Source of the DNA: Gemmatimonadales bacterium
Lineage (GTDB): Bacteria; Gemmatimonadota; Gemmatimonadetes; Gemmatimonadales; GWC2-71-9
Length of the DNA stretch: 64,000 nt
Direction of reading: 5' to 3'
Assembly: GCA_041615815.1 (NCBI GenBank)
Contig: JBFJCP010000009.1
Span: forward strand, 32,001-96,000
In this document: positions 1-64,000 of the stretch, piece after piece
Numbering within the stretch: the stretch's first letter is position 1
Layout: each line of letters starts with the position of its first letter
The notes under the pieces: generated by a model
What the model was told of the DNA's origin: nothing
What the model saw: only the letters and a program-made list of their open reading frames with translations
Database searches by the model: none
Program-made: the position numbers and the translations under genes

Positions 1-108
1 GACGCGATGGAAAAGGACGACCATGGCCTTTTTGCGAAAGAACAACCGGTACACCCCCGTCCAATAGACGAGCATGCCCGCGATTGCCTTGACCTTCCGC
101 TTGAACAC
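1..108 (-). CDS. Polysaccharide deacetylase family protein, N-terminal fragment (runs off window edge)
   Basis: Manual translation from GTG at 108 gives MFKRKVKAIAGMLVYWTGVYRLFFRKKAMVVLFHRV. The 'VLFHRV' motif parallels 'VFTFHRV' in the neighbouring deacetylase. Confidence 0.6.
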   Translation of the reverse strand, partial: MFKRKVKAIAGMLVYWTGVYRLFFRKKAMVVLFHRV

Positions 109-110
109 CG

Positions 111-1115
111 TTAATGCCCCCGTCCATTGCCGGTGGACCGGTCCCACAGTAACCGTAAGCGATCCAACGAGAGTCCGTGGACCATCATCTTCCAGGCCAA
201 GGGGTCGTGATCGCCCCCAATGTCGATCCGCTTGAGCCGATACCGGTCCGCCGGAGGAAAGTTCTCACCGCCAAAGTTCGAGAAGCATGCGACGTATCCG
301 AGCTCTTTGGCGGTACGGATGTTGTCGTCTGTGTAGTCCCGCGTGCCCCCAAACGGGAACGCCATCGGAATCTCGTCACGCCCCAACCAGGCCTGCAACG
401 TCCGCAGGGGTTTCTCCAGCTCCGCGTGAGCCTCCGATTGCTGGCAGGCAGAGAGCCGGGCGTGGGTCTCGCTATGCGCCCCGACGGTCCAACCCGTCAT
501 GCAGAGTCGTTGCACTTCATTCCACCCCATGACCTCCAGGGAGGCCCGTGCCGGATTCGTCTCGTCGTGGACGAATCGCTCGTCGGTTCCCACGAGCCCC
601 GTGGTGACGAAGCAGGAGCCAGCCACACCGCGCTCCGTCATGATCGGGAAGGCATGCTCGAAGACGCTGCGGTAGCCGTCATCGAAGGTGATCACTGCCA
701 CTGGGCGCTCCAGACGGATTCTACTCTCGAGCAGCTCCAGAGCCTCTTCGAGCGTCACCACCTGATGCGTCTCGAGCAGATAATCGAGCTGACGCCCGAA
801 CAGCTCGGTGTTCACCGTCATCCCGTCGCGACACACATCGGTCACCCGATGAAAGGTGAACACCCGGACCGGGTGGCGCTTGCGAACAGTGCGCAGCGCA
901 TCCCGCACCGGCCGCCACGCATACAGCAGGAATGCCCGGGCAATCTGGCGAACCAGGTGCCTCACTCCGGGCCGCGTCGCAGCCGTGCCCCGATTGTTGT
1001 TGCTGCAAGGCGCCACTCGGCGTACCTGTTGCACCGTCGCGTCGGTCGTCACTCCGGACTCCTTCCTCGACGTGTCAGCCCCAGCTGGAGCCGACGGGGG
1101 TTTTGGATCGCGCAT
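111..1115 (-). CDS. Polysaccharide deacetylase (CE4/NodB-like)
   Basis: Motifs TFDDGY, HSETH, AFPFG. True start may be downstream of 1115. Confidence 0.9.
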   Translation of the reverse strand: MRDPKPPSAPAGADTSRKESGVTTDATVQQVRRVAPCSNNNRGTAATRPGVRHLVRQIARAFLLYAWRPVRDALRTVRKRHPVRVFTFHRVTDVCRDGMTVNTELFGRQLDYLLETHQVVTLEEALELLESRIRLERPVAVITFDDGYRSVFEHAFPIMTERGVAGSCFVTTGLVGTDERFVHDETNPARASLEVMGWNEVQRLCMTGWTVGAHSETHARLSACQQSEAHAELEKPLRTLQAWLGRDEIPMAFPFGGTRDYTDDNIRTAKELGYVACFSNFGGENFPPADRYRLKRIDIGGDHDPLAWKMMVHGLSLDRLRLLWDRSTGNGRGH

Positions 1116-1118
1116 CCC

Positions 1119-2333
1119 TCAGGCCGATGCAGCCGCGCGCCCCGCCATCCCCCGAGGGTTTGCTGGGGGATCGAGCAGCGAACGGTACAGATCCTGATAA
1201 CGGGCTCCCACCCGTCCAATGTCAAAGTCGGCCACGCAGCGCTCCCGGCCAGCCCGACCCATGGCTCGGCGAAGCTCTCGGTCCCGGAGTAACCGCACCA
1301 CCCGTTCCACGAAGCTGGGAACGTCCTTCGGCGGGACCAGAAAACCCGTCACACCGTCCACGACGACTTCGCGGTTCCCCCCGACATCCGTCGCGACCAC
1401 CGGGAGACCATGACCGAGTGACTCCAGGAGGGTGATGGAGAGACCTTCCGACAGCGACGTGAGCACCGAAATGTCCATCGCGTCGTAGTAGCGACTGATC
1501 TCCTGCTGGTGACCGGCGAACCGCATCCAAGCGCTCACGCCCCGGTCCTCCGCAAGACGCTCGAATTCTTCTCGATATCTGCCCCCACCCAAGATCAAGA
1601 ACCGGGCCGACGGTACCTGTTCGCGAATGGCCGGCGCTGCTTCGATAAAATACTCGACACCCTTGATCCGCCGATTGAGATTGGAGACCATCCCCACGAT
1701 GAGCTCCTCCGACCCGAATCCCAGTTCCTGCCGCACGCCCGCCGCTGAGCCTCCCGGCGCCACCGTCTCAACACCGTTTCGAATGGTCAGCGCTCGCTCG
1801 GGTGAAAGGCCCTCGCGCTCCTCAACCACCCGCCGCACGGCATCCGCCACGCAGACAACCCGGTCCGGCACGTGCCGCGTGGCTCGTAGCAACCGGTACT
1901 CGGCCCGGCCCCAGCTGAATCCCAGATCTTCTCGATTCTCCACCAGATGCTCGATCGCGCCCAACCGCTTGAGGATCCGCCCATAAACAACGGGCCAAAA
2001 GAAGTACGTATGCACCACGTCGGGCACAAACCGCCGCACCGCGCGCCGCACCCGCCAGAGGGCGCGCAGCTGGGCAAGGGGGAAATGATGCAACAGCCCA
2101 CCCGCCGGCACGAACTCGACGGGGTACTCCGGGAGCGGCACGTTGTACCGACGCCCGAAGCATAACAATTCCGCTCGAACCAACGCGGAATCCCAGCGAC
2201 CCAGCATCTTGACCAGATGCGCGCCGGTACCGCCGCCGAGATCCTCGGTGACGAAGAGGACCTTGATGGAATCCGAAGCGGGCGCTGACGATCGGCGGGT
2301 CGATGGCATCACGGCTGGTACCCGGGACATCAC
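1119..2333 (-). CDS. Glycosyltransferase family 4 (GT-B)
   Basis: GGG near N-terminus, KGVEYFIEA, EGLSITLLESL (Ex7E), PVVATDVGG. Confidence 0.92.
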   Translation of the reverse strand: MMSRVPAVMPSTRRSSAPASDSIKVLFVTEDLGGGTGAHLVKMLGRWDSALVRAELLCFGRRYNVPLPEYPVEFVPAGGLLHHFPLAQLRALWRVRRAVRRFVPDVVHTYFFWPVVYGRILKRLGAIEHLVENREDLGFSWGRAEYRLLRATRHVPDRVVCVADAVRRVVEEREGLSPERALTIRNGVETVAPGGSAAGVRQELGFGSEELIVGMVSNLNRRIKGVEYFIEAAPAIREQVPSARFLILGGGRYREEFERLAEDRGVSAWMRFAGHQQEISRYYDAMDISVLTSLSEGLSITLLESLGHGLPVVATDVGGNREVVVDGVTGFLVPPKDVPSFVERVVRLLRDRELRRAMGRAGRERCVADFDIGRVGARYQDLYRSLLDPPANPRGMAGRAAASA

Positions 2334-2556
2334 GGGTCGGCGGTTGCAAGGGACGTACCCCGCGCGACCTCAGTCAGACGGGGGTTGTTGGATCAAAGCA
2401 ACACGCAATCCCCGCTTTCGGAAGGGTCTCGCCAGCCAGTTACGCGTTCACGCACCTTGCCACGCGGACCCTGGAGCGCCTACCCCTAGCACGTGTCTTG
2501 CTGTCGTATCAACGGATCGTTCGGACCGATGTCAACACTCAACCGAGTGCCGTCTC

Positions 2557-3969
2557 ATGACCCAACCGAAGCTGATTCTCCTCGAGTTCAACGAGCTCAC
2601 ACCCAAGCTGTTGGACCGATTCATTGCGCAGGGAGCGCTCCCCAACTTCAAGCGCTTCTTCGACCAGGCCCATGTCTACACAACCGACGCCGAGGAGTCT
2701 GGTGAGCGTCTCAACCCCTGGATCCAATGGGTCACCGTGCATAGCGGGCTCTCGTACGACGAGCACGGCGTGTTCCATCTCAACGAAGGACACAAACTCA
2801 CGGAGCCGTGCATCTGGGACGTATGCTCAGCCAACGGACAGCGGGTCTGGGTGTGTGGCAGCATGAACGTCCGCTACGACACGCCACTCAACGGGTATGT
2901 GCTGCCGGATCCGTGGACGGTCAACATGGAGCCGTACCCCAAAGGCGAAGGACTCGAGGACTACTACCGTTTCGTCCAGACCCAGGTTCAGGAACACACG
3001 AACGACCGGGTCCCACTCTCCAAGGGCGATTACGCACGGTTCCTGAAGTTCATGGTTCAGCACGGTCTCTCGGTCCACACAACGTCTGCGATCGTTCGCC
3101 AATTGGCCGCCGAGCGTTTGAAAGGCGACGGCAAGTGGAAACGAGCCGTGATTCTCGACAAGCTGCAGTACGACGTGTTCCGCTCCCTCTACCGGAAGTG
3201 TCAGCCCCACTTCTCCACCTTCTTCTTGAACAGCACCGCGCACATGCAGCACGCCTACTGGCGACACATGGAGCCCGATCCCTTCCAGGTCAAACCCTCC
3301 ACCAAAGAGCAGATGACATATGGCGATGCGGTGCTCTTTGGCTATCGGGAGATGGACACATTGGTAGGGAAGTTTCTCGATCTGGCTGGAGCCGATACCA
3401 CGCTGGTCTTCTCGACCGCGCTGTCGCAGCAGCCGTGCCTCACCTACGAGGAGGCGGGCGGCAAACGCTTCTATCGCCCCAAGGACTTCGATGCGGTCGT
3501 CCGGTTCACTGGCGTGGAGGAGCACCTCCGGTGCTCACCGGTCATGTCTGAGCAGTTCCACGTGTACTTCGGGTCGGCTGAGGCCGCGGACGCCGCCGAG
3601 CCGCACCTTCGCGCCTTGAAGGTGAACGGCAGACCTCTCCTCCGCGTGGACCGCGAGGAGCCCACGGCCATTTTCTCCGGTGCCAGCATCTTCGACGAGT
3701 TACCGGCCGACTCTGTGCTGACCTCCGGGACGGGCGCCGAAGCGCCGTTCTTCGACCTCTTCTATCAGGCCGACACCTTGAAAAGCGGCATGCACCACCC
3801 CGATGGTGCCCTCTGGATCCGAACCCCCGCTCGGCAGCACCGCGTGCACCCGGACCGAGTGAGCCTTCGAACGGTGGCGCCGACCATTCTCATGTTGATG
3901 GACCTCAAGCCGCCCGATTCCATGTCGGCGGAGCCGCTGGAGATCGCGCTCGAACCGGTGGCGGCCTAA
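2557..3969 (+). CDS. Alkaline phosphatase superfamily / nucleotide pyrophosphatase-like protein associated with a polysaccharide locus
   Basis: Protein-like sequence starts at ATG 2557 (MTQPKLILLEFNEL). Motifs PWIQWVTVHSG, HMQHAYW, SGMHHPDG and VAPTIL resemble type I phosphodiesterase-family proteins. Confidence 0.6.
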   Translation: MTQPKLILLEFNELTPKLLDRFIAQGALPNFKRFFDQAHVYTTDAEESGERLNPWIQWVTVHSGLSYDEHGVFHLNEGHKLTEPCIWDVCSANGQRVWVCGSMNVRYDTPLNGYVLPDPWTVNMEPYPKGEGLEDYYRFVQTQVQEHTNDRVPLSKGDYARFLKFMVQHGLSVHTTSAIVRQLAAERLKGDGKWKRAVILDKLQYDVFRSLYRKCQPHFSTFFLNSTAHMQHAYWRHMEPDPFQVKPSTKEQMTYGDAVLFGYREMDTLVGKFLDLAGADTTLVFSTALSQQPCLTYEEAGGKRFYRPKDFDAVVRFTGVEEHLRCSPVMSEQFHVYFGSAEAADAAEPHLRALKVNGRPLLRVDREEPTAIFSGASIFDELPADSVLTSGTGAEAPFFDLFYQADTLKSGMHHPDGALWIRTPARQHRVHPDRVSLRTVAPTILMLMDLKPPDSMSAEPLEIALEPVAA

Positions 3970-5345
3970 GCGTGGGGGAGAGGCTCAGCCTCTCCCTTGT
4001 CGCTCCGGGCTTGTGCTTTGAGCGTCGCCCACCAGGTCAGCCGTTTCGCCACCTCGCGTTCGAAGCCCACATCCGCGGGGTCATACCACCGAACACCGCG
4101 CAACACGTCTGGTAGGTACTCCTGGCCGGCCGCAAACGTTTCGTCTTCCGCGTGGTCGTACCGATAGCCTGCACCGTAGCCGAGACGTCTCATCAACGAG
4201 GTGGGGGCGTTGCGGATGTGCATCGGGACTCCCTCACCGGGATGCTCCGCCGCCGCCTCGAGCGCCCTGCCCCACGCTTGGTAGACGCGATTCGATTTGG
4301 GCGCCGTGGCCAGGTACACCGCCGCCTCCGCAATCGCCAGCTCCCCTTCCGGGGACCCCAAGAAATGATAGGCCTCCTTCGCCGCAATCGTGATGGACAG
4401 GGCACGAGGATCGGCGAGCCCCACGTCTTCCACGGCGATACGAATCAGGCGTCGAGCGAGGTAGAGCGGATCCTCCCCAGCGCTCACCATTCGAGCGATC
4501 CAGTACAGCGCGCCTTCCACATCCGAACCGCGAATCGCTTTGTGCACGGCGGAGATCAGGTTGTAATGCTCGTCACCGGCCTTGTCGTACCGCGGAAGAC
4601 GGCGAGCGAGCACCGCCTCCACCGTCTCTGGTGCCACGGCGGACGGCGACGAGCCTGGTTGACGGGTGACGTGATCGAGTAGTGCCTCGACGGCGTTGAG
4701 GATCCGGCGGGCATCACCATCCGCGTGTCGTACCAAAAGCTCGATGGCACCAGTGGCGAGACCGCGGGGCGGCGCGGACCCTTGGCGCCCCGCATGCCAC
4801 ATCCGAATGCCACGCTCGACGATCTCCCGCAGGTTCTCCTCATTCAATGGCTCCAGCACGAATACCTGCAACCGAGATAACAGCGCCCCCGTCAGCTCGA
4901 AGCTCGGGTTCTGGGTGGTCGCCCCAATGAGCGTAATGGTTCCTTGCTCCACCCACGGCAGAAACGCATCCTGTTGTGCCCTGTTGAACCGATGAATCTC
5001 GTCGCAGAAGAGGATCGTGCCGCGCCCTTCATATCGCCGTCGCGCTTCCGCCTCACGAATGATCTCCCGTACCCGCGGAACCCCCTCGGTCACCGCGCTA
5101 AACGGCTCGAACTGTCGATCCGTATAATTGGCTATCAGGCGGGCCAGGGTCGTCTTTCCCGAGCCTGGTGGCCCCCAAAAGACCATGCTGCCAACCTCAC
5201 CGCTCCGTATCGCCTCACGCAGTGGTTTTCCCTCTCCCAGGAGTTGCTCTTGTCCGAGAAACTCCTCGAGCGAGCGGGGACGGAGGCGCGATGCCAGAGG
5301 CTCGTGCGCATGGCCTTCGGGTTCAAATAGGGTTGGTTCGGACAT
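3966..5345 (-). CDS. rarA: Replication-associated recombination protein A (AAA+ ATPase, MgsA/RarA)
   Basis: PLASRLRP, GPPGSGKTT, DEIHRFNRAQQD, YNLISAVHKAIRGSD, APKSN. Confidence 0.97.
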   Translation of the reverse strand: MSEPTLFEPEGHAHEPLASRLRPRSLEEFLGQEQLLGEGKPLREAIRSGEVGSMVFWGPPGSGKTTLARLIANYTDRQFEPFSAVTEGVPRVREIIREAEARRRYEGRGTILFCDEIHRFNRAQQDAFLPWVEQGTITLIGATTQNPSFELTGALLSRLQVFVLEPLNEENLREIVERGIRMWHAGRQGSAPPRGLATGAIELLVRHADGDARRILNAVEALLDHVTRQPGSSPSAVAPETVEAVLARRLPRYDKAGDEHYNLISAVHKAIRGSDVEGALYWIARMVSAGEDPLYLARRLIRIAVEDVGLADPRALSITIAAKEAYHFLGSPEGELAIAEAAVYLATAPKSNRVYQAWGRALEAAAEHPGEGVPMHIRNAPTSLMRRLGYGAGYRYDHAEDETFAAGQEYLPDVLRGVRWYDPADVGFEREVAKRLTWWATLKAQARSDKGEAEPLPHA

Positions 5346-5366
5346 AGGTGATGCCGCCAGCGACGC

Positions 5367-6086
5367 CTAGATCCCGGTCATCTGTAGGAGTTGTCTGGCC
5401 GCGAAGAAAGCGGCCGCGCCAGCAAAGAAAGCCATCGGCAGCCGCCAACCACTCTTTCCCTGGAATTCCGGGACCAGGTTGGAGGCTCCCACGTAGATCG
5501 TGACGCCCGCTGCGAGTGCCAGGCCGTGCACGGCGAGAAACTCAACCACGTTCGTCGCCAGCACGCCGGCAATCGTGGCCATACCCAAAAGTGCCGCGCT
5601 TGCCACCGCGCTTCGTGCCCGAACCCCGCTCGCCATCTGTAAGCTCGAGATAGTGACACCCTCCGGCAGCTTGTGGAGGAAGATCGCCAGAAAGAGGAGG
5701 AGACCGAGTTCTTGACTCACCGCGAACCCACTCACGATGGCAACCCCATCGAAGAAGGTGTGGAGCAACAGACCAATCAATGCCGATACACCCGCCACTT
5801 TCCGGACTTTGTGCGTCTCTTCTCCGAAATGGAAATGCTCTGTGGCCGTGTGTTGGGTCAGATGCACCAGGAGGTATCCGGCCAGGACAAACATGGCCGC
5901 CGAGCTTCCCCCGCGTGCAAACGCCTCAGGGAGCACCTCCACAAAGGCTACGGAGAGCATGAACCCTGCGCCAAATGCCACGAATCCCGAGATGATGGCG
6001 AGCCCCAACCGGGCGCCGCGGGCGACGACGATTCCACCCGCGACGTTCCCCATCGCCGCTAGTACGGCGTACACCAGCGGGGTCAC
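5367..6086 (-). CDS. ZIP family divalent metal transporter
   Basis: Multiple TM helices, His-rich loop HFHFGEETH, LHTFFDG and HKLPEG metal-site motifs. Confidence 0.9.
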   Translation of the reverse strand: MTPLVYAVLAAMGNVAGGIVVARGARLGLAIISGFVAFGAGFMLSVAFVEVLPEAFARGGSSAAMFVLAGYLLVHLTQHTATEHFHFGEETHKVRKVAGVSALIGLLLHTFFDGVAIVSGFAVSQELGLLLFLAIFLHKLPEGVTISSLQMASGVRARSAVASAALLGMATIAGVLATNVVEFLAVHGLALAAGVTIYVGASNLVPEFQGKSGWRLPMAFFAGAAAFFAARQLLQMTGI

Positions 6087-7315
6087 TCCCGCTGCTCCGT
6101 TGCGTTTCGTGCAGGCCGCTCGGACGTTGAGGGTACCTGGTGCCGCACGCGTTCCATGAGCGACGAGCGCTCGTTCAACTCGGGGCGCTCGAGGACGACG
6201 TGGAGGAGATCTTGTAGCAACTGACCCACAATGGGGCCTTCAGGGACCCCCGCCGCAATGAGGTCGCGCCCGTTCACGGCCAAGTCCCCAACGGCCAGCG
6301 CTGCCCCGGACGCCCGAACGCGCGCTACCGTGTTCGCCAAGTCCTCGTTCCCACGTTCCGCGGTGGCGATGGCCAGAAGGTCATCAGCCGCAGGCCCCAC
6401 GGCAGCGAGCCACCGTCTCACCGCGACCTCGTCAGCGGCCGGTGGCACCGCTCCACGCCCGTGCGCAATGCGTCGGCCGCGCTCGATCTCCGCGTTGGAG
6501 CACTTGAGACGGCGGAGGCTCGCCTCTGGATCCTGGGAAAGAAAGCTCGTGATGAGCACGGGATCCGCCTCGGGGAACCGATCGATGGCGGCGATCTCCT
6601 GCGTGGACGACGCGATGTCCGGAAGCCACAAGGCCGCTGCACCGATCTCAACCCACGACGTCACCAGCGCCGACGGCTGCCGAGCGGATTCCAACCCCTT
6701 GAACCACTCGTCTCGAACGCGTTCCGCCGACAGATGCTGGAGACCGGGAACGGCCGTTTGGGCTGCGGTCCAGGTTTCCGGCGCGATGGCAAACCCGAAG
6801 CGAACGGCGAAGCGCAGCGCGCGCAGAATACGGAGATAGTCCTCACGGAAGCGAAGCGTGGGATCGCCCACCGCCCGGACGAGCTGTCGCGTGAGATCAC
6901 CCGCGCCGTCGAACGGATCGCGCCATTCGTGACGCAAGGGGTGATACGCGATGGCGTTGATCGTGAAATCGCGTCGGGCGAGATCCTCGTCGAGGCTGAC
7001 GCCGAATTCCACCTGTGCATGTCGACCATCCGTCTTGACGTCTCGGCGAAACGTCGTCACTTCATGGGGGCGCCCGTGCGAGTCGAGCACCGCCACCGTT
7101 CCGTGCTCCACCCCCACCGGAATCGATCGGTGGAAGAGCTTGCGAATGGCGTCCGGCGGTGCACCGGTTGCCAGATCGAAGTCCTTATTCGGGTAACCCA
7201 GCAGGTTGTCCCGGATTGCCCCGCCCACGCACCAAGCCTCGAACCCGGCAGTCTCGAGCCGTTGCGCAATACGGACGACCTCGTCGGGTATGTCCAGTCG
7301 CGGTGGAAAGTGCAC
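6083..7315 (-). CDS. cca: CCA tRNA nucleotidyltransferase (class II)
   Basis: VGGAIRD..DFDLAT, DLARRDFTINA, EDYLRILRALRF, SAERVRDE. Start set at GTG 7315. Confidence 0.92.
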   Translation of the reverse strand: MHFPPRLDIPDEVVRIAQRLETAGFEAWCVGGAIRDNLLGYPNKDFDLATGAPPDAIRKLFHRSIPVGVEHGTVAVLDSHGRPHEVTTFRRDVKTDGRHAQVEFGVSLDEDLARRDFTINAIAYHPLRHEWRDPFDGAGDLTRQLVRAVGDPTLRFREDYLRILRALRFAVRFGFAIAPETWTAAQTAVPGLQHLSAERVRDEWFKGLESARQPSALVTSWVEIGAAALWLPDIASSTQEIAAIDRFPEADPVLITSFLSQDPEASLRRLKCSNAEIERGRRIAHGRGAVPPAADEVAVRRWLAAVGPAADDLLAIATAERGNEDLANTVARVRASGAALAVGDLAVNGRDLIAAGVPEGPIVGQLLQDLLHVVLERPELNERSSLMERVRHQVPSTSERPARNATEQRE

Positions 7316-7350
7316 GGTCGGAAGATACCGGGTGGCGGAACGGGACGGCC

Positions 7351-8370
7351 CTACGCTGGCGCCTGGTGACACGCACCGACCGTCAACCACTCGAGGAATC
7401 GTGGAATGCCCTCCTCCAATCTAACCGTGGGTTGGTAGCCCAACAGGGCGCGAGCCTTGGTCAAATCCGCCAACGTGCGGCGCATATCGCCGCGATGCGG
7501 CGGGAGGACCTGAATCGCCGGCTCAACCCCCAGGGCATCCGCCAAGAGCTCGATGACCGTGGCGACCGACGTGGTGCAGCCACCACCCAGGTTGATGATC
7601 TCGTACGCTCTCGGTTCGGCTAACGCCCAACGCACGGCGGCTACTGTGCCGGCAGCAATGTCATCGACCCAGGTGTAGTCCCGCTCCGCTCGGCCGTCCC
7701 CGTACACGGGAATCGAACGTCCCGCGAGCAACCGCGTCGCAAACTTATGGATGACGAGATCCGGTCGTTGCCGCGGTCCATACACGCTGAAATACCGCAA
7801 TGCGACTACGGTCATCCCGTGCGCGCGGTGGTATTCGTGCCCCAAGATCTCCGCCGCGTGTTTGGTCGCGGCATAGGGCGAGCGGGGATGCCGCGGCGTC
7901 TCGTGTTCCCGAAAGGCCCGCGCGGGCCCACCACCATATACGGAAGACGACGAGCCGAGGAGGACGCGGTCGATACTCCTCCGACGGGCCAGCTCGAGGA
8001 CGGCTTGCGTGCCGACCACGTTGACGCGGGCAAACTCTGCGCGCTGCCCCACCGATGCGCGCACGCCCACCTTAGCAGCGAGATGGACGACCGCCTGGAT
8101 CGTGAGGTCGCCCAGTGCTCGATCCATGTCGCCCAGCGAGACACAATCGACTTCTCGGAACGAAAAGCCGCGTCGCCCGAGCAGGCCAACGAGATTCCGG
8201 TGCTTGAGAACCGGGGCGTAGTACGGATCGAAGTTGTCGACGCCAATGACCTCGAACCCGACGTCCACGAGCCGCTCCGCCACGTGGCTACCCACGAATC
8301 CAGCAGCCCCCGTCACGAGTACCCGTTTCCCGGCACCGTCCTTGTGAGGGTCTTCGGACCTCAGCCGCAC
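7351..8370 (-). CDS. NAD-dependent epimerase (UDP-glucuronate 4-epimerase-like)
   Basis: TGAAGFVG, HLAAKVGVR, SSSSVYG, YAATK, VYGPRQRPD. Confidence 0.88.
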   Translation of the reverse strand: MRLRSEDPHKDGAGKRVLVTGAAGFVGSHVAERLVDVGFEVIGVDNFDPYYAPVLKHRNLVGLLGRRGFSFREVDCVSLGDMDRALGDLTIQAVVHLAAKVGVRASVGQRAEFARVNVVGTQAVLELARRRSIDRVLLGSSSSVYGGGPARAFREHETPRHPRSPYAATKHAAEILGHEYHRAHGMTVVALRYFSVYGPRQRPDLVIHKFATRLLAGRSIPVYGDGRAERDYTWVDDIAAGTVAAVRWALAEPRAYEIINLGGGCTTSVATVIELLADALGVEPAIQVLPPHRGDMRRTLADLTKARALLGYQPTVRLEEGIPRFLEWLTVGACHQAPA

Positions 8371-9200
8371 AGCACGCTCCCGCCGTTCACGTTCAGGATC
8401 TCTCCCGTGATATGGCGGGCAAGTGGTGAGAGCAAAAACACGATCGGCCCGGCAACGTCTTCGGCCGTCGCAACCCGTCCCAACGGGATGGACTGCTCAA
8501 TGCGACCGCGACCCTTTCCCCCGTCCTGTCCGTACGGATCCCTAGCCATCTCCGTATCGACCCAACCCGGTGCCACCCCGTTCACCGTGACGTGGGGAGC
8601 CGCTTCCACCGCCACCGACTTCACAAACGCCATGATGGCCCCCTTGGACGCCGCATAATCCGCGTGATAGGCCTCGCCGCGTTGGCCCGCCGTGCTCGAC
8701 ACGAGGACGATCCGACCACCAGGCTGCAGCCGGCGCAGCGCCGCGCGAGTCCCGAAAAACACCGAGTCGAGATTCACGGCCAACGTCTCCCGCCACTGAG
8801 CCTCGGTCATCTCCGTGATCCCCACATCTGTGGGCGGCCAGATGCCCGCATTGGCCACGAACATGTCGAGACGCCCAAACCGCTGAACGGCTTCTTCCAC
8901 GACGCGCTCGCAATCGCTGCGCCGGGAGAGGTCGGCCTGCACGGCGCACGCCTGCCCTCCATCGCGTGCCACGGCAGCCTCCACCCGCTCGGCCTCCTGC
9001 TGTCGCACGCGATACGTGAACATTACGGCCGCGCCCATTCGCGCCAGGAGGGACGCCGTGGCGGCCCCGATCCCACGGGAGCCCCCCGTCACGAGGGCTA
9101 CCTGACCGCGCAGATCGATGAGTCCCGTCGGAGGCGTGCTAGACGACGGGCTGGCGGCCGCCTGCCGGGCATCCGAGGTGCTGTTCCCGACGTCAGCCAC
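8361..9200 (-). CDS. SDR family oxidoreductase (FabG-like)
   Basis: TGGSRGIG, NAGI, YAASKG, NVNGG. Confidence 0.9.
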   Translation of the reverse strand: MADVGNSTSDARQAAASPSSSTPPTGLIDLRGQVALVTGGSRGIGAATASLLARMGAAVMFTYRVRQQEAERVEAAVARDGGQACAVQADLSRRSDCERVVEEAVQRFGRLDMFVANAGIWPPTDVGITEMTEAQWRETLAVNLDSVFFGTRAALRRLQPGGRIVLVSSTAGQRGEAYHADYAASKGAIMAFVKSVAVEAAPHVTVNGVAPGWVDTEMARDPYGQDGGKGRGRIEQSIPLGRVATAEDVAGPIVFLLSPLARHITGEILNVNGGSVLCG

Positions 9201-9957
9201 CGACGAATCGTTTCAGGCGGTCCAACCAGCCCTCCTCCAACGGGACGGGGTCCACGGGATCCATGGGGCGGTCTTCGATCACCGCCTTCGGGTTGTCCGT
9301 CGTAAGGCGGCGTGCAGTGTCCGCAGCACCCGCTTGCGTGAGGTATTCGAACCCAGTAACGATCGCGCGCCGATCCCCGTGGTTATCCGCGGCTAGGACA
9401 TCCGCGAGTCCCGCGGCGAGCATCTGGCGCGCACGCTTGCCGCGGTCTGTGGCCTTCGTGAGCGTCGTTGCGTCCACCTGCATCCGCGCTCCCACCGATC
9501 GCCACTCGGCGATCACGTCGACCCGGCACATGCGGTATCGCTCGGGATGTGCCACCAGAGGCACCACGCCGGCCTCCACGATTTGCTCCAACACCCTCGT
9601 GGCCGCATCCGCTACGACGGTCGTGGGGAACTCCACCAGATAGTACCGCGAGCCCGCCAGCGCATATCGCCGGTCGCGCAATGCCACCGCCGGCATGGGC
9701 TCGTCGAGCATGATCTCGAAGCCCTGATGCAGTATCGGGGGATTGGGCGCCTCCGGGCCCAGAATCGCCAACGTTTCCTCCCGCTGCGCCACCATGTCGT
9801 CACCGTGCTGCACGATCTCGCTGGCCCGAAGGTGAGGGGTCAACACGACGTGCTGGACGCCGGCCTCGGCGAATCGCCGGAGGGCGGTGACGGACTGCTC
9901 GACAGATCGGGATCCGTCATCGATGTTCGGGAGCAGGTGGGAGTGCAGATCGATCAT
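9193..9957 (-). CDS. PHP-family tyrosine-protein phosphatase (CpsB/CapC/YwqE type)
   Basis: MIDLHSHLLPNIDDG, TPH, AHPERY, DNH. Confidence 0.92.
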   Translation of the reverse strand: MIDLHSHLLPNIDDGSRSVEQSVTALRRFAEAGVQHVVLTPHLRASEIVQHGDDMVAQREETLAILGPEAPNPPILHQGFEIMLDEPMPAVALRDRRYALAGSRYYLVEFPTTVVADAATRVLEQIVEAGVVPLVAHPERYRMCRVDVIAEWRSVGARMQVDATTLTKATDRGKRARQMLAAGLADVLAADNHGDRRAIVTGFEYLTQAGAADTARRLTTDNPKAVIEDRPMDPVDPVPLEEGWLDRLKRFVGG

Positions 9958-10090
9958 GTGCCCAGCCCTACTCCTTCATCCCACTGCAGAAGATGCCACC
10001 CAGCGTCGCCACTGTGTGAAAACCGGCACCGGCTCCGTCGACCGCCTCCCGTCCAACCTGTCCCTCGGACTCCCCATGGCACTGTACCGC

Positions 10091-10372
10091 TCACCGAAGG
10101 TCTCGCAACGCCGCGGGATCCTCCTCCGCCAGCGCCTCACACGCGAGCGTGATGACGGCATCAGCGGCCAAGACGGTCAACGCGGTCTCTCGTGTTTGTC
10201 GTTCGCTCTTGGCCTCCTCGATGAGCGCCTCCGCCAAGCGCGCCAACCCGGCGGGAAGGGCACACGACTCGAGCCCGCGCTCCTCGCGCGCAGCCGTTAC
10301 CGCTATGCGCTCTCGCAGCGATTCCGGCACTCCCTCGTAGTGCGACGCTAACCACCGCCCGATGTCGATCAG
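10091..10372 (-). CDS. Small helical hypothetical protein, probable CTG start
   Basis: ORF 10091-10330 stays open upstream to a CTG at 10372 that overlaps the alaS stop (CTGA). The extension reads (M)IDIGRWLASHYEGVPESLRERI. GTG 10330 is the alternative start. Confidence 0.6.
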   Translation of the reverse strand: MIDIGRWLASHYEGVPESLRERIAVTAAREERGLESCALPAGLARLAEALIEEAKSERQTRETALTVLAADAVITLACEALAEEDPAALRDLR

Positions 10373-13002
10373 CTGACGCCGGCCCCCAACAGATCACCCA
10401 CGATGTCCGGAGTCTTCTCGCGGGCCAGGGCCAGCTTCGCCGGATCCCCCGCGCCGGCGGACGCGAAATGGGGCCGGCCCCCACCCTGCCCCCCGCTCAC
10501 CGCGGCGATCCGATTTACGATCTCGCCAGCCTTGATACCGCGGGCAATGAGGTCGTCCGTCACGCCAACATGAATGCCAGGACGGTCGCCGCTGACGAAC
10601 AAGACCTGAATCGCGTTACGGTGCTGATCACGGAAGGCATCCATCAACACGCCAATCCGAGCGCGGTCCGTCACCGGTGAATCGCCAACCAAGAGCAAGG
10701 TCTCACCCACCCGATGCTCGAGGAGGCCCTCGCCCTGCATGGCCGAGCCTTTACGGAGCAGATCCTCGACTTGTCGCTCGAGCTGCTTCTTCTCGTCGAT
10801 AAGCGACTCGATCTTGCGTCCAACGTGTTCGGGGCTCGTGTGCAGCGTGTTCGCGGCTTCCGCGACCCGGTCGTCCAGCATCTTGACCAAATCGTAGGCG
10901 CCGGGACCCGTGACCGCTTCGATACGCCGTACGCCCGCGGCGACGCCCGACTCGGCCGTGAAGTGGAAGAGGCCGATCTGTCCGGTCGTTCGGACATGCG
11001 TGCCTCCGCACAGCTCCATCGATAGACCCTTGATGTCCACCACCCGCACCTTGTCCCCATATTTCTCCCCGAAGAGCGCGATGGCACCCCTGGCGATGGC
11101 CTCATCATACGGGAGCTGGTAGGTCACGATCTCGGCATTGTGCCAAATCCCCTCGTTGACCTCCTGCTCGATGGTACGGAGATCGTTCTCGTTCACCGGG
11201 GCATGATGAGAAAAATCGAACCGAAGCCGGGTGGGGGCGACCACGGAACCCGCTTGGCGAACGTGTTCGCCCAAGATGTGACGAAGCGCCGCATGCACCA
11301 GGTGGGTGGCCGTGTGGTTGCGCTCGATGTTCCGACGGCGGGCCTCGGTCACCGCCGCCTCCACGTCGGTGGGCTCGAAGGGGCCCTCATATGGCCCGGT
11401 TACCACCTGCTTGCCATCCACCTTGAGAACATCCCGGACAGACAGCTCCCAACCCTCCCCTTTCACGACACCCGTGTCGCTCACCTGGCCGCCGGACTCG
11501 GCGTAGAACGGGTTCTCATGCAGCACGAGCTGTAACTCGCCGTTCGCACGTCGGAAGGCGAGGATATCCGTTTCGGTCCGCGTCGTGTCGTACCCGACGA
11601 ACTTTTGCCGTACGCGCGGCCTCACCCGGGTGAATTTGCCTCGTGCCCGCTTGGTGTGGACCGCCGGGCCGCTCTTCTCCTCGACCTCCGCCCCTTCACG
11701 TGACCGTTCCCGCTGCCGGGACAGCGCATGCTCGAACCCCACCTCGTCCACGGTCCAGCCCCGCTCGGTGGCAATCACCCGTGTGAGGTCCACCGGAAAT
11801 CCAAACGTATCGTACAACCGAAACGCGTCGTCGCCGGAGATAGCCCCGGCGGAACCCGTCATCAGGTCGTCCAGTCGCGCCAGGCCCCCCTCGACGGTCT
11901 CCAAGAAACGCTCTTCCTCAGCCTGCGTCACCTGGAGCAGGTGGGCGGACTTCTCCTGCAGCTCCGGGTACACGTCGCCCATGCCATCGATGACCACCTC
12001 GACCAGTCTTGCCAGGGTAGCCTCCCGCCGACCGAGCAGGTACGCATGCCGAACCGCACGGCGCAGAATCCGCCGCAGCACGTAGCCCCGCCCTTCGTTG
12101 GACGGGTACACCCCGTCCGCCAGCAAGAACGCCACGGCCCGAGCATGGTCCGCGAGCACGCGGTATCCGGCCCCCGCCGATCCGCGGTCGTACGGTTTCT
12201 CGATCACTTCCTCGGCGCGGCGGATGATCGGCATGAAGAGATCGGTGTCGAAATTCGATGGAACGCCCTGCATGACGGCTGCGATCCGTTCGAGCCCGGC
12301 CCCCGTATCGACGGACGGGGCCGGCAGCGGTGTGCGAACACCGCCTGGGGTCTGGTCGAACTGCATGAACACGAGGTTCCAGATCTCGAGCAAGACACCG
12401 GACTCAGCAAGATCGACGAACCGTTTCTGGTTCAGCTCGCCGCGCCCCCCTCGGTCGTACTCGAGATCCACGTAGATCTCGGAGCACGGTCCACATGGCC
12501 CCGTATCGCCCATCTGCCAGAAGTTGTCCGCGTCCCCGAGCCCATAAATGCGCGAACCCTCGAGACCGGTGACGGTCTGCCAGAGACGGCGCGCATCCGC
12601 ATCGGTGTGGTGGACGGTCACGTACAGTCGGTCCGGGTGGATCCCGAGGTACTCCTCACTCGTGACCCACTCCCAGCCGAACGCGATCGCCTCCCGCTTG
12701 AAATAGTCGCCAAAGGAGAAGTTGCCGAGCATTTCAAAAAACGTGTGGTGCCGCGCCGTGTGGCCCACCTGCTCCAAATCGTTGTGCTTGCCTCCGGCCC
12801 GCACGCACTTCTGCACCGTGACGGCCCGCCGGTAATCACGCTTTTCGAGCCCCTGGAAGACGCGCTTGAACTGCACCATGCCGGCGTTGGTGAAGAGCAG
12901 CGTGGGATCACCATGCGGCACCAACGGCGACGAGGGCACGTGCCGGTGTCCCCGGGCCTTGAAGTAGTCGACGAAAGAACGTCGGATCTCGACAGCGTTC
13001 AT
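10369..13002 (-). CDS. alaS: Alanine--tRNA ligase
   Basis: LLFTNAGMVQFK, HHTFFEMLGNFSFGDYFK, editing motifs HTATH and ELCGGTH, C-terminal GGG. Start at ATG 13002 (MNAVEIR). Confidence 0.99.
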   Translation of the reverse strand: MNAVEIRRSFVDYFKARGHRHVPSSPLVPHGDPTLLFTNAGMVQFKRVFQGLEKRDYRRAVTVQKCVRAGGKHNDLEQVGHTARHHTFFEMLGNFSFGDYFKREAIAFGWEWVTSEEYLGIHPDRLYVTVHHTDADARRLWQTVTGLEGSRIYGLGDADNFWQMGDTGPCGPCSEIYVDLEYDRGGRGELNQKRFVDLAESGVLLEIWNLVFMQFDQTPGGVRTPLPAPSVDTGAGLERIAAVMQGVPSNFDTDLFMPIIRRAEEVIEKPYDRGSAGAGYRVLADHARAVAFLLADGVYPSNEGRGYVLRRILRRAVRHAYLLGRREATLARLVEVVIDGMGDVYPELQEKSAHLLQVTQAEEERFLETVEGGLARLDDLMTGSAGAISGDDAFRLYDTFGFPVDLTRVIATERGWTVDEVGFEHALSRQRERSREGAEVEEKSGPAVHTKRARGKFTRVRPRVRQKFVGYDTTRTETDILAFRRANGELQLVLHENPFYAESGGQVSDTGVVKGEGWELSVRDVLKVDGKQVVTGPYEGPFEPTDVEAAVTEARRRNIERNHTATHLVHAALRHILGEHVRQAGSVVAPTRLRFDFSHHAPVNENDLRTIEQEVNEGIWHNAEIVTYQLPYDEAIARGAIALFGEKYGDKVRVVDIKGLSMELCGGTHVRTTGQIGLFHFTAESGVAAGVRRIEAVTGPGAYDLVKMLDDRVAEAANTLHTSPEHVGRKIESLIDEKKQLERQVEDLLRKGSAMQGEGLLEHRVGETLLLVGDSPVTDRARIGVLMDAFRDQHRNAIQVLFVSGDRPGIHVGVTDDLIARGIKAGEIVNRIAAVSGGQGGGRPHFASAGAGDPAKLALAREKTPDIVGDLLGAGVS

Positions 13003-13061
13003 GGCTCTAAAGCTAATAGGGGACGTGGGATGGGATAAGGCAGAACGACGCATGGAAGATG

Positions 13062-13706
13062 CTACGCGTGGGAGGGCTCCTCCGACAGCAGTTCTTCGAT
13101 CAGTTCCGTGACGTCCCGCCCTCGGAAGCCCCGCCGCTCGAGGAAGGCGAGAAGACGCCGCCGCCGTTTCACGATCGGGATGTGGCGGAGCTGGTGGGAC
13201 CGTCGGGCGGCGAGCTTCCGTACCTGCTCCGTGCGGCTCACACCCTCCGATTCCAGACCCGCGTCCACCGCGCGCTCGGCCAGTCGACGATCGACCCCAC
13301 GCATCTGAAGATCGCGAAGTAATCGGGCGCGACCGTAACCTTTGGGAGCCCGGACGCGCACGAAATGCTCGGCAAAGGCCGAGTCGTCCAGCAGCCCGGC
13401 ATCTTCCAACCGTCCGACCGCTTCGGCCGCCGCGGAGGGGTTGTGACCACGATCGCGCAGTCGACGGAGCACTTCTTGGACAGATCGGGGCCGCGCGGCG
13501 AGCAAGCGCAGCGCTACCCGATACGCTCCGTCCACATCTGCGGCGTAGGAGAGTCGCGACGCGTCAGCGTCGGTCAGATGCTGCCCATCGTCGATCCCCA
13601 ACGCTTCGACGGACTCGGCCGGCAATGTCGCGAAACGAGCTCCGTCCACCTCGATGACGAGGCGGCCCGGAGCCCGTGGATGTGGCCGAATACCGGTAAC
13701 GTACAT
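13062..13706 (-). CDS. recX: Regulatory protein RecX
   Basis: LLAARPRSVQE, LLDDSAFA, LERRGF; directly downstream of recA. Start at ATG 13706. Confidence 0.92.
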   Translation of the reverse strand: MYVTGIRPHPRAPGRLVIEVDGARFATLPAESVEALGIDDGQHLTDADASRLSYAADVDGAYRVALRLLAARPRSVQEVLRRLRDRGHNPSAAAEAVGRLEDAGLLDDSAFAEHFVRVRAPKGYGRARLLRDLQMRGVDRRLAERAVDAGLESEGVSRTEQVRKLAARRSHQLRHIPIVKRRRRLLAFLERRGFRGRDVTELIEELLSEEPSHA

Positions 13707-13773
13707 GGCTCTCAGTACGGCGAGGGCCGGAACCCGCGAGACCCCGCGTCCGGCCTTGCAGTCCGGACCGGAA

Positions 13774-14859
<1,086 letters not shown>

Positions 14860-14909
14860 GCTCACCTCAATCGTCCTTGAAAAGGGCTAGGAGTGGGAGG
14901 GCCAGGCGG

Positions 14910-14926
14910 ACCGAATATAAACCGAA
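14910..14926 (-). promoter_or_regulatory. recA upstream direct repeat TTCGGT-TTATA-TTCGGT overlapping a -10-like TATATT
   Basis: ACCGAA at 14910-14915 and 14921-14926 on the + strand, in an AT-rich patch about 50 bp upstream of recA. Confidence 0.5.
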
Positions 14927-14933
14927 GTCCCCG

Positions 14934-15332
14934 CTAGCGCCACCCCGGCCAAAAGGCGTCGGCGACGTGTTCGACCCGAGGAGCGCCGCGGCCCACGGTG
15001 ATCCCGATGACGTCGAACCGGTACCGGTAGGTCGGGCGGCCGTGGCGGTCCACCCAGGCGGATGCCACACGAGCCAATTCTCGCCGTTTCGCATGCGTGA
15101 CCGCCTCCAGCGGGCTCCCAAACCCAGCCCCGAGGCGGGTCTTGACCTCTACGAAGGCAATCACGCTCCCCCGGCGTGCTACCAAATCGACCTCCAGCCG
15201 CCCGAGGCGAAAGCGATGCTCCAAGACGCGCCAACCGGAGCATCGCAGGTGCTCCACGGCGATCCGCTCACCCCACAACCCCAGCCGATGCCGGGGATCG
15301 CGCCACCCATTGGGGTCCGAGCGTACCGGCAT
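14934..15332 (-). CDS. yraN: YraN family putative endonuclease (UPF0102)
   Basis: LGLWGERIA, EVDLVA, FVEVKTR, RFDVIGI. Confidence 0.93.
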   Translation of the reverse strand: MPVRSDPNGWRDPRHRLGLWGERIAVEHLRCSGWRVLEHRFRLGRLEVDLVARRGSVIAFVEVKTRLGAGFGSPLEAVTHAKRRELARVASAWVDRHGRPTYRYRFDVIGITVGRGAPRVEHVADAFWPGWR

Positions 15333-15439
15333 GGAGCACCATAGCCGTTCATCCGCTCCGCTCTAGGACCCGAATGCGGCTTCCCGGGACAAATCCCTGC
15401 GCACCATTTCGACGATCCAGCCTATCCCGCCCGTCGTCA

Positions 15440-17605
15440 TCATATCCGATCGAGATCCGCCATCCCCACCAAGACTTCCCGGGGCTTGGATCCGTCCGGC
15501 GGACCCAGCACGCCGGCGTCATGCAGCTGGTCGATGATCCGTGCGGCTCGTCCGTAGCCGATGCGGAGCTTCCGCTGCAGCAACGACGTGGAGCCAAGCT
15601 GGTTCTGGATGCACGTCTCGGCGGCCTCGCGAAAGAGGACGTCCCGGTCGTTGGAGCCACCCCCACTCACCGTGGCGCTTGCCTCCTCAGACTCCAACGC
15701 CTCCACCACCTCGAGAATGTCTTCCTCTTCACGCGCCGGCGCGGCCGCGGCTCCCCGGTACCACGCGGTGATGCCCTCCGTCTCCTCTGTCGAGATGAAC
15801 GCCCCCTGCACACGAATCGGTTCGCTCTTCCCCGGCGGCAGGAAGAGCATGTCGCCGTTCCCGAGCAAGGTCTCTGCACCGTTTTGGTCGATGATCGTGC
15901 GGCTGTCCACCTTGGAGGCGACGCGAAACGCGATTCGGCTCGGGAAGTTGGCTTTGATGAGTCCGGTGATGACGTTGACGCTCGGCCGTTGCGTGGCGAG
16001 AATCAGGTGAATTCCGGTGGCCCTGGCCTTTTGCGCGAGAATGGCCAACGGCTTTTCGACCTCGCTCTGGACCGTCATCATGAGATCCGCCAGCTCGTCC
16101 ACGATGATCACGACATAGGGAAGCGTTCCGTCCTCGTAGGGCAGCGGCAGATCCGTTTGATCACCACCCCCAGCACTCCGGTCGCCGCTCGCCGAAGGCT
16201 CAACGAGTTCCTTACCTTCCGTCACTCTCCGATTGAAGTCGTAGAAGTTTCGCGCGCCGTTGGCATGAAACAGCTCGTACCGGCGGTCCATTTCCAGCAT
16301 GGCCCACTTCAGTGCCTGCGCCGCTTGGTGATTGTCGGTGACCACCGGGTGGCGCAAGTGGGGCAGCGCATTGTACACCGATAGCTCGACCATCTTGGGG
16401 TCGATCATCAGCAGCCGAAGCTCTTGCGGCGTGTACCGGTAAATGAGACCCGTGATGACCCCATTGATGCACACGGACTTCCCGGAACCGGTGGCACCCG
16501 CGATGAGGAGATGGGGCATCTTGCTCAGGTCCGCGATCACGGGCCGGCCCTCGAGGTTGCGGCCGAGGGCGATGGGCAACGCGGCACGGCCCCGTCCCCA
16601 CTCCGCCGACTCCAACATCTCCCGCAGCGTGACGATCTGGGCGGTGGGGTTGGGGACCTCGACCCCCACCGCCGCCTTCCCGGGGATCGGCGCGATGATG
16701 CGGATCGACTGCGCTCGCATGGCCAGGGCCAAGTCGTCCGCCAGTGCGGCAATACGTCCCACCTTGACCCCGGGTGCCGGGGCCACTTCGTATTGCGTCA
16801 CGACCGGCCCGGTGGTCCGACCCACAATCGATCCGTCCACGCGAAACGTCTTGAGGGTGTCGATGAGCACATCCCCCAACCGTTCGATTTCCTCGGTCCG
16901 GCCATTCGTGGTCTCCTTGGCCGGGACCCGCAGGAGATCGACCGGTGGAAGCTCTTCCATCGGATCGTGCGTACCCGTCTTGATGGCCTTCCGGGCTTTG
17001 CGACTCGTCTTTGGCGTCCCGCCCGGAGTGGGAGCCCCGGCGTCGTTTTCCTCTTGATCAGCGACGGATGCCTGTTCCCACACCGGTGGTGGCACGGGGG
17101 TAGCGCGGTGCGGCGCGGCGGCGAGTCGCCGGAAGGGATGCCAGTCCAGCGTGTACAACGTGAGCGCAGAGAGCGCCAGCACGATCACGAGCGCGGCTCC
17201 TGCGGTTCCGACCACCGTGGTCAGGAGGGTCGCGAGGAAGCCGGGAAGAATGCCGACCGTGCGCTGGACCAGCGTCCAATCCGCGTACGCCGGCGGAAAC
17301 GTGCCACCACCCCGGAGCCCGGTCACGACGCCCACGGCCACTGGGACCAACACGATACCCCCACCGAAGAGCACACCCGCACGGCGGTAATCGAGCATGC
17401 GCAGTCGGCGGAATCCGGCTAGGGCGAGCGTACAGAAGAGAATCGGCGTGAGAGCCGCCCCAATGCCGAGGTAGGTCCACAGCACCCCGCCTACGGTACG
17501 CCCGAGTGGTCCGGTGATACCGATGGGAAGCAGACTCAGCAGCAGGAATATTCCCACCAGCAATGCGGCAATGGCGAGGATCTCCCGACGTCGGTCCGGC
17601 TCCAT
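15440..17605 (-). CDS. ftsK: DNA translocase FtsK
   Basis: N-terminal TM region, PHLLIAGATGSGKS, DELADLMM, ATQRPSV, gamma domain LLQRKLRIGYGRAARIID. Confidence 0.97.
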   Translation of the reverse strand: MEPDRRREILAIAALLVGIFLLLSLLPIGITGPLGRTVGGVLWTYLGIGAALTPILFCTLALAGFRRLRMLDYRRAGVLFGGGIVLVPVAVGVVTGLRGGGTFPPAYADWTLVQRTVGILPGFLATLLTTVVGTAGAALVIVLALSALTLYTLDWHPFRRLAAAPHRATPVPPPVWEQASVADQEENDAGAPTPGGTPKTSRKARKAIKTGTHDPMEELPPVDLLRVPAKETTNGRTEEIERLGDVLIDTLKTFRVDGSIVGRTTGPVVTQYEVAPAPGVKVGRIAALADDLALAMRAQSIRIIAPIPGKAAVGVEVPNPTAQIVTLREMLESAEWGRGRAALPIALGRNLEGRPVIADLSKMPHLLIAGATGSGKSVCINGVITGLIYRYTPQELRLLMIDPKMVELSVYNALPHLRHPVVTDNHQAAQALKWAMLEMDRRYELFHANGARNFYDFNRRVTEGKELVEPSASGDRSAGGGDQTDLPLPYEDGTLPYVVIIVDELADLMMTVQSEVEKPLAILAQKARATGIHLILATQRPSVNVITGLIKANFPSRIAFRVASKVDSRTIIDQNGAETLLGNGDMLFLPPGKSEPIRVQGAFISTEETEGITAWYRGAAAAPAREEEDILEVVEALESEEASATVSGGGSNDRDVLFREAAETCIQNQLGSTSLLQRKLRIGYGRAARIIDQLHDAGVLGPPDGSKPREVLVGMADLDRI

Positions 17606-17606
17606 G

Positions 17607-18350
17607 TCAGCTCCTGGTTGGCAGCGAGACGAGGCGCCCGGCGTAGCGCGGCACGACCGTGTGCGTGTCCGGGTCGCACGCCGCCAGGATATCGTCCTTG
17701 AAACCTAGGCGTCGGAGCTGCCGCGCGGCGGCGCTAGCCTGAAAGGCGCGCTTCCACCGATCACCGTAGCGACGCACCAACTGTAAGGCCGCGATGGCCG
17801 CGTCGTTCAGTTCGGCGCTGCGCCGCTCGCTCGCAGGAATGAGGGCTTGGGCGAAGCGCCCGGCAGCGTAGGCATCTTCGAGGGCAAACCCCCGCTGTCG
17901 GCCGCTGCAAAGCAGGATGATCTCCCCATGCTTGGCCACGGCGTCTGCGGCCGCGGCGGCAGCGGCCGTGAAGTTGGTGGCAGCGCCCACGAGCACCAAG
18001 CCGCCGGCCTCGGCCGCCTCGAAGGCAGGGGTCCCGTTCGTGGTCGCCATGACGATCGTCTTCCCCGTCACCGCTTCGGGGCGCATCTCGCCCGGAGAGT
18101 TGCCGAGCGCAAATCCCTCGATGCGCAAGCACCCCTGTTCTCCGGCCAGCACCACATTGTCGGATTCCAGGCTGTTGGCCACCCGCAAGGCCTCTTCGGC
18201 GTTGGGGGTTGGCACGACGGCCCGGGCGCCATTGCCCAGTGCAGCAACCATCGTGGTCGTTGTTCGGAGCACATCCAGGACCACCACCGGCTTGCCGGCA
18301 ACCGCGCTGTGGGTCAAACCCAGAGGGGTGAAGTAGACGGAGACCTTCAT
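17607..18350 (-). CDS. comB: 2-phosphosulfolactate phosphatase family protein (ComB-like)
   Basis: [29 protein letters not shown]. Confidence 0.9.
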
Positions 18351-19708
18351 TCAGCCGACAGCGTGAAGAGCTCGGTATGTCGCTCCAGGAATTTGGTGTC
18401 GACGCGCCCGGCTTGGAACTCCCGGTGGTGAATGACCCGTTGAAGGAACGGGATGGTCGTGGTGACTCCCTCGATGATGAACGAGTCGAGAGCTTGACTC
18501 ATGCGCGCCAGTGCTTCGTCCCGCGTATTGCCATGGACGATCACTTTGGCGAGCAATGAGTCGTAGTACGGCGGGACGGTGTACCCGGCGTAGATATGTG
18601 TATCCACCCGGACCCCGGGACCACCGGGCGGATGAAACGTGGTGATGGTGCCGGGTGAGGGTTGGAAGTTGCGAAACGGATCCTCCGCGTTGACACGACA
18701 TTCGAGGGCGTATCCTCGCAACCGATTGTTGTACAGGACGAGACCAACCGGTTCTCCGGCTGCGACCCGGATCTGTTCTTTCACCAGGTCGTAGTTAGTC
18801 ACCATTTCCGTCACCGGATGCTCCACCTGGATCCTGGTGTTCATCTCCATGAAGTAAAAATGACCCTCCGGGTCCAGGAGGAACTCGACGGTTCCCGCAC
18901 CGACATAGCCGATGTGGGCAGCAGCTTTCGTAGCGGCCGCCCCCATGCGTTCACGGATTTCTTGCGTGAGCGCGGGGCTCGGGGCCTCTTCGATCAACTT
19001 CTGGTGCCGTCGCTGGACCGAGCAATCCCGCTCACACAGATGCACCACCTTACCGTGGCGGTCCCCCATCACCTGGATCTCCACGTGCCGCGGCTGATCG
19101 AGGTACTTCTCAATGTAGACCTCGGCGGATCCAAAGGCCGCGAGCGCCTCGTTGCGGGCCAACAGGAAGGCGCGTTGGAACGCCTCCGCATCACGGGCGA
19201 CCCGCATCCCCTTCCCACCTCCACCTGCCGCCGCCTTGATGATCACGGGAAAACCGATCTCGCCGGCAATCCGCAATGCTTTCTCGGCGTCGTCCACCGT
19301 CCCTTTGGAGCCCGACACCACCGGGATGGAGAGCTCCGCCGCCAGCTTCCGCGCACTCGCCTTGTCACCCATTAGCCGAATCTGCTCGGCCGTGGGGCCG
19401 ATGAACGCGATGTTGGACGCTTCGCAGGTCTCGGCGAACTCCGCGCTTTCGGCGAGAAAACCGTAGCCGGGATGGATGGCATCTGCCCCGGTGATTTCGG
19501 CGGCGGCGATGATGTTGGGGATCTTGAGATAGGACAGCCGGCTCGGCGGTGGGCCAATGCACACATCGTCGTCGGCAAACCGCACGTGCAGACACTCGCG
19601 ATCCGCCTCGCTGTAGACCGCGACGGTCTGGATCCCGAGTTCGCGACAGGCACGGATCACCCGCAACGCGATTTCGCCGCGGTTGGCGATCAGGACCTTA
19701 TTGAACAT
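18347..19708 (-). CDS. accC: Acetyl-CoA carboxylase biotin carboxylase subunit
   Basis: [46 protein letters not shown]. Confidence 0.98.
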
Positions 19709-19711
19709 GTG

Positions 19712-20881
19712 TCAGGGGGTCTGACCTTGAAGCCCCTCGCCCTCGCCCTTGGCCGCAATTTCCTCGGCGAACGTCCGATCGGACGCGCTCTCGATGCCGC
19801 TGACCCGTAACGCGAACTCGCTGGGGTTGCTCGAATAGAACAGCGCCGCCTCGTAGCTGATGGCGCCTTGCTTGTACCAATTCATCAGCGACTGATCGAA
19901 GGATTGCATACCGTACTGAATGGTGCCTTCACGGATCAGCTCCGGGATGGCCAGCGCTTTTTCCGAGTCCCGGACGTTGTCCCGGACCGCTGCCGTGTTG
20001 ATGAGCACCTCGCAGGCCGGCACACGTCCCTTTCCATCTCTGCTGGGCACCAGACGCAGGCACACCACCGCCTCCAACGCCGTCGAGAGCAACGAGCGGA
20101 CGGCCTCGTGCTCGTGTGGGGGGAAGAAGGAAATGACCCGATTGATCGTCTGCGTGGCGTCGGTGGTGTGGAGGGTCGAAAACACCAGGTGTCCCGTGTC
20201 CGCCGCCTTGAGGGCCGTGTCCAGCGTGATCTTATCACGGATTTCGCCGATCAGGACGACGTCGGGATCCTGCCGGAGCACGTGGCGGAGAGCCGATTCG
20301 AACGACAGGGTGTCCGTTCCCACCTCTCGCTGGGAGATGTTCGCCAGTCCGTCCCGGTGGAGAAACTCGATGGGATCCTCGATCGTGATCACGTTGCACC
20401 GGCGGTGCAGGTTGATGTGGTTGACGAGCGCGGCCAACGCCGTGGACTTCCCGGACCCCGTCACGCCTGTGACCAGCACGAGCCCTCGGGGTTTCAGGGC
20501 TATGGACTCGAGGACACGCGGCAGATTGAGGTCGCCAATGGTCTTGATCTCGTACGGCACGGCGCGGAACACGAAGGCCAGCGTGCCCCGCTGCAAATAC
20601 ACGTTGGTCCGAAAGCGCCCGATCCCCGGGACGCCGATGGCGAAATCCGCCTCTTTTTGCTCGGCGAACTCTTTGACCTGTCGTGGCGTCATGAGCTGCT
20701 CGGCCAATCCCTTCAGCTCCTCCGGCTTCAGCGGCTCCTGCTGCAGTTGATAGAGCTCGCCGGCCACCCGGACCGTGGGTGGGCGGCCAACCTTGAGATG
20801 GAGATCCGAGGCCTCCAGCTGCACCATCTCCGTGATGGCGGCCTTGAAGTTGAACGGACGGAGTTTCGTGGCTTCAACCAT
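19712..20881 (-). CDS. pilT: Type IV pilus retraction ATPase (PilT/PilU family)
   Basis: [58 protein letters not shown]. Start at ATG 20881. Confidence 0.9.
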   Translation of the reverse strand: MVEATKLRPFNFKAAITEMVQLEASDLHLKVGRPPTVRVAGELYQLQQEPLKPEELKGLAEQLMTPRQVKEFAEQKEADFAIGVPGIGRFRTNVYLQRGTLAFVFRAVPYEIKTIGDLNLPRVLESIALKPRGLVLVTGVTGSGKSTALAALVNHINLHRRCNVITIEDPIEFLHRDGLANISQREVGTDTLSFESALRHVLRQDPDVVLIGEIRDKITLDTALKAADTGHLVFSTLHTTDATQTINRVISFFPPHEHEAVRSLLSTALEAVVCLRLVPSRDGKGRVPACEVLINTAAVRDNVRDSEKALAIPELIREGTIQYGMQSFDQSLMNWYKQGAISYEAALFYSSNPSEFALRVSGIESASDRTFAEEIAAKGEGEGLQGQTP

Positions 20882-21404
20882 GGGGATCGACCCTGAACAG
20901 GACCTGTCCATACTCTACCGGTTGCGCGTCCTGAACGGCGATCTCCTTGATCATGCCCGAGATCTCCGCGTCGATGGGGTTCATGATCTTCATCGCTTCG
21001 ATGATGCAGAGCGTCTGTCCCGGACTGACCCGACTCCCCACGCGCACGTACGGTTCCGCACCGGGCTCCGGCTGAGCGTAGAACGTCCCCACCATCGGAG
21101 ACTTGATATCGAGCAACTGAGAGGGGGGCTCGGCCGGCGTCGCGGGCTCCGGGGTCGGCGTGCTCGGGGCGGCCGTGGATGCTAGACGCGCCGCGGGAGC
21201 TCCACCTGCGGCGGTCGGTGCCGCGTTCGTCGCCGCCGGGGCCGATGGCGAAATCTGATACGTCACCGAATCGGCATTAGCAAACCCACCCGACTTCGAA
21301 ACCCGTACCGTCGTGCTCCACCAATTCTTCTTCACCTCGATCGCGGAGGCGCTCGAGGAGTTCAGCATGTCGATGAGCTTTTCGACGAATCGCAGATCAA
21401 TCAT
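20874..21404 (-). CDS. accB: Acetyl-CoA carboxylase biotin carboxyl carrier protein
   Basis: Ala/Pro linker, SPMVGTFY, EAMK biotinylation motif. Confidence 0.97.
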   Translation of the reverse strand: MIDLRFVEKLIDMLNSSSASAIEVKKNWWSTTVRVSKSGGFANADSVTYQISPSAPAATNAAPTAAGGAPAARLASTAAPSTPTPEPATPAEPPSQLLDIKSPMVGTFYAQPEPGAEPYVRVGSRVSPGQTLCIIEAMKIMNPIDAEISGMIKEIAVQDAQPVEYGQVLFRVDPHG

Positions 21405-21961
21405 ACGCGCTCGAGATACTTGTCTTCACGACGATCCACGCGGATCATCTGGCCCTGCTCGATGAAGAGCGGGACCTGCACCACGGCACCGGTTTCCAGC
21501 TTTGCCGGCTTGGTCCCCCCGCTCGCCGTATCACCCCGCACGCCGGGATCGGTCTCCACCACCTCGAGCTCCACAAAAAACGGCAATTCGATCATGATCA
21601 CCGTCCCGTCGTGGACCAATCCGGAGCATTCCATTCCTTCTTTGAGATACTTCAATTGCTCCTCCCCCACCACCTCCGCGTTGATCGGGATGTCCTCGTA
21701 GGTCTGCATGTCCATGAAGTGGTAGAGGTGACCATCGTGATAAGAGTACTGCACCGGCCGCCGCTCCAGTCGAACGTCGGTCACCCGCTCGCCGGCCGTC
21801 CATGTCCGATCGATGACCGCCCCCGTCCGCACGTTCTTGAGCTTGCTCCGCACGAAGGCCCCACCCTTGCCGGGCTTCACGTGTTGAAAATAGGTGATCT
21901 GAAACAGCTGCCCATCGATCTCGAGCACCATACCGTTGCGAAAATCCGATGTCGTTGCCAT
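21401..21961 (-). CDS. efp: Elongation factor P
   Basis: HVKPGKGGAF, PGVRGDT, KPAKLETG, VPLFI. Confidence 0.98.
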   Translation of the reverse strand: MATTSDFRNGMVLEIDGQLFQITYFQHVKPGKGGAFVRSKLKNVRTGAVIDRTWTAGERVTDVRLERRPVQYSYHDGHLYHFMDMQTYEDIPINAEVVGEEQLKYLKEGMECSGLVHDGTVIMIELPFFVELEVVETDPGVRGDTASGGTKPAKLETGAVVQVPLFIEQGQMIRVDRREDKYLERV

Positions 21962-21988
21962 GACCGCGTCGTGATCCGTGCCTCCCGA

Positions 21989-23083
21989 TCAGAATAGTTC
22001 CCGCAACTCGGTGCGGCCGTCACTCAGGAGTTCCACTCCCTCCGCCCGCAGGACCACATCGTCCTCCAACCGAACGCCACCCCACCCCGGAAAGTAGAGC
22101 CCGGGCTCGATGGTCACGACGGCGTTCTCCGGAAGCGGATGGGTGTTCGTGCGACTCACGCGCGGCGCCTCGTGCACTTCGAGCCCCAACCCATGTCCGA
22201 GCGAATGGCCAAACGCATCTCCAAACCCACGTCGGGTGAGGAGCGCCCTGGCGATGCCGTCGGCCTCCCGACCCGTCATGCCCGCTCGCACGCCGTCGCG
22301 CGCCGCCTGCTGTGCCTCGCGCACCAGTTCGTAGACGGTGCGCTGTCGCTCGTCGGCGGCCCGACCCACCACCACGCTACGTGTGATATCCGCGCAGTAT
22401 CCATCCATTTGCGCCCCAAAGTCAAGGAGCAACCAGTCCCCACGGGCAATCTCTCGCTCCGCGGTCCGGGCGTGCGGAAGGGCACTGCGCGGTCCGGACG
22501 CCACGATCGTCGGAAAAGGGTGCCACTCGCTTCCCCGCCGGCGTAGCTCGTGCTCGAGGTGGGCCGCCACCTCGCGCTCTCGCTGCCCCACCCGCACGCA
22601 GGCCAACGTGGCTTCCAGGGCGGCCTGAGCAAGCCGCGCCGCTTCACGAATCGCCGCGATCTCCTCGGGATCCTTCTGCGCGCGGAGCTCCTCCACCAAC
22701 TCGCCGGCCGGCCGGAACCGACCGTGGGGTCCGTGCTCGCTCAACCGCTTGGCGTCGGCCACCGTCACTGCGTGCGCTTCAAACCCCACCGTCTCGATCC
22801 CCGTGTACTCCTCGAGAACCTGCCACAGCCGCTTCCACAGATCCGCGCTCGCGATCTCCACCCTAGCCGCGTCACCAACTTCCTCTTCCGCCTGCGTCCC
22901 GTAGCGAAAATCCGAGAGGAAGACCGTCTCCGTGGGCAACACCAACGCCAACGCGGACGTGCCGGTGAATCCTGTCAGATAGCGGATGTTGGGAAGATGG
23001 AGAACGAGAAGCCCGTCCAACGCTTCGCGATGGAGCATCGCCAAAAGCGCCGCTCGACGGGGTTCGCGGCGATCACCCCCCAC
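21989..23083 (-). CDS. Xaa-Pro aminopeptidase (M24 family)
   Basis: NIRYLTGFTG, DFG..DITR, HSLGHGLGLEVHE, TIEPG, GVRLEDD. Start at GTG 23083. Confidence 0.93.
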   Translation of the reverse strand: MGGDRREPRRAALLAMLHREALDGLLVLHLPNIRYLTGFTGTSALALVLPTETVFLSDFRYGTQAEEEVGDAARVEIASADLWKRLWQVLEEYTGIETVGFEAHAVTVADAKRLSEHGPHGRFRPAGELVEELRAQKDPEEIAAIREAARLAQAALEATLACVRVGQREREVAAHLEHELRRRGSEWHPFPTIVASGPRSALPHARTAEREIARGDWLLLDFGAQMDGYCADITRSVVVGRAADERQRTVYELVREAQQAARDGVRAGMTGREADGIARALLTRRGFGDAFGHSLGHGLGLEVHEAPRVSRTNTHPLPENAVVTIEPGLYFPGWGGVRLEDDVVLRAEGVELLSDGRTELRELF

Positions 23084-23516
23084 GAGGCGAGAGGTACTGG
23101 TGGAGCGCGTCGAGAGCGTACACGTACCCCTGCGGTCCGAAGCCGGCAATGACGCCGAGCGCGAGATCAGCCAGCAGGGAATGGCGCCGTTGTGGCTCTC
23201 GGGCAAAGACGTTCGAGAGGTGGACTTCGACAAAGGGAACGCGGACCGCGAGGAACGCGTCTCGGATGGCGATCGACGTGTGGGTCAAGGCCGCGGCGTT
23301 GACCACCGCCCCCTCAGCGGCGCCCACCAAACCCTGCACGAGCTCGACGAACTGCCCCTCGTGATTGGTCTGGTACCACGCGATCGCGATACCCCGCTCC
23401 TCGGCTCTGGCCCGGACCATTGTCTCGATGTCGTCGAGGCGCGCGGTGCCGTACAGCGCGGGCTCACGCGTTCCGAGAAGATTGAGGTTAGGTCCGTTGA
23501 GAACGGCGACGCGCAC
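23073..23516 (-). CDS. aroQ: Type II 3-dehydroquinate dehydratase
   Basis: LNGPNLNLLGTREP..YG, NHEG, THTSIAIRDA, EVHLSN. Confidence 0.97.
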   Translation of the reverse strand: MRVAVLNGPNLNLLGTREPALYGTARLDDIETMVRARAEERGIAIAWYQTNHEGQFVELVQGLVGAAEGAVVNAAALTHTSIAIRDAFLAVRVPFVEVHLSNVFAREPQRRHSLLADLALGVIAGFGPQGYVYALDALHQYLSPRGG

Positions 23517-25661
23517 TTAGGACTTCAGGCTCTCGAGCCAGTCCCGAAAATCCTCTTCACCCTCGTCGTCCGATTCGGTGTCCTCGGCTTCGGCAGCGGC
23601 GGGCACGTCGGACCCCGTGCGTGGGGTGCCGAAGAACTCCTCGTACGACGAGCCGTGCGGCGCCACCTCCTGTGGCCCCGCGGCGGGCGGAGGAGCCGCC
23701 GGCGCCGCGGAAGGTTCTTCGCCAAAGACGGACGCCAGGGACAACCCCTCGCCCCCCGCCGTTCCCGCTTGACCTTCCGCCTGCTCCTCGCGCTCGAACA
23801 CCGCGTCGAGCGCCTCGACCGGGGATGCGTGACTCGCCGCCGCGCCCGCTGCGGCCGCATCCGACGCGGGCAGCGTGGGGCGGGCCGCCGCAACTTGCTG
23901 GAGCAGCTTCCGAACGGAGTCCTCGCCGCTCGCCGCGGCGAAAAACTCGCCTCGCGGCTTTGGCCGAACCGGCACCGCGCGCGCTTCGAGGTCCGCGAGC
24001 CGCCGTTCCAATTCAGGGTCTCCCGGCCGGCGCATCAAGAGCTGCTGATAGATCTCGCGCGCCTCGTCGAAGAGTCCCTGCCGCGCGTAGACCTCGGCCA
24101 TCGTCTCGGTCAGCACGGGCTCGGGTTCAGGCTCCTCCTCTTCGGCCTCGACGTCCTCTGGCAGGATCAACGGAAGGTCGGACGCAGCCGAAGACGCCCT
24201 CATCGGAGCCGGCTCCTCTTCCAGGGACTCCTCGAAGACCGGAGGCTCGGCCACGAGCTCGTCGTCGGGCATCTCCGGCTCCGGCGCCACCGCCTCGGCC
24301 TCCACAGCCACCGGCTCGTCCAACGGCACGTCGGGCACATCTGCCTCTTCGAGCGGCGGTGGCGCATAACCCTGCTCCCGCAATGCCTCGGCCATCGTCG
24401 AATCGCCGGCCGCGAGCCCACCCACCGGCTCGACGTCATCACTGACGATCTCCGCTGCCGGCACGTCCTCGGCCACGCCGGCGTCGTGTTCGTCCTGCCC
24501 GTCCTCTCCGGACGCCCCGCTGATGTCCGGGACCTCCGCGTACTCGAGACCCGGTAGGTAATGCGCGGCGTCCTCGAGGGCCTCTTCTTGCAGCTGCTCA
24601 GCCTCGGCGAGATCTGCATCCGTGATCTCCCTCGACAAACGCTCCCCCGCATCCCACGACAGCTCCTCGTCGAACGGGGTGACATCGAGATCGGCCGCCA
24701 GCTCCGCGGGCACCTCTCCCACGTCCTCACGCATTGGGATCGTCTCTTGTGTCCGCGGGGGCACCTCGGGCTGAACCACCTCCTCGGCCGGCGGCGGCCC
24801 CGACGTCGCGGACATCTCCTCAGACGGGACGACGGTGTCGGATGGTGGCGGCTCCGAAGGAGCGGCAGCCGCCTCGACGTGCGGCGGCTCCTCGAGCGAG
24901 ACCGCCTCCGCCGTTATTTCGGACGACGACTCGACGGGTTCGAGGTCCGCTTCCACGCGCTCGACCGTAATGGGCTCCATCTCCAGCGTGTCGACGTCCG
25001 GCACCGCTGAGGCCCGTTCCACTTCGAGGGATTCCGCCACCGGCTCGGCCTCCGCCTCCGCCTCCGCCTCCAAGGCGGAAACTTCCACGTCGTCCGACGC
25101 CAGCTCGGGGACATCCGCGACCGCCTCCTCCTCCGGGCCCCCCCCGGTGTCGACCAACCCGCGAGCGTCGTCGGTGGTCGGCACCGGCAGCTCCGCGAGT
25201 TCCGCTGTCTCCGCCTCCGTATCTACCGGCGGGGACTGCGCGGCCGATGCCTCTTCCGCCTCCACCTGCGCCAGCGCCTCCAACTCGGCCCGCGCTTCGT
25301 CGTTCATGGGGTCCACGTCGAGCAGCCGTTCGAGCCAGCGTCTGGCGCCCGGACGGTCGCCCTGACGCCCAGCGATCTCGCTCAGCGACTTGAGGGCGAT
25401 GATATTCTCGGCATCCAACTCCAATACCCGCTCGAACGCCTTGGCCGCCTCGGGATCGTCACCTTGATCGAGGAGGCATCGCCCAAGGACGATGTGCCCG
25501 CTGGTGTAGTTGGGCCGCTTCTCCAGCCCCGAACGCACCACGTCCAGCGCCCGCTCGACTTCCCCAGCTTTACGGTATGCATCAGCCAGGGCGGCGAACC
25601 ACTGCTCAGGTTTTTCCCGAAAGCGCTGTTCGAGCTTCTCGATTTCGCTCTGGTAGGCCAT
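23517..25661 (-). CDS. TPR protein with long acidic Pro/Glu/Ala-rich disordered region
   Basis: About 130 aa of N-terminal TPRs, ~370 aa acidic linker, TPR-like TETMAEVYARQG motif, C-terminal helix DFRDWLESLKS. Start at ATG 25661. Confidence 0.8.
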   Translation of the reverse strand: MAYQSEIEKLEQRFREKPEQWFAALADAYRKAGEVERALDVVRSGLEKRPNYTSGHIVLGRCLLDQGDDPEAAKAFERVLELDAENIIALKSLSEIAGRQGDRPGARRWLERLLDVDPMNDEARAELEALAQVEAEEASAAQSPPVDTEAETAELAELPVPTTDDARGLVDTGGGPEEEAVADVPELASDDVEVSALEAEAEAEAEPVAESLEVERASAVPDVDTLEMEPITVERVEADLEPVESSSEITAEAVSLEEPPHVEAAAAPSEPPPSDTVVPSEEMSATSGPPPAEEVVQPEVPPRTQETIPMREDVGEVPAELAADLDVTPFDEELSWDAGERLSREITDADLAEAEQLQEEALEDAAHYLPGLEYAEVPDISGASGEDGQDEHDAGVAEDVPAAEIVSDDVEPVGGLAAGDSTMAEALREQGYAPPPLEEADVPDVPLDEPVAVEAEAVAPEPEMPDDELVAEPPVFEESLEEEPAPMRASSAASDLPLILPEDVEAEEEEPEPEPVLTETMAEVYARQGLFDEAREIYQQLLMRRPGDPELERRLADLEARAVPVRPKPRGEFFAAASGEDSVRKLLQQVAAARPTLPASDAAAAGAAASHASPVEALDAVFEREEQAEGQAGTAGGEGLSLASVFGEEPSAAPAAPPPAAGPQEVAPHGSSYEEFFGTPRTGSDVPAAAEAEDTESDDEGEEDFRDWLESLKS

Positions 25662-25726
25662 ACGTCGAGGGCTCACCCCCGAGGGTTCGGGGTATCTCCG
25701 AGTGGTCTAGGCATCGGTAACCTCGC

Positions 25727-25756
25727 AACTTAGCGCGCGCCAAGCGCGACTGTCAA
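25727..25756 (-). promoter_or_regulatory. Sigma70-type promoter for the TPR-aroQ-efp-acc cluster
   Basis: TTGACA-N18-TAAGTT on the minus strand. Confidence 0.65.
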
Positions 25757-25776
25757 CTGATATGGACGTTTCCGCC

Positions 25777-25805
25777 TTGAGATTTCTCGTTGTCGCACTT
25801 AGACT
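25777..25805 (+). promoter_or_regulatory. Sigma70-type promoter for the divergent surA/ppiD gene
   Basis: TTGAGA-N17-TAGACT on the plus strand, 36 bp before ATG 25842. Confidence 0.6.
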
Positions 25806-25841
25806 TAGCGGCCTCACGCCCGAACGGAGTGCTGAATCTCT

Positions 25842-27704
25842 ATGATGCGAGTAATGCGCGGCATTGCGCCGTGGATCATGGTCATCGTGGCCGTCAGCTT
25901 TGTCGGCTGGATGGTGTTCGAGGTGGGCATGGACGCCACCGGCCGCGGCGGCCAAAACGCGATCGACGAGGTGGGGCGCGTCAACGGCCAAAAGATCGGC
26001 CTGCAAACCTACTACTCCGCCCTGCGCAACACCCAAGAACAACAGCGCCAACAGGGCGTCCCGGTCGCCGAGACGCTGGAAGAACAGCGAGCGTTGGAAG
26101 ACGCCGTGATGGAACAGCTGATCCAGCAGATGCTGCTGGCCCAGGAGTATCGGCGTCGGGGCATTTCGGTCTCGGATGAGGAGGTACGTCAGGCGATGCT
26201 CAACGCACCGCCACCCGAGATTCTGCAGGTGCCGGAGTTTCAGACCGACGGCCAATTCGACGTGCAGAAATACCAGCGCTACCTCCTGTCCGGTGCGGAT
26301 CCGACGTTCACCTTTGCGCTCGAGGCGCAGGCTCGGGAAGCCATTCCACGGTACAAGCTCCAAGACCGGCTCGTGTCCGACGTCTACGTCTCCGACGCCA
26401 AGCTCTGGCAGATCTATCGGGACCGGAACGACTCCACGACCATTCGCTTGCTCACCCTGCTTCCACAGCTGGTGGTCCCGGATTCGGCCATTGCGCTCAC
26501 GGATGCCGAGGTGCAGGCCTACTACCGCGCCCATCGGAACGACTTCGAGGAGCCGGCGAACGCGTACCTGACCTATGTCTCCATCTCTCGCGTTCCGGAC
26601 GCGTCGGACTCCGCGGCGGCGCTGGCTCGCGCACAGGACATCCGTGCGGAGCTGCTCGCGGGGGCAGACTTCGCTGTCGTCGCGCAGCGTGAATCGGCCG
26701 ATTCCGTGAGCCGAGCCGATGGGGGCGATCTTGGCGAGGCGACCCCGGGACAGTTTGTCCGCGAGTTCGAGGAGGCGGCCCTGGCCCTCAGACCCGGTCA
26801 GATCTCCGAACCGGTGCGCTCTGCGTTTGGCATTCACATCATCAAGCTTGAGGCCCGATCGGGGGAGAGCTACCACGCACGTCACATTTTGATACCGGTG
26901 GAGCTCCAAGGTGAGCACCTCGACGCCGTGGATGCCCGGGCTGACTCCTTGGACCTGCTGGCGGCAACGCAGGACGACCCCGCGGCGCTCACCGCTGCTG
27001 CCTCGCTGATGGGGCTCCCGCTCATGCAATCTGGGCCGATTCAGGAAGGCGTTACCCCACGAATCGGCACCTTCTCCGTGGCCGACGCCGGCATTTGGGC
27101 CTTTGAAGCAGAGGTCGGAGAGATCTCGGAGGTCGTGGAGACCGATCAGGCGTATTACGTGTTCCGATTGGACAGCCTCCGGGCGGCGGGTGTCCCACCC
27201 TTGGCGCGAATCGAAGGTCGGGTACGGCAGGCGGCGCGCGTCGCGAAGCAAATGGAGCAGACGCGGGCCATCGCTCGGGAGATCGCCGCCGATCTCGCCG
27301 GCGGCGTGGGGCTCTCGGAAGCTGCGGGTCGGCGCAACCTCGTCACGCGGATCCTCGGCCCCTTTACGCGCACCACCCCTCCACCAGTCATCCGGGATGC
27401 ACCCGCAGTCGTGGGACTCGCATTCGGCCTTGCCGTCGGAACGGCTGGCGGACCCGTGGAATCGGAGCGGGCCCTCTTTTTCGTGGAGCCCACCGCGCGG
27501 CAACTGGCGGACTCGGCCGCGTTCACGGCCCAGATCGGCCAGCTGCGATCTCAGGTCTTGCAGCAGGAGCGGCAGGCTCGGCTCCAGTTGGTGTTCGCGT
27601 CGTTGCGACGAGGGGCCGACGTCGTCGACCGGCGCCGCGAGCTGGAGCGTCTCCAGCGCCAGGCGCCCGACATGCCCTTCCCCCAGAATCCGTTTGGGTT
27701 CTAG
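25842..27704 (+). CDS. Periplasmic chaperone / parvulin peptidylprolyl isomerase (PpiD/SurA family)
   Basis: N-terminal TM anchor, SurA_N-like VGRVNG region, parvulin motifs GGDLG and ISEPVRSAFGIHIIK. Confidence 0.9.
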   Translation: MMRVMRGIAPWIMVIVAVSFVGWMVFEVGMDATGRGGQNAIDEVGRVNGQKIGLQTYYSALRNTQEQQRQQGVPVAETLEEQRALEDAVMEQLIQQMLLAQEYRRRGISVSDEEVRQAMLNAPPPEILQVPEFQTDGQFDVQKYQRYLLSGADPTFTFALEAQAREAIPRYKLQDRLVSDVYVSDAKLWQIYRDRNDSTTIRLLTLLPQLVVPDSAIALTDAEVQAYYRAHRNDFEEPANAYLTYVSISRVPDASDSAAALARAQDIRAELLAGADFAVVAQRESADSVSRADGGDLGEATPGQFVREFEEAALALRPGQISEPVRSAFGIHIIKLEARSGESYHARHILIPVELQGEHLDAVDARADSLDLLAATQDDPAALTAAASLMGLPLMQSGPIQEGVTPRIGTFSVADAGIWAFEAEVGEISEVVETDQAYYVFRLDSLRAAGVPPLARIEGRVRQAARVAKQMEQTRAIAREIAADLAGGVGLSEAAGRRNLVTRILGPFTRTTPPPVIRDAPAVVGLAFGLAVGTAGGPVESERALFFVEPTARQLADSAAFTAQIGQLRSQVLQQERQARLQLVFASLRRGADVVDRRRELERLQRQAPDMPFPQNPFGF

Positions 27705-27711
27705 GGTTCGG

Positions 27712-27739
27712 TGCTAGGTGCTAGTGCGTAGAGGGTAGG
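27712..27739 (+). repeat. Degenerate 7-bp tandem repeat downstream of ppiD
   Basis: TAG recurs at 27715, 27722, 27729 and 27736 (TGCTAGG TGCTAGT GCGTAGA GGGTAGG). Confidence 0.5.
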
Positions 27740-27866
27740 CCACGGGCAAAGCGATACGGACGTGCAGCGCAACAGCAAGGGCCAGGGTGAGCGTGATCGA
27801 TCTCCCATGGCCCTTGCTGTTGCGACAACCCATGCTGCCGGTCGCCGACGGTCTGCCGCCTGCCGC

Positions 27867-28109
27867 CTACTGTGACAGCTTCTTTGGATCGCCGCTCCCG
27901 CTCTCGTCGCCCGGCGCATCGATTTGGCGGGCTGGCGGGACGCTGGTATCGGTGTCGATCTCGTTTCGCACTTCGCGGATGCTCTTCTTGAACTCGCGAA
28001 TTCCCTTGCCCATCGACTGCCCGATCTCCGGGAGACGCTTTGCTCCGAACACGAGCAGCAGCACCAGGAGGATCACCAAAATTTCCCACATGCCGAGGTT
28101 GAAGGGCAT
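27867..28109 (-). CDS. tatA: Twin-arginine translocase TatA/TatE subunit
   Basis: GMWEILVILLVLLLVFGAKRLPEIGQSMGKGIREFKK. Start at ATG 28109. Confidence 0.96.
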   Translation of the reverse strand: MPFNLGMWEILVILLVLLLVFGAKRLPEIGQSMGKGIREFKKSIREVRNEIDTDTSVPPARQIDAPGDESGSGDPKKLSQ

Positions 28110-28119
28110 GGTTGCCTCG

Positions 28120-28392
28120 CTAGAAAAGAGAACGTGCGAGCAAGTACGCCAGGACGATACCCACAAGGCCCAAGAGCGACACCTTGATGACGAGCGGTCC
28201 CAGTGCCAAGCTCAGGATCAATAGATCCAATTCGACCGGCCCAATCTGGGGCGCCACCGTCCAGGTGAAGAATTCCTTCGCGGGACCGTCGGGCAGGAAG
28301 CGTTCCAGCAGCGCCGAGAGGAACCCCCCGAGGACGAACCCCAGGGCCAGTACTGCTATGTAAAATAGCGGGCGCCGCGGTCCAATGGCCAC
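28120..28392 (-). CDS. Small membrane protein (DUF4321-like)
   Basis: Two hydrophobic segments with a GPVELDLLILSLALG pattern. Confidence 0.7.
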   Translation of the reverse strand: MAIGPRRPLFYIAVLALGFVLGGFLSALLERFLPDGPAKEFFTWTVAPQIGPVELDLLILSLALGPLVIKVSLLGLVGIVLAYLLARSLF

Positions 28393-28397
28393 GGGTG

Positions 28398-29387
28398 TCA
28401 GCTCCGACGTTCAATCGCGTAGATGATGCAGTCTCGGAGGGCATTCCGGGCGCGACCGGACGGGAGGCACTCGAGCTCGGCTTCCGCCTCGAGGGCGAGC
28501 TCCTGGGCCCGCGCCCGCGCGGCGGCGATTCCGCCCCGCGCCTCGACGATGCGAATCACAGCCGCGATGAGCTCATCGGCCGGGCGGGGATCCGCCATGA
28601 GCTGCTCCACGTGAGCCCGCTCGCCGGCATCCATCGAGGGCAGCGCCGCGATGAGCGGCAGGGTGATCTTGTGCTCTCGCAGATCCAGCCCGGCCGGCTT
28701 GCCGGTCACGGACTCCGACTCGGTGTAATCCAGCACGTCGTCGGCAATCTGAAACGCCATACCCAAGAGCCGGCCGTACCGCCGCAACGCCTCGCGGTGG
28801 GCAGGCTGGCCGCCAATGGCACCGACCTCGCAGGCTCCAGCCATCAGCGAGGCTGTCTTCGCATCGATCAGCCGATCGTAGTCCTCGTCCGAGAAGTCGA
28901 GTACGTCATGCGCGGTGACCTCGCGCATTTCCCCCACGGTCATCTCGTTGGTGACGCGGCTGATGACGCTCAATGGCTCCAGATCGTCCAGCTTGACCAA
29001 CTCCGTGATGGCGCGGGAGTAGAGGTAATCTCCCATGATGACGGCGACCTGGTGACTGAACAGCGCATTCACCGTGGGTTGGCCGCGCCGCAGCACCGAG
29101 TGATCGACGGAGTCGTCGTGAATGAGGGTGGCGAGGTGAATCAGCTCGATGACCGCCGCCAGGGTGACGTCGCGGGGAACGGGTCCACGGGTCGCCTGGG
29201 CCGCCAGGAGCAGTAACGTGGGCCGGAACATCTTGCCCCGAATCCGCAGCAAGTGCTCGTTGACGTCACTGATGAGATGGAAGTCGGTCTTGATGATGCG
29301 ACCGAGCTCGGTGAACACCGCGTCGAGCTCGACCCGCACGGGCTCTTGGATCGCCGTGAGTGCGGGGCGCACGACCTGAGGCCCCAC
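28398..29387 (-). CDS. Polyprenyl diphosphate synthase (IspB/HepT-like)
   Basis: GKMFRP, LIHDDSVD..RRG, KTA, FQIADDVLD, GKP..DL. Start estimated at GTG 29387. Confidence 0.94.
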   Translation of the reverse strand: MGPQVVRPALTAIQEPVRVELDAVFTELGRIIKTDFHLISDVNEHLLRIRGKMFRPTLLLLAAQATRGPVPRDVTLAAVIELIHLATLIHDDSVDHSVLRRGQPTVNALFSHQVAVIMGDYLYSRAITELVKLDDLEPLSVISRVTNEMTVGEMREVTAHDVLDFSDEDYDRLIDAKTASLMAGACEVGAIGGQPAHREALRRYGRLLGMAFQIADDVLDYTESESVTGKPAGLDLREHKITLPLIAALPSMDAGERAHVEQLMADPRPADELIAAVIRIVEARGGIAAARARAQELALEAEAELECLPSGRARNALRDCIIYAIERRS

Positions 29388-29391
29388 GTCC

Positions 29392-31746
29392 TCAGCTCCC
29401 TGTACCGGCAAGGGTGCGGACGCGGTCGCTCACGTCCCCGAAATTGATGTCGATGGCGAATACACGCTGGTAGTGTTGGAGGGCATCCGACGGTCGGTTC
29501 TGATGCTCTTCGCATCGGCCCAACCAGTACAACAGACCGATCTTCTGCTCATCGCCCCCAGTCTCCGAGTCGATGGCCCGGCGCAGCACGGTGGCGGCTA
29601 CGGAAAACTGTCCTTTCTCGAAAAAACACAGCCCGAGCGCTTCGGAGGTGCGGAGCCGGCTGTCCGCCGCCCGGAGGGCTTTTTGGAACTCGGAGATGGC
29701 TTCGTCGAGAAGCCCCATTTCCTTGAAGGCGATCCCCAAGTCATAATGCGCCTGGGCATCCTCCTCTTCGATGTTGACCTCGATCCCCCGTTTGAATCTG
29801 CTGAGCATGCGCTCGAAGTCCTTCTCCTCATCCCCCGTGGGCTCTTCTTCTTCGATGCGCATGCGCGTATCGCGTTCCAACTTCGTATCGTCGAGCACCA
29901 GCTCGCCGAGATCCACGAAGCCGCTACCGCGCCCGGGTTGGGGCGTCGCTGCGACCACCTCAGCTTCTTCCGCGGCTCCCTCGACGGGCTCGAGCGTTTC
30001 GAGAGCCGCTCTGGCCGATTCATTGTCTGTGTCGTGCTCCAACACGCGTTGGTACACGAGCCGAGCGCGTTCCACGTCGTCGGTGCGCACGAGCGCGTCC
30101 GCGAGCCCCAAGTACGCCTCGACCAGTCGTGCCTTTTCGCCGGACCGAAAAGCCAGTTCGACTCGCTTCTGGTGGTGTTGCGCGCTGTTGGGCTCCAGCC
30201 GCAGCATCTCGTCCACCAAGGCCTTGGCCTGCGACCACTCCTCCCGGCCCTCGTGCATTTGCAGCGCAAGATCCAGCTCCTCGAGGCCACGTTCCCGCTC
30301 GCCGGCCTCGATGAGCGCCTCGGCCAGGGCCCGGTGCGTCACGGGATCGTCGGGGTCGTCGGCGACCCGCGCTTCCAACGTCGCGATGTCAGGCGGCCCC
30401 GGTGGCGGCGCTGGCTCCGCCCCCACCGTGATGGGCTCACCGGTCGGTGCCGGCGACTCGATGTCCAGCGCGGGCACGTCGACCTCCGGCCCTTCGTCAT
30501 CGATGTCCACCACCGCCGGCATTTCCGAGGTCGTGAGGCCGGTGAGATCCAAGTCCGGCGCTTCGATCGCGCCGCCGTCATCCAGCGCCAGTCCGTCGTC
30601 CCGTCCGGTGATGGTCAGGGCCTCCTCTTCCGCCCCGATCTCGGTCCCGGCGATGATCGGCAGGTCATCGTCCACGTCTTCGTCATCCTCGGGAACGGCG
30701 ATCAGCGGCAGCTCCACGTCCTCGTCCTCCTCCTCGTCCAGCTCGAGCACGCCGGCCGCGTCGCTCTCTTCCTCCAGCGAGTCATCCAGCAGCGTAGGCT
30801 CGATATCCAGCGCGGGAACCTCTCCCGTGTCCTCCTCGGCCCATGATGGGGTCTCGAGTCCTTCGAGTTGGTCCACCGCCGGCGGTTCGGCTGGCGTCTC
30901 CACCACCCCCAGATCGAACTCCGATGTCCGCTCGATCTCCATCAGCTCGACGTCGCCCTCCTCCATCTCCGAGAATGGGGCGCGCTGGATCTGGATGGTC
31001 TCATCGGCGTCCACCGGCGCGGTGGGCATCGCCACGTCGCTCGACGGCTCAGGTCCGAGATCGAGAAAGACCAAGTCGCCCGTCTTCGCCCCTCGGGGGA
31101 CCGCGGGCGCCGCAGGCGCGGTGTCGTCGACGTCGTATTCCGGGTCGATCGCGCGGATCTTCTCGAGCGTCACGCGCGAGCGCCGCGTGTCTCCCGTCGC
31201 CTGGAGCTCAGCGTACAGCTTGTCCAGCTGCTCGCGAGCCTCATCCGTGCGAGCCGCCGTCTTGAGCTGCTCGGCCAGGAGCAGCCGAATCTCCTCGTTC
31301 GCGGGCGAAAGATCGGCAAACTCCTTCAACGCCTCGAACGCCTCTTCCAGGCGACCGGCGCGCTGCATCCGCTCGGCGTATTCCAGCAGGTTCTGCTTGG
31401 CCTCGGCCACGAACCCGCGGAGCACCATCAGCTGCGCCAGCTTCAGGTAGACCTGCGTCCGACCAGGCGCATTCCGCAGGATCTTGTTGCAGAGGGCGAT
31501 CGCGTTATTGGGAAGTCCTGACTCGGCGTACAAATTGGCTGCGCGCTCGTACATCTCCACCGCCGGCTGGGGAGAGCCGGTCTTGAGGTACAGGTCGCCG
31601 ACCTTGTTGAAGAGGGACAGCTCGTGATAGAGCTCCGGTGTGTTCTCGAGCTCACGGATGATCTTGGTGTAGAGATCGATGGCCTTGTCGAACTGGCCTT
31701 TGAGCTCGAGTTTCCGGGCTTTGTCTTTTGCTTTCTCGACGTTCAG
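29392..31746 (-). CDS. Large TPR protein with central acidic disordered region, probable CTG start
   Basis: N-terminal TPR block (NVEKAKDKARKLE...), ~240 aa Asp/Glu-rich linker, two further TPR blocks (AHYDLGIAFKEMGLLDEAISEFQKA). SD GAGGT lies 5 nt before CTG 31746. Confidence 0.8.
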   Translation of the reverse strand: MNVEKAKDKARKLELKGQFDKAIDLYTKIIRELENTPELYHELSLFNKVGDLYLKTGSPQPAVEMYERAANLYAESGLPNNAIALCNKILRNAPGRTQVYLKLAQLMVLRGFVAEAKQNLLEYAERMQRAGRLEEAFEALKEFADLSPANEEIRLLLAEQLKTAARTDEAREQLDKLYAELQATGDTRRSRVTLEKIRAIDPEYDVDDTAPAAPAVPRGAKTGDLVFLDLGPEPSSDVAMPTAPVDADETIQIQRAPFSEMEEGDVELMEIERTSEFDLGVVETPAEPPAVDQLEGLETPSWAEEDTGEVPALDIEPTLLDDSLEEESDAAGVLELDEEEDEDVELPLIAVPEDDEDVDDDLPIIAGTEIGAEEEALTITGRDDGLALDDGGAIEAPDLDLTGLTTSEMPAVVDIDDEGPEVDVPALDIESPAPTGEPITVGAEPAPPPGPPDIATLEARVADDPDDPVTHRALAEALIEAGERERGLEELDLALQMHEGREEWSQAKALVDEMLRLEPNSAQHHQKRVELAFRSGEKARLVEAYLGLADALVRTDDVERARLVYQRVLEHDTDNESARAALETLEPVEGAAEEAEVVAATPQPGRGSGFVDLGELVLDDTKLERDTRMRIEEEEPTGDEEKDFERMLSRFKRGIEVNIEEEDAQAHYDLGIAFKEMGLLDEAISEFQKALRAADSRLRTSEALGLCFFEKGQFSVAATVLRRAIDSETGGDEQKIGLLYWLGRCEEHQNRPSDALQHYQRVFAIDINFGDVSDRVRTLAGTGS

Positions 31747-31786
31747 AGCGGACCTCGGCGCGTTGGGGGCGGGCGCGTAAACCCTT

Positions 31787-33046
31787 TCAAACAACGTAAG
31801 GTAGAGAGGCCGTTCCGGGGTGACAACCCACACCACCCACCCATACCTGCTGGACCAAATTCGTTCCGTACCAATACGGTAGCTCCCGCCAATCCCGCGC
31901 CGCCACCTGGACAAGATCAGCCCGGAATCCTGGTGCCACCTGACCCCGGTTCAGGGCCAGCCCCAGCGCCGCCGCACCATTGACGGTGATCGCCACCACG
32001 GCTTCGGCGGACAGCATCCCCAGCTGCGACACACCCAGCATCGCCATGAGGGGCAAGCTCATGCCCGGCGAGCTGCCGGGATTGAAGTCCGTGGCAAGCG
32101 CCACCGCGGCACCCGCGTCGATCAGCCGTCGCGCCGGCGCCTGCTGGTTCCGCCCCAGAAACAACATCGTCCCCGGCAGCAAGACCGCCACCGTGGGGGC
32201 GCCCCCAAGTGCCCGGATCCCCTCCTCGGACACTGCCGCCAGATGATCCGCGCTGACCGCCCCGAGACTCACCGCGAGCTCTGCCCCACCCGATCCATCC
32301 AATTCGTCCGCGTGGATCTTGAGCCCCAAGCCGTGCTGCCCAGCCGCATCGAGCACCCGCCGCGACTGCCCAGTGGTAAACACCCCCGGCTCGCAGAACA
32401 CGTCGCAGAACCGGGCCACGCCGTGCCGCACGACGGCCGGCAGCATCTCGTTGATCACGAGATCGACGTAGGCGTCCCGACGGTCACGGAACTCCATTGG
32501 GAACTCGTGCGCGCCCAAGAAGGTCGCGACGACCTGCGGGCCGCCGTCGGCCAGCGAGGCAATGACATCCAGCTGTTTCAGCTCTTCCGCCGTGGTAAGC
32601 CCGTAGCCCGACTTGACTTCCACGGTGGTGGTACCGTGAGCCAAGAGGTGGGTGAGTCGGCGACGCGTGAGGTCGCCCAGCTCGTCGCGCGACCGGGTAT
32701 GCACGTCCCGCACCGTCGAGAGAATCCCACCACCCGCCGCCGCGATCGCCTTGTACGATTCGCCGCGCGCCCGTCGCTCATGGTCCGCCGTCCGGGCCAT
32801 GCCGAACACACCGTGGGTGTGCGCGTCCACGAACCCCGGGAACAGTACCCCTTCGATCTCTTGCACGGACGTCGCGCGGTCCTGCAATGCCTGCGGGGCT
32901 CCGACCGCCGCGATCCGCCCGTCCGTCCCCACCAACACGGCCGCCCCCTCCAAGACCTCGAGCTCACGCATCTCGCGTCCACGGCGGGCCCTGGCCGGTC
33001 CCCGGCACGTCACGACTTGCGTCGCGCCGACGAGCAGGGTGCTCAG
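31787..33046 (-). CDS. hutI: Imidazolonepropionase
   Basis: [36 protein letters not shown]. The frame extends to CTG 33046 giving (M)[12 protein letters not shown]. Confidence 0.96.
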
Positions 33047-34713
33047 TCTTTCACCTCGACCATCGGGAGCGTCAGCCCCTGCGCCTTGGCGGTGGCGAGC
33101 GCTTCGGGATATCCCGCATCGGCGTGTCGCGCAACGCCGATGCCGGGATCGTTGGTGAGCACCCGCTCCAGTCGACGGGCAGCCGCGTCCGTGCCATCCG
33201 CCACGATCACCTGCCCGGCGTGCAGGCTATTCCCGATGCCCACCCCACCGCCGTGGTGAAAGCTCACCCACGAGGCGCCTGACGCGGTGTTGAGGAGCGC
33301 GTTCAAGATAGGCCAGTCCGCAATGGCATCGGAGCCATCGCGCATCGCTTCGGTTTCCCGAAACGGCGATGCGACGGAGCCGGTATCCAAATGGTCCCGC
33401 CCAATCACGATGGGTGCCGAGAGCTGGCCGCGCTTCACCAGCGCGTTCAGCGCCGCACCGAACTTCGCGCGCTCACCCAGTCCCAACCAACAGATGCGCG
33501 CCGGCAGTCCCTGAAACGCCACCCGTTCCCGGGCAAGACGAATCCACCGCGTGAGGTGTTCGTTCTCTGGAAAGAGCTCGAGCACGAGATCATCCGTGCG
33601 ATATAAGTCCTCGGGATCACCCGACAGCGCGACCCAACGAAACGGTCCCCGGCCTTCGCAGAAAAGCGGACGCACGTACTCGGGCACAAACCCCGGGATA
33701 TCGAATGCGTTCTCCACACCAGCGTCGTGCGCTTCGGTCCGAATGTTGTTGCCGTAATCGAACGTGATCGCACCGCGCGATTGAAGCTCGAGCATGGCGC
33801 GCACGTGATCGGCAATCGACGCGCGGGCTCGGCGGACGTACTCTCGAGGCTGGGTTTCCCGGAGGCGCAACGCCTCCTCGAGCGGAAATCCCGCCGGCAC
33901 GTACCCCCCCAAGGGATCGTGGGCCGACGTTTGGTCCGTCAACACGTCGGGGATCAAGCCACGGCGCACCATCTCGGGCAGGACGTCCGCGCAATTCCCT
34001 ACCAACCCGACCGACAGGGCGACCCGCCGTTCCTTCGCGCCCGAGACTTGACGCCACGCATCGTCCAACGACGCCGTCATCACGTCGAGATAGCGGGTCT
34101 CCAACCGCCGCCGAATGCGTGCCGGATCCACCTCCACCGCGAGGATGGCGGCACCGTTCATGGTGGCAGCGAGTGGTTGCGCCCCCCCCATGCCGCCCAG
34201 TCCCCCGGTCACGACGATCGTGCCTGCCAGGGAACCGTCGAAATGGCGCGCACCGACGGCCCCGAACGTCTCGTAGGTGCCCTGCAGGATTCCCTGCGTT
34301 CCGATGTAGATCCAGCTCCCCGCCGTCATCTGGCCATACATGGTCAAACCGGCACGCTCCAGCTCACGAAACTGGTCCCACGTCGCCCAACGACCTACCA
34401 GATTGGCGTTGGCGATCAGCACGCGGGGCGCATCGGGATGCGTGCGAAACACCCCCACGGGTTTTCCGGACTGGACGAGCAAGGTCTCGTCGTTCGCGAG
34501 ACGTCTCAGTGTGGCACAGATGGCGTCGTACGCTTCCCAGCTCCGCGCGGCCCGACCCGTGCCCCCGTACACCACCAGGTCCTCGGGCCGCTCCGCCACC
34601 TCGGGATCCAGATTGTTCATCAACATCCTGAGCGCGGCTTCTTGCACCCAGCCACGACAGGAGCGGGTAGAGCCCCGAGGAGCACGAATGACACGGCCGG
34701 CGGCGGTGGTCAT
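33043..34713 (-). CDS. hutU: Urocanate hydratase
   Basis: [51 protein letters not shown] 34713 overlaps the hutH stop. Confidence 0.99.
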
Positions 34714-36224
34714 ACCAGGGCCCCGCGAGCCAGGAGAGCGGTGATACGCTCGAGATCGGGCGTGAGCGGTCGATCGTCCGTCAGCGGCGATACGTGCTCG
34801 CGAACGATCTGAACGACCGCGCGGAGCGCCGGGCCGACCTCCAGCGGCTTGCGGAATTCGAGCCCCTGCGCCCCGGCAATCAACTCGGCCGCCACGACTC
34901 GCTGGGCATTGGCCAGGATGCGCCGCGTCTTGTACGCCGCCGCCATGCTCATTGGAACGACATCCTCTTGATTGGCATCGGTCGGGATCGACTGCACGCT
35001 TGCTGGCGTGCACAAGGCCCGGCATTCGGCCACGAGCGAGGCCGCTCCGATCTGAATCATCATGAGACCGGATTGCAGACCGGCATGCGGCGTGAGGAAC
35101 GCCGGGAGCCCCTGCGAATAGTCGGGGTTCACGAGTCGTTCGATCCGCCGCTCCGCCACGCCCGCTAACGTCGTCAAACCGATCCCGAGGATGTCGAGCG
35201 CCAACGCCACCGGCTGGCCATGGAAGTTGCCGCCCGAGATGACTTCTTCCCCGAAAACGAGTGGGTTGTCCGTGACGGCGTTCAGCTCCACGTCCACGAT
35301 GCGACGCGCGAACTCCAGGGCGTCACCCGCCGCGCCCAAGATCTGCGGCGCGCATCGCAAGCTGTACGCATCCTGGACGCGTGGATCGTTGTCGCGGTGA
35401 GACTCCCGAATCTCGCTACCCTCGAAGAGGGCTCGGAGCAAGGCGGCCGATCGCCGCTGGCCGTCGTGCGGTCGGAGATCGTGCAAGCGCTGCTCGAACG
35501 GCGCGGGCGTCCCCAACAACGCCTCGATGCTCATGGCGGCCGCACCATGCGCCGTGCGCCACAGATTCCCCGCGTCGTGCACGAGCAGGGCCAGCACTGA
35601 CGTCTGGGCCTGCGTCCCGTTGATGAAGGCGAGCCCCTCCTTGGCCTCGAGCGCGATCGGTTCGATCCCCGCCTCGGCCAATGCCTTCGCCGCGCCGGTG
35701 CGTCTCGGCGGTCGGCCCGGCATGCCCACATCGACTTCCCCCTCGCCGATGAGGGAGAGCGCCATATGCGCCAGTGGCGCCAAGTCACCGCTCGCGCCCA
35801 CGCTCCCCTGCTCCGGGACCACCGGATGCACACCTGCGTTGAGCATCGCCACGAGCTGACCCGCCAGAGCCGCACGCACGCCCGCCGTGGGTCGCAGCAA
35901 CACATTGGCGCGGAGCAACATCATGCCCCGCACCACGTCGAGTGGCAGGGGGTCCCCCACACCCGCGGCGTGGCTGAGGATGAGGTTGCGCTGAAGCTCG
36001 CAAATCTTCGCGGGTGCAATCCGTTCGCTGGCCAGACGGCCGAATCCGGTATTCACCCCGTAGACCACTGCGCCACCCTCCAAGAGACGCAGGATCGTGG
36101 CTCGTGACGCATCGGCCCGAGCGGCAGCATCGGGAGATACTTGAACCCGCGCGCCGTTGCGCGCCACCATCACGAGGTCATCCAGCGTGAGGGATTCGCC
36201 GGTCAGCGCAATCGTGAAAGGCAT
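34710..36224 (-). CDS. hutH: Histidine ammonia-lyase
   Basis: [12 protein letters not shown]-forming [28 protein letters not shown]. Start at ATG 36224. Confidence 0.98.
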
Positions 36225-36263
36225 GGTGGGGAGAATATAGACACAGGATTGGGAGGAAGTGAG

Positions 36264-36293
36264 GAGGGCGAGGATCCACCGATCCCCGCCCTC
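36264..36293 (-). terminator. GC-rich hairpin after the lipoprotein gene, possible terminator
   Basis: Minus strand GAGGGCGGGGATC-GGTG-GATCCTCGCCCTC, a 13-bp stem with one G-U pair. It has no strong U tract. Confidence 0.45.
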
Positions 36294-36365
36294 GCGAATG
36301 CGACTTTGCCCGTTATTCCGGCTCGTCGAACGACGTCGCCTCGGCCCACGCTGCCACCGCGTCAC

Positions 36366-37529
36366 CTACCGCGGAACTACGGTCACTCCACCGTCATATT
36401 GCTTGACGCCGGCTCCCACCGACAATTCGGGGTTACCCGGATCCGTCTGGTAGCTCCAATCGAAGATCACGAAATCCGCCCCCACGTGCGTGACTCGAAC
36501 GGCACCGAATCTCGCGAATCCATCGCCCCCGTCCATCTCGAAGACATAGCCAAACCCGGGGACGGCCTGTAACGGGTCGCGACTGTACCCCGTTTCCGGC
36601 GCGATGTCGATGGACGTGAGATCCTCGATGGGTGCTGCACTGGCCAAGGCCACCGACGTCCCGGCTCGTTCGGGCACGAAGAAGAAGTCCCCGGCAGCAT
36701 CGCGATCGATCCAGAAATCGATATCGGTGCGACCACCATCGGTCACGATACCGAGCTCGAGCGCCCCGACCTGCCCATCCCCATTCGCGTCCTGGAAGAA
36801 GCGGAAACCGCTCAGCGTCTGATCCGCCTGGAAGGCGTACACCAGCACGTTGCGGGCATCCGGCCGTGGCGTGTCCGCGAGAATGGGCGACCACAGACTC
36901 TCCCACCCTTCGATGCTCTCGGCCGAGATCCCGTAACAGCGGGACACGCCATTGGTGAGAGCCCCAACCAGAAACGCCGGCGCCACCGTCGTCCCTTCGA
37001 GAACCCAGGTGGCCCCGCACAGTCCGTCGTCCAGCGAGAACGAGGCACTGTACACGCGATATTGCCGGAATCCGTCTGGTGCGCTCAGGAAGGCATTGTC
37101 CGACCACGTCAAGTGCACGGCGCCATCGAGGGTAGTGCTGCTCGCGGTGGACGGCGCCTCGAGGCGTAAGCGCTCATCGACTTGTATGACGTTGCTGGGC
37201 ACGCTTTCGAACCCATCGAGGTCGACCGACACGACATAGTACTCGAGGTCGGGAATGCCCACGTCGTGGAAGGTCGTGGACGTCGTTGCACCCCGAAGAT
37301 CGAAATCGTCTCCGCTGTCCAGTCGCGAGTAGATGCGGTAGACCTGCAGAAACTCGCTGATCACTGGCTCCCACGAGAGCAGGATGCCGGCCGGTGCGGC
37401 CGGATCGCCGCTGGGATCCAGCTGGTATGCCAAGCCGAGCGGCGGATCGAGTTGCCCGGGCCCAACCACGGTCTGGGTGCACCCGACGGCGCTCAGGGCA
37501 CACATCGTCATCACCATGGCTCGTCGCAT
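36366..37529 (-). CDS. Lipoprotein with two fibronectin type III-like repeats
   Basis: Signal peptide with lipobox SAVG-C17. Two repeats of P...L[ST]W...YR[IV]YS...Y...G.ES..S. DANGDG acidic loop. SD AAGGAGG. Confidence 0.75.
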   Translation of the reverse strand: MRRAMVMTMCALSAVGCTQTVVGPGQLDPPLGLAYQLDPSGDPAAPAGILLSWEPVISEFLQVYRIYSRLDSGDDFDLRGATTSTTFHDVGIPDLEYYVVSVDLDGFESVPSNVIQVDERLRLEAPSTASSTTLDGAVHLTWSDNAFLSAPDGFRQYRVYSASFSLDDGLCGATWVLEGTTVAPAFLVGALTNGVSRCYGISAESIEGWESLWSPILADTPRPDARNVLVYAFQADQTLSGFRFFQDANGDGQVGALELGIVTDGGRTDIDFWIDRDAAGDFFFVPERAGTSVALASAAPIEDLTSIDIAPETGYSRDPLQAVPGFGYVFEMDGGDGFARFGAVRVTHVGADFVIFDWSYQTDPGNPELSVGAGVKQYDGGVTVVPR

Positions 37530-37565
37530 TCGTGTCCTCCTTGAAGTCCCACGCCCTCACAAGAG

Positions 37566-37580
37566 GCAGGCCTTGTGCCA
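37566..37580 (-). promoter_or_regulatory. Sigma54 (-24/-12) promoter for the lipoprotein gene
   Basis: TGGCACAAGGCCTGC matches TGGCAC-N5-TTGC with the correct GG/GC spacing. An AT-rich tract lies upstream at 37597-37621. Confidence 0.6.
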
Positions 37581-37677
37581 CACCTTTGAATGCGTATAAG
37601 CCATTTATCTACATAAAGTTACCACATTGAGCATTCGGAGAAAGCTGTCCTCTGTCGAGGACACAACAGCGGAACTG

Positions 37678-40600
37678 TCAGCGCGTCACCGATCGCTGAT
37701 CGTACTGGAACTTCACTTCCGGCTGATCGAGCAGCGTGATGAAGAAGTTGAACGCCACATTCCCGTTGGGCGCTTTGACGAATGAAAAGGTCGCGCGCCA
37801 CCGATGAAGGTCGCGGTCCAAGCGGAGCACGTGCTGTCCGAACTCTTTCGTGGTCAGATTGTACTGGGTGTTCCACGACACGGACCAATTGTGTGTAGGC
37901 GCGAAGCTCACGTTGAATCCGAGCGTGCGGGAGTCTTGGCTCGTCCCTACGATCGCACCGTCCGCCGGCGGGCGCGAGCGTCGCTCGTCGTACGAGACGG
38001 CCGTGCGAAACCCCTGTCGAGCCGGCGGGCCGCCACCCAACCCATCCAGCGTGGGGTCGAGCGAGGGACGCGGGCCGAGCGTGCTGCCCACCGGTTGCAC
38101 GAAGTCTTCGGGGCTCGGGATCCCACCCTGCCGGGGCCCGTCGTCCGGGGGCGCGTCCTTTCCCGTGATCAGCGATAGGAGTCCGGCGACCGTGCGGCCG
38201 GAGAGGCTGAACCGGGCGGAGACCGAGGTGAGAAAGGGATCGAAGCCCGTGGTATCGAACCCCACCGGTCCATCCCACAGGTCGTGGACCGTAGAGATGG
38301 TGAACCCCGGGAGGAGATCGCTGGTGAAGCGATTTGTGAGTGTCTGGGTCGTCCACCCGGTCCGGCCCTCCTGCTTCGCCTGCACGAAATCGAAGGCGAT
38401 GGCCGAGGTCTGGATCGTGAGCAGCTTGATCTTGCGCACTTGTTGCGTGCCGGTGGTGTCACCGGCCCTCGGCTTGAGCTTCGCCTCGAATGTCTGGAAC
38501 AACGAAGCACTCACCGTGTGGACGGCCGGACTCTCCCGGGTCGTCGCGCGCCCGGTGGGGTCGTTGGCGTTGGCGTAGGCTTCGGGGACGGTGGCGGACG
38601 GAGCCCACTGCCACGAGATCACGGGCGAGAATGCATGACGGATCCGATCGATCGGGCCGAAGCCGGGGAAGAACCCGAACACCGTTGGCGTGACACCGGC
38701 GCCGAACGACAGCCGCTTGCCTTGGCTGACGAACGCCCCGCTGCTGAATCGGTTGCGCAACAGAAACGGCCCCCCGGTGGTGTTTCGGATCCCCACCGAC
38801 GGCTGGATCTTCCAGGTCGACGAGAACAGGGTGGGCAGGTTGATTCCGGTATTCCAATCGATCTCGGTCCGAAAGTCCTCGGAAAAGAAGAACGTGGTGC
38901 TGTCGCCTGGACTGTCGGGATCGGGCAACGTCAGCTGTGAGGGCCGGGTCGTCTTGAAATCGCGGAGCGACAGGTCATTCTGCCAATTCCACCGGCCCAC
39001 CCGAATCGGCGTGCGAAAGCTGATAGCCGTGTTGCGGGTATCGGGAAAGAGGGTATCAGCCTGCTCGATCCCGCCGATGGGCGGGCGCAGAATCGGCACG
39101 CCGGGTGTCTGATCGAGCGTCTGCGAATTCGTCAACGAGAGCGAAGGTGACCACGTCACGGCCCGACTAATGGCGATGGGTCGTGGGGTGAGCGAGAGAC
39201 TTGGAAGGGTCTGACTCACGCCCCCGTTACTCAAGTCTTGGGATCGGCTTCCGCCGAGCGCGAGCGTGCCCCATGCAAACTGTTTGTTGAAGTTCAGCCG
39301 GCTGTCCAAGTTGGCCGTCTGCACCAGTGGATCCACCGTATTGCGTTGGACCACCCGCGCGCTCGTGGCAAAATCGACGTTGGCCGTGAAGCGCGTTCGC
39401 GCATCGAAGCTCTGCTGGTGGCTCCATTGGAGACGCATCGAGTTGGAGGCTGGCGCTCCGTCCACACTGCTCTCGAAGATCCGCGAAACGGAAACGCCTC
39501 CTGTCATGAACCGGTCGAGCCAGCGATACCGGAATTGGCCGTTGACCGCCTTGTAGTTCCCCGAGAACCAGTCGAAGGAGGCCTGCACATCGAAGTAGTC
39601 GCTGATGGCGAAGTAATACCCGATGTTGCTGATGGCCCGCTGGTAGCCTCGATTGGGGCGAATGAGATCGCTGATCCCGAAGCGCGGGACCAGGAACCCG
39701 CTGCGCCGTCCCTGCCGCATGTCTTGAAAGATGAATGGCAGCCACATCACTGGTACGTCCTGCACGTACAGCACGGCGGGACGCGCCACCATGATGGTAT
39801 TCGATACCCATTTCACGCGGCCTGCGGCAAAGTGGTAATGCGGCGTGGGAAGGTCACAGCTCGTGACCGAGCTGCCGCCCGCATAGATCCGCGTGGACGC
39901 GGAGTCGACACCGATCCCCCCGCGAAGAAACCACGTCACGCCCGATTGCACGAAACTCGTGAGCGCGGAGGCCACGATGCCGCGGTATTCGCAGGTGTTG
40001 TACTGCATCCCGGCGCCGACCAGCACCGTTCCCTCGTCGAAGAGGGCCGGCTCCCCACGTGCCAGCAGCCGACACTCGGCCTGGAGAAAGCTGACCGAAT
40101 CCGCCTCGAGGATACTCTGCTCGCGTTCCACCAAGGCGGAGCCACTCAGGACCACTTCCCGCGAGAGGCCGAAGAGCGTGATGCTGTCCGCCGCATAGCG
40201 GATCCCACTGTAGCCCGCGAGCTGCAAGAGCGCCTGGAGCACGGAGTCTGACGCCGGAAAGGTTCGCGAGGGCTCGGAAGGCAACCCCAGGCGTCGTGCC
40301 GCCGCGGTGTCGAGCGGTCGCGGCACGCTGTCGCCGGGCAGCTGGCCGCGAGTCACACTGTCTGGTGGCGGTGGCTGTGCCGGGTCTTGACCGAGCACGG
40401 TGCTGGGCCAAAGACCGGTGAGGGCGAGCACGACGATCGCCGCGCCGATCTTCGGTTCCTTGCGCCGTCGCCGGACGATGCGGGCGATCAGGATGCCGAC
40501 CTCGTACAGCACCACCAAGGGCAGCATCATCATGATCATCGAAATAACGTCCGGCGGGGTGATCAGTGCCGCCAACACGGACCCGATGACGAGCGCAATG

Positions 40601-41193
40601 GGTCGCTGCCGGGCGAACGTGTCCGGTGAAATCAAGCCCATCGCCGAGAGCAGAACGATGAAGATCGGGAGCTGGAACACGAGCCCAAACGCAATCATGA
40701 ACTGGAGTGCGAACCCCAGATACTCGTTGGCCGTGATGATCGATTCGAGATCCGCCCGCTGGAAGCGCAGCAGGAAGCGCAGGGCGGCCGGCAGCACCCA
40801 GAGGTACGCCATCAGCACACCGGAGACGAAGAGCCCGACCCCCGCGATGAGCGTGGGCACGATGTACTTGCGTTCGTGCGCGTACAGCGCCGGCGCGAGG
40901 AAGGCCCAGACCTGCGCAAAGACCACCGGCGCCGCCAGCACGAACCCGATGATCACCGCCAACTTGAGGGTGAGCAGGAACGCTTCGGTGGGCCGGGTGA
41001 TGTAGAGTTTGCCGTCCGGCAAGTACGGAAGGATGGGCTCTTTCAGCAACCCCAGCACGTCGAACTGCTGCACCACGACGAACCCGATGATCGATCCGGC
41101 CACGAGGGCGCCGAGACTCCACAGAATCCGCCACCGCAGCTCTTCCAGGTGGTCGAGGAAGGGCATCTCGCCCTTCGATTTCGTGGCGCTCAT
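37678..41193 (-). CDS. tatC/lptD: TatC-LptD fusion protein (Tat translocase subunit C joined to LPS-assembly outer-membrane protein)
   Basis: aa 1-240 are TatC (MPFLDHLEELR, WAFLAPALY..E, FQLP, ITPPD, LYE). aa 241-268 resemble a signal peptide. The rest is LptD-like (TSCDLPTPHYHF, VPVMWLPF, RRSGFLVP, beta-barrel, RDLHRW). No stop codon lies between the parts. Confidence 0.88.
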   Translation of the reverse strand: MSATKSKGEMPFLDHLEELRWRILWSLGALVAGSIIGFVVVQQFDVLGLLKEPILPYLPDGKLYITRPTEAFLLTLKLAVIIGFVLAAPVVFAQVWAFLAPALYAHERKYIVPTLIAGVGLFVSGVLMAYLWVLPAALRFLLRFQRADLESIITANEYLGFALQFMIAFGLVFQLPIFIVLLSAMGLISPDTFARQRPIALVIGSVLAALITPPDVISMIMMMLPLVVLYEVGILIARIVRRRRKEPKIGAAIVVLALTGLWPSTVLGQDPAQPPPPDSVTRGQLPGDSVPRPLDTAAARRLGLPSEPSRTFPASDSVLQALLQLAGYSGIRYAADSITLFGLSREVVLSGSALVEREQSILEADSVSFLQAECRLLARGEPALFDEGTVLVGAGMQYNTCEYRGIVASALTSFVQSGVTWFLRGGIGVDSASTRIYAGGSSVTSCDLPTPHYHFAAGRVKWVSNTIMVARPAVLYVQDVPVMWLPFIFQDMRQGRRSGFLVPRFGISDLIRPNRGYQRAISNIGYYFAISDYFDVQASFDWFSGNYKAVNGQFRYRWLDRFMTGGVSVSRIFESSVDGAPASNSMRLQWSHQQSFDARTRFTANVDFATSARVVQRNTVDPLVQTANLDSRLNFNKQFAWGTLALGGSRSQDLSNGGVSQTLPSLSLTPRPIAISRAVTWSPSLSLTNSQTLDQTPGVPILRPPIGGIEQADTLFPDTRNTAISFRTPIRVGRWNWQNDLSLRDFKTTRPSQLTLPDPDSPGDSTTFFFSEDFRTEIDWNTGINLPTLFSSTWKIQPSVGIRNTTGGPFLLRNRFSSGAFVSQGKRLSFGAGVTPTVFGFFPGFGPIDRIRHAFSPVISWQWAPSATVPEAYANANDPTGRATTRESPAVHTVSASLFQTFEAKLKPRAGDTTGTQQVRKIKLLTIQTSAIAFDFVQAKQEGRTGWTTQTLTNRFTSDLLPGFTISTVHDLWDGPVGFDTTGFDPFLTSVSARFSLSGRTVAGLLSLITGKDAPPDDGPRQGGIPSPEDFVQPVGSTLGPRPSLDPTLDGLGGGPPARQGFRTAVSYDERRSRPPADGAIVGTSQDSRTLGFNVSFAPTHNWSVSWNTQYNLTTKEFGQHVLRLDRDLHRWRATFSFVKAPNGNVAFNFFITLLDQPEVKFQYDQRSVTR

Positions 41194-41211
41194 CGGGGTG
41201 AGCCCCCCGGG

Positions 41212-42009
41212 TCAGCGACCGGGACTGTTCAGCTTGCTACGAGCGAGCTGCGCCTCGTCGGAGCGGGGATAACCGGAGACGACGCGCAGATAGTAGAGCC
41301 GCGCAGCCTCGAGGTCGCCCTTTCGCTCGGCGATCAGGCCGAGCTTGTAGAGCGCCGCCGGCGCCCGTCGGGAATCCGGGTACTTCTGCTCAACCACGTC
41401 GTACTCCGCCCGGGCCGAGTCGGGGTTACTCTGATCCCAGGATTCGCCCATGAGGTACTGCGCGTCTGCGGCCAGGGGGTGGGTAGGATGATCCTCGAGG
41501 AGCTTCCGGAATCCGGCCCGCGCGGTCTCCGGACTGCCCCGCCGGAGTTGTTGCAGCGAGAGCTCGTACAGTTCCTGCGCCCCCAGGGTGGGACCCACGG
41601 GGGTCGGCTCCTGCCCCCGCCCTTCGGCCGCACCGGAGCGGTCAGCGGGCGCCACCGGTGACCCAACGGAGGCCTGCGCCTGTTGGCGCTCCTGCATCTG
41701 ATTGCGAAGCTCCGAGAGTCGCTGCTGACTCTGTCCGGTGAGTTCCTGAATCTGGAGGAGCTGCCGCTGGACCTCCGTCATGTCCGTGCGCATGTCACCG
41801 TACACCGTCGCGACGCGGCGCTGCTCGATCGCCAAGGAATCCAGCAGCCGCAGGATCTGGTCCAGTTGCATGACCTGGAGCGAGTCGGTCCGGGCCGACT
41901 CCTCCCCCAGGCGCAGCACTTCCCGCTCTACACGACGAACGTCGCCCTTGAGGGCACAGCCACTCAGGGCGACGCTCGCCGCCAGCCAGACGATGGTCCG
42001 GTGCGTCAC
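41212..42009 (-). CDS. cpoB: Tol-Pal system protein CpoB/YbgF (coiled coil + TPR)
   Basis: Lipobox LSG-C, coiled coil, TPRs (AQYLMGES, ALYKLG, YPRSDEA); follows pal. Start at GTG 42009. Confidence 0.88.
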   Translation of the reverse strand: MTHRTIVWLAASVALSGCALKGDVRRVEREVLRLGEESARTDSLQVMQLDQILRLLDSLAIEQRRVATVYGDMRTDMTEVQRQLLQIQELTGQSQQRLSELRNQMQERQQAQASVGSPVAPADRSGAAEGRGQEPTPVGPTLGAQELYELSLQQLRRGSPETARAGFRKLLEDHPTHPLAADAQYLMGESWDQSNPDSARAEYDVVEQKYPDSRRAPAALYKLGLIAERKGDLEAARLYYLRVVSGYPRSDEAQLARSKLNSPGR

Positions 42010-42626
42010 ATTCCGGGTGGCCGGGTCAGCTGGTCGCCGCCGGCAATGATCATGAACTCGTCGCGTCGGTTTCTGGCCCACGCATCTTCGTTACTCCCGG
42101 GATCCACCGGTTGTTCCTCCCCCATGGAACGAACGTTGATCCGACTCGGATTGATCCCCCGGTCCACGAGGAATTGGCGGGCCGAGACGGCCCGGCGTTG
42201 TCCCAGCGCGAGGTTGTACTCGTCCGAGCCGCGCTCGTCGCAATGCCCCACGATCTCGATGCGCAGATTGGGATTGGCCTGGAGAATCCGCAGCTTCTGC
42301 TCGAGGATCCGCGTGTCGTCACCCGGCCGAATATTGGAGCGGTCGAAATCGAAGTGGATCCGCTCGGCAACCATCGCCCGGACCGCCTCGGACGCAGCCC
42401 GCGCCGCCGCAATGGAATCCTCCCGAGCACGGCGACGAGCTTCCTCCGCTCGGGCAATGCTGTCGCGCCGCGCTCGCTCGGCGGCGGCGATGGAGTCCCG
42501 GATGCGCTGCTCCCGGGCAATGGAGTCGGGGTCGGGCCCGACGGCCACTTCGGGCTGCCCACCACCGCATGCGGCGGCAATCAAGATCACGGCAAGCCCC
42601 GCGGAGATTGAAAGGCTCAGTCGCAT
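42006..42626 (-). CDS. pal: Peptidoglycan-associated lipoprotein Pal (OmpA-like domain)
   Basis: Lipobox AAA-C, IHFDFD, GHCDERGSDEYNLALGQRRA, NRR. SD AGGAG precedes ATG 42626. Confidence 0.95.
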   Translation of the reverse strand: MRLSLSISAGLAVILIAAACGGGQPEVAVGPDPDSIAREQRIRDSIAAAERARRDSIARAEEARRRAREDSIAAARAASEAVRAMVAERIHFDFDRSNIRPGDDTRILEQKLRILQANPNLRIEIVGHCDERGSDEYNLALGQRRAVSARQFLVDRGINPSRINVRSMGEEQPVDPGSNEDAWARNRRDEFMIIAGGDQLTRPPGM

Positions 42627-42639
42627 CGTCACTCCTGCC

Positions 42640-44004
42640 TTAAGGGTTCCTTGAATCGGGAATTGGTGGCGACCAGGCCGGGAGGCGCGCCCCGCCGACC
42701 GAGGTCAGTTGTCGAATCCGTCCAGTGTCCGTATCGATGATCCACACCTGGCGCGAACCAGTACGATTGGAGATGAAGGCCAGGTGCCGACCGTCGGGTG
42801 CCCACGTTGGATCTTCATTGCGCCCGGCACTGGTGAGCTGCCGCACGTCCCGAGACCGAGCATCCATGAGAAACACTTGCGGGCTGCCGGCGACATCCCG
42901 GTGGAAGGCCACCTGTGTCCCATCAGGCGACCACTCCGGTGCGTTCGAACTCCCCGTCACCCCATAGTCGAACGGGGCGTACAGCTCCTGCCCGGTTCCG
43001 TCCACGGACATCACGTAGATCTGGGGTAGACCCGCCCGGGTCGACACGAACGCGATTCGTCGGCCATCCGGACTGAACGTCGGGGAAAGGTTATCGGAAA
43101 ACCGCCCCACCGTCAAGCGCTGTAAACAACAGTCCTGCGCGAGGTTATAGGTGTAGATGTCCGTTCCGTCCTCCCCGCTTCGGCTAAAGGCCAGCAACCG
43201 GCCATCGGGAGAGAAGCCGGCGGCGAAGTTTAGGTTACTCTGGCTCGGCGGAACGACCTGCCGTCGGCCGCTCTGCGCATCATACAGCACGAGCTGCCCG
43301 AGACCGCTCTGCAGTTCCGTGAACACGAGCCGACGGCCCGATCGGTCCCACGCCGGCGAGAAGGCGTTAGCGTCGGACGCCGAAATAGGTGTTGCCGCCG
43401 CACCGTCCGCGTCGACCGTGAAGAGCCGCTTCCCCTGTATGAACGCGATCCGTGTCGCCGCAATCCCCGGAATCCCCGTGGCTCCCCGCACCACCGCATC
43501 CGCCGCCCGGTGCACGGCCATCCGGAAACCAGGATCACCCACATCGACCACGGAGACGCGCGTCTCGAGGCGCAGCGTCTCGCCGCGCACGTCGTACAGA
43601 TTGACCCGCAACTCGCTCGAGTCCGGCGCCATGAGGACGCCCACGGAATAGTCCGCTCCCAGGGCGGCGTAGAGCGGGTAATTCACAAAAACCTCGCCCG
43701 GCGACTCCGTGGCCGCGCGCTCCGACATGCTACTCAGCCCGATGATCAAGCCGTCCCCCTCCGGGAGCGTGATCACCTCGAACTGGTCGCTGAAATCCAA
43801 GTCGCGCGTGAGCATCGCGCGCACCGAATCCAGCAGCGCCGTGCGCGGTCCGCCCAGGACGAGCATCCCCGGGCGCATGCCGGGTGTATAGGTAATGCCG
43901 AGCCGGACGCCTCCCTCCACCGGCGGAATCGTGTCCTGGGCTCGCCCGCGCGAGACGGCTCCGACCAGGAGGAGGCCGACCGCCACCACCATCGCGCGAC
44001 TCAT
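42640..44004 (-). CDS. tolB: TolB (PD40 beta-propeller)
   Basis: Signal peptide, TolB_N-like DLDFSDQF, TRIAF, repeated P.[WF]SPDG. Start at ATG 44004. Confidence 0.92.
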   Translation of the reverse strand: MSRAMVVAVGLLLVGAVSRGRAQDTIPPVEGGVRLGITYTPGMRPGMLVLGGPRTALLDSVRAMLTRDLDFSDQFEVITLPEGDGLIIGLSSMSERAATESPGEVFVNYPLYAALGADYSVGVLMAPDSSELRVNLYDVRGETLRLETRVSVVDVGDPGFRMAVHRAADAVVRGATGIPGIAATRIAFIQGKRLFTVDADGAAATPISASDANAFSPAWDRSGRRLVFTELQSGLGQLVLYDAQSGRRQVVPPSQSNLNFAAGFSPDGRLLAFSRSGEDGTDIYTYNLAQDCCLQRLTVGRFSDNLSPTFSPDGRRIAFVSTRAGLPQIYVMSVDGTGQELYAPFDYGVTGSSNAPEWSPDGTQVAFHRDVAGSPQVFLMDARSRDVRQLTSAGRNEDPTWAPDGRHLAFISNRTGSRQVWIIDTDTGRIRQLTSVGGARLPAWSPPIPDSRNP

Positions 44005-44705
44005 CACCGCACCTTGTCCGGATCGAAGAAGAAGCTCACGGGGAGTACGTCGGCGGGGTATCCGGTGGGGAGCGGTCCAAAGGCGCCCGCCGTCCCAGCG
44101 GCTTCGATAGCCCCCTGGGCCTCCAGGTCGAATCCGAAGTTCCCAGACCGACGAACGAAATGCAGGTTGGTGATCGAGCCGTCCCGGTGTACGAAGAACA
44201 TCACCTCCGCCCGAAAACTCTGGGTGCCCGTGGGACGCCGCCAGCGGCGGTAGATCTGCGCGACGATGTTGCGGAGATACTCGGGATAGGGGAACTCGAC
44301 CCCCTCGGTCTTCACGGTCGCCACATCGGTCCCGGTGGACGGCTGCGCACCCGGAGCCAACTCCTCCGTGGGGGTCGTCCGCGGCGCGGGTTCCCGCCTC
44401 GTGTCGGTCTTGGCGGGCGGCGGCGGCGTCTGCGCCACCGACGTCCGTCGCGGCTGCTCCGTTTGGGTGGGTGCGGGCCGCTCGGCGGGACGCTCCACGG
44501 CCTCTGGTGCCCGCCGCTGCTGTGGATCGGGACGCGGCGCGGCAACCAACTCCACGCGGTACACCGGAGGCACCGTTCGCCGCCCGGCCGAGGGAGACCA
44601 CACCGCCACCGCCATGACGATCCCGTGCAGCGTGAGCGTGCCCGCCAGCGCCACCCCACGGCCTCGCGCTTCTCTCCGGCGCTTGACCATCCACGCCACG
44701 CTCAT
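44004..44705 (-). CDS. tolA: TolA/TonB-like energy transducer
   Basis: N-terminal TM helix with His, Pro-rich linker, TonB_C-like domain (SGNFGFD...FGPLP). Confidence 0.8.
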   Translation of the reverse strand: MSVAWMVKRRREARGRGVALAGTLTLHGIVMAVAVWSPSAGRRTVPPVYRVELVAAPRPDPQQRRAPEAVERPAERPAPTQTEQPRRTSVAQTPPPPAKTDTRREPAPRTTPTEELAPGAQPSTGTDVATVKTEGVEFPYPEYLRNIVAQIYRRWRRPTGTQSFRAEVMFFVHRDGSITNLHFVRRSGNFGFDLEAQGAIEAAGTAGAFGPLPTGYPADVLPVSFFFDPDKVR

Positions 44706-45130
44706 CGTCCCACATTCTCCGCCTCGGCCACCAGCCCGACGTCGCCCACACCCGTCGTGCGCATCACCGCCAACACGCGCACCACTTGACCGTAACTGAC
44801 CCGCTGATCGGCCCGGAGGTAGATGCCGCTCGGTTGTCGCGCCGACACGATGGCCGGAAACGTGGCGCGGAAGTCCTCATACGAGAGTGCGGTCTCGTCC
44901 ACGAAGATGCGTCCTTGCCGATCTACCGAGACAACGAGACCCTGCCGCGGCTGCAACGGCCTGGCCTCCGCCCTCGGAAGCTGCACGTCCACACCACCCT
45001 GCATGATGGGTGCGGTGATCATGAAGATGATGAGCAGGACGAACGCCACATCCACGAGCGATGTGACGTTGATGTCCGACACCAATGGCAGCTCGCCATG
45101 ACCCCGCAGACCACCCCGCGCCAAACTCAT
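44702..45130 (-). CDS. tolR: TolR/ExbD
   Basis: INVTSLVDVAFVLLIIFMITAP, LRAD..V.YG. Confidence 0.92.
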   Translation of the reverse strand: MSLARGGLRGHGELPLVSDINVTSLVDVAFVLLIIFMITAPIMQGGVDVQLPRAEARPLQPRQGLVVSVDRQGRIFVDETALSYEDFRATFPAIVSARQPSGIYLRADQRVSYGQVVRVLAVMRTTGVGDVGLVAEAENVGR

Positions 45131-45837
45131 ATCCGCCCCTCTCTGGCCATCGTGCCTACGATCTCATGGGCGAACCCCTCCAGCTCACCGGCGAAAATCC
45201 CGAGGCGGTTGACGAAGAGATTGTACGCGATGATGGCTGGAATGGCGACGGCGAGACCGAGAACCGTCGTGATCAGCGCTTCCGCCACTCCCGGGGCCAC
45301 AGCCGCGATGTTGCCCGATCCCCCGGCCGCGATCCCCAAGAACGCGTCCATGACACCCAGCACGGTTCCGAGTAGCCCGAGCAACGGACTCACCGACCCG
45401 ATGGTAGCCAGCCACGGAATGAACTGCGCCATCAAGTCCCGCTCAGCGCCTATCTCCTTGGCGAGCACCATCTTCAGGGCTTCCAACTGCGTGGGCGAGA
45501 GCACGTTTTGGAGCTCCCGCTCCTCCTGGAGCGCACCGGGACGAAGCTCGGAGAAGAAGTTGACGCCCTCACGTAACAACCGGCTGTAGGGAGACGGCGC
45601 GAGTTTCATGACTACGTGATACGCCTCCTGGAGCCGACTTGTGCCCTTGAGCGACTCGAAAAAGCGGTCGCCTCGCTTGCGGACTCGCCGGAACTGGAGG
45701 GCCTTGAGCAAGATCAGGAACCAACAGATCAGGGAAAACGCGAGGAGCACCCCGATGACCGCCTTCGTCGCCGGGCTCGAGACCTCGATCAGCTCCCAGA
45801 CACTGCTAGGGAGCGCTCCCCCGACCTGGAAGATCAC
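45127..45837 (-). CDS. tolQ: TolQ/ExbB/MotA proton channel protein
   Basis: LATIGSVSPLLGLLGTV, PGVAEALITT, AIPA..AYN. Start at GTG 45837. Confidence 0.93.
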   Translation of the reverse strand: MIFQVGGALPSSVWELIEVSSPATKAVIGVLLAFSLICWFLILLKALQFRRVRKRGDRFFESLKGTSRLQEAYHVVMKLAPSPYSRLLREGVNFFSELRPGALQEERELQNVLSPTQLEALKMVLAKEIGAERDLMAQFIPWLATIGSVSPLLGLLGTVLGVMDAFLGIAAGGSGNIAAVAPGVAEALITTVLGLAVAIPAIIAYNLFVNRLGIFAGELEGFAHEIVGTMAREGRI

Positions 45838-46784
45838 GCCGCCACCTCGATGATCCACTCGTACGTCTGACGCAGGCCGTCGGCGAGGTCGACGTCCGGG
45901 CGCCACTTGAGCAACCGTGCGGCCTTCTCGACGCTGACGGAGCTACGGAGTAGCTCACCCGGCCGGGCCGCTGCATGCTCGATGGGGACCGTGGCCCCGC
46001 TGGCGCTCCGCAGCGTTTCGGCGAGCGTCAGCACGCTCGTCTCGACGCCGGTGCCGACGTTGAAGGCAACGTCATCGATGGTCTCGATCGTCGGGACGGG
46101 CCAATGCGTGGCAGCTACGTTGGCTCGCGCCACGTCCTCGACGAAGACGTAATCCCTGGTCTGGGTCCCATCGCCATAGACGGTGAGGGGACGTCCTTCG
46201 CGAAGCCGGCTCGCAAAGATGGCAACGACGCCCGCTTCCCCATGAGGACTCTGTCGGGGCCCGTACACGTTCGCATATCGCAACGACACGACTTCCATGC
46301 CGTGGAGCTGGGCATAGGCTCCGAGATAGAACTCCGATGTCAACTTGCTGACCCCGTACGGCGAGACGGGGAGCTTGCGCGCCGACTCGCGATGGGGCAG
46401 CTGATCGCTCTCGCCATAGACGACCCCTCCTGAGGACGCAAACACCACGCGTCGAACGCCACCCGCGCGTGCGCCTTCCAGCAGGTTCAACAACCCCATG
46501 ATATTGACGCGCGCATCGAGCTCCGGGTCGCTCACGGAGATCCGCACATCCATCTGGGCCGCATGATGGTTGAGCACCGAGAACCCGCCCGTTTGCAAGA
46601 GCTGCCTCGCGGTGGGCGACCCAATGTCGGCGTGCACGAACGTCGCGCCCGCGGGGACGTTCTCCGATCGCCCCCCGGTCAAATCGTCAATCACTGTCAC
46701 CTCGTATCCGGCGGCCAGGTAGGCGTCCGCAACGTGCGAGCCGATGAAGCCCCCACCACCGGTGACCAATGCTCGCTTGGTCAT
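45834..46784 (-). CDS. NAD-dependent epimerase (UDP-glucose 4-epimerase-like)
   Basis: TGGGGFIG, HAAQMDVR, YGVSK, NVYGPRQ..HGEAGVV. Start at ATG 46784. Confidence 0.9.
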   Translation of the reverse strand: MTKRALVTGGGGFIGSHVADAYLAAGYEVTVIDDLTGGRSENVPAGATFVHADIGSPTARQLLQTGGFSVLNHHAAQMDVRISVSDPELDARVNIMGLLNLLEGARAGGVRRVVFASSGGVVYGESDQLPHRESARKLPVSPYGVSKLTSEFYLGAYAQLHGMEVVSLRYANVYGPRQSPHGEAGVVAIFASRLREGRPLTVYGDGTQTRDYVFVEDVARANVAATHWPVPTIETIDDVAFNVGTGVETSVLTLAETLRSASGATVPIEHAAARPGELLRSSVSVEKAARLLKWRPDVDLADGLRQTYEWIIEVAA

Positions 46785-48055
46785 TCGTTTTCCTTTCCTT
46801 TTTCCAGGCCAGGCGGATCTAGATGAAACAGATATTCCAAGGCTTCCACGAGCTCGCGCGCGCTCCCGTTTCCGGCGGCGGTCCGCAGCCGTCGCGTGGG
46901 CTCGTGCAAGAACTTGTTCAGGAGGGCGCGGGTGAGGTGCTCCACTTGTTGCGCGTCCTCGGGCGCCAGGTGATCGAGCCGCCGCAGAGCATCGCGCACC
47001 TCGGCTGCCCGCACGGCGTCGAGCCGACGACGCAACGACTTGATGGTCTCCACGACCGCCCGTCCTCGATACCACTCCCAGAACACGTCCAGCTCGTGCT
47101 GCACAATTCGCTCGGCCGCCGGCACCTCCAGCTGGCGGGCGTCGACGTTCTGGGCGGCCACCGCCTCGAGATCGTCGATGTCGTACAAATGAACATTGGC
47201 CAGCCGTCCCACTTCCGGCGCGACGTCCCGAGGGACGGCAATGTCCAGGATGCAGAGCGGTCGGTCGCCACGCCTGCTGATTGAGGCCTCGATACGCTCC
47301 GCCGTCACGACGGGTTCGGGCGCCGCACTCGAGCACAGCAATAAATCCACGCCAGCGACGAGGGGCCACGCATCGTCATATCCCACTGCCCGACCGCCGA
47401 ACCGACCGGCGAGCGCCCGTGCCCGCTCCAGATTGCGGTGTGCCACCACGAGCGTTCGCACGCCTTCGCCGGCCAGACAGCCAAGGGCCAATTGCGCCAT
47501 CTCCCCCGCGCCCATCACGAGGGCGGTCCGACCTGCGAGATCCCCGAGGATACGGCGGGCCATTCCCACGCTCGCCGACGGCACCGAGGCGGCGCCGGTG
47601 CTCAGCGCGGTTTCGGACCGCACCCGGCCACCCACCTGCAACGCAAACTGAAACAGCCTCGTGAGCGTCACACCTGCGTGGTGGCGGCTCATCTCCCACG
47701 CAGCGCGCACCTGGCTCTGGATCTCGCATTCGCCGAGGACCATGGAGTCGAGCCCCGAGGTCACGCGGAAGAGATGCGATACGGCTGCGTCGTCGCGGTG
47801 CGTATAGGCGTGGGCATCGAGCGGCTCGCCCAACCGCGCCTCGGCTACCCCCCGCATGATTTCGAGGGCTCGAGCTGAGGCATCGGCGAGATAGAATTCG
47901 ACGCGATTGCAGGTGGACAACAGCACGACACCCGACGCACCGCCGTCGCAAATACGTTTCAGCACAGCCGATTGCTCGCGCTGCGGCCACGTCAGCCGTT
48001 CGCGGACTTCCACGGGCGCGGTGCGGTGATTCACCCCGACGAGCGTGATACTCAT
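46781..48055 (-). CDS. hemA: Glutamyl-tRNA reductase
   Basis: GVNHRTAPVEVRE, STCNR, GLDSMVLGE.EI..Q, GAGEM, DIAVPRD. Start at ATG 48055. Confidence 0.97.
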   Translation of the reverse strand: MSITLVGVNHRTAPVEVRERLTWPQREQSAVLKRICDGGASGVVLLSTCNRVEFYLADASARALEIMRGVAEARLGEPLDAHAYTHRDDAAVSHLFRVTSGLDSMVLGECEIQSQVRAAWEMSRHHAGVTLTRLFQFALQVGGRVRSETALSTGAASVPSASVGMARRILGDLAGRTALVMGAGEMAQLALGCLAGEGVRTLVVAHRNLERARALAGRFGGRAVGYDDAWPLVAGVDLLLCSSAAPEPVVTAERIEASISRRGDRPLCILDIAVPRDVAPEVGRLANVHLYDIDDLEAVAAQNVDARQLEVPAAERIVQHELDVFWEWYRGRAVVETIKSLRRRLDAVRAAEVRDALRRLDHLAPEDAQQVEHLTRALLNKFLHEPTRRLRTAAGNGSARELVEALEYLFHLDPPGLEKGKENE

Positions 48056-48097
48056 GTTGACGAGTTTACCGATGTGCGACCGCACGTACCTAGAGCA

Positions 48098-48159
48098 GGC
48101 CTCTGGGGCTCCGCTGAGGAGCGCCAGAGGCCGAGTTCGTCCCGCCACGTGGGCGGGAC
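48098..48159. other. Two tandem GC-rich hairpins in the lysM-hemA intergenic region
   Basis: GGCCTCTGG(48098)...CCAGAGGCC(48132) and GTCCCGCC(48139)-ACGTG-GGCGGGAC(48159). Confidence 0.55.
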
Positions 48160-48202
48160 CTGAGCCTGACGCGCGTCTGGCAGTGCCGACTGGTCGCCGT
48201 CC

Positions 48203-49354
48203 CTAGGACGGCATCTTCATGATGAGCCGGACGGGCGCGCCGCGATCGATCCCGATCGCGTTGATGTGCGTGAGGATCGCGGACGAGGAACGTTCCCGGA
48301 CGTGTACCACGTGCATCATGCCCAGCTGCTCCCACGGGGTATCGACGAACGGATCCTGGGCGCTCCGCTCCTTCAGCACTTCGAAGACGTCGCCCGGGAC
48401 CACACCATCCGCTCGCCCGAGATCGATGAACACGATGTCTTGCTGGCCGGGTAGCGGGCCCCGGTCTCGACGGGCGATGACGCGCCCCATGGCCCCATTC
48501 TCGATGGGAACCGGAACGACCATGCCCGGATCCCGGAACGGATCCACCGGCAAAGCGACTTGACCATCATTGATGCGGAAGAACTGCCGCACGACTTCTG
48601 CTCGGACCTCCCGTCCGCCGACGCTCGTGACCCGGACGATGCCCGTGGGTGTCACGACCCGTCCCCAATCGTCGATCTCGCGCCCAAGACGCGCCACCAG
48701 CAAGGAGTCGCCGACCCGGTAGGTGGCTTCCCGCGGGGCGCTCAGCTCGATCTCCTGATTCAACTGTGCCGATGACGTCGCGCGTAGGTTGCGCAGCGGC
48801 GGCATCCCCACCGCCCCTTTCACCCGGGCCCACGGCAGCCGTTCCTGCTCGGTCAGGAATCCCGCGGCGTAAAACTCGCCCTCGCGGAGTGGTTTGTACC
48901 GATAGGCGTCGCCTCGGAACGTCGTAATGAAGGACTCGCCGCCGTCACGGCGCGCGAAGATGCTCGGGGCACCTCCGGTGGACGGCGGAGGCGGGGCGGG
49001 TGTGGGCGGCGCCGGCCGCACCGCGCGCTGGCCCTCGACCGGGATGCCCGTGGTGTCCATCGCGACGGGGGACAGGGCCTGCAGCCGCAGCTCCTCACCT
49101 GGGAAGATCCAATGCGGATCTTCCACGACCAGCGTGTTGATCCGGTAGATCTCGGGCCAGAGAAGGGGATCGCCAAAGTACCGCTGGGCGAGCGTCCAGA
49201 GGGTCTCGCCCGGGGCCACGACGTGCACCGGCGGCTGCGCAGGTTGCGGTTCTTGGGCCATCAGGATCCCGCTACCCACCGCCTGGGCGCCGGCGAGCAG
49301 GGCAGCGACGAGGATGGCCGTGCGACTAGAACGGGAGATCGTCGTCTTCCTCAT
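48203..49354 (-). CDS. LysM peptidoglycan-binding protein, TsaP-like
   Basis: Signal peptide, LysM HVVAPGETLWTLA...DPHWIFPG, C-terminal VFIDLGRADGVVPGDVF (FlgT_C-like). Start estimated at ATG 49354. Confidence 0.8.
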   Translation of the reverse strand: MRKTTISRSSRTAILVAALLAGAQAVGSGILMAQEPQPAQPPVHVVAPGETLWTLAQRYFGDPLLWPEIYRINTLVVEDPHWIFPGEELRLQALSPVAMDTTGIPVEGQRAVRPAPPTPAPPPPSTGGAPSIFARRDGGESFITTFRGDAYRYKPLREGEFYAAGFLTEQERLPWARVKGAVGMPPLRNLRATSSAQLNQEIELSAPREATYRVGDSLLVARLGREIDDWGRVVTPTGIVRVTSVGGREVRAEVVRQFFRINDGQVALPVDPFRDPGMVVPVPIENGAMGRVIARRDRGPLPGQQDIVFIDLGRADGVVPGDVFEVLKERSAQDPFVDTPWEQLGMMHVVHVRERSSSAILTHINAIGIDRGAPVRLIMKMPS

Positions 49355-49799
49355 CGAGTGCCTCGGGAAAGTCATCGAATGACTCGGCTTTGCCTTCCGC
49401 CGCCGGTCGCGCGCTCCTCGCTGCTACCGGCGTACCACCCACATCGCCGCCGCCGCGCGACGACAACATGATGATCTCGCGGGCGTTTACTTCCGTTGTA
49501 TATCGCGTGTTGCCCTCGCGATCTTCCCACGTGCGGTACTCGATTCGCCCTTCCACGTAGAGACGATCGCCTTTCTTGAGATACTTCTCGGCGAGATCGG
49601 CCAGGCCGGAATTCCGGTTATTCCACAGTACGACACGATGCCACTCGGTCTTCTCCTGCCGCTCGCCTGCCTGGTTCGTCCACTGACGACTGGTGGCCAA
49701 CGACAGCGTCGCGACCCGCGTACCGTTTGCCGTGCTCCGGATCTCGGGGTCCGACCCCAGATTCCCGATCAACATGATCTTGTTCAGACTACGGCTCAC
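49326..49799 (-). CDS. ssb: Single-stranded DNA-binding protein
   Basis: LNKIMLIGNLG.DPE, KTEWHRV, C-terminal DDDLPF. SD GGAGG. Confidence 0.98.
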   Translation of the reverse strand: MSRSLNKIMLIGNLGSDPEIRSTANGTRVATLSLATSRQWTNQAGERQEKTEWHRVVLWNNRNSGLADLAEKYLKKGDRLYVEGRIEYRTWEDREGNTRYTTEVNAREIIMLSSRGGGDVGGTPVAARSARPAAEGKAESFDDFPEALDEEDDDLPF

Positions 49800-49841
49800 A
49801 CTGCCTCCAACGTTGGGGAATAGAGCCCCGGACGGCGTGAA

Positions 49842-49870
49842 ACTATAGGGGCTTTAAGTCCTTTTGTCAA
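49842..49870 (-). promoter_or_regulatory. Near-consensus sigma70 promoter of ssb
   Basis: TTGACA-N17-TATAGT on the minus strand. Confidence 0.8.
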
Positions 49871-50354
49871 CCAAAGATACGCCATTTTCACCCGTTCTAC
49901 GCACGTCGTCCCCCGCCACATTTCGTGCCAAGACCAGGGCATCCTCTTGCGGTCGGCGATAGTATCGGCGACGACGACCCACCTCCTGAAAACCGAGGCG
50001 CTGGTAGAACCGCCGGGCGACGACGTTCGAGGCCCGGACCTCGAGAAACACCGTCCGCACCCCCGCCGCGCGCAAACTGACCAGTATGGCCCCGGTCAAC
50101 CGATGCCCCACTCCACGCCGTTGGTGACTCGGCGCCACGGCCAAATTGAGTATCTCGCCACTGTCCACCGCGGCGAGCCCGAAAACGTATCCCACCAGCT
50201 GACCGTCCGCGGTTTCCGCCACGAACGCGAGACCCGCGATGGACGTGCGCAGGGCGTCCATCGACCAGGCGTCGGGGAAGACGATCGCCTCGATCTCCGC
50301 AACGGCCGCCAGATCAGCGGGCCGAGCGATCCGGATCCGGTAGTCGGCGTCCAT
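49854..50354 (-). CDS. rimI: Ribosomal-protein alanine N-acetyltransferase (GNAT)
   Basis: EILNLAV..QRRGVG, LEVRASN, FY..LGF, RRRYY..EDA. Start at ATG 50354. Confidence 0.92.
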   Translation of the reverse strand: MDADYRIRIARPADLAAVAEIEAIVFPDAWSMDALRTSIAGLAFVAETADGQLVGYVFGLAAVDSGEILNLAVAPSHQRRGVGHRLTGAILVSLRAAGVRTVFLEVRASNVVARRFYQRLGFQEVGRRRRYYRRPQEDALVLARNVAGDDVRRTGENGVSLVDKRT

Positions 50355-51042
50355 GCGCCCGTTCCCAGCGGGCTTGTGCCTCCGCGAGCCGGCCGTACAC
50401 CGGTTCCAGCTCGGACGGGTCTGCAGCCACCGCCGTGGCGCCCGTGACGGCGAGGAGTTCGAGGAGCGCGCTCGCCCGTGGAGCGCCCACTGGCGGCCCA
50501 ACCGCCGGCCGACCCGTCCACTGCTCGATGAGCGCCGCGTGGGCCACGGCCCCATCTCCTACGGCGAGACCCGGCGGTGTGGGACAGCGTTGCATGACCT
50601 CGGCCACTGTGGTTCGCAGCGGCTCCTGAACCACCCTCACGGCGGCCCCTGAGAAATCGTACACCGCGGCAAACACCTCGCCCCTCAGAGCATCGTACAT
50701 GGCCGCGACCGCGCCGGGTGTGAACGGGTGGGCCTGCCAGGCCGTCGCCATGAGGGAAGGAACCGTGCGGAGCTCCAGCTCGTCGAATTGTCGGACTAGT
50801 CCCTTGGCCGTGGCGAACCCGATTCGAAGACCCGTGAAGCTTCCCGGGCCGTCCGCCACAACGATCCCTGCCAGATCGCCGAATCCCACACCGCCCAAGC
50901 GGAGCACCTCCCGCACGGCCGGCACGAGCGTGGCCGCGTGCCGACGGTCGGACACCACAGCCTCGGCCAACGCATGCCCCGGCTCCCCCACGGCCACACT
51001 CCCCATGTCAGTGGCTGTTTCGATGGCAAGGACGAGGCTCAC
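50314..51042 (-). CDS. tsaB: tRNA threonylcarbamoyladenosine biosynthesis protein TsaB
   Basis: LAIETAT, GPGSFTGLRIG, DALRGEVF, LEPVY. Start at GTG 51042. Confidence 0.95.
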   Translation of the reverse strand: MSLVLAIETATDMGSVAVGEPGHALAEAVVSDRRHAATLVPAVREVLRLGGVGFGDLAGIVVADGPGSFTGLRIGFATAKGLVRQFDELELRTVPSLMATAWQAHPFTPGAVAAMYDALRGEVFAAVYDFSGAAVRVVQEPLRTTVAEVMQRCPTPPGLAVGDGAVAHAALIEQWTGRPAVGPPVGAPRASALLELLAVTGATAVAADPSELEPVYGRLAEAQARWERAHGRRLPDPDRSAR

Positions 51043-51470
51043 CGTATCCGCTCCACGATCCGTCGATCCGGATCCTCGTGATGGTCGAACCGTAGCTCGC
51101 ACGTCGGGGACGGTGCGTATGCGCCCGCGCGCTCCGGCCATTCGACGGCGAGCAGCCGAGCCCGCCGCTCGAGCCCGGGAAAATCGAGATCGAGCGCCTC
51201 TTGCGGATCACGGAGACGATAGCAGTCAGCGTGGATAATACTCCCAGCGGGTGACTGGTATTCGTGCACGAGGGCGAACGTGGGACTCCGGGCCGGCTCC
51301 GCGTGCGCTGCGCGCGCCAGCGCCTGCACGAAGGTGGTCTTGCCAGTCCCCAGATCGCCGCGAAGCCACACGACGGCCCCGGGTGGAAGCTCGTGCCAGA
51401 GGACCGCAGCCGCTTCCTCCAGCGCTTCGAGCGAGAGGGTGCGGCGTTCCCGCACTTCGAGGCTAGCCAC
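51039..51470 (-). CDS. tsaE: tRNA threonylcarbamoyladenosine biosynthesis ATPase TsaE
   Basis: [23 protein letters not shown]. Start estimated at GTG 51470. Confidence 0.95.
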
Positions 51471-53505
51471 GTCGCGAGCCGGCCCGCCGGCGTCCATCCT
51501 GGGCACCGCGTGGCTTGCGACGCACGGGATCCCCCTCGGCCCTCAGCTCGAGGAGCTGATCCCGCAGTCGAGCCGCCGATTCGAAGTCCAGCTCGGCCGC
51601 GGCCTCGTGCATCTGCCGCTCCAGCAGTTGGATCATGCCGTCGCGATCGAGACCATCGTCCACCGCGGTCGGCTGCGCCGCCACCTCGCGGGCCCGCGCG
51701 TCCGCCACACGAGTCACCAGACGCACCTGGTCGACGGATTTACGAATCGACGTTGGCGTGATGTCGTGTTCGCGGTTGTGCTCCTCCTGCATGCCACGGC
51801 GCCGGTCCATCTCAGCGAGCGCCCGCTCCATCGAGCCGGTGACGCGATCGGCGTACAGCACCGCACGCCCGCGCTCGTTGCGCGCCGCCCGACCCACCGT
51901 CTGGATCAGCGAGCGGTCGGAACGAAGAAAGCCCTCCTGATCGGCATCCAGAATCGCCACGAGTGCCACCTCAGGGAGATCGAGTCCCTCACGCAGCAGG
52001 TTGATACCCACCAAAACATCGAACTCACCGAGCCGCAGCCCTCGAACGATTTCCATTCGCTCGATGGCATCGATGTCCGAGTGCATGTAGCGCACGCGCA
52101 CACCCATTTGCTGGAGATAGTCCGTCAGATCCTCGGCCATGCGCTTTGTCAGGGTCGTGACGAGTACTCGTTCCCCGTCGGCTTCGCACCGGCGGATCTC
52201 CGCGAGCAGGTCGTCCACCTGTCCCCGGATCGGCCGTACCTGTACGAGGGGATCGATCAGCCCCGTGGGACGAATGATCTGCTCGACCACCACACCACCC
52301 GAGAGCTCGAGCTCTGGATCTCCCGGTGTCGCCGACACGAAAAGCATTCGGGGCGTGAGCGCCATGAACTCTTGAAAATTGAGCGGCCGATTGTCGAGGG
52401 CCGACGGAAGACGAAAGCCGTGCTCTACGAGCGTGAGCTTGCGTGACCGATCGCCGGCGTACATCCCACCGACCTGCGGGAGCGTGACGTGGGATTCATC
52501 GATGATCGTGAGGTACTCGTCCGGGAAATAGTCCAACAGACATGCCGGTCGTTCCCCTGGCTGTCGCCCGTCGACGTGCCGACTGTAATTCTCGACCCCG
52601 GCGCACGTGCCCACTTCGAGCAACATGTCGATGTCGAACAGGGTGCGGGATTCGAGCCGTTGCGCTTCCAGCAGACGCCCCTGACTGCGGAGCTCACCGA
52701 GCCGTTCGGCGAGCTCGATCCGGATGGCTTTGACGGCGCGCTCGACCGTGGGACGCGTGGTCACGTAATGCGTCGCCGGATAGACGGCCGCGCGCGCCAG
52801 CCGCGAAAAGACGTGGCCGCGCAGGGGATCGATCTTCGAAATCCGTTCCACCGTGTCGCCCCAGAACTCGATCCGTACGGCTTGCTCTTCGTAAACGGGA
52901 AAGACTTCGACGGTGTCGCCTCGCACGCGAAACGTGCCAGGCTCGAAGGAGACATCATTGCGATGATACTGGATGCCAACCAGATCCTCGAGGACTGCAT
53001 CCCGGGCGCGCTCCTCTCCCTCGTGCACCAGCAACATCCGGGCGCGGTACTCCGCTGGACTCCCCAACCCGTAGATCGCACTGACGGACGCCACGATGAT
53101 CACATCGTCCCGCTCCATCAGGCTCGACGTCGCGCGCAGCCGCAGCCGGTCGATATCATCGTTGATCGAGGCGTCTTTTTCGATGTACGTGTCGGTGGCG
53201 GGGACGTATGCCTCGGGCTGGTAATAATCGTAGTACGAGATGAAGTATTCCACCGCGTTGCGCGGGAAGAACGACTTGAGCTCGCCGTAGAGTTGCGCCG
53301 CCAACGTCTTGTTGTGGGAAAGCACGAGCGTGGGTCGGCCCCACTGCGCGATCACGTGCGCCATGGTGACGGTCTTCCCCGACCCGGTCACGCCGAGCAG
53401 CGTTTGATACCGGTCGTCGCGGCGGAGACCGTGGACCAGCTCGGCGATGGCGCGGGGTTGGTCGCCAGCAGGCTGGAACGGGATGTCGAGGTCGAAGCTT
53501 GCCAT
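51463..53505 (-). CDS. uvrB: Excinuclease ABC subunit B
   Basis: [33 protein letters not shown]-terminal UVR domain. Confidence 0.99.
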
Positions 53506-53521
53506 GGGTGAAGGATACTAA

Positions 53522-53549
53522 CGGGAAGCGGGAAGCAGGGAGCAGGAGG
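53522..53549 (+). repeat. Degenerate 7-bp tandem repeat between rel and uvrB
   Basis: CGGGAAG CGGGAAG CAGGGAG CAGGAGG. Confidence 0.6.
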
Positions 53550-53586
53550 GTGGTTGGCCTCGATCCTCCCGCGTCGCGCTCCCGGT

Positions 53587-55770
53587 CTACTTGGGGTCGA
53601 CGGTTGCCGCTCGGGCTGGGGGCTCTCGTCGCTCGACTTCCGAGACCCCTTTCACGCGGCGCATCGTCCGCATCACCTTCGCCAAGTGCGTGTGATTCTC
53701 CACCTCCACGAGCACCGAGCCAAACATCGCGCCGTCCTTGCTGGCCAGCTCCGCACTTCGAATGTTCGTACCCGTGTGGGAGATGGCCGTCATGAGATCG
53801 GCGTAGAGCCCCCGCCGATCCTCCCCCACGACTCCCAGACAGACCACGAACACCTCCCCCTCCATCTTCTGCCAATCGATCTCCACCCGCCGCTCGGGAT
53901 CGTCCGACATTGTGAGCAAGTTGGGACAGTCGGCGCGGTGAATCGAGATACCCCGGCCTTTGGTGACGTAGCCAACGACGGCGTCGCCCGGCACGGGTTG
54001 GCAGCACTGCGCGTAGCGAACCATCAACCCATCGACCCCGTGAATCCGCACACCGCGACCGAGGCGGATTCGGTCGAGCACCCGGCCAAACGCCGTGGGT
54101 TTGGGTGCATGGAGCTCGTCGGTGGGCCGCTCCGGGTACACCGCCTTGATCACCTGTCCGATGGGGGTATCGCCGCGCCCCAGAACCTGGTACAGCGAAT
54201 CGACCGACCCCACCGACAGCCGATCGGCTGCGATGCCGAGCGTCCTCTCGTCCGGCATGTCGAGCCGCCGGCGCCGAAGCTCGCGCGCCAAAATCTCCTT
54301 GCCCAAGGCGATGCTGCGCTCCGCCTCCTCTTCCTTGATCCAGCGACGGATCTTGTGGCGTGCGCGTGCAGTGCGCACGTGGTTGAGCCAGTCTTTGCTC
54401 GGCCGGGCGTGCGGTGACGTCAGCACCTCGACGGTATCACCGTTCTTGAGCGCGCGGTGCAGCGGAGCGATTCGTCCGTTCACGCGGGCCCCCTGGCAGT
54501 GCAGTCCCACTTCGGTATGGACCTCGAAGGCGAAATCGATGGCGCTCGCGTCCTTCGGCAGCCGCTTGACGTCGCCCTTCGGCGTGAAGACGAAAATCTC
54601 GTCCTGATAGAGGTCGACTTTGAGGAATTCCAGGAACTCCTCGGGACTGTGCGCATCCTGCTGCAGTTCCAAGAGCTGTCGGAACCACTCGAACTGACTG
54701 TCGATGTCGTCCCGGCCACGGCCTTCTTTGTAGACCCAGTGTGCCGCCAGGCCGTACTCCGCCGTCCGGTGCATCTCCCAGGTCCGAATCTGAATCTCGT
54801 AGAGCTGTCCCCCGGGCCCGAAGATCGTCGTGTGCAGAGACTGATATCCGTTGGACTTGGGGGAGGCGATGTAATCCTTGATGCGTTCTTGGAGTGGCGT
54901 CCAATTGTGATGGATCACGCCCAGGACGTGGTAGCAATCCCGCACACTCGAGACCAGCACACGCACCGCCATGAGATCGTAGATCTCCTCCAGCGGCATG
55001 CCTCGGTGTTTCATCTTCCGATAGATGGACCACAGGTGCTTGGGCCGGCCCGTGACCTCGAACTCCGCGATCCCCGCGCGCCGCAGACCGTCCTCCAGAG
55101 GACCCTGGAGCCGCTGAATCAACTCCGAGCGCTCGTCTCGTCTCGCGCGGAGGGTATCGGCGAGCGCGCGGTACTCATCGGCCTCCAAAAACTTGAACGA
55201 GAGATCTTCCAGCTCGGCCTTAATGCCCCCCATCCCGAAGCGGTGCGCGAGCGGCGCATAGATCTCCCGCGTCTCCCGGGCAATGCGTGCGCGCCGATCG
55301 GGAGGGAGATGCTCGAGCGTCCGCATATTGTGCAACCGGTCGGCGAGCTTCACGAAGATCACCCGCGCGTCTTTGGCGATCGAGAGCAGGAGCTTCCGGT
55401 AATTCTCGACCTGCTCCTCCGCCGCCGAACGAAACCGGAGGTGTGAGATCTTGGTGAGTCCGTCTACGATGCCGCCGACTTCGATTCCAAAACGCTCTTT
55501 GATTTCGTCGAGCGTGACGTCGGAGTCTTCGGCCACATCGTGGAGCAGCGCGGCCGCGATGGTGACCGTATCCAACTGTTGATCCACCAGCACCTTGGCC
55601 ACGCCGATGGCATGCGAGATGAAGTCATCCCCCGACAGCCGCTTTTGGCCGCGATGGGCCGCCGTGCTGAATTCCAGCGCGCGCTCGATCAAGTCCAGGT
55701 CCAACCGGTCTTTCCGGTGGGCCAGGGCTTCGGCAAACGAGGCGTCAATACTCGTCAGCGCGCCGGTCAC
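53587..55770 (-). CDS. rel: Bifunctional (p)ppGpp synthetase/hydrolase (long RSH)
   Basis: Intact HD site (LHDVAED), DRLHNMRT, RIKDYIASPKSNGYQSLHT, TGS domain, CCQPVPGD zinc finger, ACT domain. Confidence 0.97.
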   Translation of the reverse strand: MTGALTSIDASFAEALAHRKDRLDLDLIERALEFSTAAHRGQKRLSGDDFISHAIGVAKVLVDQQLDTVTIAAALLHDVAEDSDVTLDEIKERFGIEVGGIVDGLTKISHLRFRSAAEEQVENYRKLLLSIAKDARVIFVKLADRLHNMRTLEHLPPDRRARIARETREIYAPLAHRFGMGGIKAELEDLSFKFLEADEYRALADTLRARRDERSELIQRLQGPLEDGLRRAGIAEFEVTGRPKHLWSIYRKMKHRGMPLEEIYDLMAVRVLVSSVRDCYHVLGVIHHNWTPLQERIKDYIASPKSNGYQSLHTTIFGPGGQLYEIQIRTWEMHRTAEYGLAAHWVYKEGRGRDDIDSQFEWFRQLLELQQDAHSPEEFLEFLKVDLYQDEIFVFTPKGDVKRLPKDASAIDFAFEVHTEVGLHCQGARVNGRIAPLHRALKNGDTVEVLTSPHARPSKDWLNHVRTARARHKIRRWIKEEEAERSIALGKEILARELRRRRLDMPDERTLGIAADRLSVGSVDSLYQVLGRGDTPIGQVIKAVYPERPTDELHAPKPTAFGRVLDRIRLGRGVRIHGVDGLMVRYAQCCQPVPGDAVVGYVTKGRGISIHRADCPNLLTMSDDPERRVEIDWQKMEGEVFVVCLGVVGEDRRGLYADLMTAISHTGTNIRSAELASKDGAMFGSVLVEVENHTHLAKVMRTMRRVKGVSEVERREPPARAATVDPK

Positions 55771-56468
55771 AGCAGTCCAGCCTCCGCAAAACTGAAGTAA
55801 TGGTCTCCCGCCACGATCACGTGATCGTACACCGGGATGTCCAGAAGGCGCCCAGCATCCGCCAGCTGGGTCGTAACCCCACGATCCTCCGCGGACGGGG
55901 TCGGATTCCCGGACGGATGGTTGTGGACCACGATCACGCCCGCCGCGGCCTCCGCGATGGCCGCCCGGAACACTTCGCGAGGATGCACCAACGAACTGTT
56001 CAGGATGCCGCGCGTGATCAGCAGATCGCGGGTCACGCGATTCTGCGTGTCGAGGGTGAGTAGGTGAAACTCTTCGACGACCAAATCGCGTAACGCCGGT
56101 CCACAGCGCTTCCCGATGTCGGCTGGCGAGCGCACCTGAAACGGCGTGTCGGCAGCCGAGTCCATCAGGCGGCGCCCGAGCTCCAGTGCCGCCGCCACCC
56201 GGGCAGCCTTGGCCGGTCCGACCCCTGGCAACCGGATCAACTCCCCCGGAAGCCGCCGGGCAAGCCCACGGAGGGAGCCGCCCCCCAAGGCCAGCACGCT
56301 TCGGGCCAGCGCGAGCGCGTCATTCCTCGCGGTACCCGTCCCCATCAGAATGGCCAGGAGCTCCACCACCGTCAACGCGCTGGGGCCATGCGTGGCCAAC
56401 CGTTCGCGGGGGCGCTCGGGCCCCAGGGACTCAGCGATCCGCAAGTCCTGCATGGAGTTAAGGATCAT
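55767..56468 (-). CDS. radC: RadC family JAB-domain protein
   Basis: RPRERL, GVGPAKA, VHPREVF, HNHPSG, DHVIV. ATG 56453 is an alternative start. Confidence 0.95.
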   Translation of the reverse strand: MILNSMQDLRIAESLGPERPRERLATHGPSALTVVELLAILMGTGTARNDALALARSVLALGGGSLRGLARRLPGELIRLPGVGPAKAARVAAALELGRRLMDSAADTPFQVRSPADIGKRCGPALRDLVVEEFHLLTLDTQNRVTRDLLITRGILNSSLVHPREVFRAAIAEAAAGVIVVHNHPSGNPTPSAEDRGVTTQLADAGRLLDIPVYDHVIVAGDHYFSFAEAGLL

Positions 56469-56641
56469 GGCGCGGGGCCGGCAGAGCTAACGGGATTCGC
56501 GCGTCCCGGAGCCGAAATGGCAGGCAGCGACGGCAGACGGGCAGAGCCGGCTGGAGGGGCTACGGCGGGACGGCCAGGCCGCTCATTGCGGCAGGGCGTC
56601 GCCGCTGCCCTGGGATCAACGCGGTGGCGAGCCGCCGGAGC

Positions 56642-59600
56642 CTATGCTCCGTGACACTTTTTGTACTTCTTGCCGCTGCCGCAGGGGCACGGATCGTTCC
56701 GGCCCACCTTCGCACCGGTCCGTTGGACCGGGGCGCGGGCCGCGGCCTCGCCGCCGTCCGGTCCTCGATTGGTCACCATGGCGCGCGGGGCCATGGCCGC
56801 AGCGGGCACCGCCCCCGGCATCATCAGATCGGCGTCGGACGCCGGGTGCTCCGCCGTGACGGGTGGCGGCGGCGGCCGGCGCATCCGGTCCGGGGGCTCG
56901 CCGCCCACCTGAACCTGGAACTTGAAGAACCGCTCAGTGAAGGTGGACCGAATGTCGTTCATCAAGTCCACGAACATGTCGAAGGCTTCCTTCTTGTACT
57001 CGATGAGCGGGTCTTTCTGGCCCCAGGCGCGGTACTGGATACCGCTGCGGAGATGGTCCAGCTCAAAAAGATGATCCTTCCACTTCTCGTCAATGAGCGA
57101 GAGCATCACGTGGGAGAGCACCTTCTCGGCGAGATTCTCGGCGTTGTAGCGCCCACCGAGTTCATCCCAGGACGTGAGCTTCGCGCGGAAGGACTCCTGA
57201 CCCGCTTGCTTGAGGCGCGTTTCGAGTGCGTGGTGGTCGGGGACCTTTTCGGGATCCTTGACGTCCGGAACCGAGATCAGATACCGCATGAGGAGATCCG
57301 TGGCCAAGAACTCGCGGTCCCACTCTTCCGGCCGCTCGTCCGGTTCGACTCGGGCGTACCCCTCGAGGGCGTGCTCGATCATTCGCACAGCCTCGGCTTT
57401 CAGCTCCTCCCCTCCCTCGAGCGCGAACAGGCGGAGCGAGTAGATAACCTCCCGCTGTTGGTTCATGACGTCGTCGTATTCCAGGAGCCGCTTGCGCGCC
57501 TGGAAGTTTTGCAGCTCGACGCGCTTTTGCGCGTTCTCAATGGCTTTGGTCACCCACGGGTGCGTAATCACCTCGCCATCTTCCACGCCCGCCTTCTCCA
57601 TGATCCGGGCCACCCGCTCGGACATGAACAGACGCATGAGCCGGTCCTCCAGCGAGAGGAAGAACAAGCTCTGCCCGGGATCACCCTGACGCCCGGAGCG
57701 TCCCCGTAACTGTCGATCGATCCGGCGCGCATCGTGGCGCTCGGTTCCGAGCACCACCAGACCACAGGGCGGATCGTTGTTGCACCCGAGCTGTTTGATT
57801 TCTTGGTCCGAAAGGTCGGGGACTTCCTGGGTCTGCCCGAAGGGGGCGAGTTTCGCCTTGATCCCGCAGACCTGGCACTTTTTGACTCCCATCTGGAGTT
57901 TGATGTCGGTGCCCCGCCCTGCCATGTTGGTGGCGATGGTGATGGCCGCTGGGCGTCCGGCCTGCGCCACGATCTCCGCTTCCCGTTCGTGCTGCTTGGC
58001 GTTCAAGACCTCGTGCTTGAGCCCACGCCGCTTGAGCATCCGCGCCAGTGTTTCCGAGACCTCGACGCTCGTGGTCCCCACCAGCACCGGGAGGCCCCGT
58101 TCGTGCTGGCGGCTGATCTCCTCGATGATCGCGTTGTATTTCTCGCGGCGTGTCTGGTAGATCTGGTCGTCCACATCGATGCGGCGCACCGGCCGATTGG
58201 TGGGGATGACCATGACCTCCAGGCCATAGATCTGGAAGAACTCCGTCTCCTCGGTTTCGGCCGTTCCCGTCATCCCAGACAGCTTGTCGTACATCCGGAA
58301 GTAGTTTTGAATCGTGATAGTCGCGAGCGTTTGCGTCTCACCGCGGACCGTCACCCCTTCCTTGGCCTCGATGGCCTGATGCAGCCCGTCGGACCAGCGC
58401 CGTCCCGGCAGAATGCGGCCGGTGAATTCGTCGACGATGAATACCTGCCCGTCCTGCACGACGTACTCCACATCCTTCTCGTACAGGGCGTGGGCCTGGA
58501 GCAGTTTGTGGATGATGGTGAGCTTCTCGCTCTTTTCGGCGTATTCCGCTTCCAGGCTTCGACGGCGCTCGACCTTCTCTTCTGCCGAGAGCGTCTCATC
58601 GTGGTCGATGGCGCCCATTTCCTCGGAGATGTCCGGGACGATGAAGAGATCCGGGTCGTCCGGACTCATCGTCTCTACCCCCCGATCCGTGAGGTGGACG
58701 GAGCGGCCTTTCTCGTCCATGACGAAGTAGAGGTCTTCCTCGAGATCCCGAAACCGCTGCTGGCCGGGCGGGAGCTTTCGATCGGCGATGCGATCCAACT
58801 CCACCCGTTGCACCACCTGCTGAATCTGCGGTTCCTGCATCAGCTTCATGAGCCGCTTGTTCCTGGGCGTCCCGAGTCGGGCGAGGTAGGTCTTGACCGC
58901 AGCATCGTAATCGGAGGGATCCCGTTCGAGCGTGGGCTCTACATCCGCGATGAGTTGGTTGACGACGGCCATCTGTTTCCGCGCCAGGGTCTGCACCTGC
59001 GTGTTGAAGGCGCGGTATTTCTGATCGGACTCATTGCCCACGGGACCGGAGATGATCAGGGGGGTTCGCGCCTCGTCCACCAGAATGCTGTCTACCTCGT
59101 CGATGATGGCGAACGTATGCTCTCGCTGCACGCGCTGGTCCAGCGAGAACACCATGTTGTCCCGGAGATAGTCGAAGCCGAACTCGTTGTTGGTCCCGTA
59201 CGTAATGTCGCACTGATACGCGGCGCGCCGTTCCGGGCTCGACGGTTCGGTGTTGTCGATACATCCGACGGTGAGACCGAGATACTGGAACAAATGTCCC
59301 ATCCACTGCGAGTCGCGCCGTGCCAAATAGTCGTTGACGGTGACCAGATGGGCCCCTTTGCCGGGGAGCGCGTTGAGGTAGAGCGGGAGGGTGGCCACGA
59401 GTGTTTTCCCCTCGCCGGTGGCCATCTCCGCGATCTTCCCTTGGTGGAGCACGAGTCCACCGATCAACTGGACGTCGTAGGGGACCATGTCCCAGGTCAT
59501 CTCGTGACCCGTGACCACGACGGAGGTGCCCTGGAGCCGGCGGCACGCTTCGCGTACGGTGGCGAACGCCTCGGGCAGCAGGTCATCCAGAACGCCAGCG

Positions 59601-59896
59601 GTCTCCTTCTTCAGCTCGTCTTCGAGCCGGTGAACCTCGCGATCCAACGCATCTCGCAGCTCGGGATCTGCGCACCCGTGCTTCTCCTGGCGCTTGGCGT
59701 CCAGCTGCGCCTCGAGCGCGCCGAGCTGCTCTTCGAGCTTGGCCCGGAGCACGGTCGTCTGTCCCCGGACCTGTTCGTCGCTGTACGATGCAAGCTCGCG
59801 CTCGAACTCATGTATGCGATCGATGATAGGCTGAATCCGCTTGAGCTCACGCTCGAAGCGCGTGCCGATCACCTTGTTGACCAACGTCTTTAGCAT
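56642..59896 (-). CDS. secA: Preprotein translocase ATPase SecA
   Basis: [52 protein letters not shown]-terminal [19 protein letters not shown]. Confidence 0.99.
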
Positions 59897-60486
59897 GCGT
59901 CCCGTTCGGTTGTGTGCGTCGGAGCGGCGCGATAGAGCTGGCGCCGCTGGATGTACTCCTCCACCGCGGGGGGGACCAGGCGGCGCAACGACTGCCCACG
60001 TCGCGCCTGTTCGCGCACCATCGTCGCCGAAATGTCCACGGCGGGGACCGGCAACGTGCGCGCGCCGGCCAGCCGTGCGTCGAATCCGGGCCGGGTGAGG
60101 ACCACGACCTGAGCGAGATCCGAAATCGTCGCGACCTCATGCCACTGGGGAAAGTCGCGGGCCGCGTCCGCCCCAATCAGTAAAAATAACTCATCGTCCG
60201 GATACTCGGCCCGAAGCGCCCGGAGCGTCTCCACGGTGTACGACGGCCCCGGACGGGCCAGCTCGCGACCATCCAACCGAAATCGAGGGTCGACGGCGAT
60301 GGCGAGGCGCACCATCGTGGCGCGGTCGTGAGCGTCGGCGTGGTGGCGCTCCCGCTTGAAGGGCTGGGTCCGGGCTGGGACGAACAACACAGTGTCCAGT
60401 GGAAGCTGGTCGGCGGCCGCCGCGGCAACGGTCAGGTGCCCCCGATGGATGGGGTCGAAGGATCCTCCCAAAATGCCGATGCGCAC
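59890..60486 (-). CDS. nadD: Nicotinate-nucleotide adenylyltransferase
   Basis: [27 protein letters not shown]. Start at GTG 60486. Confidence 0.96.
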
Positions 60487-60493
60487 GTCGTCG

Positions 60494-61252
60494 TCAGAGC
60501 AAAGATGATGACAGCGGGCAGGCGTCGTCCAATTTCGGGGCGTCCGGATAGAACTGCCGCAGGTGTTCGCACGTCTCCCGCCGCTCTTCGATGTAGCCGA
60601 TCTTGCGATAGGCCTCGACCAGTTTGATGAGCGCCTGCGCGGCGAACTCGGAGCGCGGGTAGTTGGCGACCACATCCCGAAAATACAGGATGGCGGAGTC
60701 GAACGCATTCAGCCGGAAATAGAAGTTCCCGGCCTTGTAGGTCTTTTCGGCGAACTTCTCGTTCAGGGCGGTGATCCGCTGGCTCGCTTGGGTGGCCACC
60801 GGACTGTCGGCATACCGCGCCAGCACTTCACGGTAGATCGCCATCGCCGTCTCACCGTACGTGGGATCCAGCTCGGCCCGCTTCCAGAGCTCGGCGTTCA
60901 TGTCACCGGATCGGAGGAGCGCTTGCGGGGCCCGTGGGTGCTGCGGAAACTCATCCGCCACGCGACGGAACTCTCGGGCAGCCTCGATGCGGTTGCCCCC
61001 ATCGCTGAGACAATCCGCCAGATAGAACCGCACGTCGGCCAACCGCGCGTCCCGCGGTGGCAGGTCGAACACGAGCTGCGTCAGCGCCGGGCGGGCCTTC
61101 CCGCAGTCGCCGGCCTCGTACCACGCAACCGCGGCCGCCATGAGCGAGTCCGCGTCCGGATACAGGGAGGGTTTGAACCCCCCACCGCACGCCACAGCAC
61201 CCCAGAGGGTGGCGCACACACCGAGCGTCAACAATCCCCGTTGCACGTGCAA
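60494..61252 (-). CDS. bamD: Outer membrane protein assembly factor BamD
   Basis: Lipobox AVA-C, TPRs, ELDPTY, LNEKFAEK..AGNFYFR..SAILYF..V..YP. Confidence 0.88.
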   Translation of the reverse strand: MHVQRGLLTLGVCATLWGAVACGGGFKPSLYPDADSLMAAAVAWYEAGDCGKARPALTQLVFDLPPRDARLADVRFYLADCLSDGGNRIEAAREFRRVADEFPQHPRAPQALLRSGDMNAELWKRAELDPTYGETAMAIYREVLARYADSPVATQASQRITALNEKFAEKTYKAGNFYFRLNAFDSAILYFRDVVANYPRSEFAAQALIKLVEAYRKIGYIEERRETCEHLRQFYPDAPKLDDACPLSSSLL

Positions 61253-61261
61253 TTGTACCCG

Positions 61262-62197
61262 CTATTGGTTGTCGGTTCCGGGTGCGCGACCGATCAAGTT
61301 CAGTCGCTCGGCGGCGACCCGGGCCGTGGCATCGCCCGGTGGCGCTCCCTCCAGCGCCCGCTGATAGGCGGCGGCCGCACCAGCAAAGTCGCCTTGGGCG
61401 AGCCGCACATCGCCCAATCCCACATAGGCAGCCCGTTCATCCGGTCCTGCACCGGCCCCTTGGGCTGCACGTTGGAACCAGGCGGCCGCCGACTGCGGTT
61501 GCCCCCGATCCAGTGCGCGCTGTCCGAGCGCCAGCGCACACCGGGCCAGCTCTCGGCGCGCCTCCGGCACGACGGCGGGGACCCGCTCGCGTCGAACAAT
61601 ACTCTCGAGTGTCGATACGGCCTGCTCGCACCGACCAAGCCTGCGCTGGACCATGGCGTACACGTAGATGAGGGAGTCTTGGATGCGGGCGTCCGGAGCG
61701 CCGGCGGCGGCGAGGGTCAAGACGGCCAACGCTTCGGGCGAGCGGGGAACCTCGCCAAGCGAACGCGCAAGCTCGCCCGCGAACGGCCCCAACCCCCGGC
61801 CTGGTGCAACCCGCTGCAGCGCCGCGAGGGCGGCGGCGAGCGACGCCCGGTCCTGCTCCCGGATCGCGGCAGTGGCGACCTGTTCGAGCCCGGTGGCGGC
61901 TTCCTCCACCCGCCCGGCCCCGCCCTCGTCCGCCATGGCCAGGTATTCCTCGACCGCGGCGGTGAGGTCCCCAGACCGTAGCGCGGCCGCAGCGGCCTTG
62001 GCGCGCAAATCGGCGTCGGGAGCGTGCTGCACCAAGGCCAAGCGATATTCCGCAAGCGCGTCGGTGAACCGGCGCGTCGCGTACGCGCGGTCCCCCAGAA
62101 CTTCGTGGTCGACGGCGGAGCCAAAACACCCGCTCGTAACGAGCGTCACCGCGAGGGCCACCGACCTCGTCGGTGCCCAGCTACTGAACCGCGCCAC
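61262..62197 (-). CDS. TPR lipoprotein, hypothetical
   Basis: Lipobox-like TSG-C, Ala-rich helical repeats (AYVGLGDVRLAQGDFAGAAAAYQRAL). Confidence 0.7.
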   Translation of the reverse strand: MARFSSWAPTRSVALAVTLVTSGCFGSAVDHEVLGDRAYATRRFTDALAEYRLALVQHAPDADLRAKAAAAALRSGDLTAAVEEYLAMADEGGAGRVEEAATGLEQVATAAIREQDRASLAAALAALQRVAPGRGLGPFAGELARSLGEVPRSPEALAVLTLAAAGAPDARIQDSLIYVYAMVQRRLGRCEQAVSTLESIVRRERVPAVVPEARRELARCALALGQRALDRGQPQSAAAWFQRAAQGAGAGPDERAAYVGLGDVRLAQGDFAGAAAAYQRALEGAPPGDATARVAAERLNLIGRAPGTDNQ

Positions 62198-62924
62198 GCT
62201 CCAGCATAGCGAGATACGCCTTGGCCCTCAAATCTTCCGGACGTTCCCGCTGGAGCTGCTCCCACACGTCCCGTGCAGCCGCTGCATCCCCCGACACGTA
62301 ACAGGCGAGTCCCAGCGCCGCTTTGGGGTCGGCGGCCGTGGGACGAGCCCGGACCACCCGTTCGAACTCTTCTCGGGCCTCCAACGACCGCCCGGCTTCG
62401 AGCAGGAGTCGCCCCAAGCGGTACCGGAGATCGTGGAACTCCGGCCGCAGCCGCAACCCTGCCTGGTACTGTACGATCGCCTCGCCGAGAGCCCCTGCTT
62501 CGGCGTAGGCTTCACCCAACCCCGCGTGGAGATTGGCCAGCTTTCCCGAGTGATGGCGTGGCAATTCGCCCCGGGAGTCGCTGGCAATTTCCCGGGCGGT
62601 CGCGAACGCCTCCGTTGCCTCCTGCGAGTGTCCGAGCTCGCCGAGCACGATGCCGCGATGAATGTGTGCCTCGATATAACGCGGATTGAGTTCGAGGGCA
62701 CGATCGAACGACTCGAGCGCCCGGTCGGGTTGGCCCACGAGGTGGTACGACAATCCCACCATGTGATGAGCGTCCGCGAAGGCCCGGCCTTCCTCGATCA
62801 GCTCTTCGAGCAGGTGAATACACCCGTAGTAGTCCTGGAGCTCGAAGCGTTCCTTGGCGAGCTCAATGGCTTGTGACGGGCGAGCGGTCATGGAATCTCT
62901 CGTGGCGTTGGGCGCGGCGCTCAC
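62181..62924 (-). CDS. Tetratricopeptide repeat protein
   Basis: About 6 TPRs ([23 protein letters not shown]). ATG 62891 is an alternative start. Confidence 0.85.
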
Positions 62925-63871
62925 ATCGACCCCCGGTCAGCTACTAGCTGCGTGCGAAAGTAGTCGATCGTGCGGCGAAGCCCTTCCTCCAGCGGCACTT
63001 GGGGTTCCCAGTCCAAGAGACGCCTCGCGGTCGCGATGTCGGGCCGACGTTGCTTCGGGTCGTCGGTCGGCAGGTCTTCGTGCACGACAGGTGACTGTGA
63101 ACCCGTCAAATGGAGCACGATTTGGGCCAACTCCGCGACCGTAAACTCCGCGGGATTCCCCAAGTTGACCGGCTCCGGGCCGCCGCGCTCGAACAGACGC
63201 ACGATCCCCTCGATCAGATCATCGACGTAGCAAAACGACCGCGTTTGGCGCCCGCTCCCGTACACGGTGAGCGGCTCACCCACCAAGGCCTGTACAATGA
63301 AGTTGGAAACGACCCGTCCATCACTCTTTCGCATCCGGGGTCCATACGTATTGAAAATGCGCACGATCCTCGTGTCGAGCCCGTGATACCGGTGGTACGC
63401 CATGGTCATGGCTTCGGCAAACCGCTTGGCCTCATCATACACCCCACGCGGGCCGACGGGGTTCACATGTCCCCAATAGCTCTCCGGTTGGGGGTGGACC
63501 TGAGGGTCACCATACACTTCCGATGTACTTGCCAAAAAGAACCGAGCGTCCTTGGCTTTGGCCAGCCCCAGGGAATTGTGGGTCCCGAGTGACCCGACTT
63601 TCAGGGTTTGGATGGGGAGCTTGAGATAGTCCACGGGACTGGCGGGTGACGCCAGGTGAAACACCGCATCCAACGGACCCTCTACCTCGATGAACGTGCT
63701 CACGTCGTGCTGCAGGAACGTGAAGCCGGGCGTGTCCCACTGGTGTGCGAGGTTGGTTCTCGCACCCGTGATGTAATTGTCCATCGCGATCACCTCGTGC
63801 CCGTCTCCCACGAGGCGATCCGTCAGATGGGACCCGAGAAACCCGGCGGCTCCCGTGACAAGCACCCGCAC
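62921..63871 (-). CDS. UDP-glucuronic acid decarboxylase (UDP-xylose synthase)
   Basis: [51 protein letters not shown]. Confidence 0.94.
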
Positions 63872-64000
63872 CTACGCCGGCCTCCGGCCAATGCTCACGT
63901 AGCGGAAGCCCATCGCGCGCATCTTGTCCGGATCGTACAGGTTGCGGCCGTCCACGATGAGGGGACGCTTCAGCAGCGACTTCATCCGCGGGAAGTCCGG
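63872..64000 (-). CDS. ugd: UDP-glucose 6-dehydrogenase, C-terminal fragment
   Basis: Manual translation gives [42 protein letters not shown], with the DGRN motif. Confidence 0.85.

Follow-up and report, generated by a model that had tools for sequence, protein, structure and literature searches.

A tatC-lptD gene beside the tol-pal cluster

The window analysed here, 64,000 nt of contig JBFJCP010000009.1 from a Gemmatimonadales bacterium, encodes TatC and LptD as one protein, as is the case in most of the uncultured relatives of this bacterium. The gene is a single open reading frame on the reverse strand (37678-41193), the strand on which all features given below are located. It starts with ATG and encodes 1171 amino acids with zero internal stop codons, which confirms the unbroken frame reported in a preliminary description of this DNA. 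Directly upstream are genes for a TPR protein (CpoB/YbgF-like, 41212-42081), which ends 18 nt before the ATG of the fused gene, an OmpA-domain protein (Pal-like, 42006-42632) and a PD40 β-propeller protein (TolB-like, 42640-43947), followed by genes for a protein with a TonB_2 C-terminal domain (TolA-like), ExbD/TolR and MotA/TolQ/ExbB (44004-45906). The fused gene thus adjoins a tolQRAB-pal-cpoB cluster, as had been noted before.

The genome is 95.7% complete and the fused gene is both its sole TatC match and its sole LptD-like gene. TatA, LptF/G, LpxC (E 3.5e-83) and two matches to S26 signal peptidases were all found in the genome, and the LptF and LptG genes adjoin each other; LpxC and LptF/G indicate an LPS pathway in the organism. 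The only TatA/B/E-family match is at 27951-28097 of the window. Its distance to the fused gene, about 10-13 kb, is consistent with the distance of about 10 kb given earlier.

TatC and LptD halves of the fused protein

TatC has six helices with the N-terminus and C-terminus in the cytoplasm and, together with TatA/B, exports twin-arginine substrates in folded form. In the fused protein, residues 1-240 (40474-41193) form a complete TatC with six transmembrane helices according to Pfam, NCBIfam, a structure model and profile and fold matches. The Pfam model PF00902 matched over its full length (1-208 of 208) at aa 14-225 (40519-41154; E 2.5e-63, 214 bits, cut-off 25.1) and NCBIfam TIGR00945 (cut-off 132.7) scored 201 bits. 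In the profile search, residues 10-249 matched 4b4a with E 7.9e-63, and Foldseek matched 9e01_A and 4b4a with the six-helix TatC fold at 36-38% identity. Compared with the solved TatC structures 4B4A, 4HTS and 9DZZ, the TatC of the window has the same fold, is 33-38% identical and is full-length above curated cut-offs, but the protein continues for about 930 additional C-terminal residues. If it is processed as proposed below, this TatC would keep an extra span of 28 residues and its C-terminus would be periplasmic, unlike that of ordinary TatC.

The remainder of the protein, from about residue 269 to 1171, resembles LptD, the outer-membrane LPS translocon, which agrees with the preliminary description. 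It begins with a low-complexity linker rich in Pro, Asp, Ser and Arg (aa 269-330, 40204-40389), the N-terminus of the predicted mature LptD. The linker holds a conserved DTAAARRLGLPxxPSRxFPxxDS motif, in which P305, P308, P313 and D316 are invariant in the alignment of fused proteins. It is followed by a β-jellyroll of the LptD N-terminal domain type (aa ~331-491, 39721-40203), based on strands 331-491 of the model and the profile match to LptD 7omm (query 333-658, E 3.6e-9), and by a large outer-membrane β-barrel (aa ~520-1168, 37690-39636), based on Pfam, the structure model and fold matches. The Pfam family is PF19838 (LptD_2), with E 2e-41, 142.6 bits (cut-off 22.5) and the best stretch at aa 469-671. 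PF04453 (classical LptD) had no match in the fused protein or elsewhere in the genome and the fused protein stayed under the cut-offs of the NCBIfam LptD equivalogs (25 bits against 683). By these profiles, the C-terminal half is not a classical proteobacterial LptD. PF03968 (LptA/LptD_N) had no match in the genome either, but since this model also misses a Bacteroides control, the result is uninformative.

The AF2 model, with pLDDT mostly 70-90 across aa 331-1168, predicts a jellyroll and a large barrel. In the fold search, the top 15 Foldseek matches of the LptD half were all full-length LptD, with E down to 2.7e-26 and TMt 0.50-0.59 (8h1s_A, E 2.7e-26 and TMt 0.56; 5iv9_A, TMt 0.59). The N-terminal β-jellyroll and very large barrel are shared with the solved LptD structures 8H1S, 4Q35, 5IV9 and 7OMM, whereas the window protein belongs to LptD_2 (PF19838), is only 8-13% identical to them and has a long Pro-rich N-terminal extension. 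The model thus assigns the LptD fold to the C-terminal half; LPS insertion itself is a predicted function.

The junction and its relatives

The two halves are joined by residues 241-268 (nt 40473-40390), with the sequence RRRRKEPKIGAAIVVLALTGLWPSTVLG followed by QD; translation reproduced the sequence and coordinates previously given for this segment. A basic cytoplasmic loop that doubles as n-region (RRRRKEPK, aa 241-248, 40450-40473) precedes a hydrophobic h-region and c-region (aa 249-268, 40390-40449, IGAAIVVLALTGLWPSTVLG). The layout is that of a Sec-type signal peptide, which has a basic n-region, an h-region of about 7-15 residues, a helix breaker and small, uncharged residues at -3 and -1: RRRRKEPK is followed by IGAAIVVLALTGLW, P and STVLG before Q, with V at -3 and G at -1. 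The predicted signal peptidase I site V-L-G/Q is therefore between G268 and Q269 (between nt 40390 and 40389). Residues 245-293 have pLDDT <50 in the AlphaFold model, which is silent on how the segment sits or packs on TatC.

To what extent this site is conserved was determined with a rule-based script, consisting of an explicit search for a small-x-small/Q pattern and a shuffle control. Of 120 fused proteins, 119 have the pattern 11-20 residues past the point where the hydrophobic core begins; in the shuffled control, 25 of 120 had it on average and 37 at most. The 120 fused proteins are mutually related, and the conservation counts overstate their independence. Among the proteins with the site, position -1 is Ala in 100, Gly in 14 and Ser in 5, and position -3 is Ala in 69, Leu in 24, Gly in 12, Val in 7, Ser in 5 and Thr in 2; positions -2, -4 and +2 are free to vary. 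The site is also present in all 41 fused genomic loci and is kept in six divergent clusters of fused proteins with identities as low as 36%. The median net charge ahead of the hydrophobic run is +4 in the fused family.

Standalone LptD_2 proteins have signal peptides that end in A-x-A/Q and align to the junction of the window. By this alignment, the fused junction and the N-terminal signal peptides of the standalone proteins are homologous. The fused and standalone forms use Ala at nearly the same frequencies (84% and 89% at -1; 58% and 56% at -3). The fused junction is somewhat longer (median h-region plus c-region of 21 versus 18 residues) and more hydrophobic (3.00 versus 2.74), which slightly favours a stable membrane span.

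The fused frame was found in 109 of the 138 family genomes that have a TatC match and in 70 of the 78 genera of the family. The case that all relatives have separate genes, which the preliminary description had named as contrary to its reading, does not apply: the relatives are mostly fused. Second TatC matches among the fused genomes occur solely in G045, G409 and G451. Across the phylum, lptD directly follows tatC in 16 of the 20 loci fetched; in 12 of these 16 the genes are in different frames, and in 8 of those 12 the lptD start overlaps the tatC stop by 4 nt. In some family members lptD is unlinked from tatC. The split Gemmatimonadota pairs (L004, L008, L009, L013-L016, L019-L023, L064-L067, L070, L071, L074) have the same genes in the same order as the window, in the same type of tol-pal neighbourhood, and their LptD has both the signal peptide ending in A-x-A/Q and the Pro-rich mature N-terminus of the fused form. 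In these pairs, however, tatC has its own stop codon and lptD begins anew, either within a GTGA/ATGA overlap or slightly downstream by a few bases, whereas in the window the frames are merged and LptD is without its own start codon. Fused and split pairs from the same genus differ by short indels. On a tree of 71 LptD moieties at least 12 changes between the fused and split states were counted, 8 of which are forced by starred branches, which in this quick method (LG+G4) are less reliable than in a careful search.

Proposed processing of the fused protein

Taken together, the fused gene probably represents a natural polyprotein that is cut by signal peptidase I, as the preliminary description had proposed; its interpretation is supported, with comparative evidence pointing to the cleavage. 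In this mechanism, TatC would first be inserted co-translationally with its six helices (N-in, C-in), while the short basic loop RRRRKEPK would remain cytoplasmic. The next 20 residues, the ancestral signal peptide of LptD, would then insert as a seventh span and start the Sec-dependent export of the LptD part of ~900 residues. Finally, signal peptidase I would cut after V-L-G268, so that mature LptD, starting at Q269, could proceed to the outer membrane and TatC would be left with a C-terminal remnant of 28 residues. The fusion may have originated from an adjacent, translationally coupled tatC-lptD pair that merged through small indels, and it appears to have been gained or lost repeatedly. 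Such repeated gain and loss is expected if the fused and split forms give the same two mature proteins. From the conservation of the site and the repeated switching between fused and split forms we infer that two separate mature proteins are made.

We found no paper on a TatC-LptD fusion in a literature search. The closest comparison is FbcH of Bradyrhizobium japonicum, which Thöny-Meyer and colleagues, about 1989-1991, reportedly described as a precursor of cytochrome b and cytochrome c1 that is cut, by signal peptidase, at an internal signal peptide. The window ORF has the same layout: in one chain, a polytopic inner-membrane protein leads into an internal signal peptide, behind which comes the exported partner. 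The FbcH products stay in one complex in one membrane, whereas those of the window are parts of two unrelated machines, for Tat export and for LPS insertion, in two membranes, and cleavage of FbcH is said to have been demonstrated, while cleavage of the window protein is a proposal.

Alternatively, the junction could be a permanent seventh transmembrane helix, so that a single uncleaved chain spans the envelope with TatC in the inner membrane, the Pro-rich linker of ~60 residues across the periplasm and the LptD barrel in the outer membrane. Disorder is predicted for the linker (aa 269-330), which by simple arithmetic could reach ~200 Å if extended, and the slightly longer and more hydrophobic junction also fits this layout. 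Three observations weaken it. Firstly, 119 of 120 fused proteins retain small residues at -3 and -1, with the frequencies of standalone signal peptides, and to our knowledge the sole role of this pattern is recognition by signal peptidase. Secondly, standalone LptD_2 proteins have the Pro-rich linker as well, and it is therefore not an adaptation specific to the fusion. Thirdly, at least 8-12 changes of state, together with the unlinked lptD of some relatives, are hard to reconcile with an obligatory physical link. We therefore regard the uncleaved chain as unlikely. There is likewise only a small chance that the chain stays uncut at least partly and joins the Tat translocon of the inner membrane to the LPS translocon of the outer membrane through the Pro-rich linker or, in a milder version, that cleavage does occur and the fusion is an adaptation, not a neutral change. 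If the milder version is true, TatC would be a co-translational targeting leader by which the ribosome reaches the Sec translocon, the barrel precursor of ~900 residues would never be in the cytoplasm and TatC would work with a retained seventh helix.

LptD could also be made separately from a start inside the ORF, with the fused chain being minor or irrelevant. Some fused loci do keep an in-frame start: with the frame fixed by requiring the TatC TM6 motif, an in-frame n-region ATG was found in 7 of the 41 fused loci, and in 5 of the 41, for example in the g28 genomes, an ATG before the hydrophobic core has a Shine-Dalgarno-like motif. In the window, I249 has a near-cognate ATC codon, with AAGGAA six bases ahead of it. 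However, any ATG, GTG or TTG in the n-region was found in only 16 of the 41 loci and none in the other 25, the window included, which rules out internal initiation as a general route for most loci. From TM6 to the point where the hydrophobic core begins, the window gene has no in-frame ATG, GTG or TTG, which bears out, and extends to GTG and TTG, the earlier remark that ATG is absent there. The one in-frame GTG within the hydrophobic stretch (V255) would yield a peptide of 14 residues without a basic n-region. The conserved T/K-I-G motif is not the relic of a start codon either, since it belongs to the TatC tail of unfused relatives, which ends in ...SIGT* or ...TISGT*. Internal initiation had been named in the preliminary description as contrary to its reading; an internal start codon is not conserved across the fused loci, and we consider internal initiation very unlikely.

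Although genes that overlap by 4 nt are easily joined by a mistaken ±1 frame change, an assembly or indel artefact is ruled out and a decaying, non-functional read-through is next to inconceivable: the contig of run X6 from an independent study (894 nt) spans 40031-40900, including the 40350-40520 interval singled out for an indel check, with 4 substitutions and 0 gaps, no indel was seen at the locus in 4 runs from 3 studies, all of them DNA contigs, the fusion is spread over the family genomes and genera counted above and over >100 fused protein clusters from different sources, column identity averages 60% over 58 fused proteins, each half of which has many invariant residues, and the gene is the only one of its genome for TatC and for LptD.

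That one frame encodes subunits of two unrelated envelope machines in different membranes will be unexpected to specialists. If the protein is cut as proposed, it would be a rare natural bacterial polyprotein; it would imply that an internal signal peptide behind a six-helix membrane protein can be a substrate of signal peptidase I, and that TatC can accommodate an additional C-terminal span. Close relatives in which the genes are fused, adjacent and overlapping, or unlinked provide a natural experiment, and the family could be used to test whether a giant outer-membrane protein benefits from synthesis that is membrane-localised or co-translational, and to ask why tatC has lptD as its neighbour throughout the phylum. 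Lastly, annotation pipelines name the fused proteins of ~1170 residues just 'TatC', and LptD therefore seems to be missing from such genomes in gene-content surveys.

One frame with a TatC and an LptD moiety

The fused tatC-lptD gene (37678-41193, minus strand) is a single open reading frame of 1171 codons with an ATG start and no internal stops. Pfam matched TatC (PF00902) at residues 14-225 (E 2.5e-63) and LptD_2 (PF19838) from residue 469 (E 2e-41). The NCBIfam tatC equivalog TIGR00945 exceeded its cut-off (201 bits; cut-off 132.7), and the classical LptD equivalogs reached only about 25 bits where at least 683 are required. A profile of 58 fused homologues matched solved structures of TatC (4b4a, E 7.9e-63, query 10-249) and LptD (7omm, E 3.6e-9, query 333-658). 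The AlphaFold2 model (mean pLDDT 71.6) contains the TatC helices, a beta-jellyroll at about 331-491 and a large barrel at about 520-1168; a short helix (250-260) falls in residues 245-293, which are modelled with low confidence (pLDDT below 50). In Foldseek the first 15 matches were all full-length LptD (8h1s_A, E 2.7e-26, TMt 0.56; 5iv9_A, TMt 0.59), and TatC structures, 33-38% identical to the window protein, ranked after them. Pfam, profile, model and Foldseek thus bear out the preliminary description of TatC followed by an LptD-like protein in one frame. This frame holds two complete moieties, each the sole copy in the genome: a genome search gave no further TatC or LptD-like match and no match to classical LptD (PF04453).

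As also described before, the gene closes a tol-pal-cpoB cluster. Immediately upstream, and on the same strand, are TolQ-, TolR-, TolA/TonB_2-, TolB-, Pal- and TPR/CpoB-like genes; of these, the TPR gene stops 18 nt short of the ATG. The sole TatA-family gene is found at 27951-28097. An ORF of 387 aa (36366-37529, minus strand) follows 149 nt downstream; Pfam gave no match for it, and the N-terminal sequence resembles a lipoprotein signal (…MCALSAVGC…). The predicted mature LptD N-terminus (residues 269-330; 40204-40389) is of low complexity, rich in Pro, Asp, Ser, Thr and Arg, and ends in the conserved motif DTAAARRLGLPxxPSRxFPxxDS, in which P305, P308, P313 and D316 are invariant in 58 sequences. 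The motif stretch lies outside the Pfam LptD_2 model and is common to fused and standalone forms.

The junction as a predicted signal peptide and the proposed release of LptD

Translation of the junction (residues 241-268, nt 40473-40390) gave the sequence first read there, RRRRKEPK-IGAAIVVLALTGLW-PSTVLG↓QD. Alignments of standalone LptD_2 proteins (900-1040 aa) begin at about residue 5-15 of their own chain and about residue 247-255 of the query, and the 27 N-termini inspected are ordinary signal peptides ending in A-x-A↓Q. In 119 of 120 fused proteins a small-x-small↓Q site lies 11-20 residues past the point where the hydrophobic core begins, a count that rests on related proteins and not on independent samples; when the 24 residues surrounding the site were shuffled 200 times, on average 25 and at most 37 of the 120 had one. 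In the fused proteins position -1 is Ala (100), Gly (14) or Ser (5), position -3 is A69/L24/G12/V7/S5/T2 and +1 is Gln in 119, with wide variation at -2, -4 and +2. The site is also present in each of 41 fused loci taken from genomes (the window and 40 species representatives) and in 63 of the 70 proteins of 880-1060 aa from the homologue list that served as the standalone set, where its composition is the same (-1 Ala 89%, -3 Ala 56%). The other seven comprise one fused protein that is truncated, a pair with Met at -3, a protein with Pro at -2, two that lack part of the N-terminus and one whose N-terminus is long. These comparisons indicate that the junction is the predicted signal peptide of LptD, apparently still under signal-peptidase-type constraint.

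The genome contains genes for signal peptidase I, TatA, LptF/G and LpxC. TatC proteins end in the cytoplasm, and the basic loop would therefore stay inside. The hydrophobic segment would insert N-in/C-out and expose V-L-G↓Q to signal peptidase I, which would release LptD from Q269 and leave TatC with a 28-residue remnant. From what is known of these families, the fused chain is probably cut by signal peptidase I into TatC and LptD. The nearest mechanistic precedent known to us is Bradyrhizobium FbcH, a cytochrome b/c1 precursor. Such bacterial polyproteins are already known; new here would be an internal-signal-peptide polyprotein whose two parts belong to unrelated machines, one in each of the two membranes. 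No account of a TatC-LptD fusion was found in the literature available outside subscription.

Two features count against cleavage: the fused junction is somewhat longer than the standalone signal peptide (median h- plus c-region 21 versus 18 residues) and somewhat more hydrophobic (3.00 versus 2.74). Set beside the site kept in nearly all fused proteins, an uncleaved tether, in which the TatC-LptD chain stays whole, seems rather unlikely. Internal initiation as the main route to LptD is still less probable, as there is no conserved internal start in the fused loci: 25 of 41, the window included, have no ATG, GTG or TTG before the core. Any of these starts occurs there in 16 loci, accompanied by a Shine-Dalgarno-like motif in 5 of the 41; ATG itself stands in frame 1-14 codons ahead of the core in 7. 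The only nearby in-frame canonical start in the window is a GTG at V255, within the hydrophobic stretch, but AAGGAA precedes the near-cognate ATC of I249, so that low-level non-canonical initiation is possible. The conserved T/K-I-G motif at this position is no start-codon relic: in unfused relatives it is where the TatC tail terminates (...SIGT*, ...TISGT*). Lastly, an artefactual frame is hardly conceivable, because a check for the indel raised earlier found none in contigs of four public runs from three studies that cover 40000-40900, among them an 894-nt contig (40031-40900; 4 substitutions, no gaps) from run X6, whose study and year differ from those of the probable source samples. The sole substitution in the junction, at 40426, is a synonymous Leu change by codon arithmetic.

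Distribution of fused and split forms

A word-indexed homologue search scored 8000 candidates, of which 1386 proteins reached E <= 0.001. The best 120, the window's own protein included, all measure 1033-1202 aa, match at 53-100% identity and contain both PF00902 and PF19838; their sources are NCBI, JGI, ENA and Logan assemblies. Named entries among them, from Gemmatimonadota or Gemmatimonadales MAGs, are called only 'TatC'. Public product names for these proteins of about 1170 aa are 'twin-arginine translocase subunit TatC' or 'Tat protein translocase TatC', and surveys by product name would overlook the LptD half because of this annotation. After 50% clustering of 1.84 billion proteins the full fusion was present in six separate clusters (P0035, P0121, P0126, P0127, P0131, P0133) down to 36% identity, five of them confirmed by Pfam.

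In genome scans a TatC open frame of at least 1000 aa was counted as fused. The search of relatives for such long TatC proteins, suggested earlier, gave 109 fused among 138 genomes with a TatC match, in 70 of 78 genera, for the window's own family (f1; 141 genomes). The remaining frames were 9 of 451-999 aa, at least 5 of which reach a contig end by their coordinates, and 20 of at most 450 aa. The sister family f2 (131 genomes) had only a few fused genomes: 2 of 123 with a TatC match (G047 and G459, of different genera) and G227 from the phylum scan, in which 393 of 401 genomes had a TatC match. Families f3-f12 had no TatC frame above 420 aa among the 150 matches listed. Genomes flagged unpublished are included in f1 (G457 and G181, fused; G406, short), in f2 (G475, G476, unfused) and in the phylum scan (G097, G057).

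Other Gemmatimonadota have the nearest known arrangement, tatC and lptD as a split pair. Among 20 tatC loci sampled throughout the phylum, in genomes with and without the fusion, an LptD-like gene directly follows tatC in 16, in frame in 4 and in another frame in 12. In 8 of these 12 the lptD start and the tatC stop share 4 nt (GTGA type), and in 3 the start comes 7-19 nt after the stop. The twelfth, L020 (G058, family f6), has lptD in another frame at about nt 1223, with no canonical start near the tatC stop and no ATG, GTG or TTG in the listed range before the signal-peptide-like segment (...RLRLRTLLALAALIGGLGATETARA). In the remaining 4 loci, those of genus g21 and of G025, lptD is on a different contig, in a frame of 935-992 aa. 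The same sorting was applied to more f1 genomes whose TatC frame is short. The genes are adjacent and unfused in g160 (GTGA/ATGA overlap), in g148 (ATG 13 nt past TAG, preceded by AGGAG), in G001 of g2, whose congener G177 is fused, and in g162; in G007 the frame is cut by the contig end.

Fused and split forms have switched repeatedly. A quick maximum likelihood tree (IQ-TREE, LG+G4, 424 columns) was made of 71 LptD moieties. The 49 fused ones comprise 46 picked from 126 fused proteins and 3 loci, the 22 unfused ones 6 picked from some 70 standalone proteins and 16 loci. The tree needs at least 12 changes of state, 8 of them forced by starred branches, which are less trustworthy given the quick method; shuffled labels needed 18.9 on average and none of 500 shuffles was as low. 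Unfused G112, g160/g162 and g148 are nested in fused clades, and fused g54, P0127 and P0131/P0133 among unfused rows. Since the tree is unrooted as to gain or loss, fusions and fissions are inseparable on it. Within genera, 38 extra nt in a split g28 genome supply the stop together with an ATG and a new basic n-region, and a fused g2 genome carries a 19-25-nt insert and no GTGA. The f2 fusions have a TatC tail of about 30 residues before the signal peptide and the f1 fusions a basic loop of 8-12, which fits independent events.

Some loci deviate. In g162 the adjacent genes are in different frames (L065 of G442, nt ~160-230; L067 of G415, nt ~170-240) and no ATG, GTG or TTG gives LptD an n-region and hydrophobic core. 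G442 has a CTG overlapping the TGA stop (CTGA) and G415 lacks even this; non-canonical reinitiation or ribosomal frameshifting are possibilities. Locus L068 (G419, genus g166) has both genes in the same frame with an in-frame TAA (nt 714) within the LptD N-terminal domain; the open frame is 438 aa and homology (67% identity) goes on beyond the TAA, for which a nonsense mutation, a faulty assembly or read-through might account. A second TatC match occurs in only three f1 fused-frame genomes (G045, G409, G451). A standalone paralogue without lptD behind it, about 38-46% identical to the window TatC over its C-terminal part, is found as a second copy in G045 (C1:2127927-2128565) and G047 (C2:141632-142270), and also in G409 (C13:632-1273). 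In G033 and G235 (L072, L073) it is the only TatC found, and their congener G129 has the fused gene.
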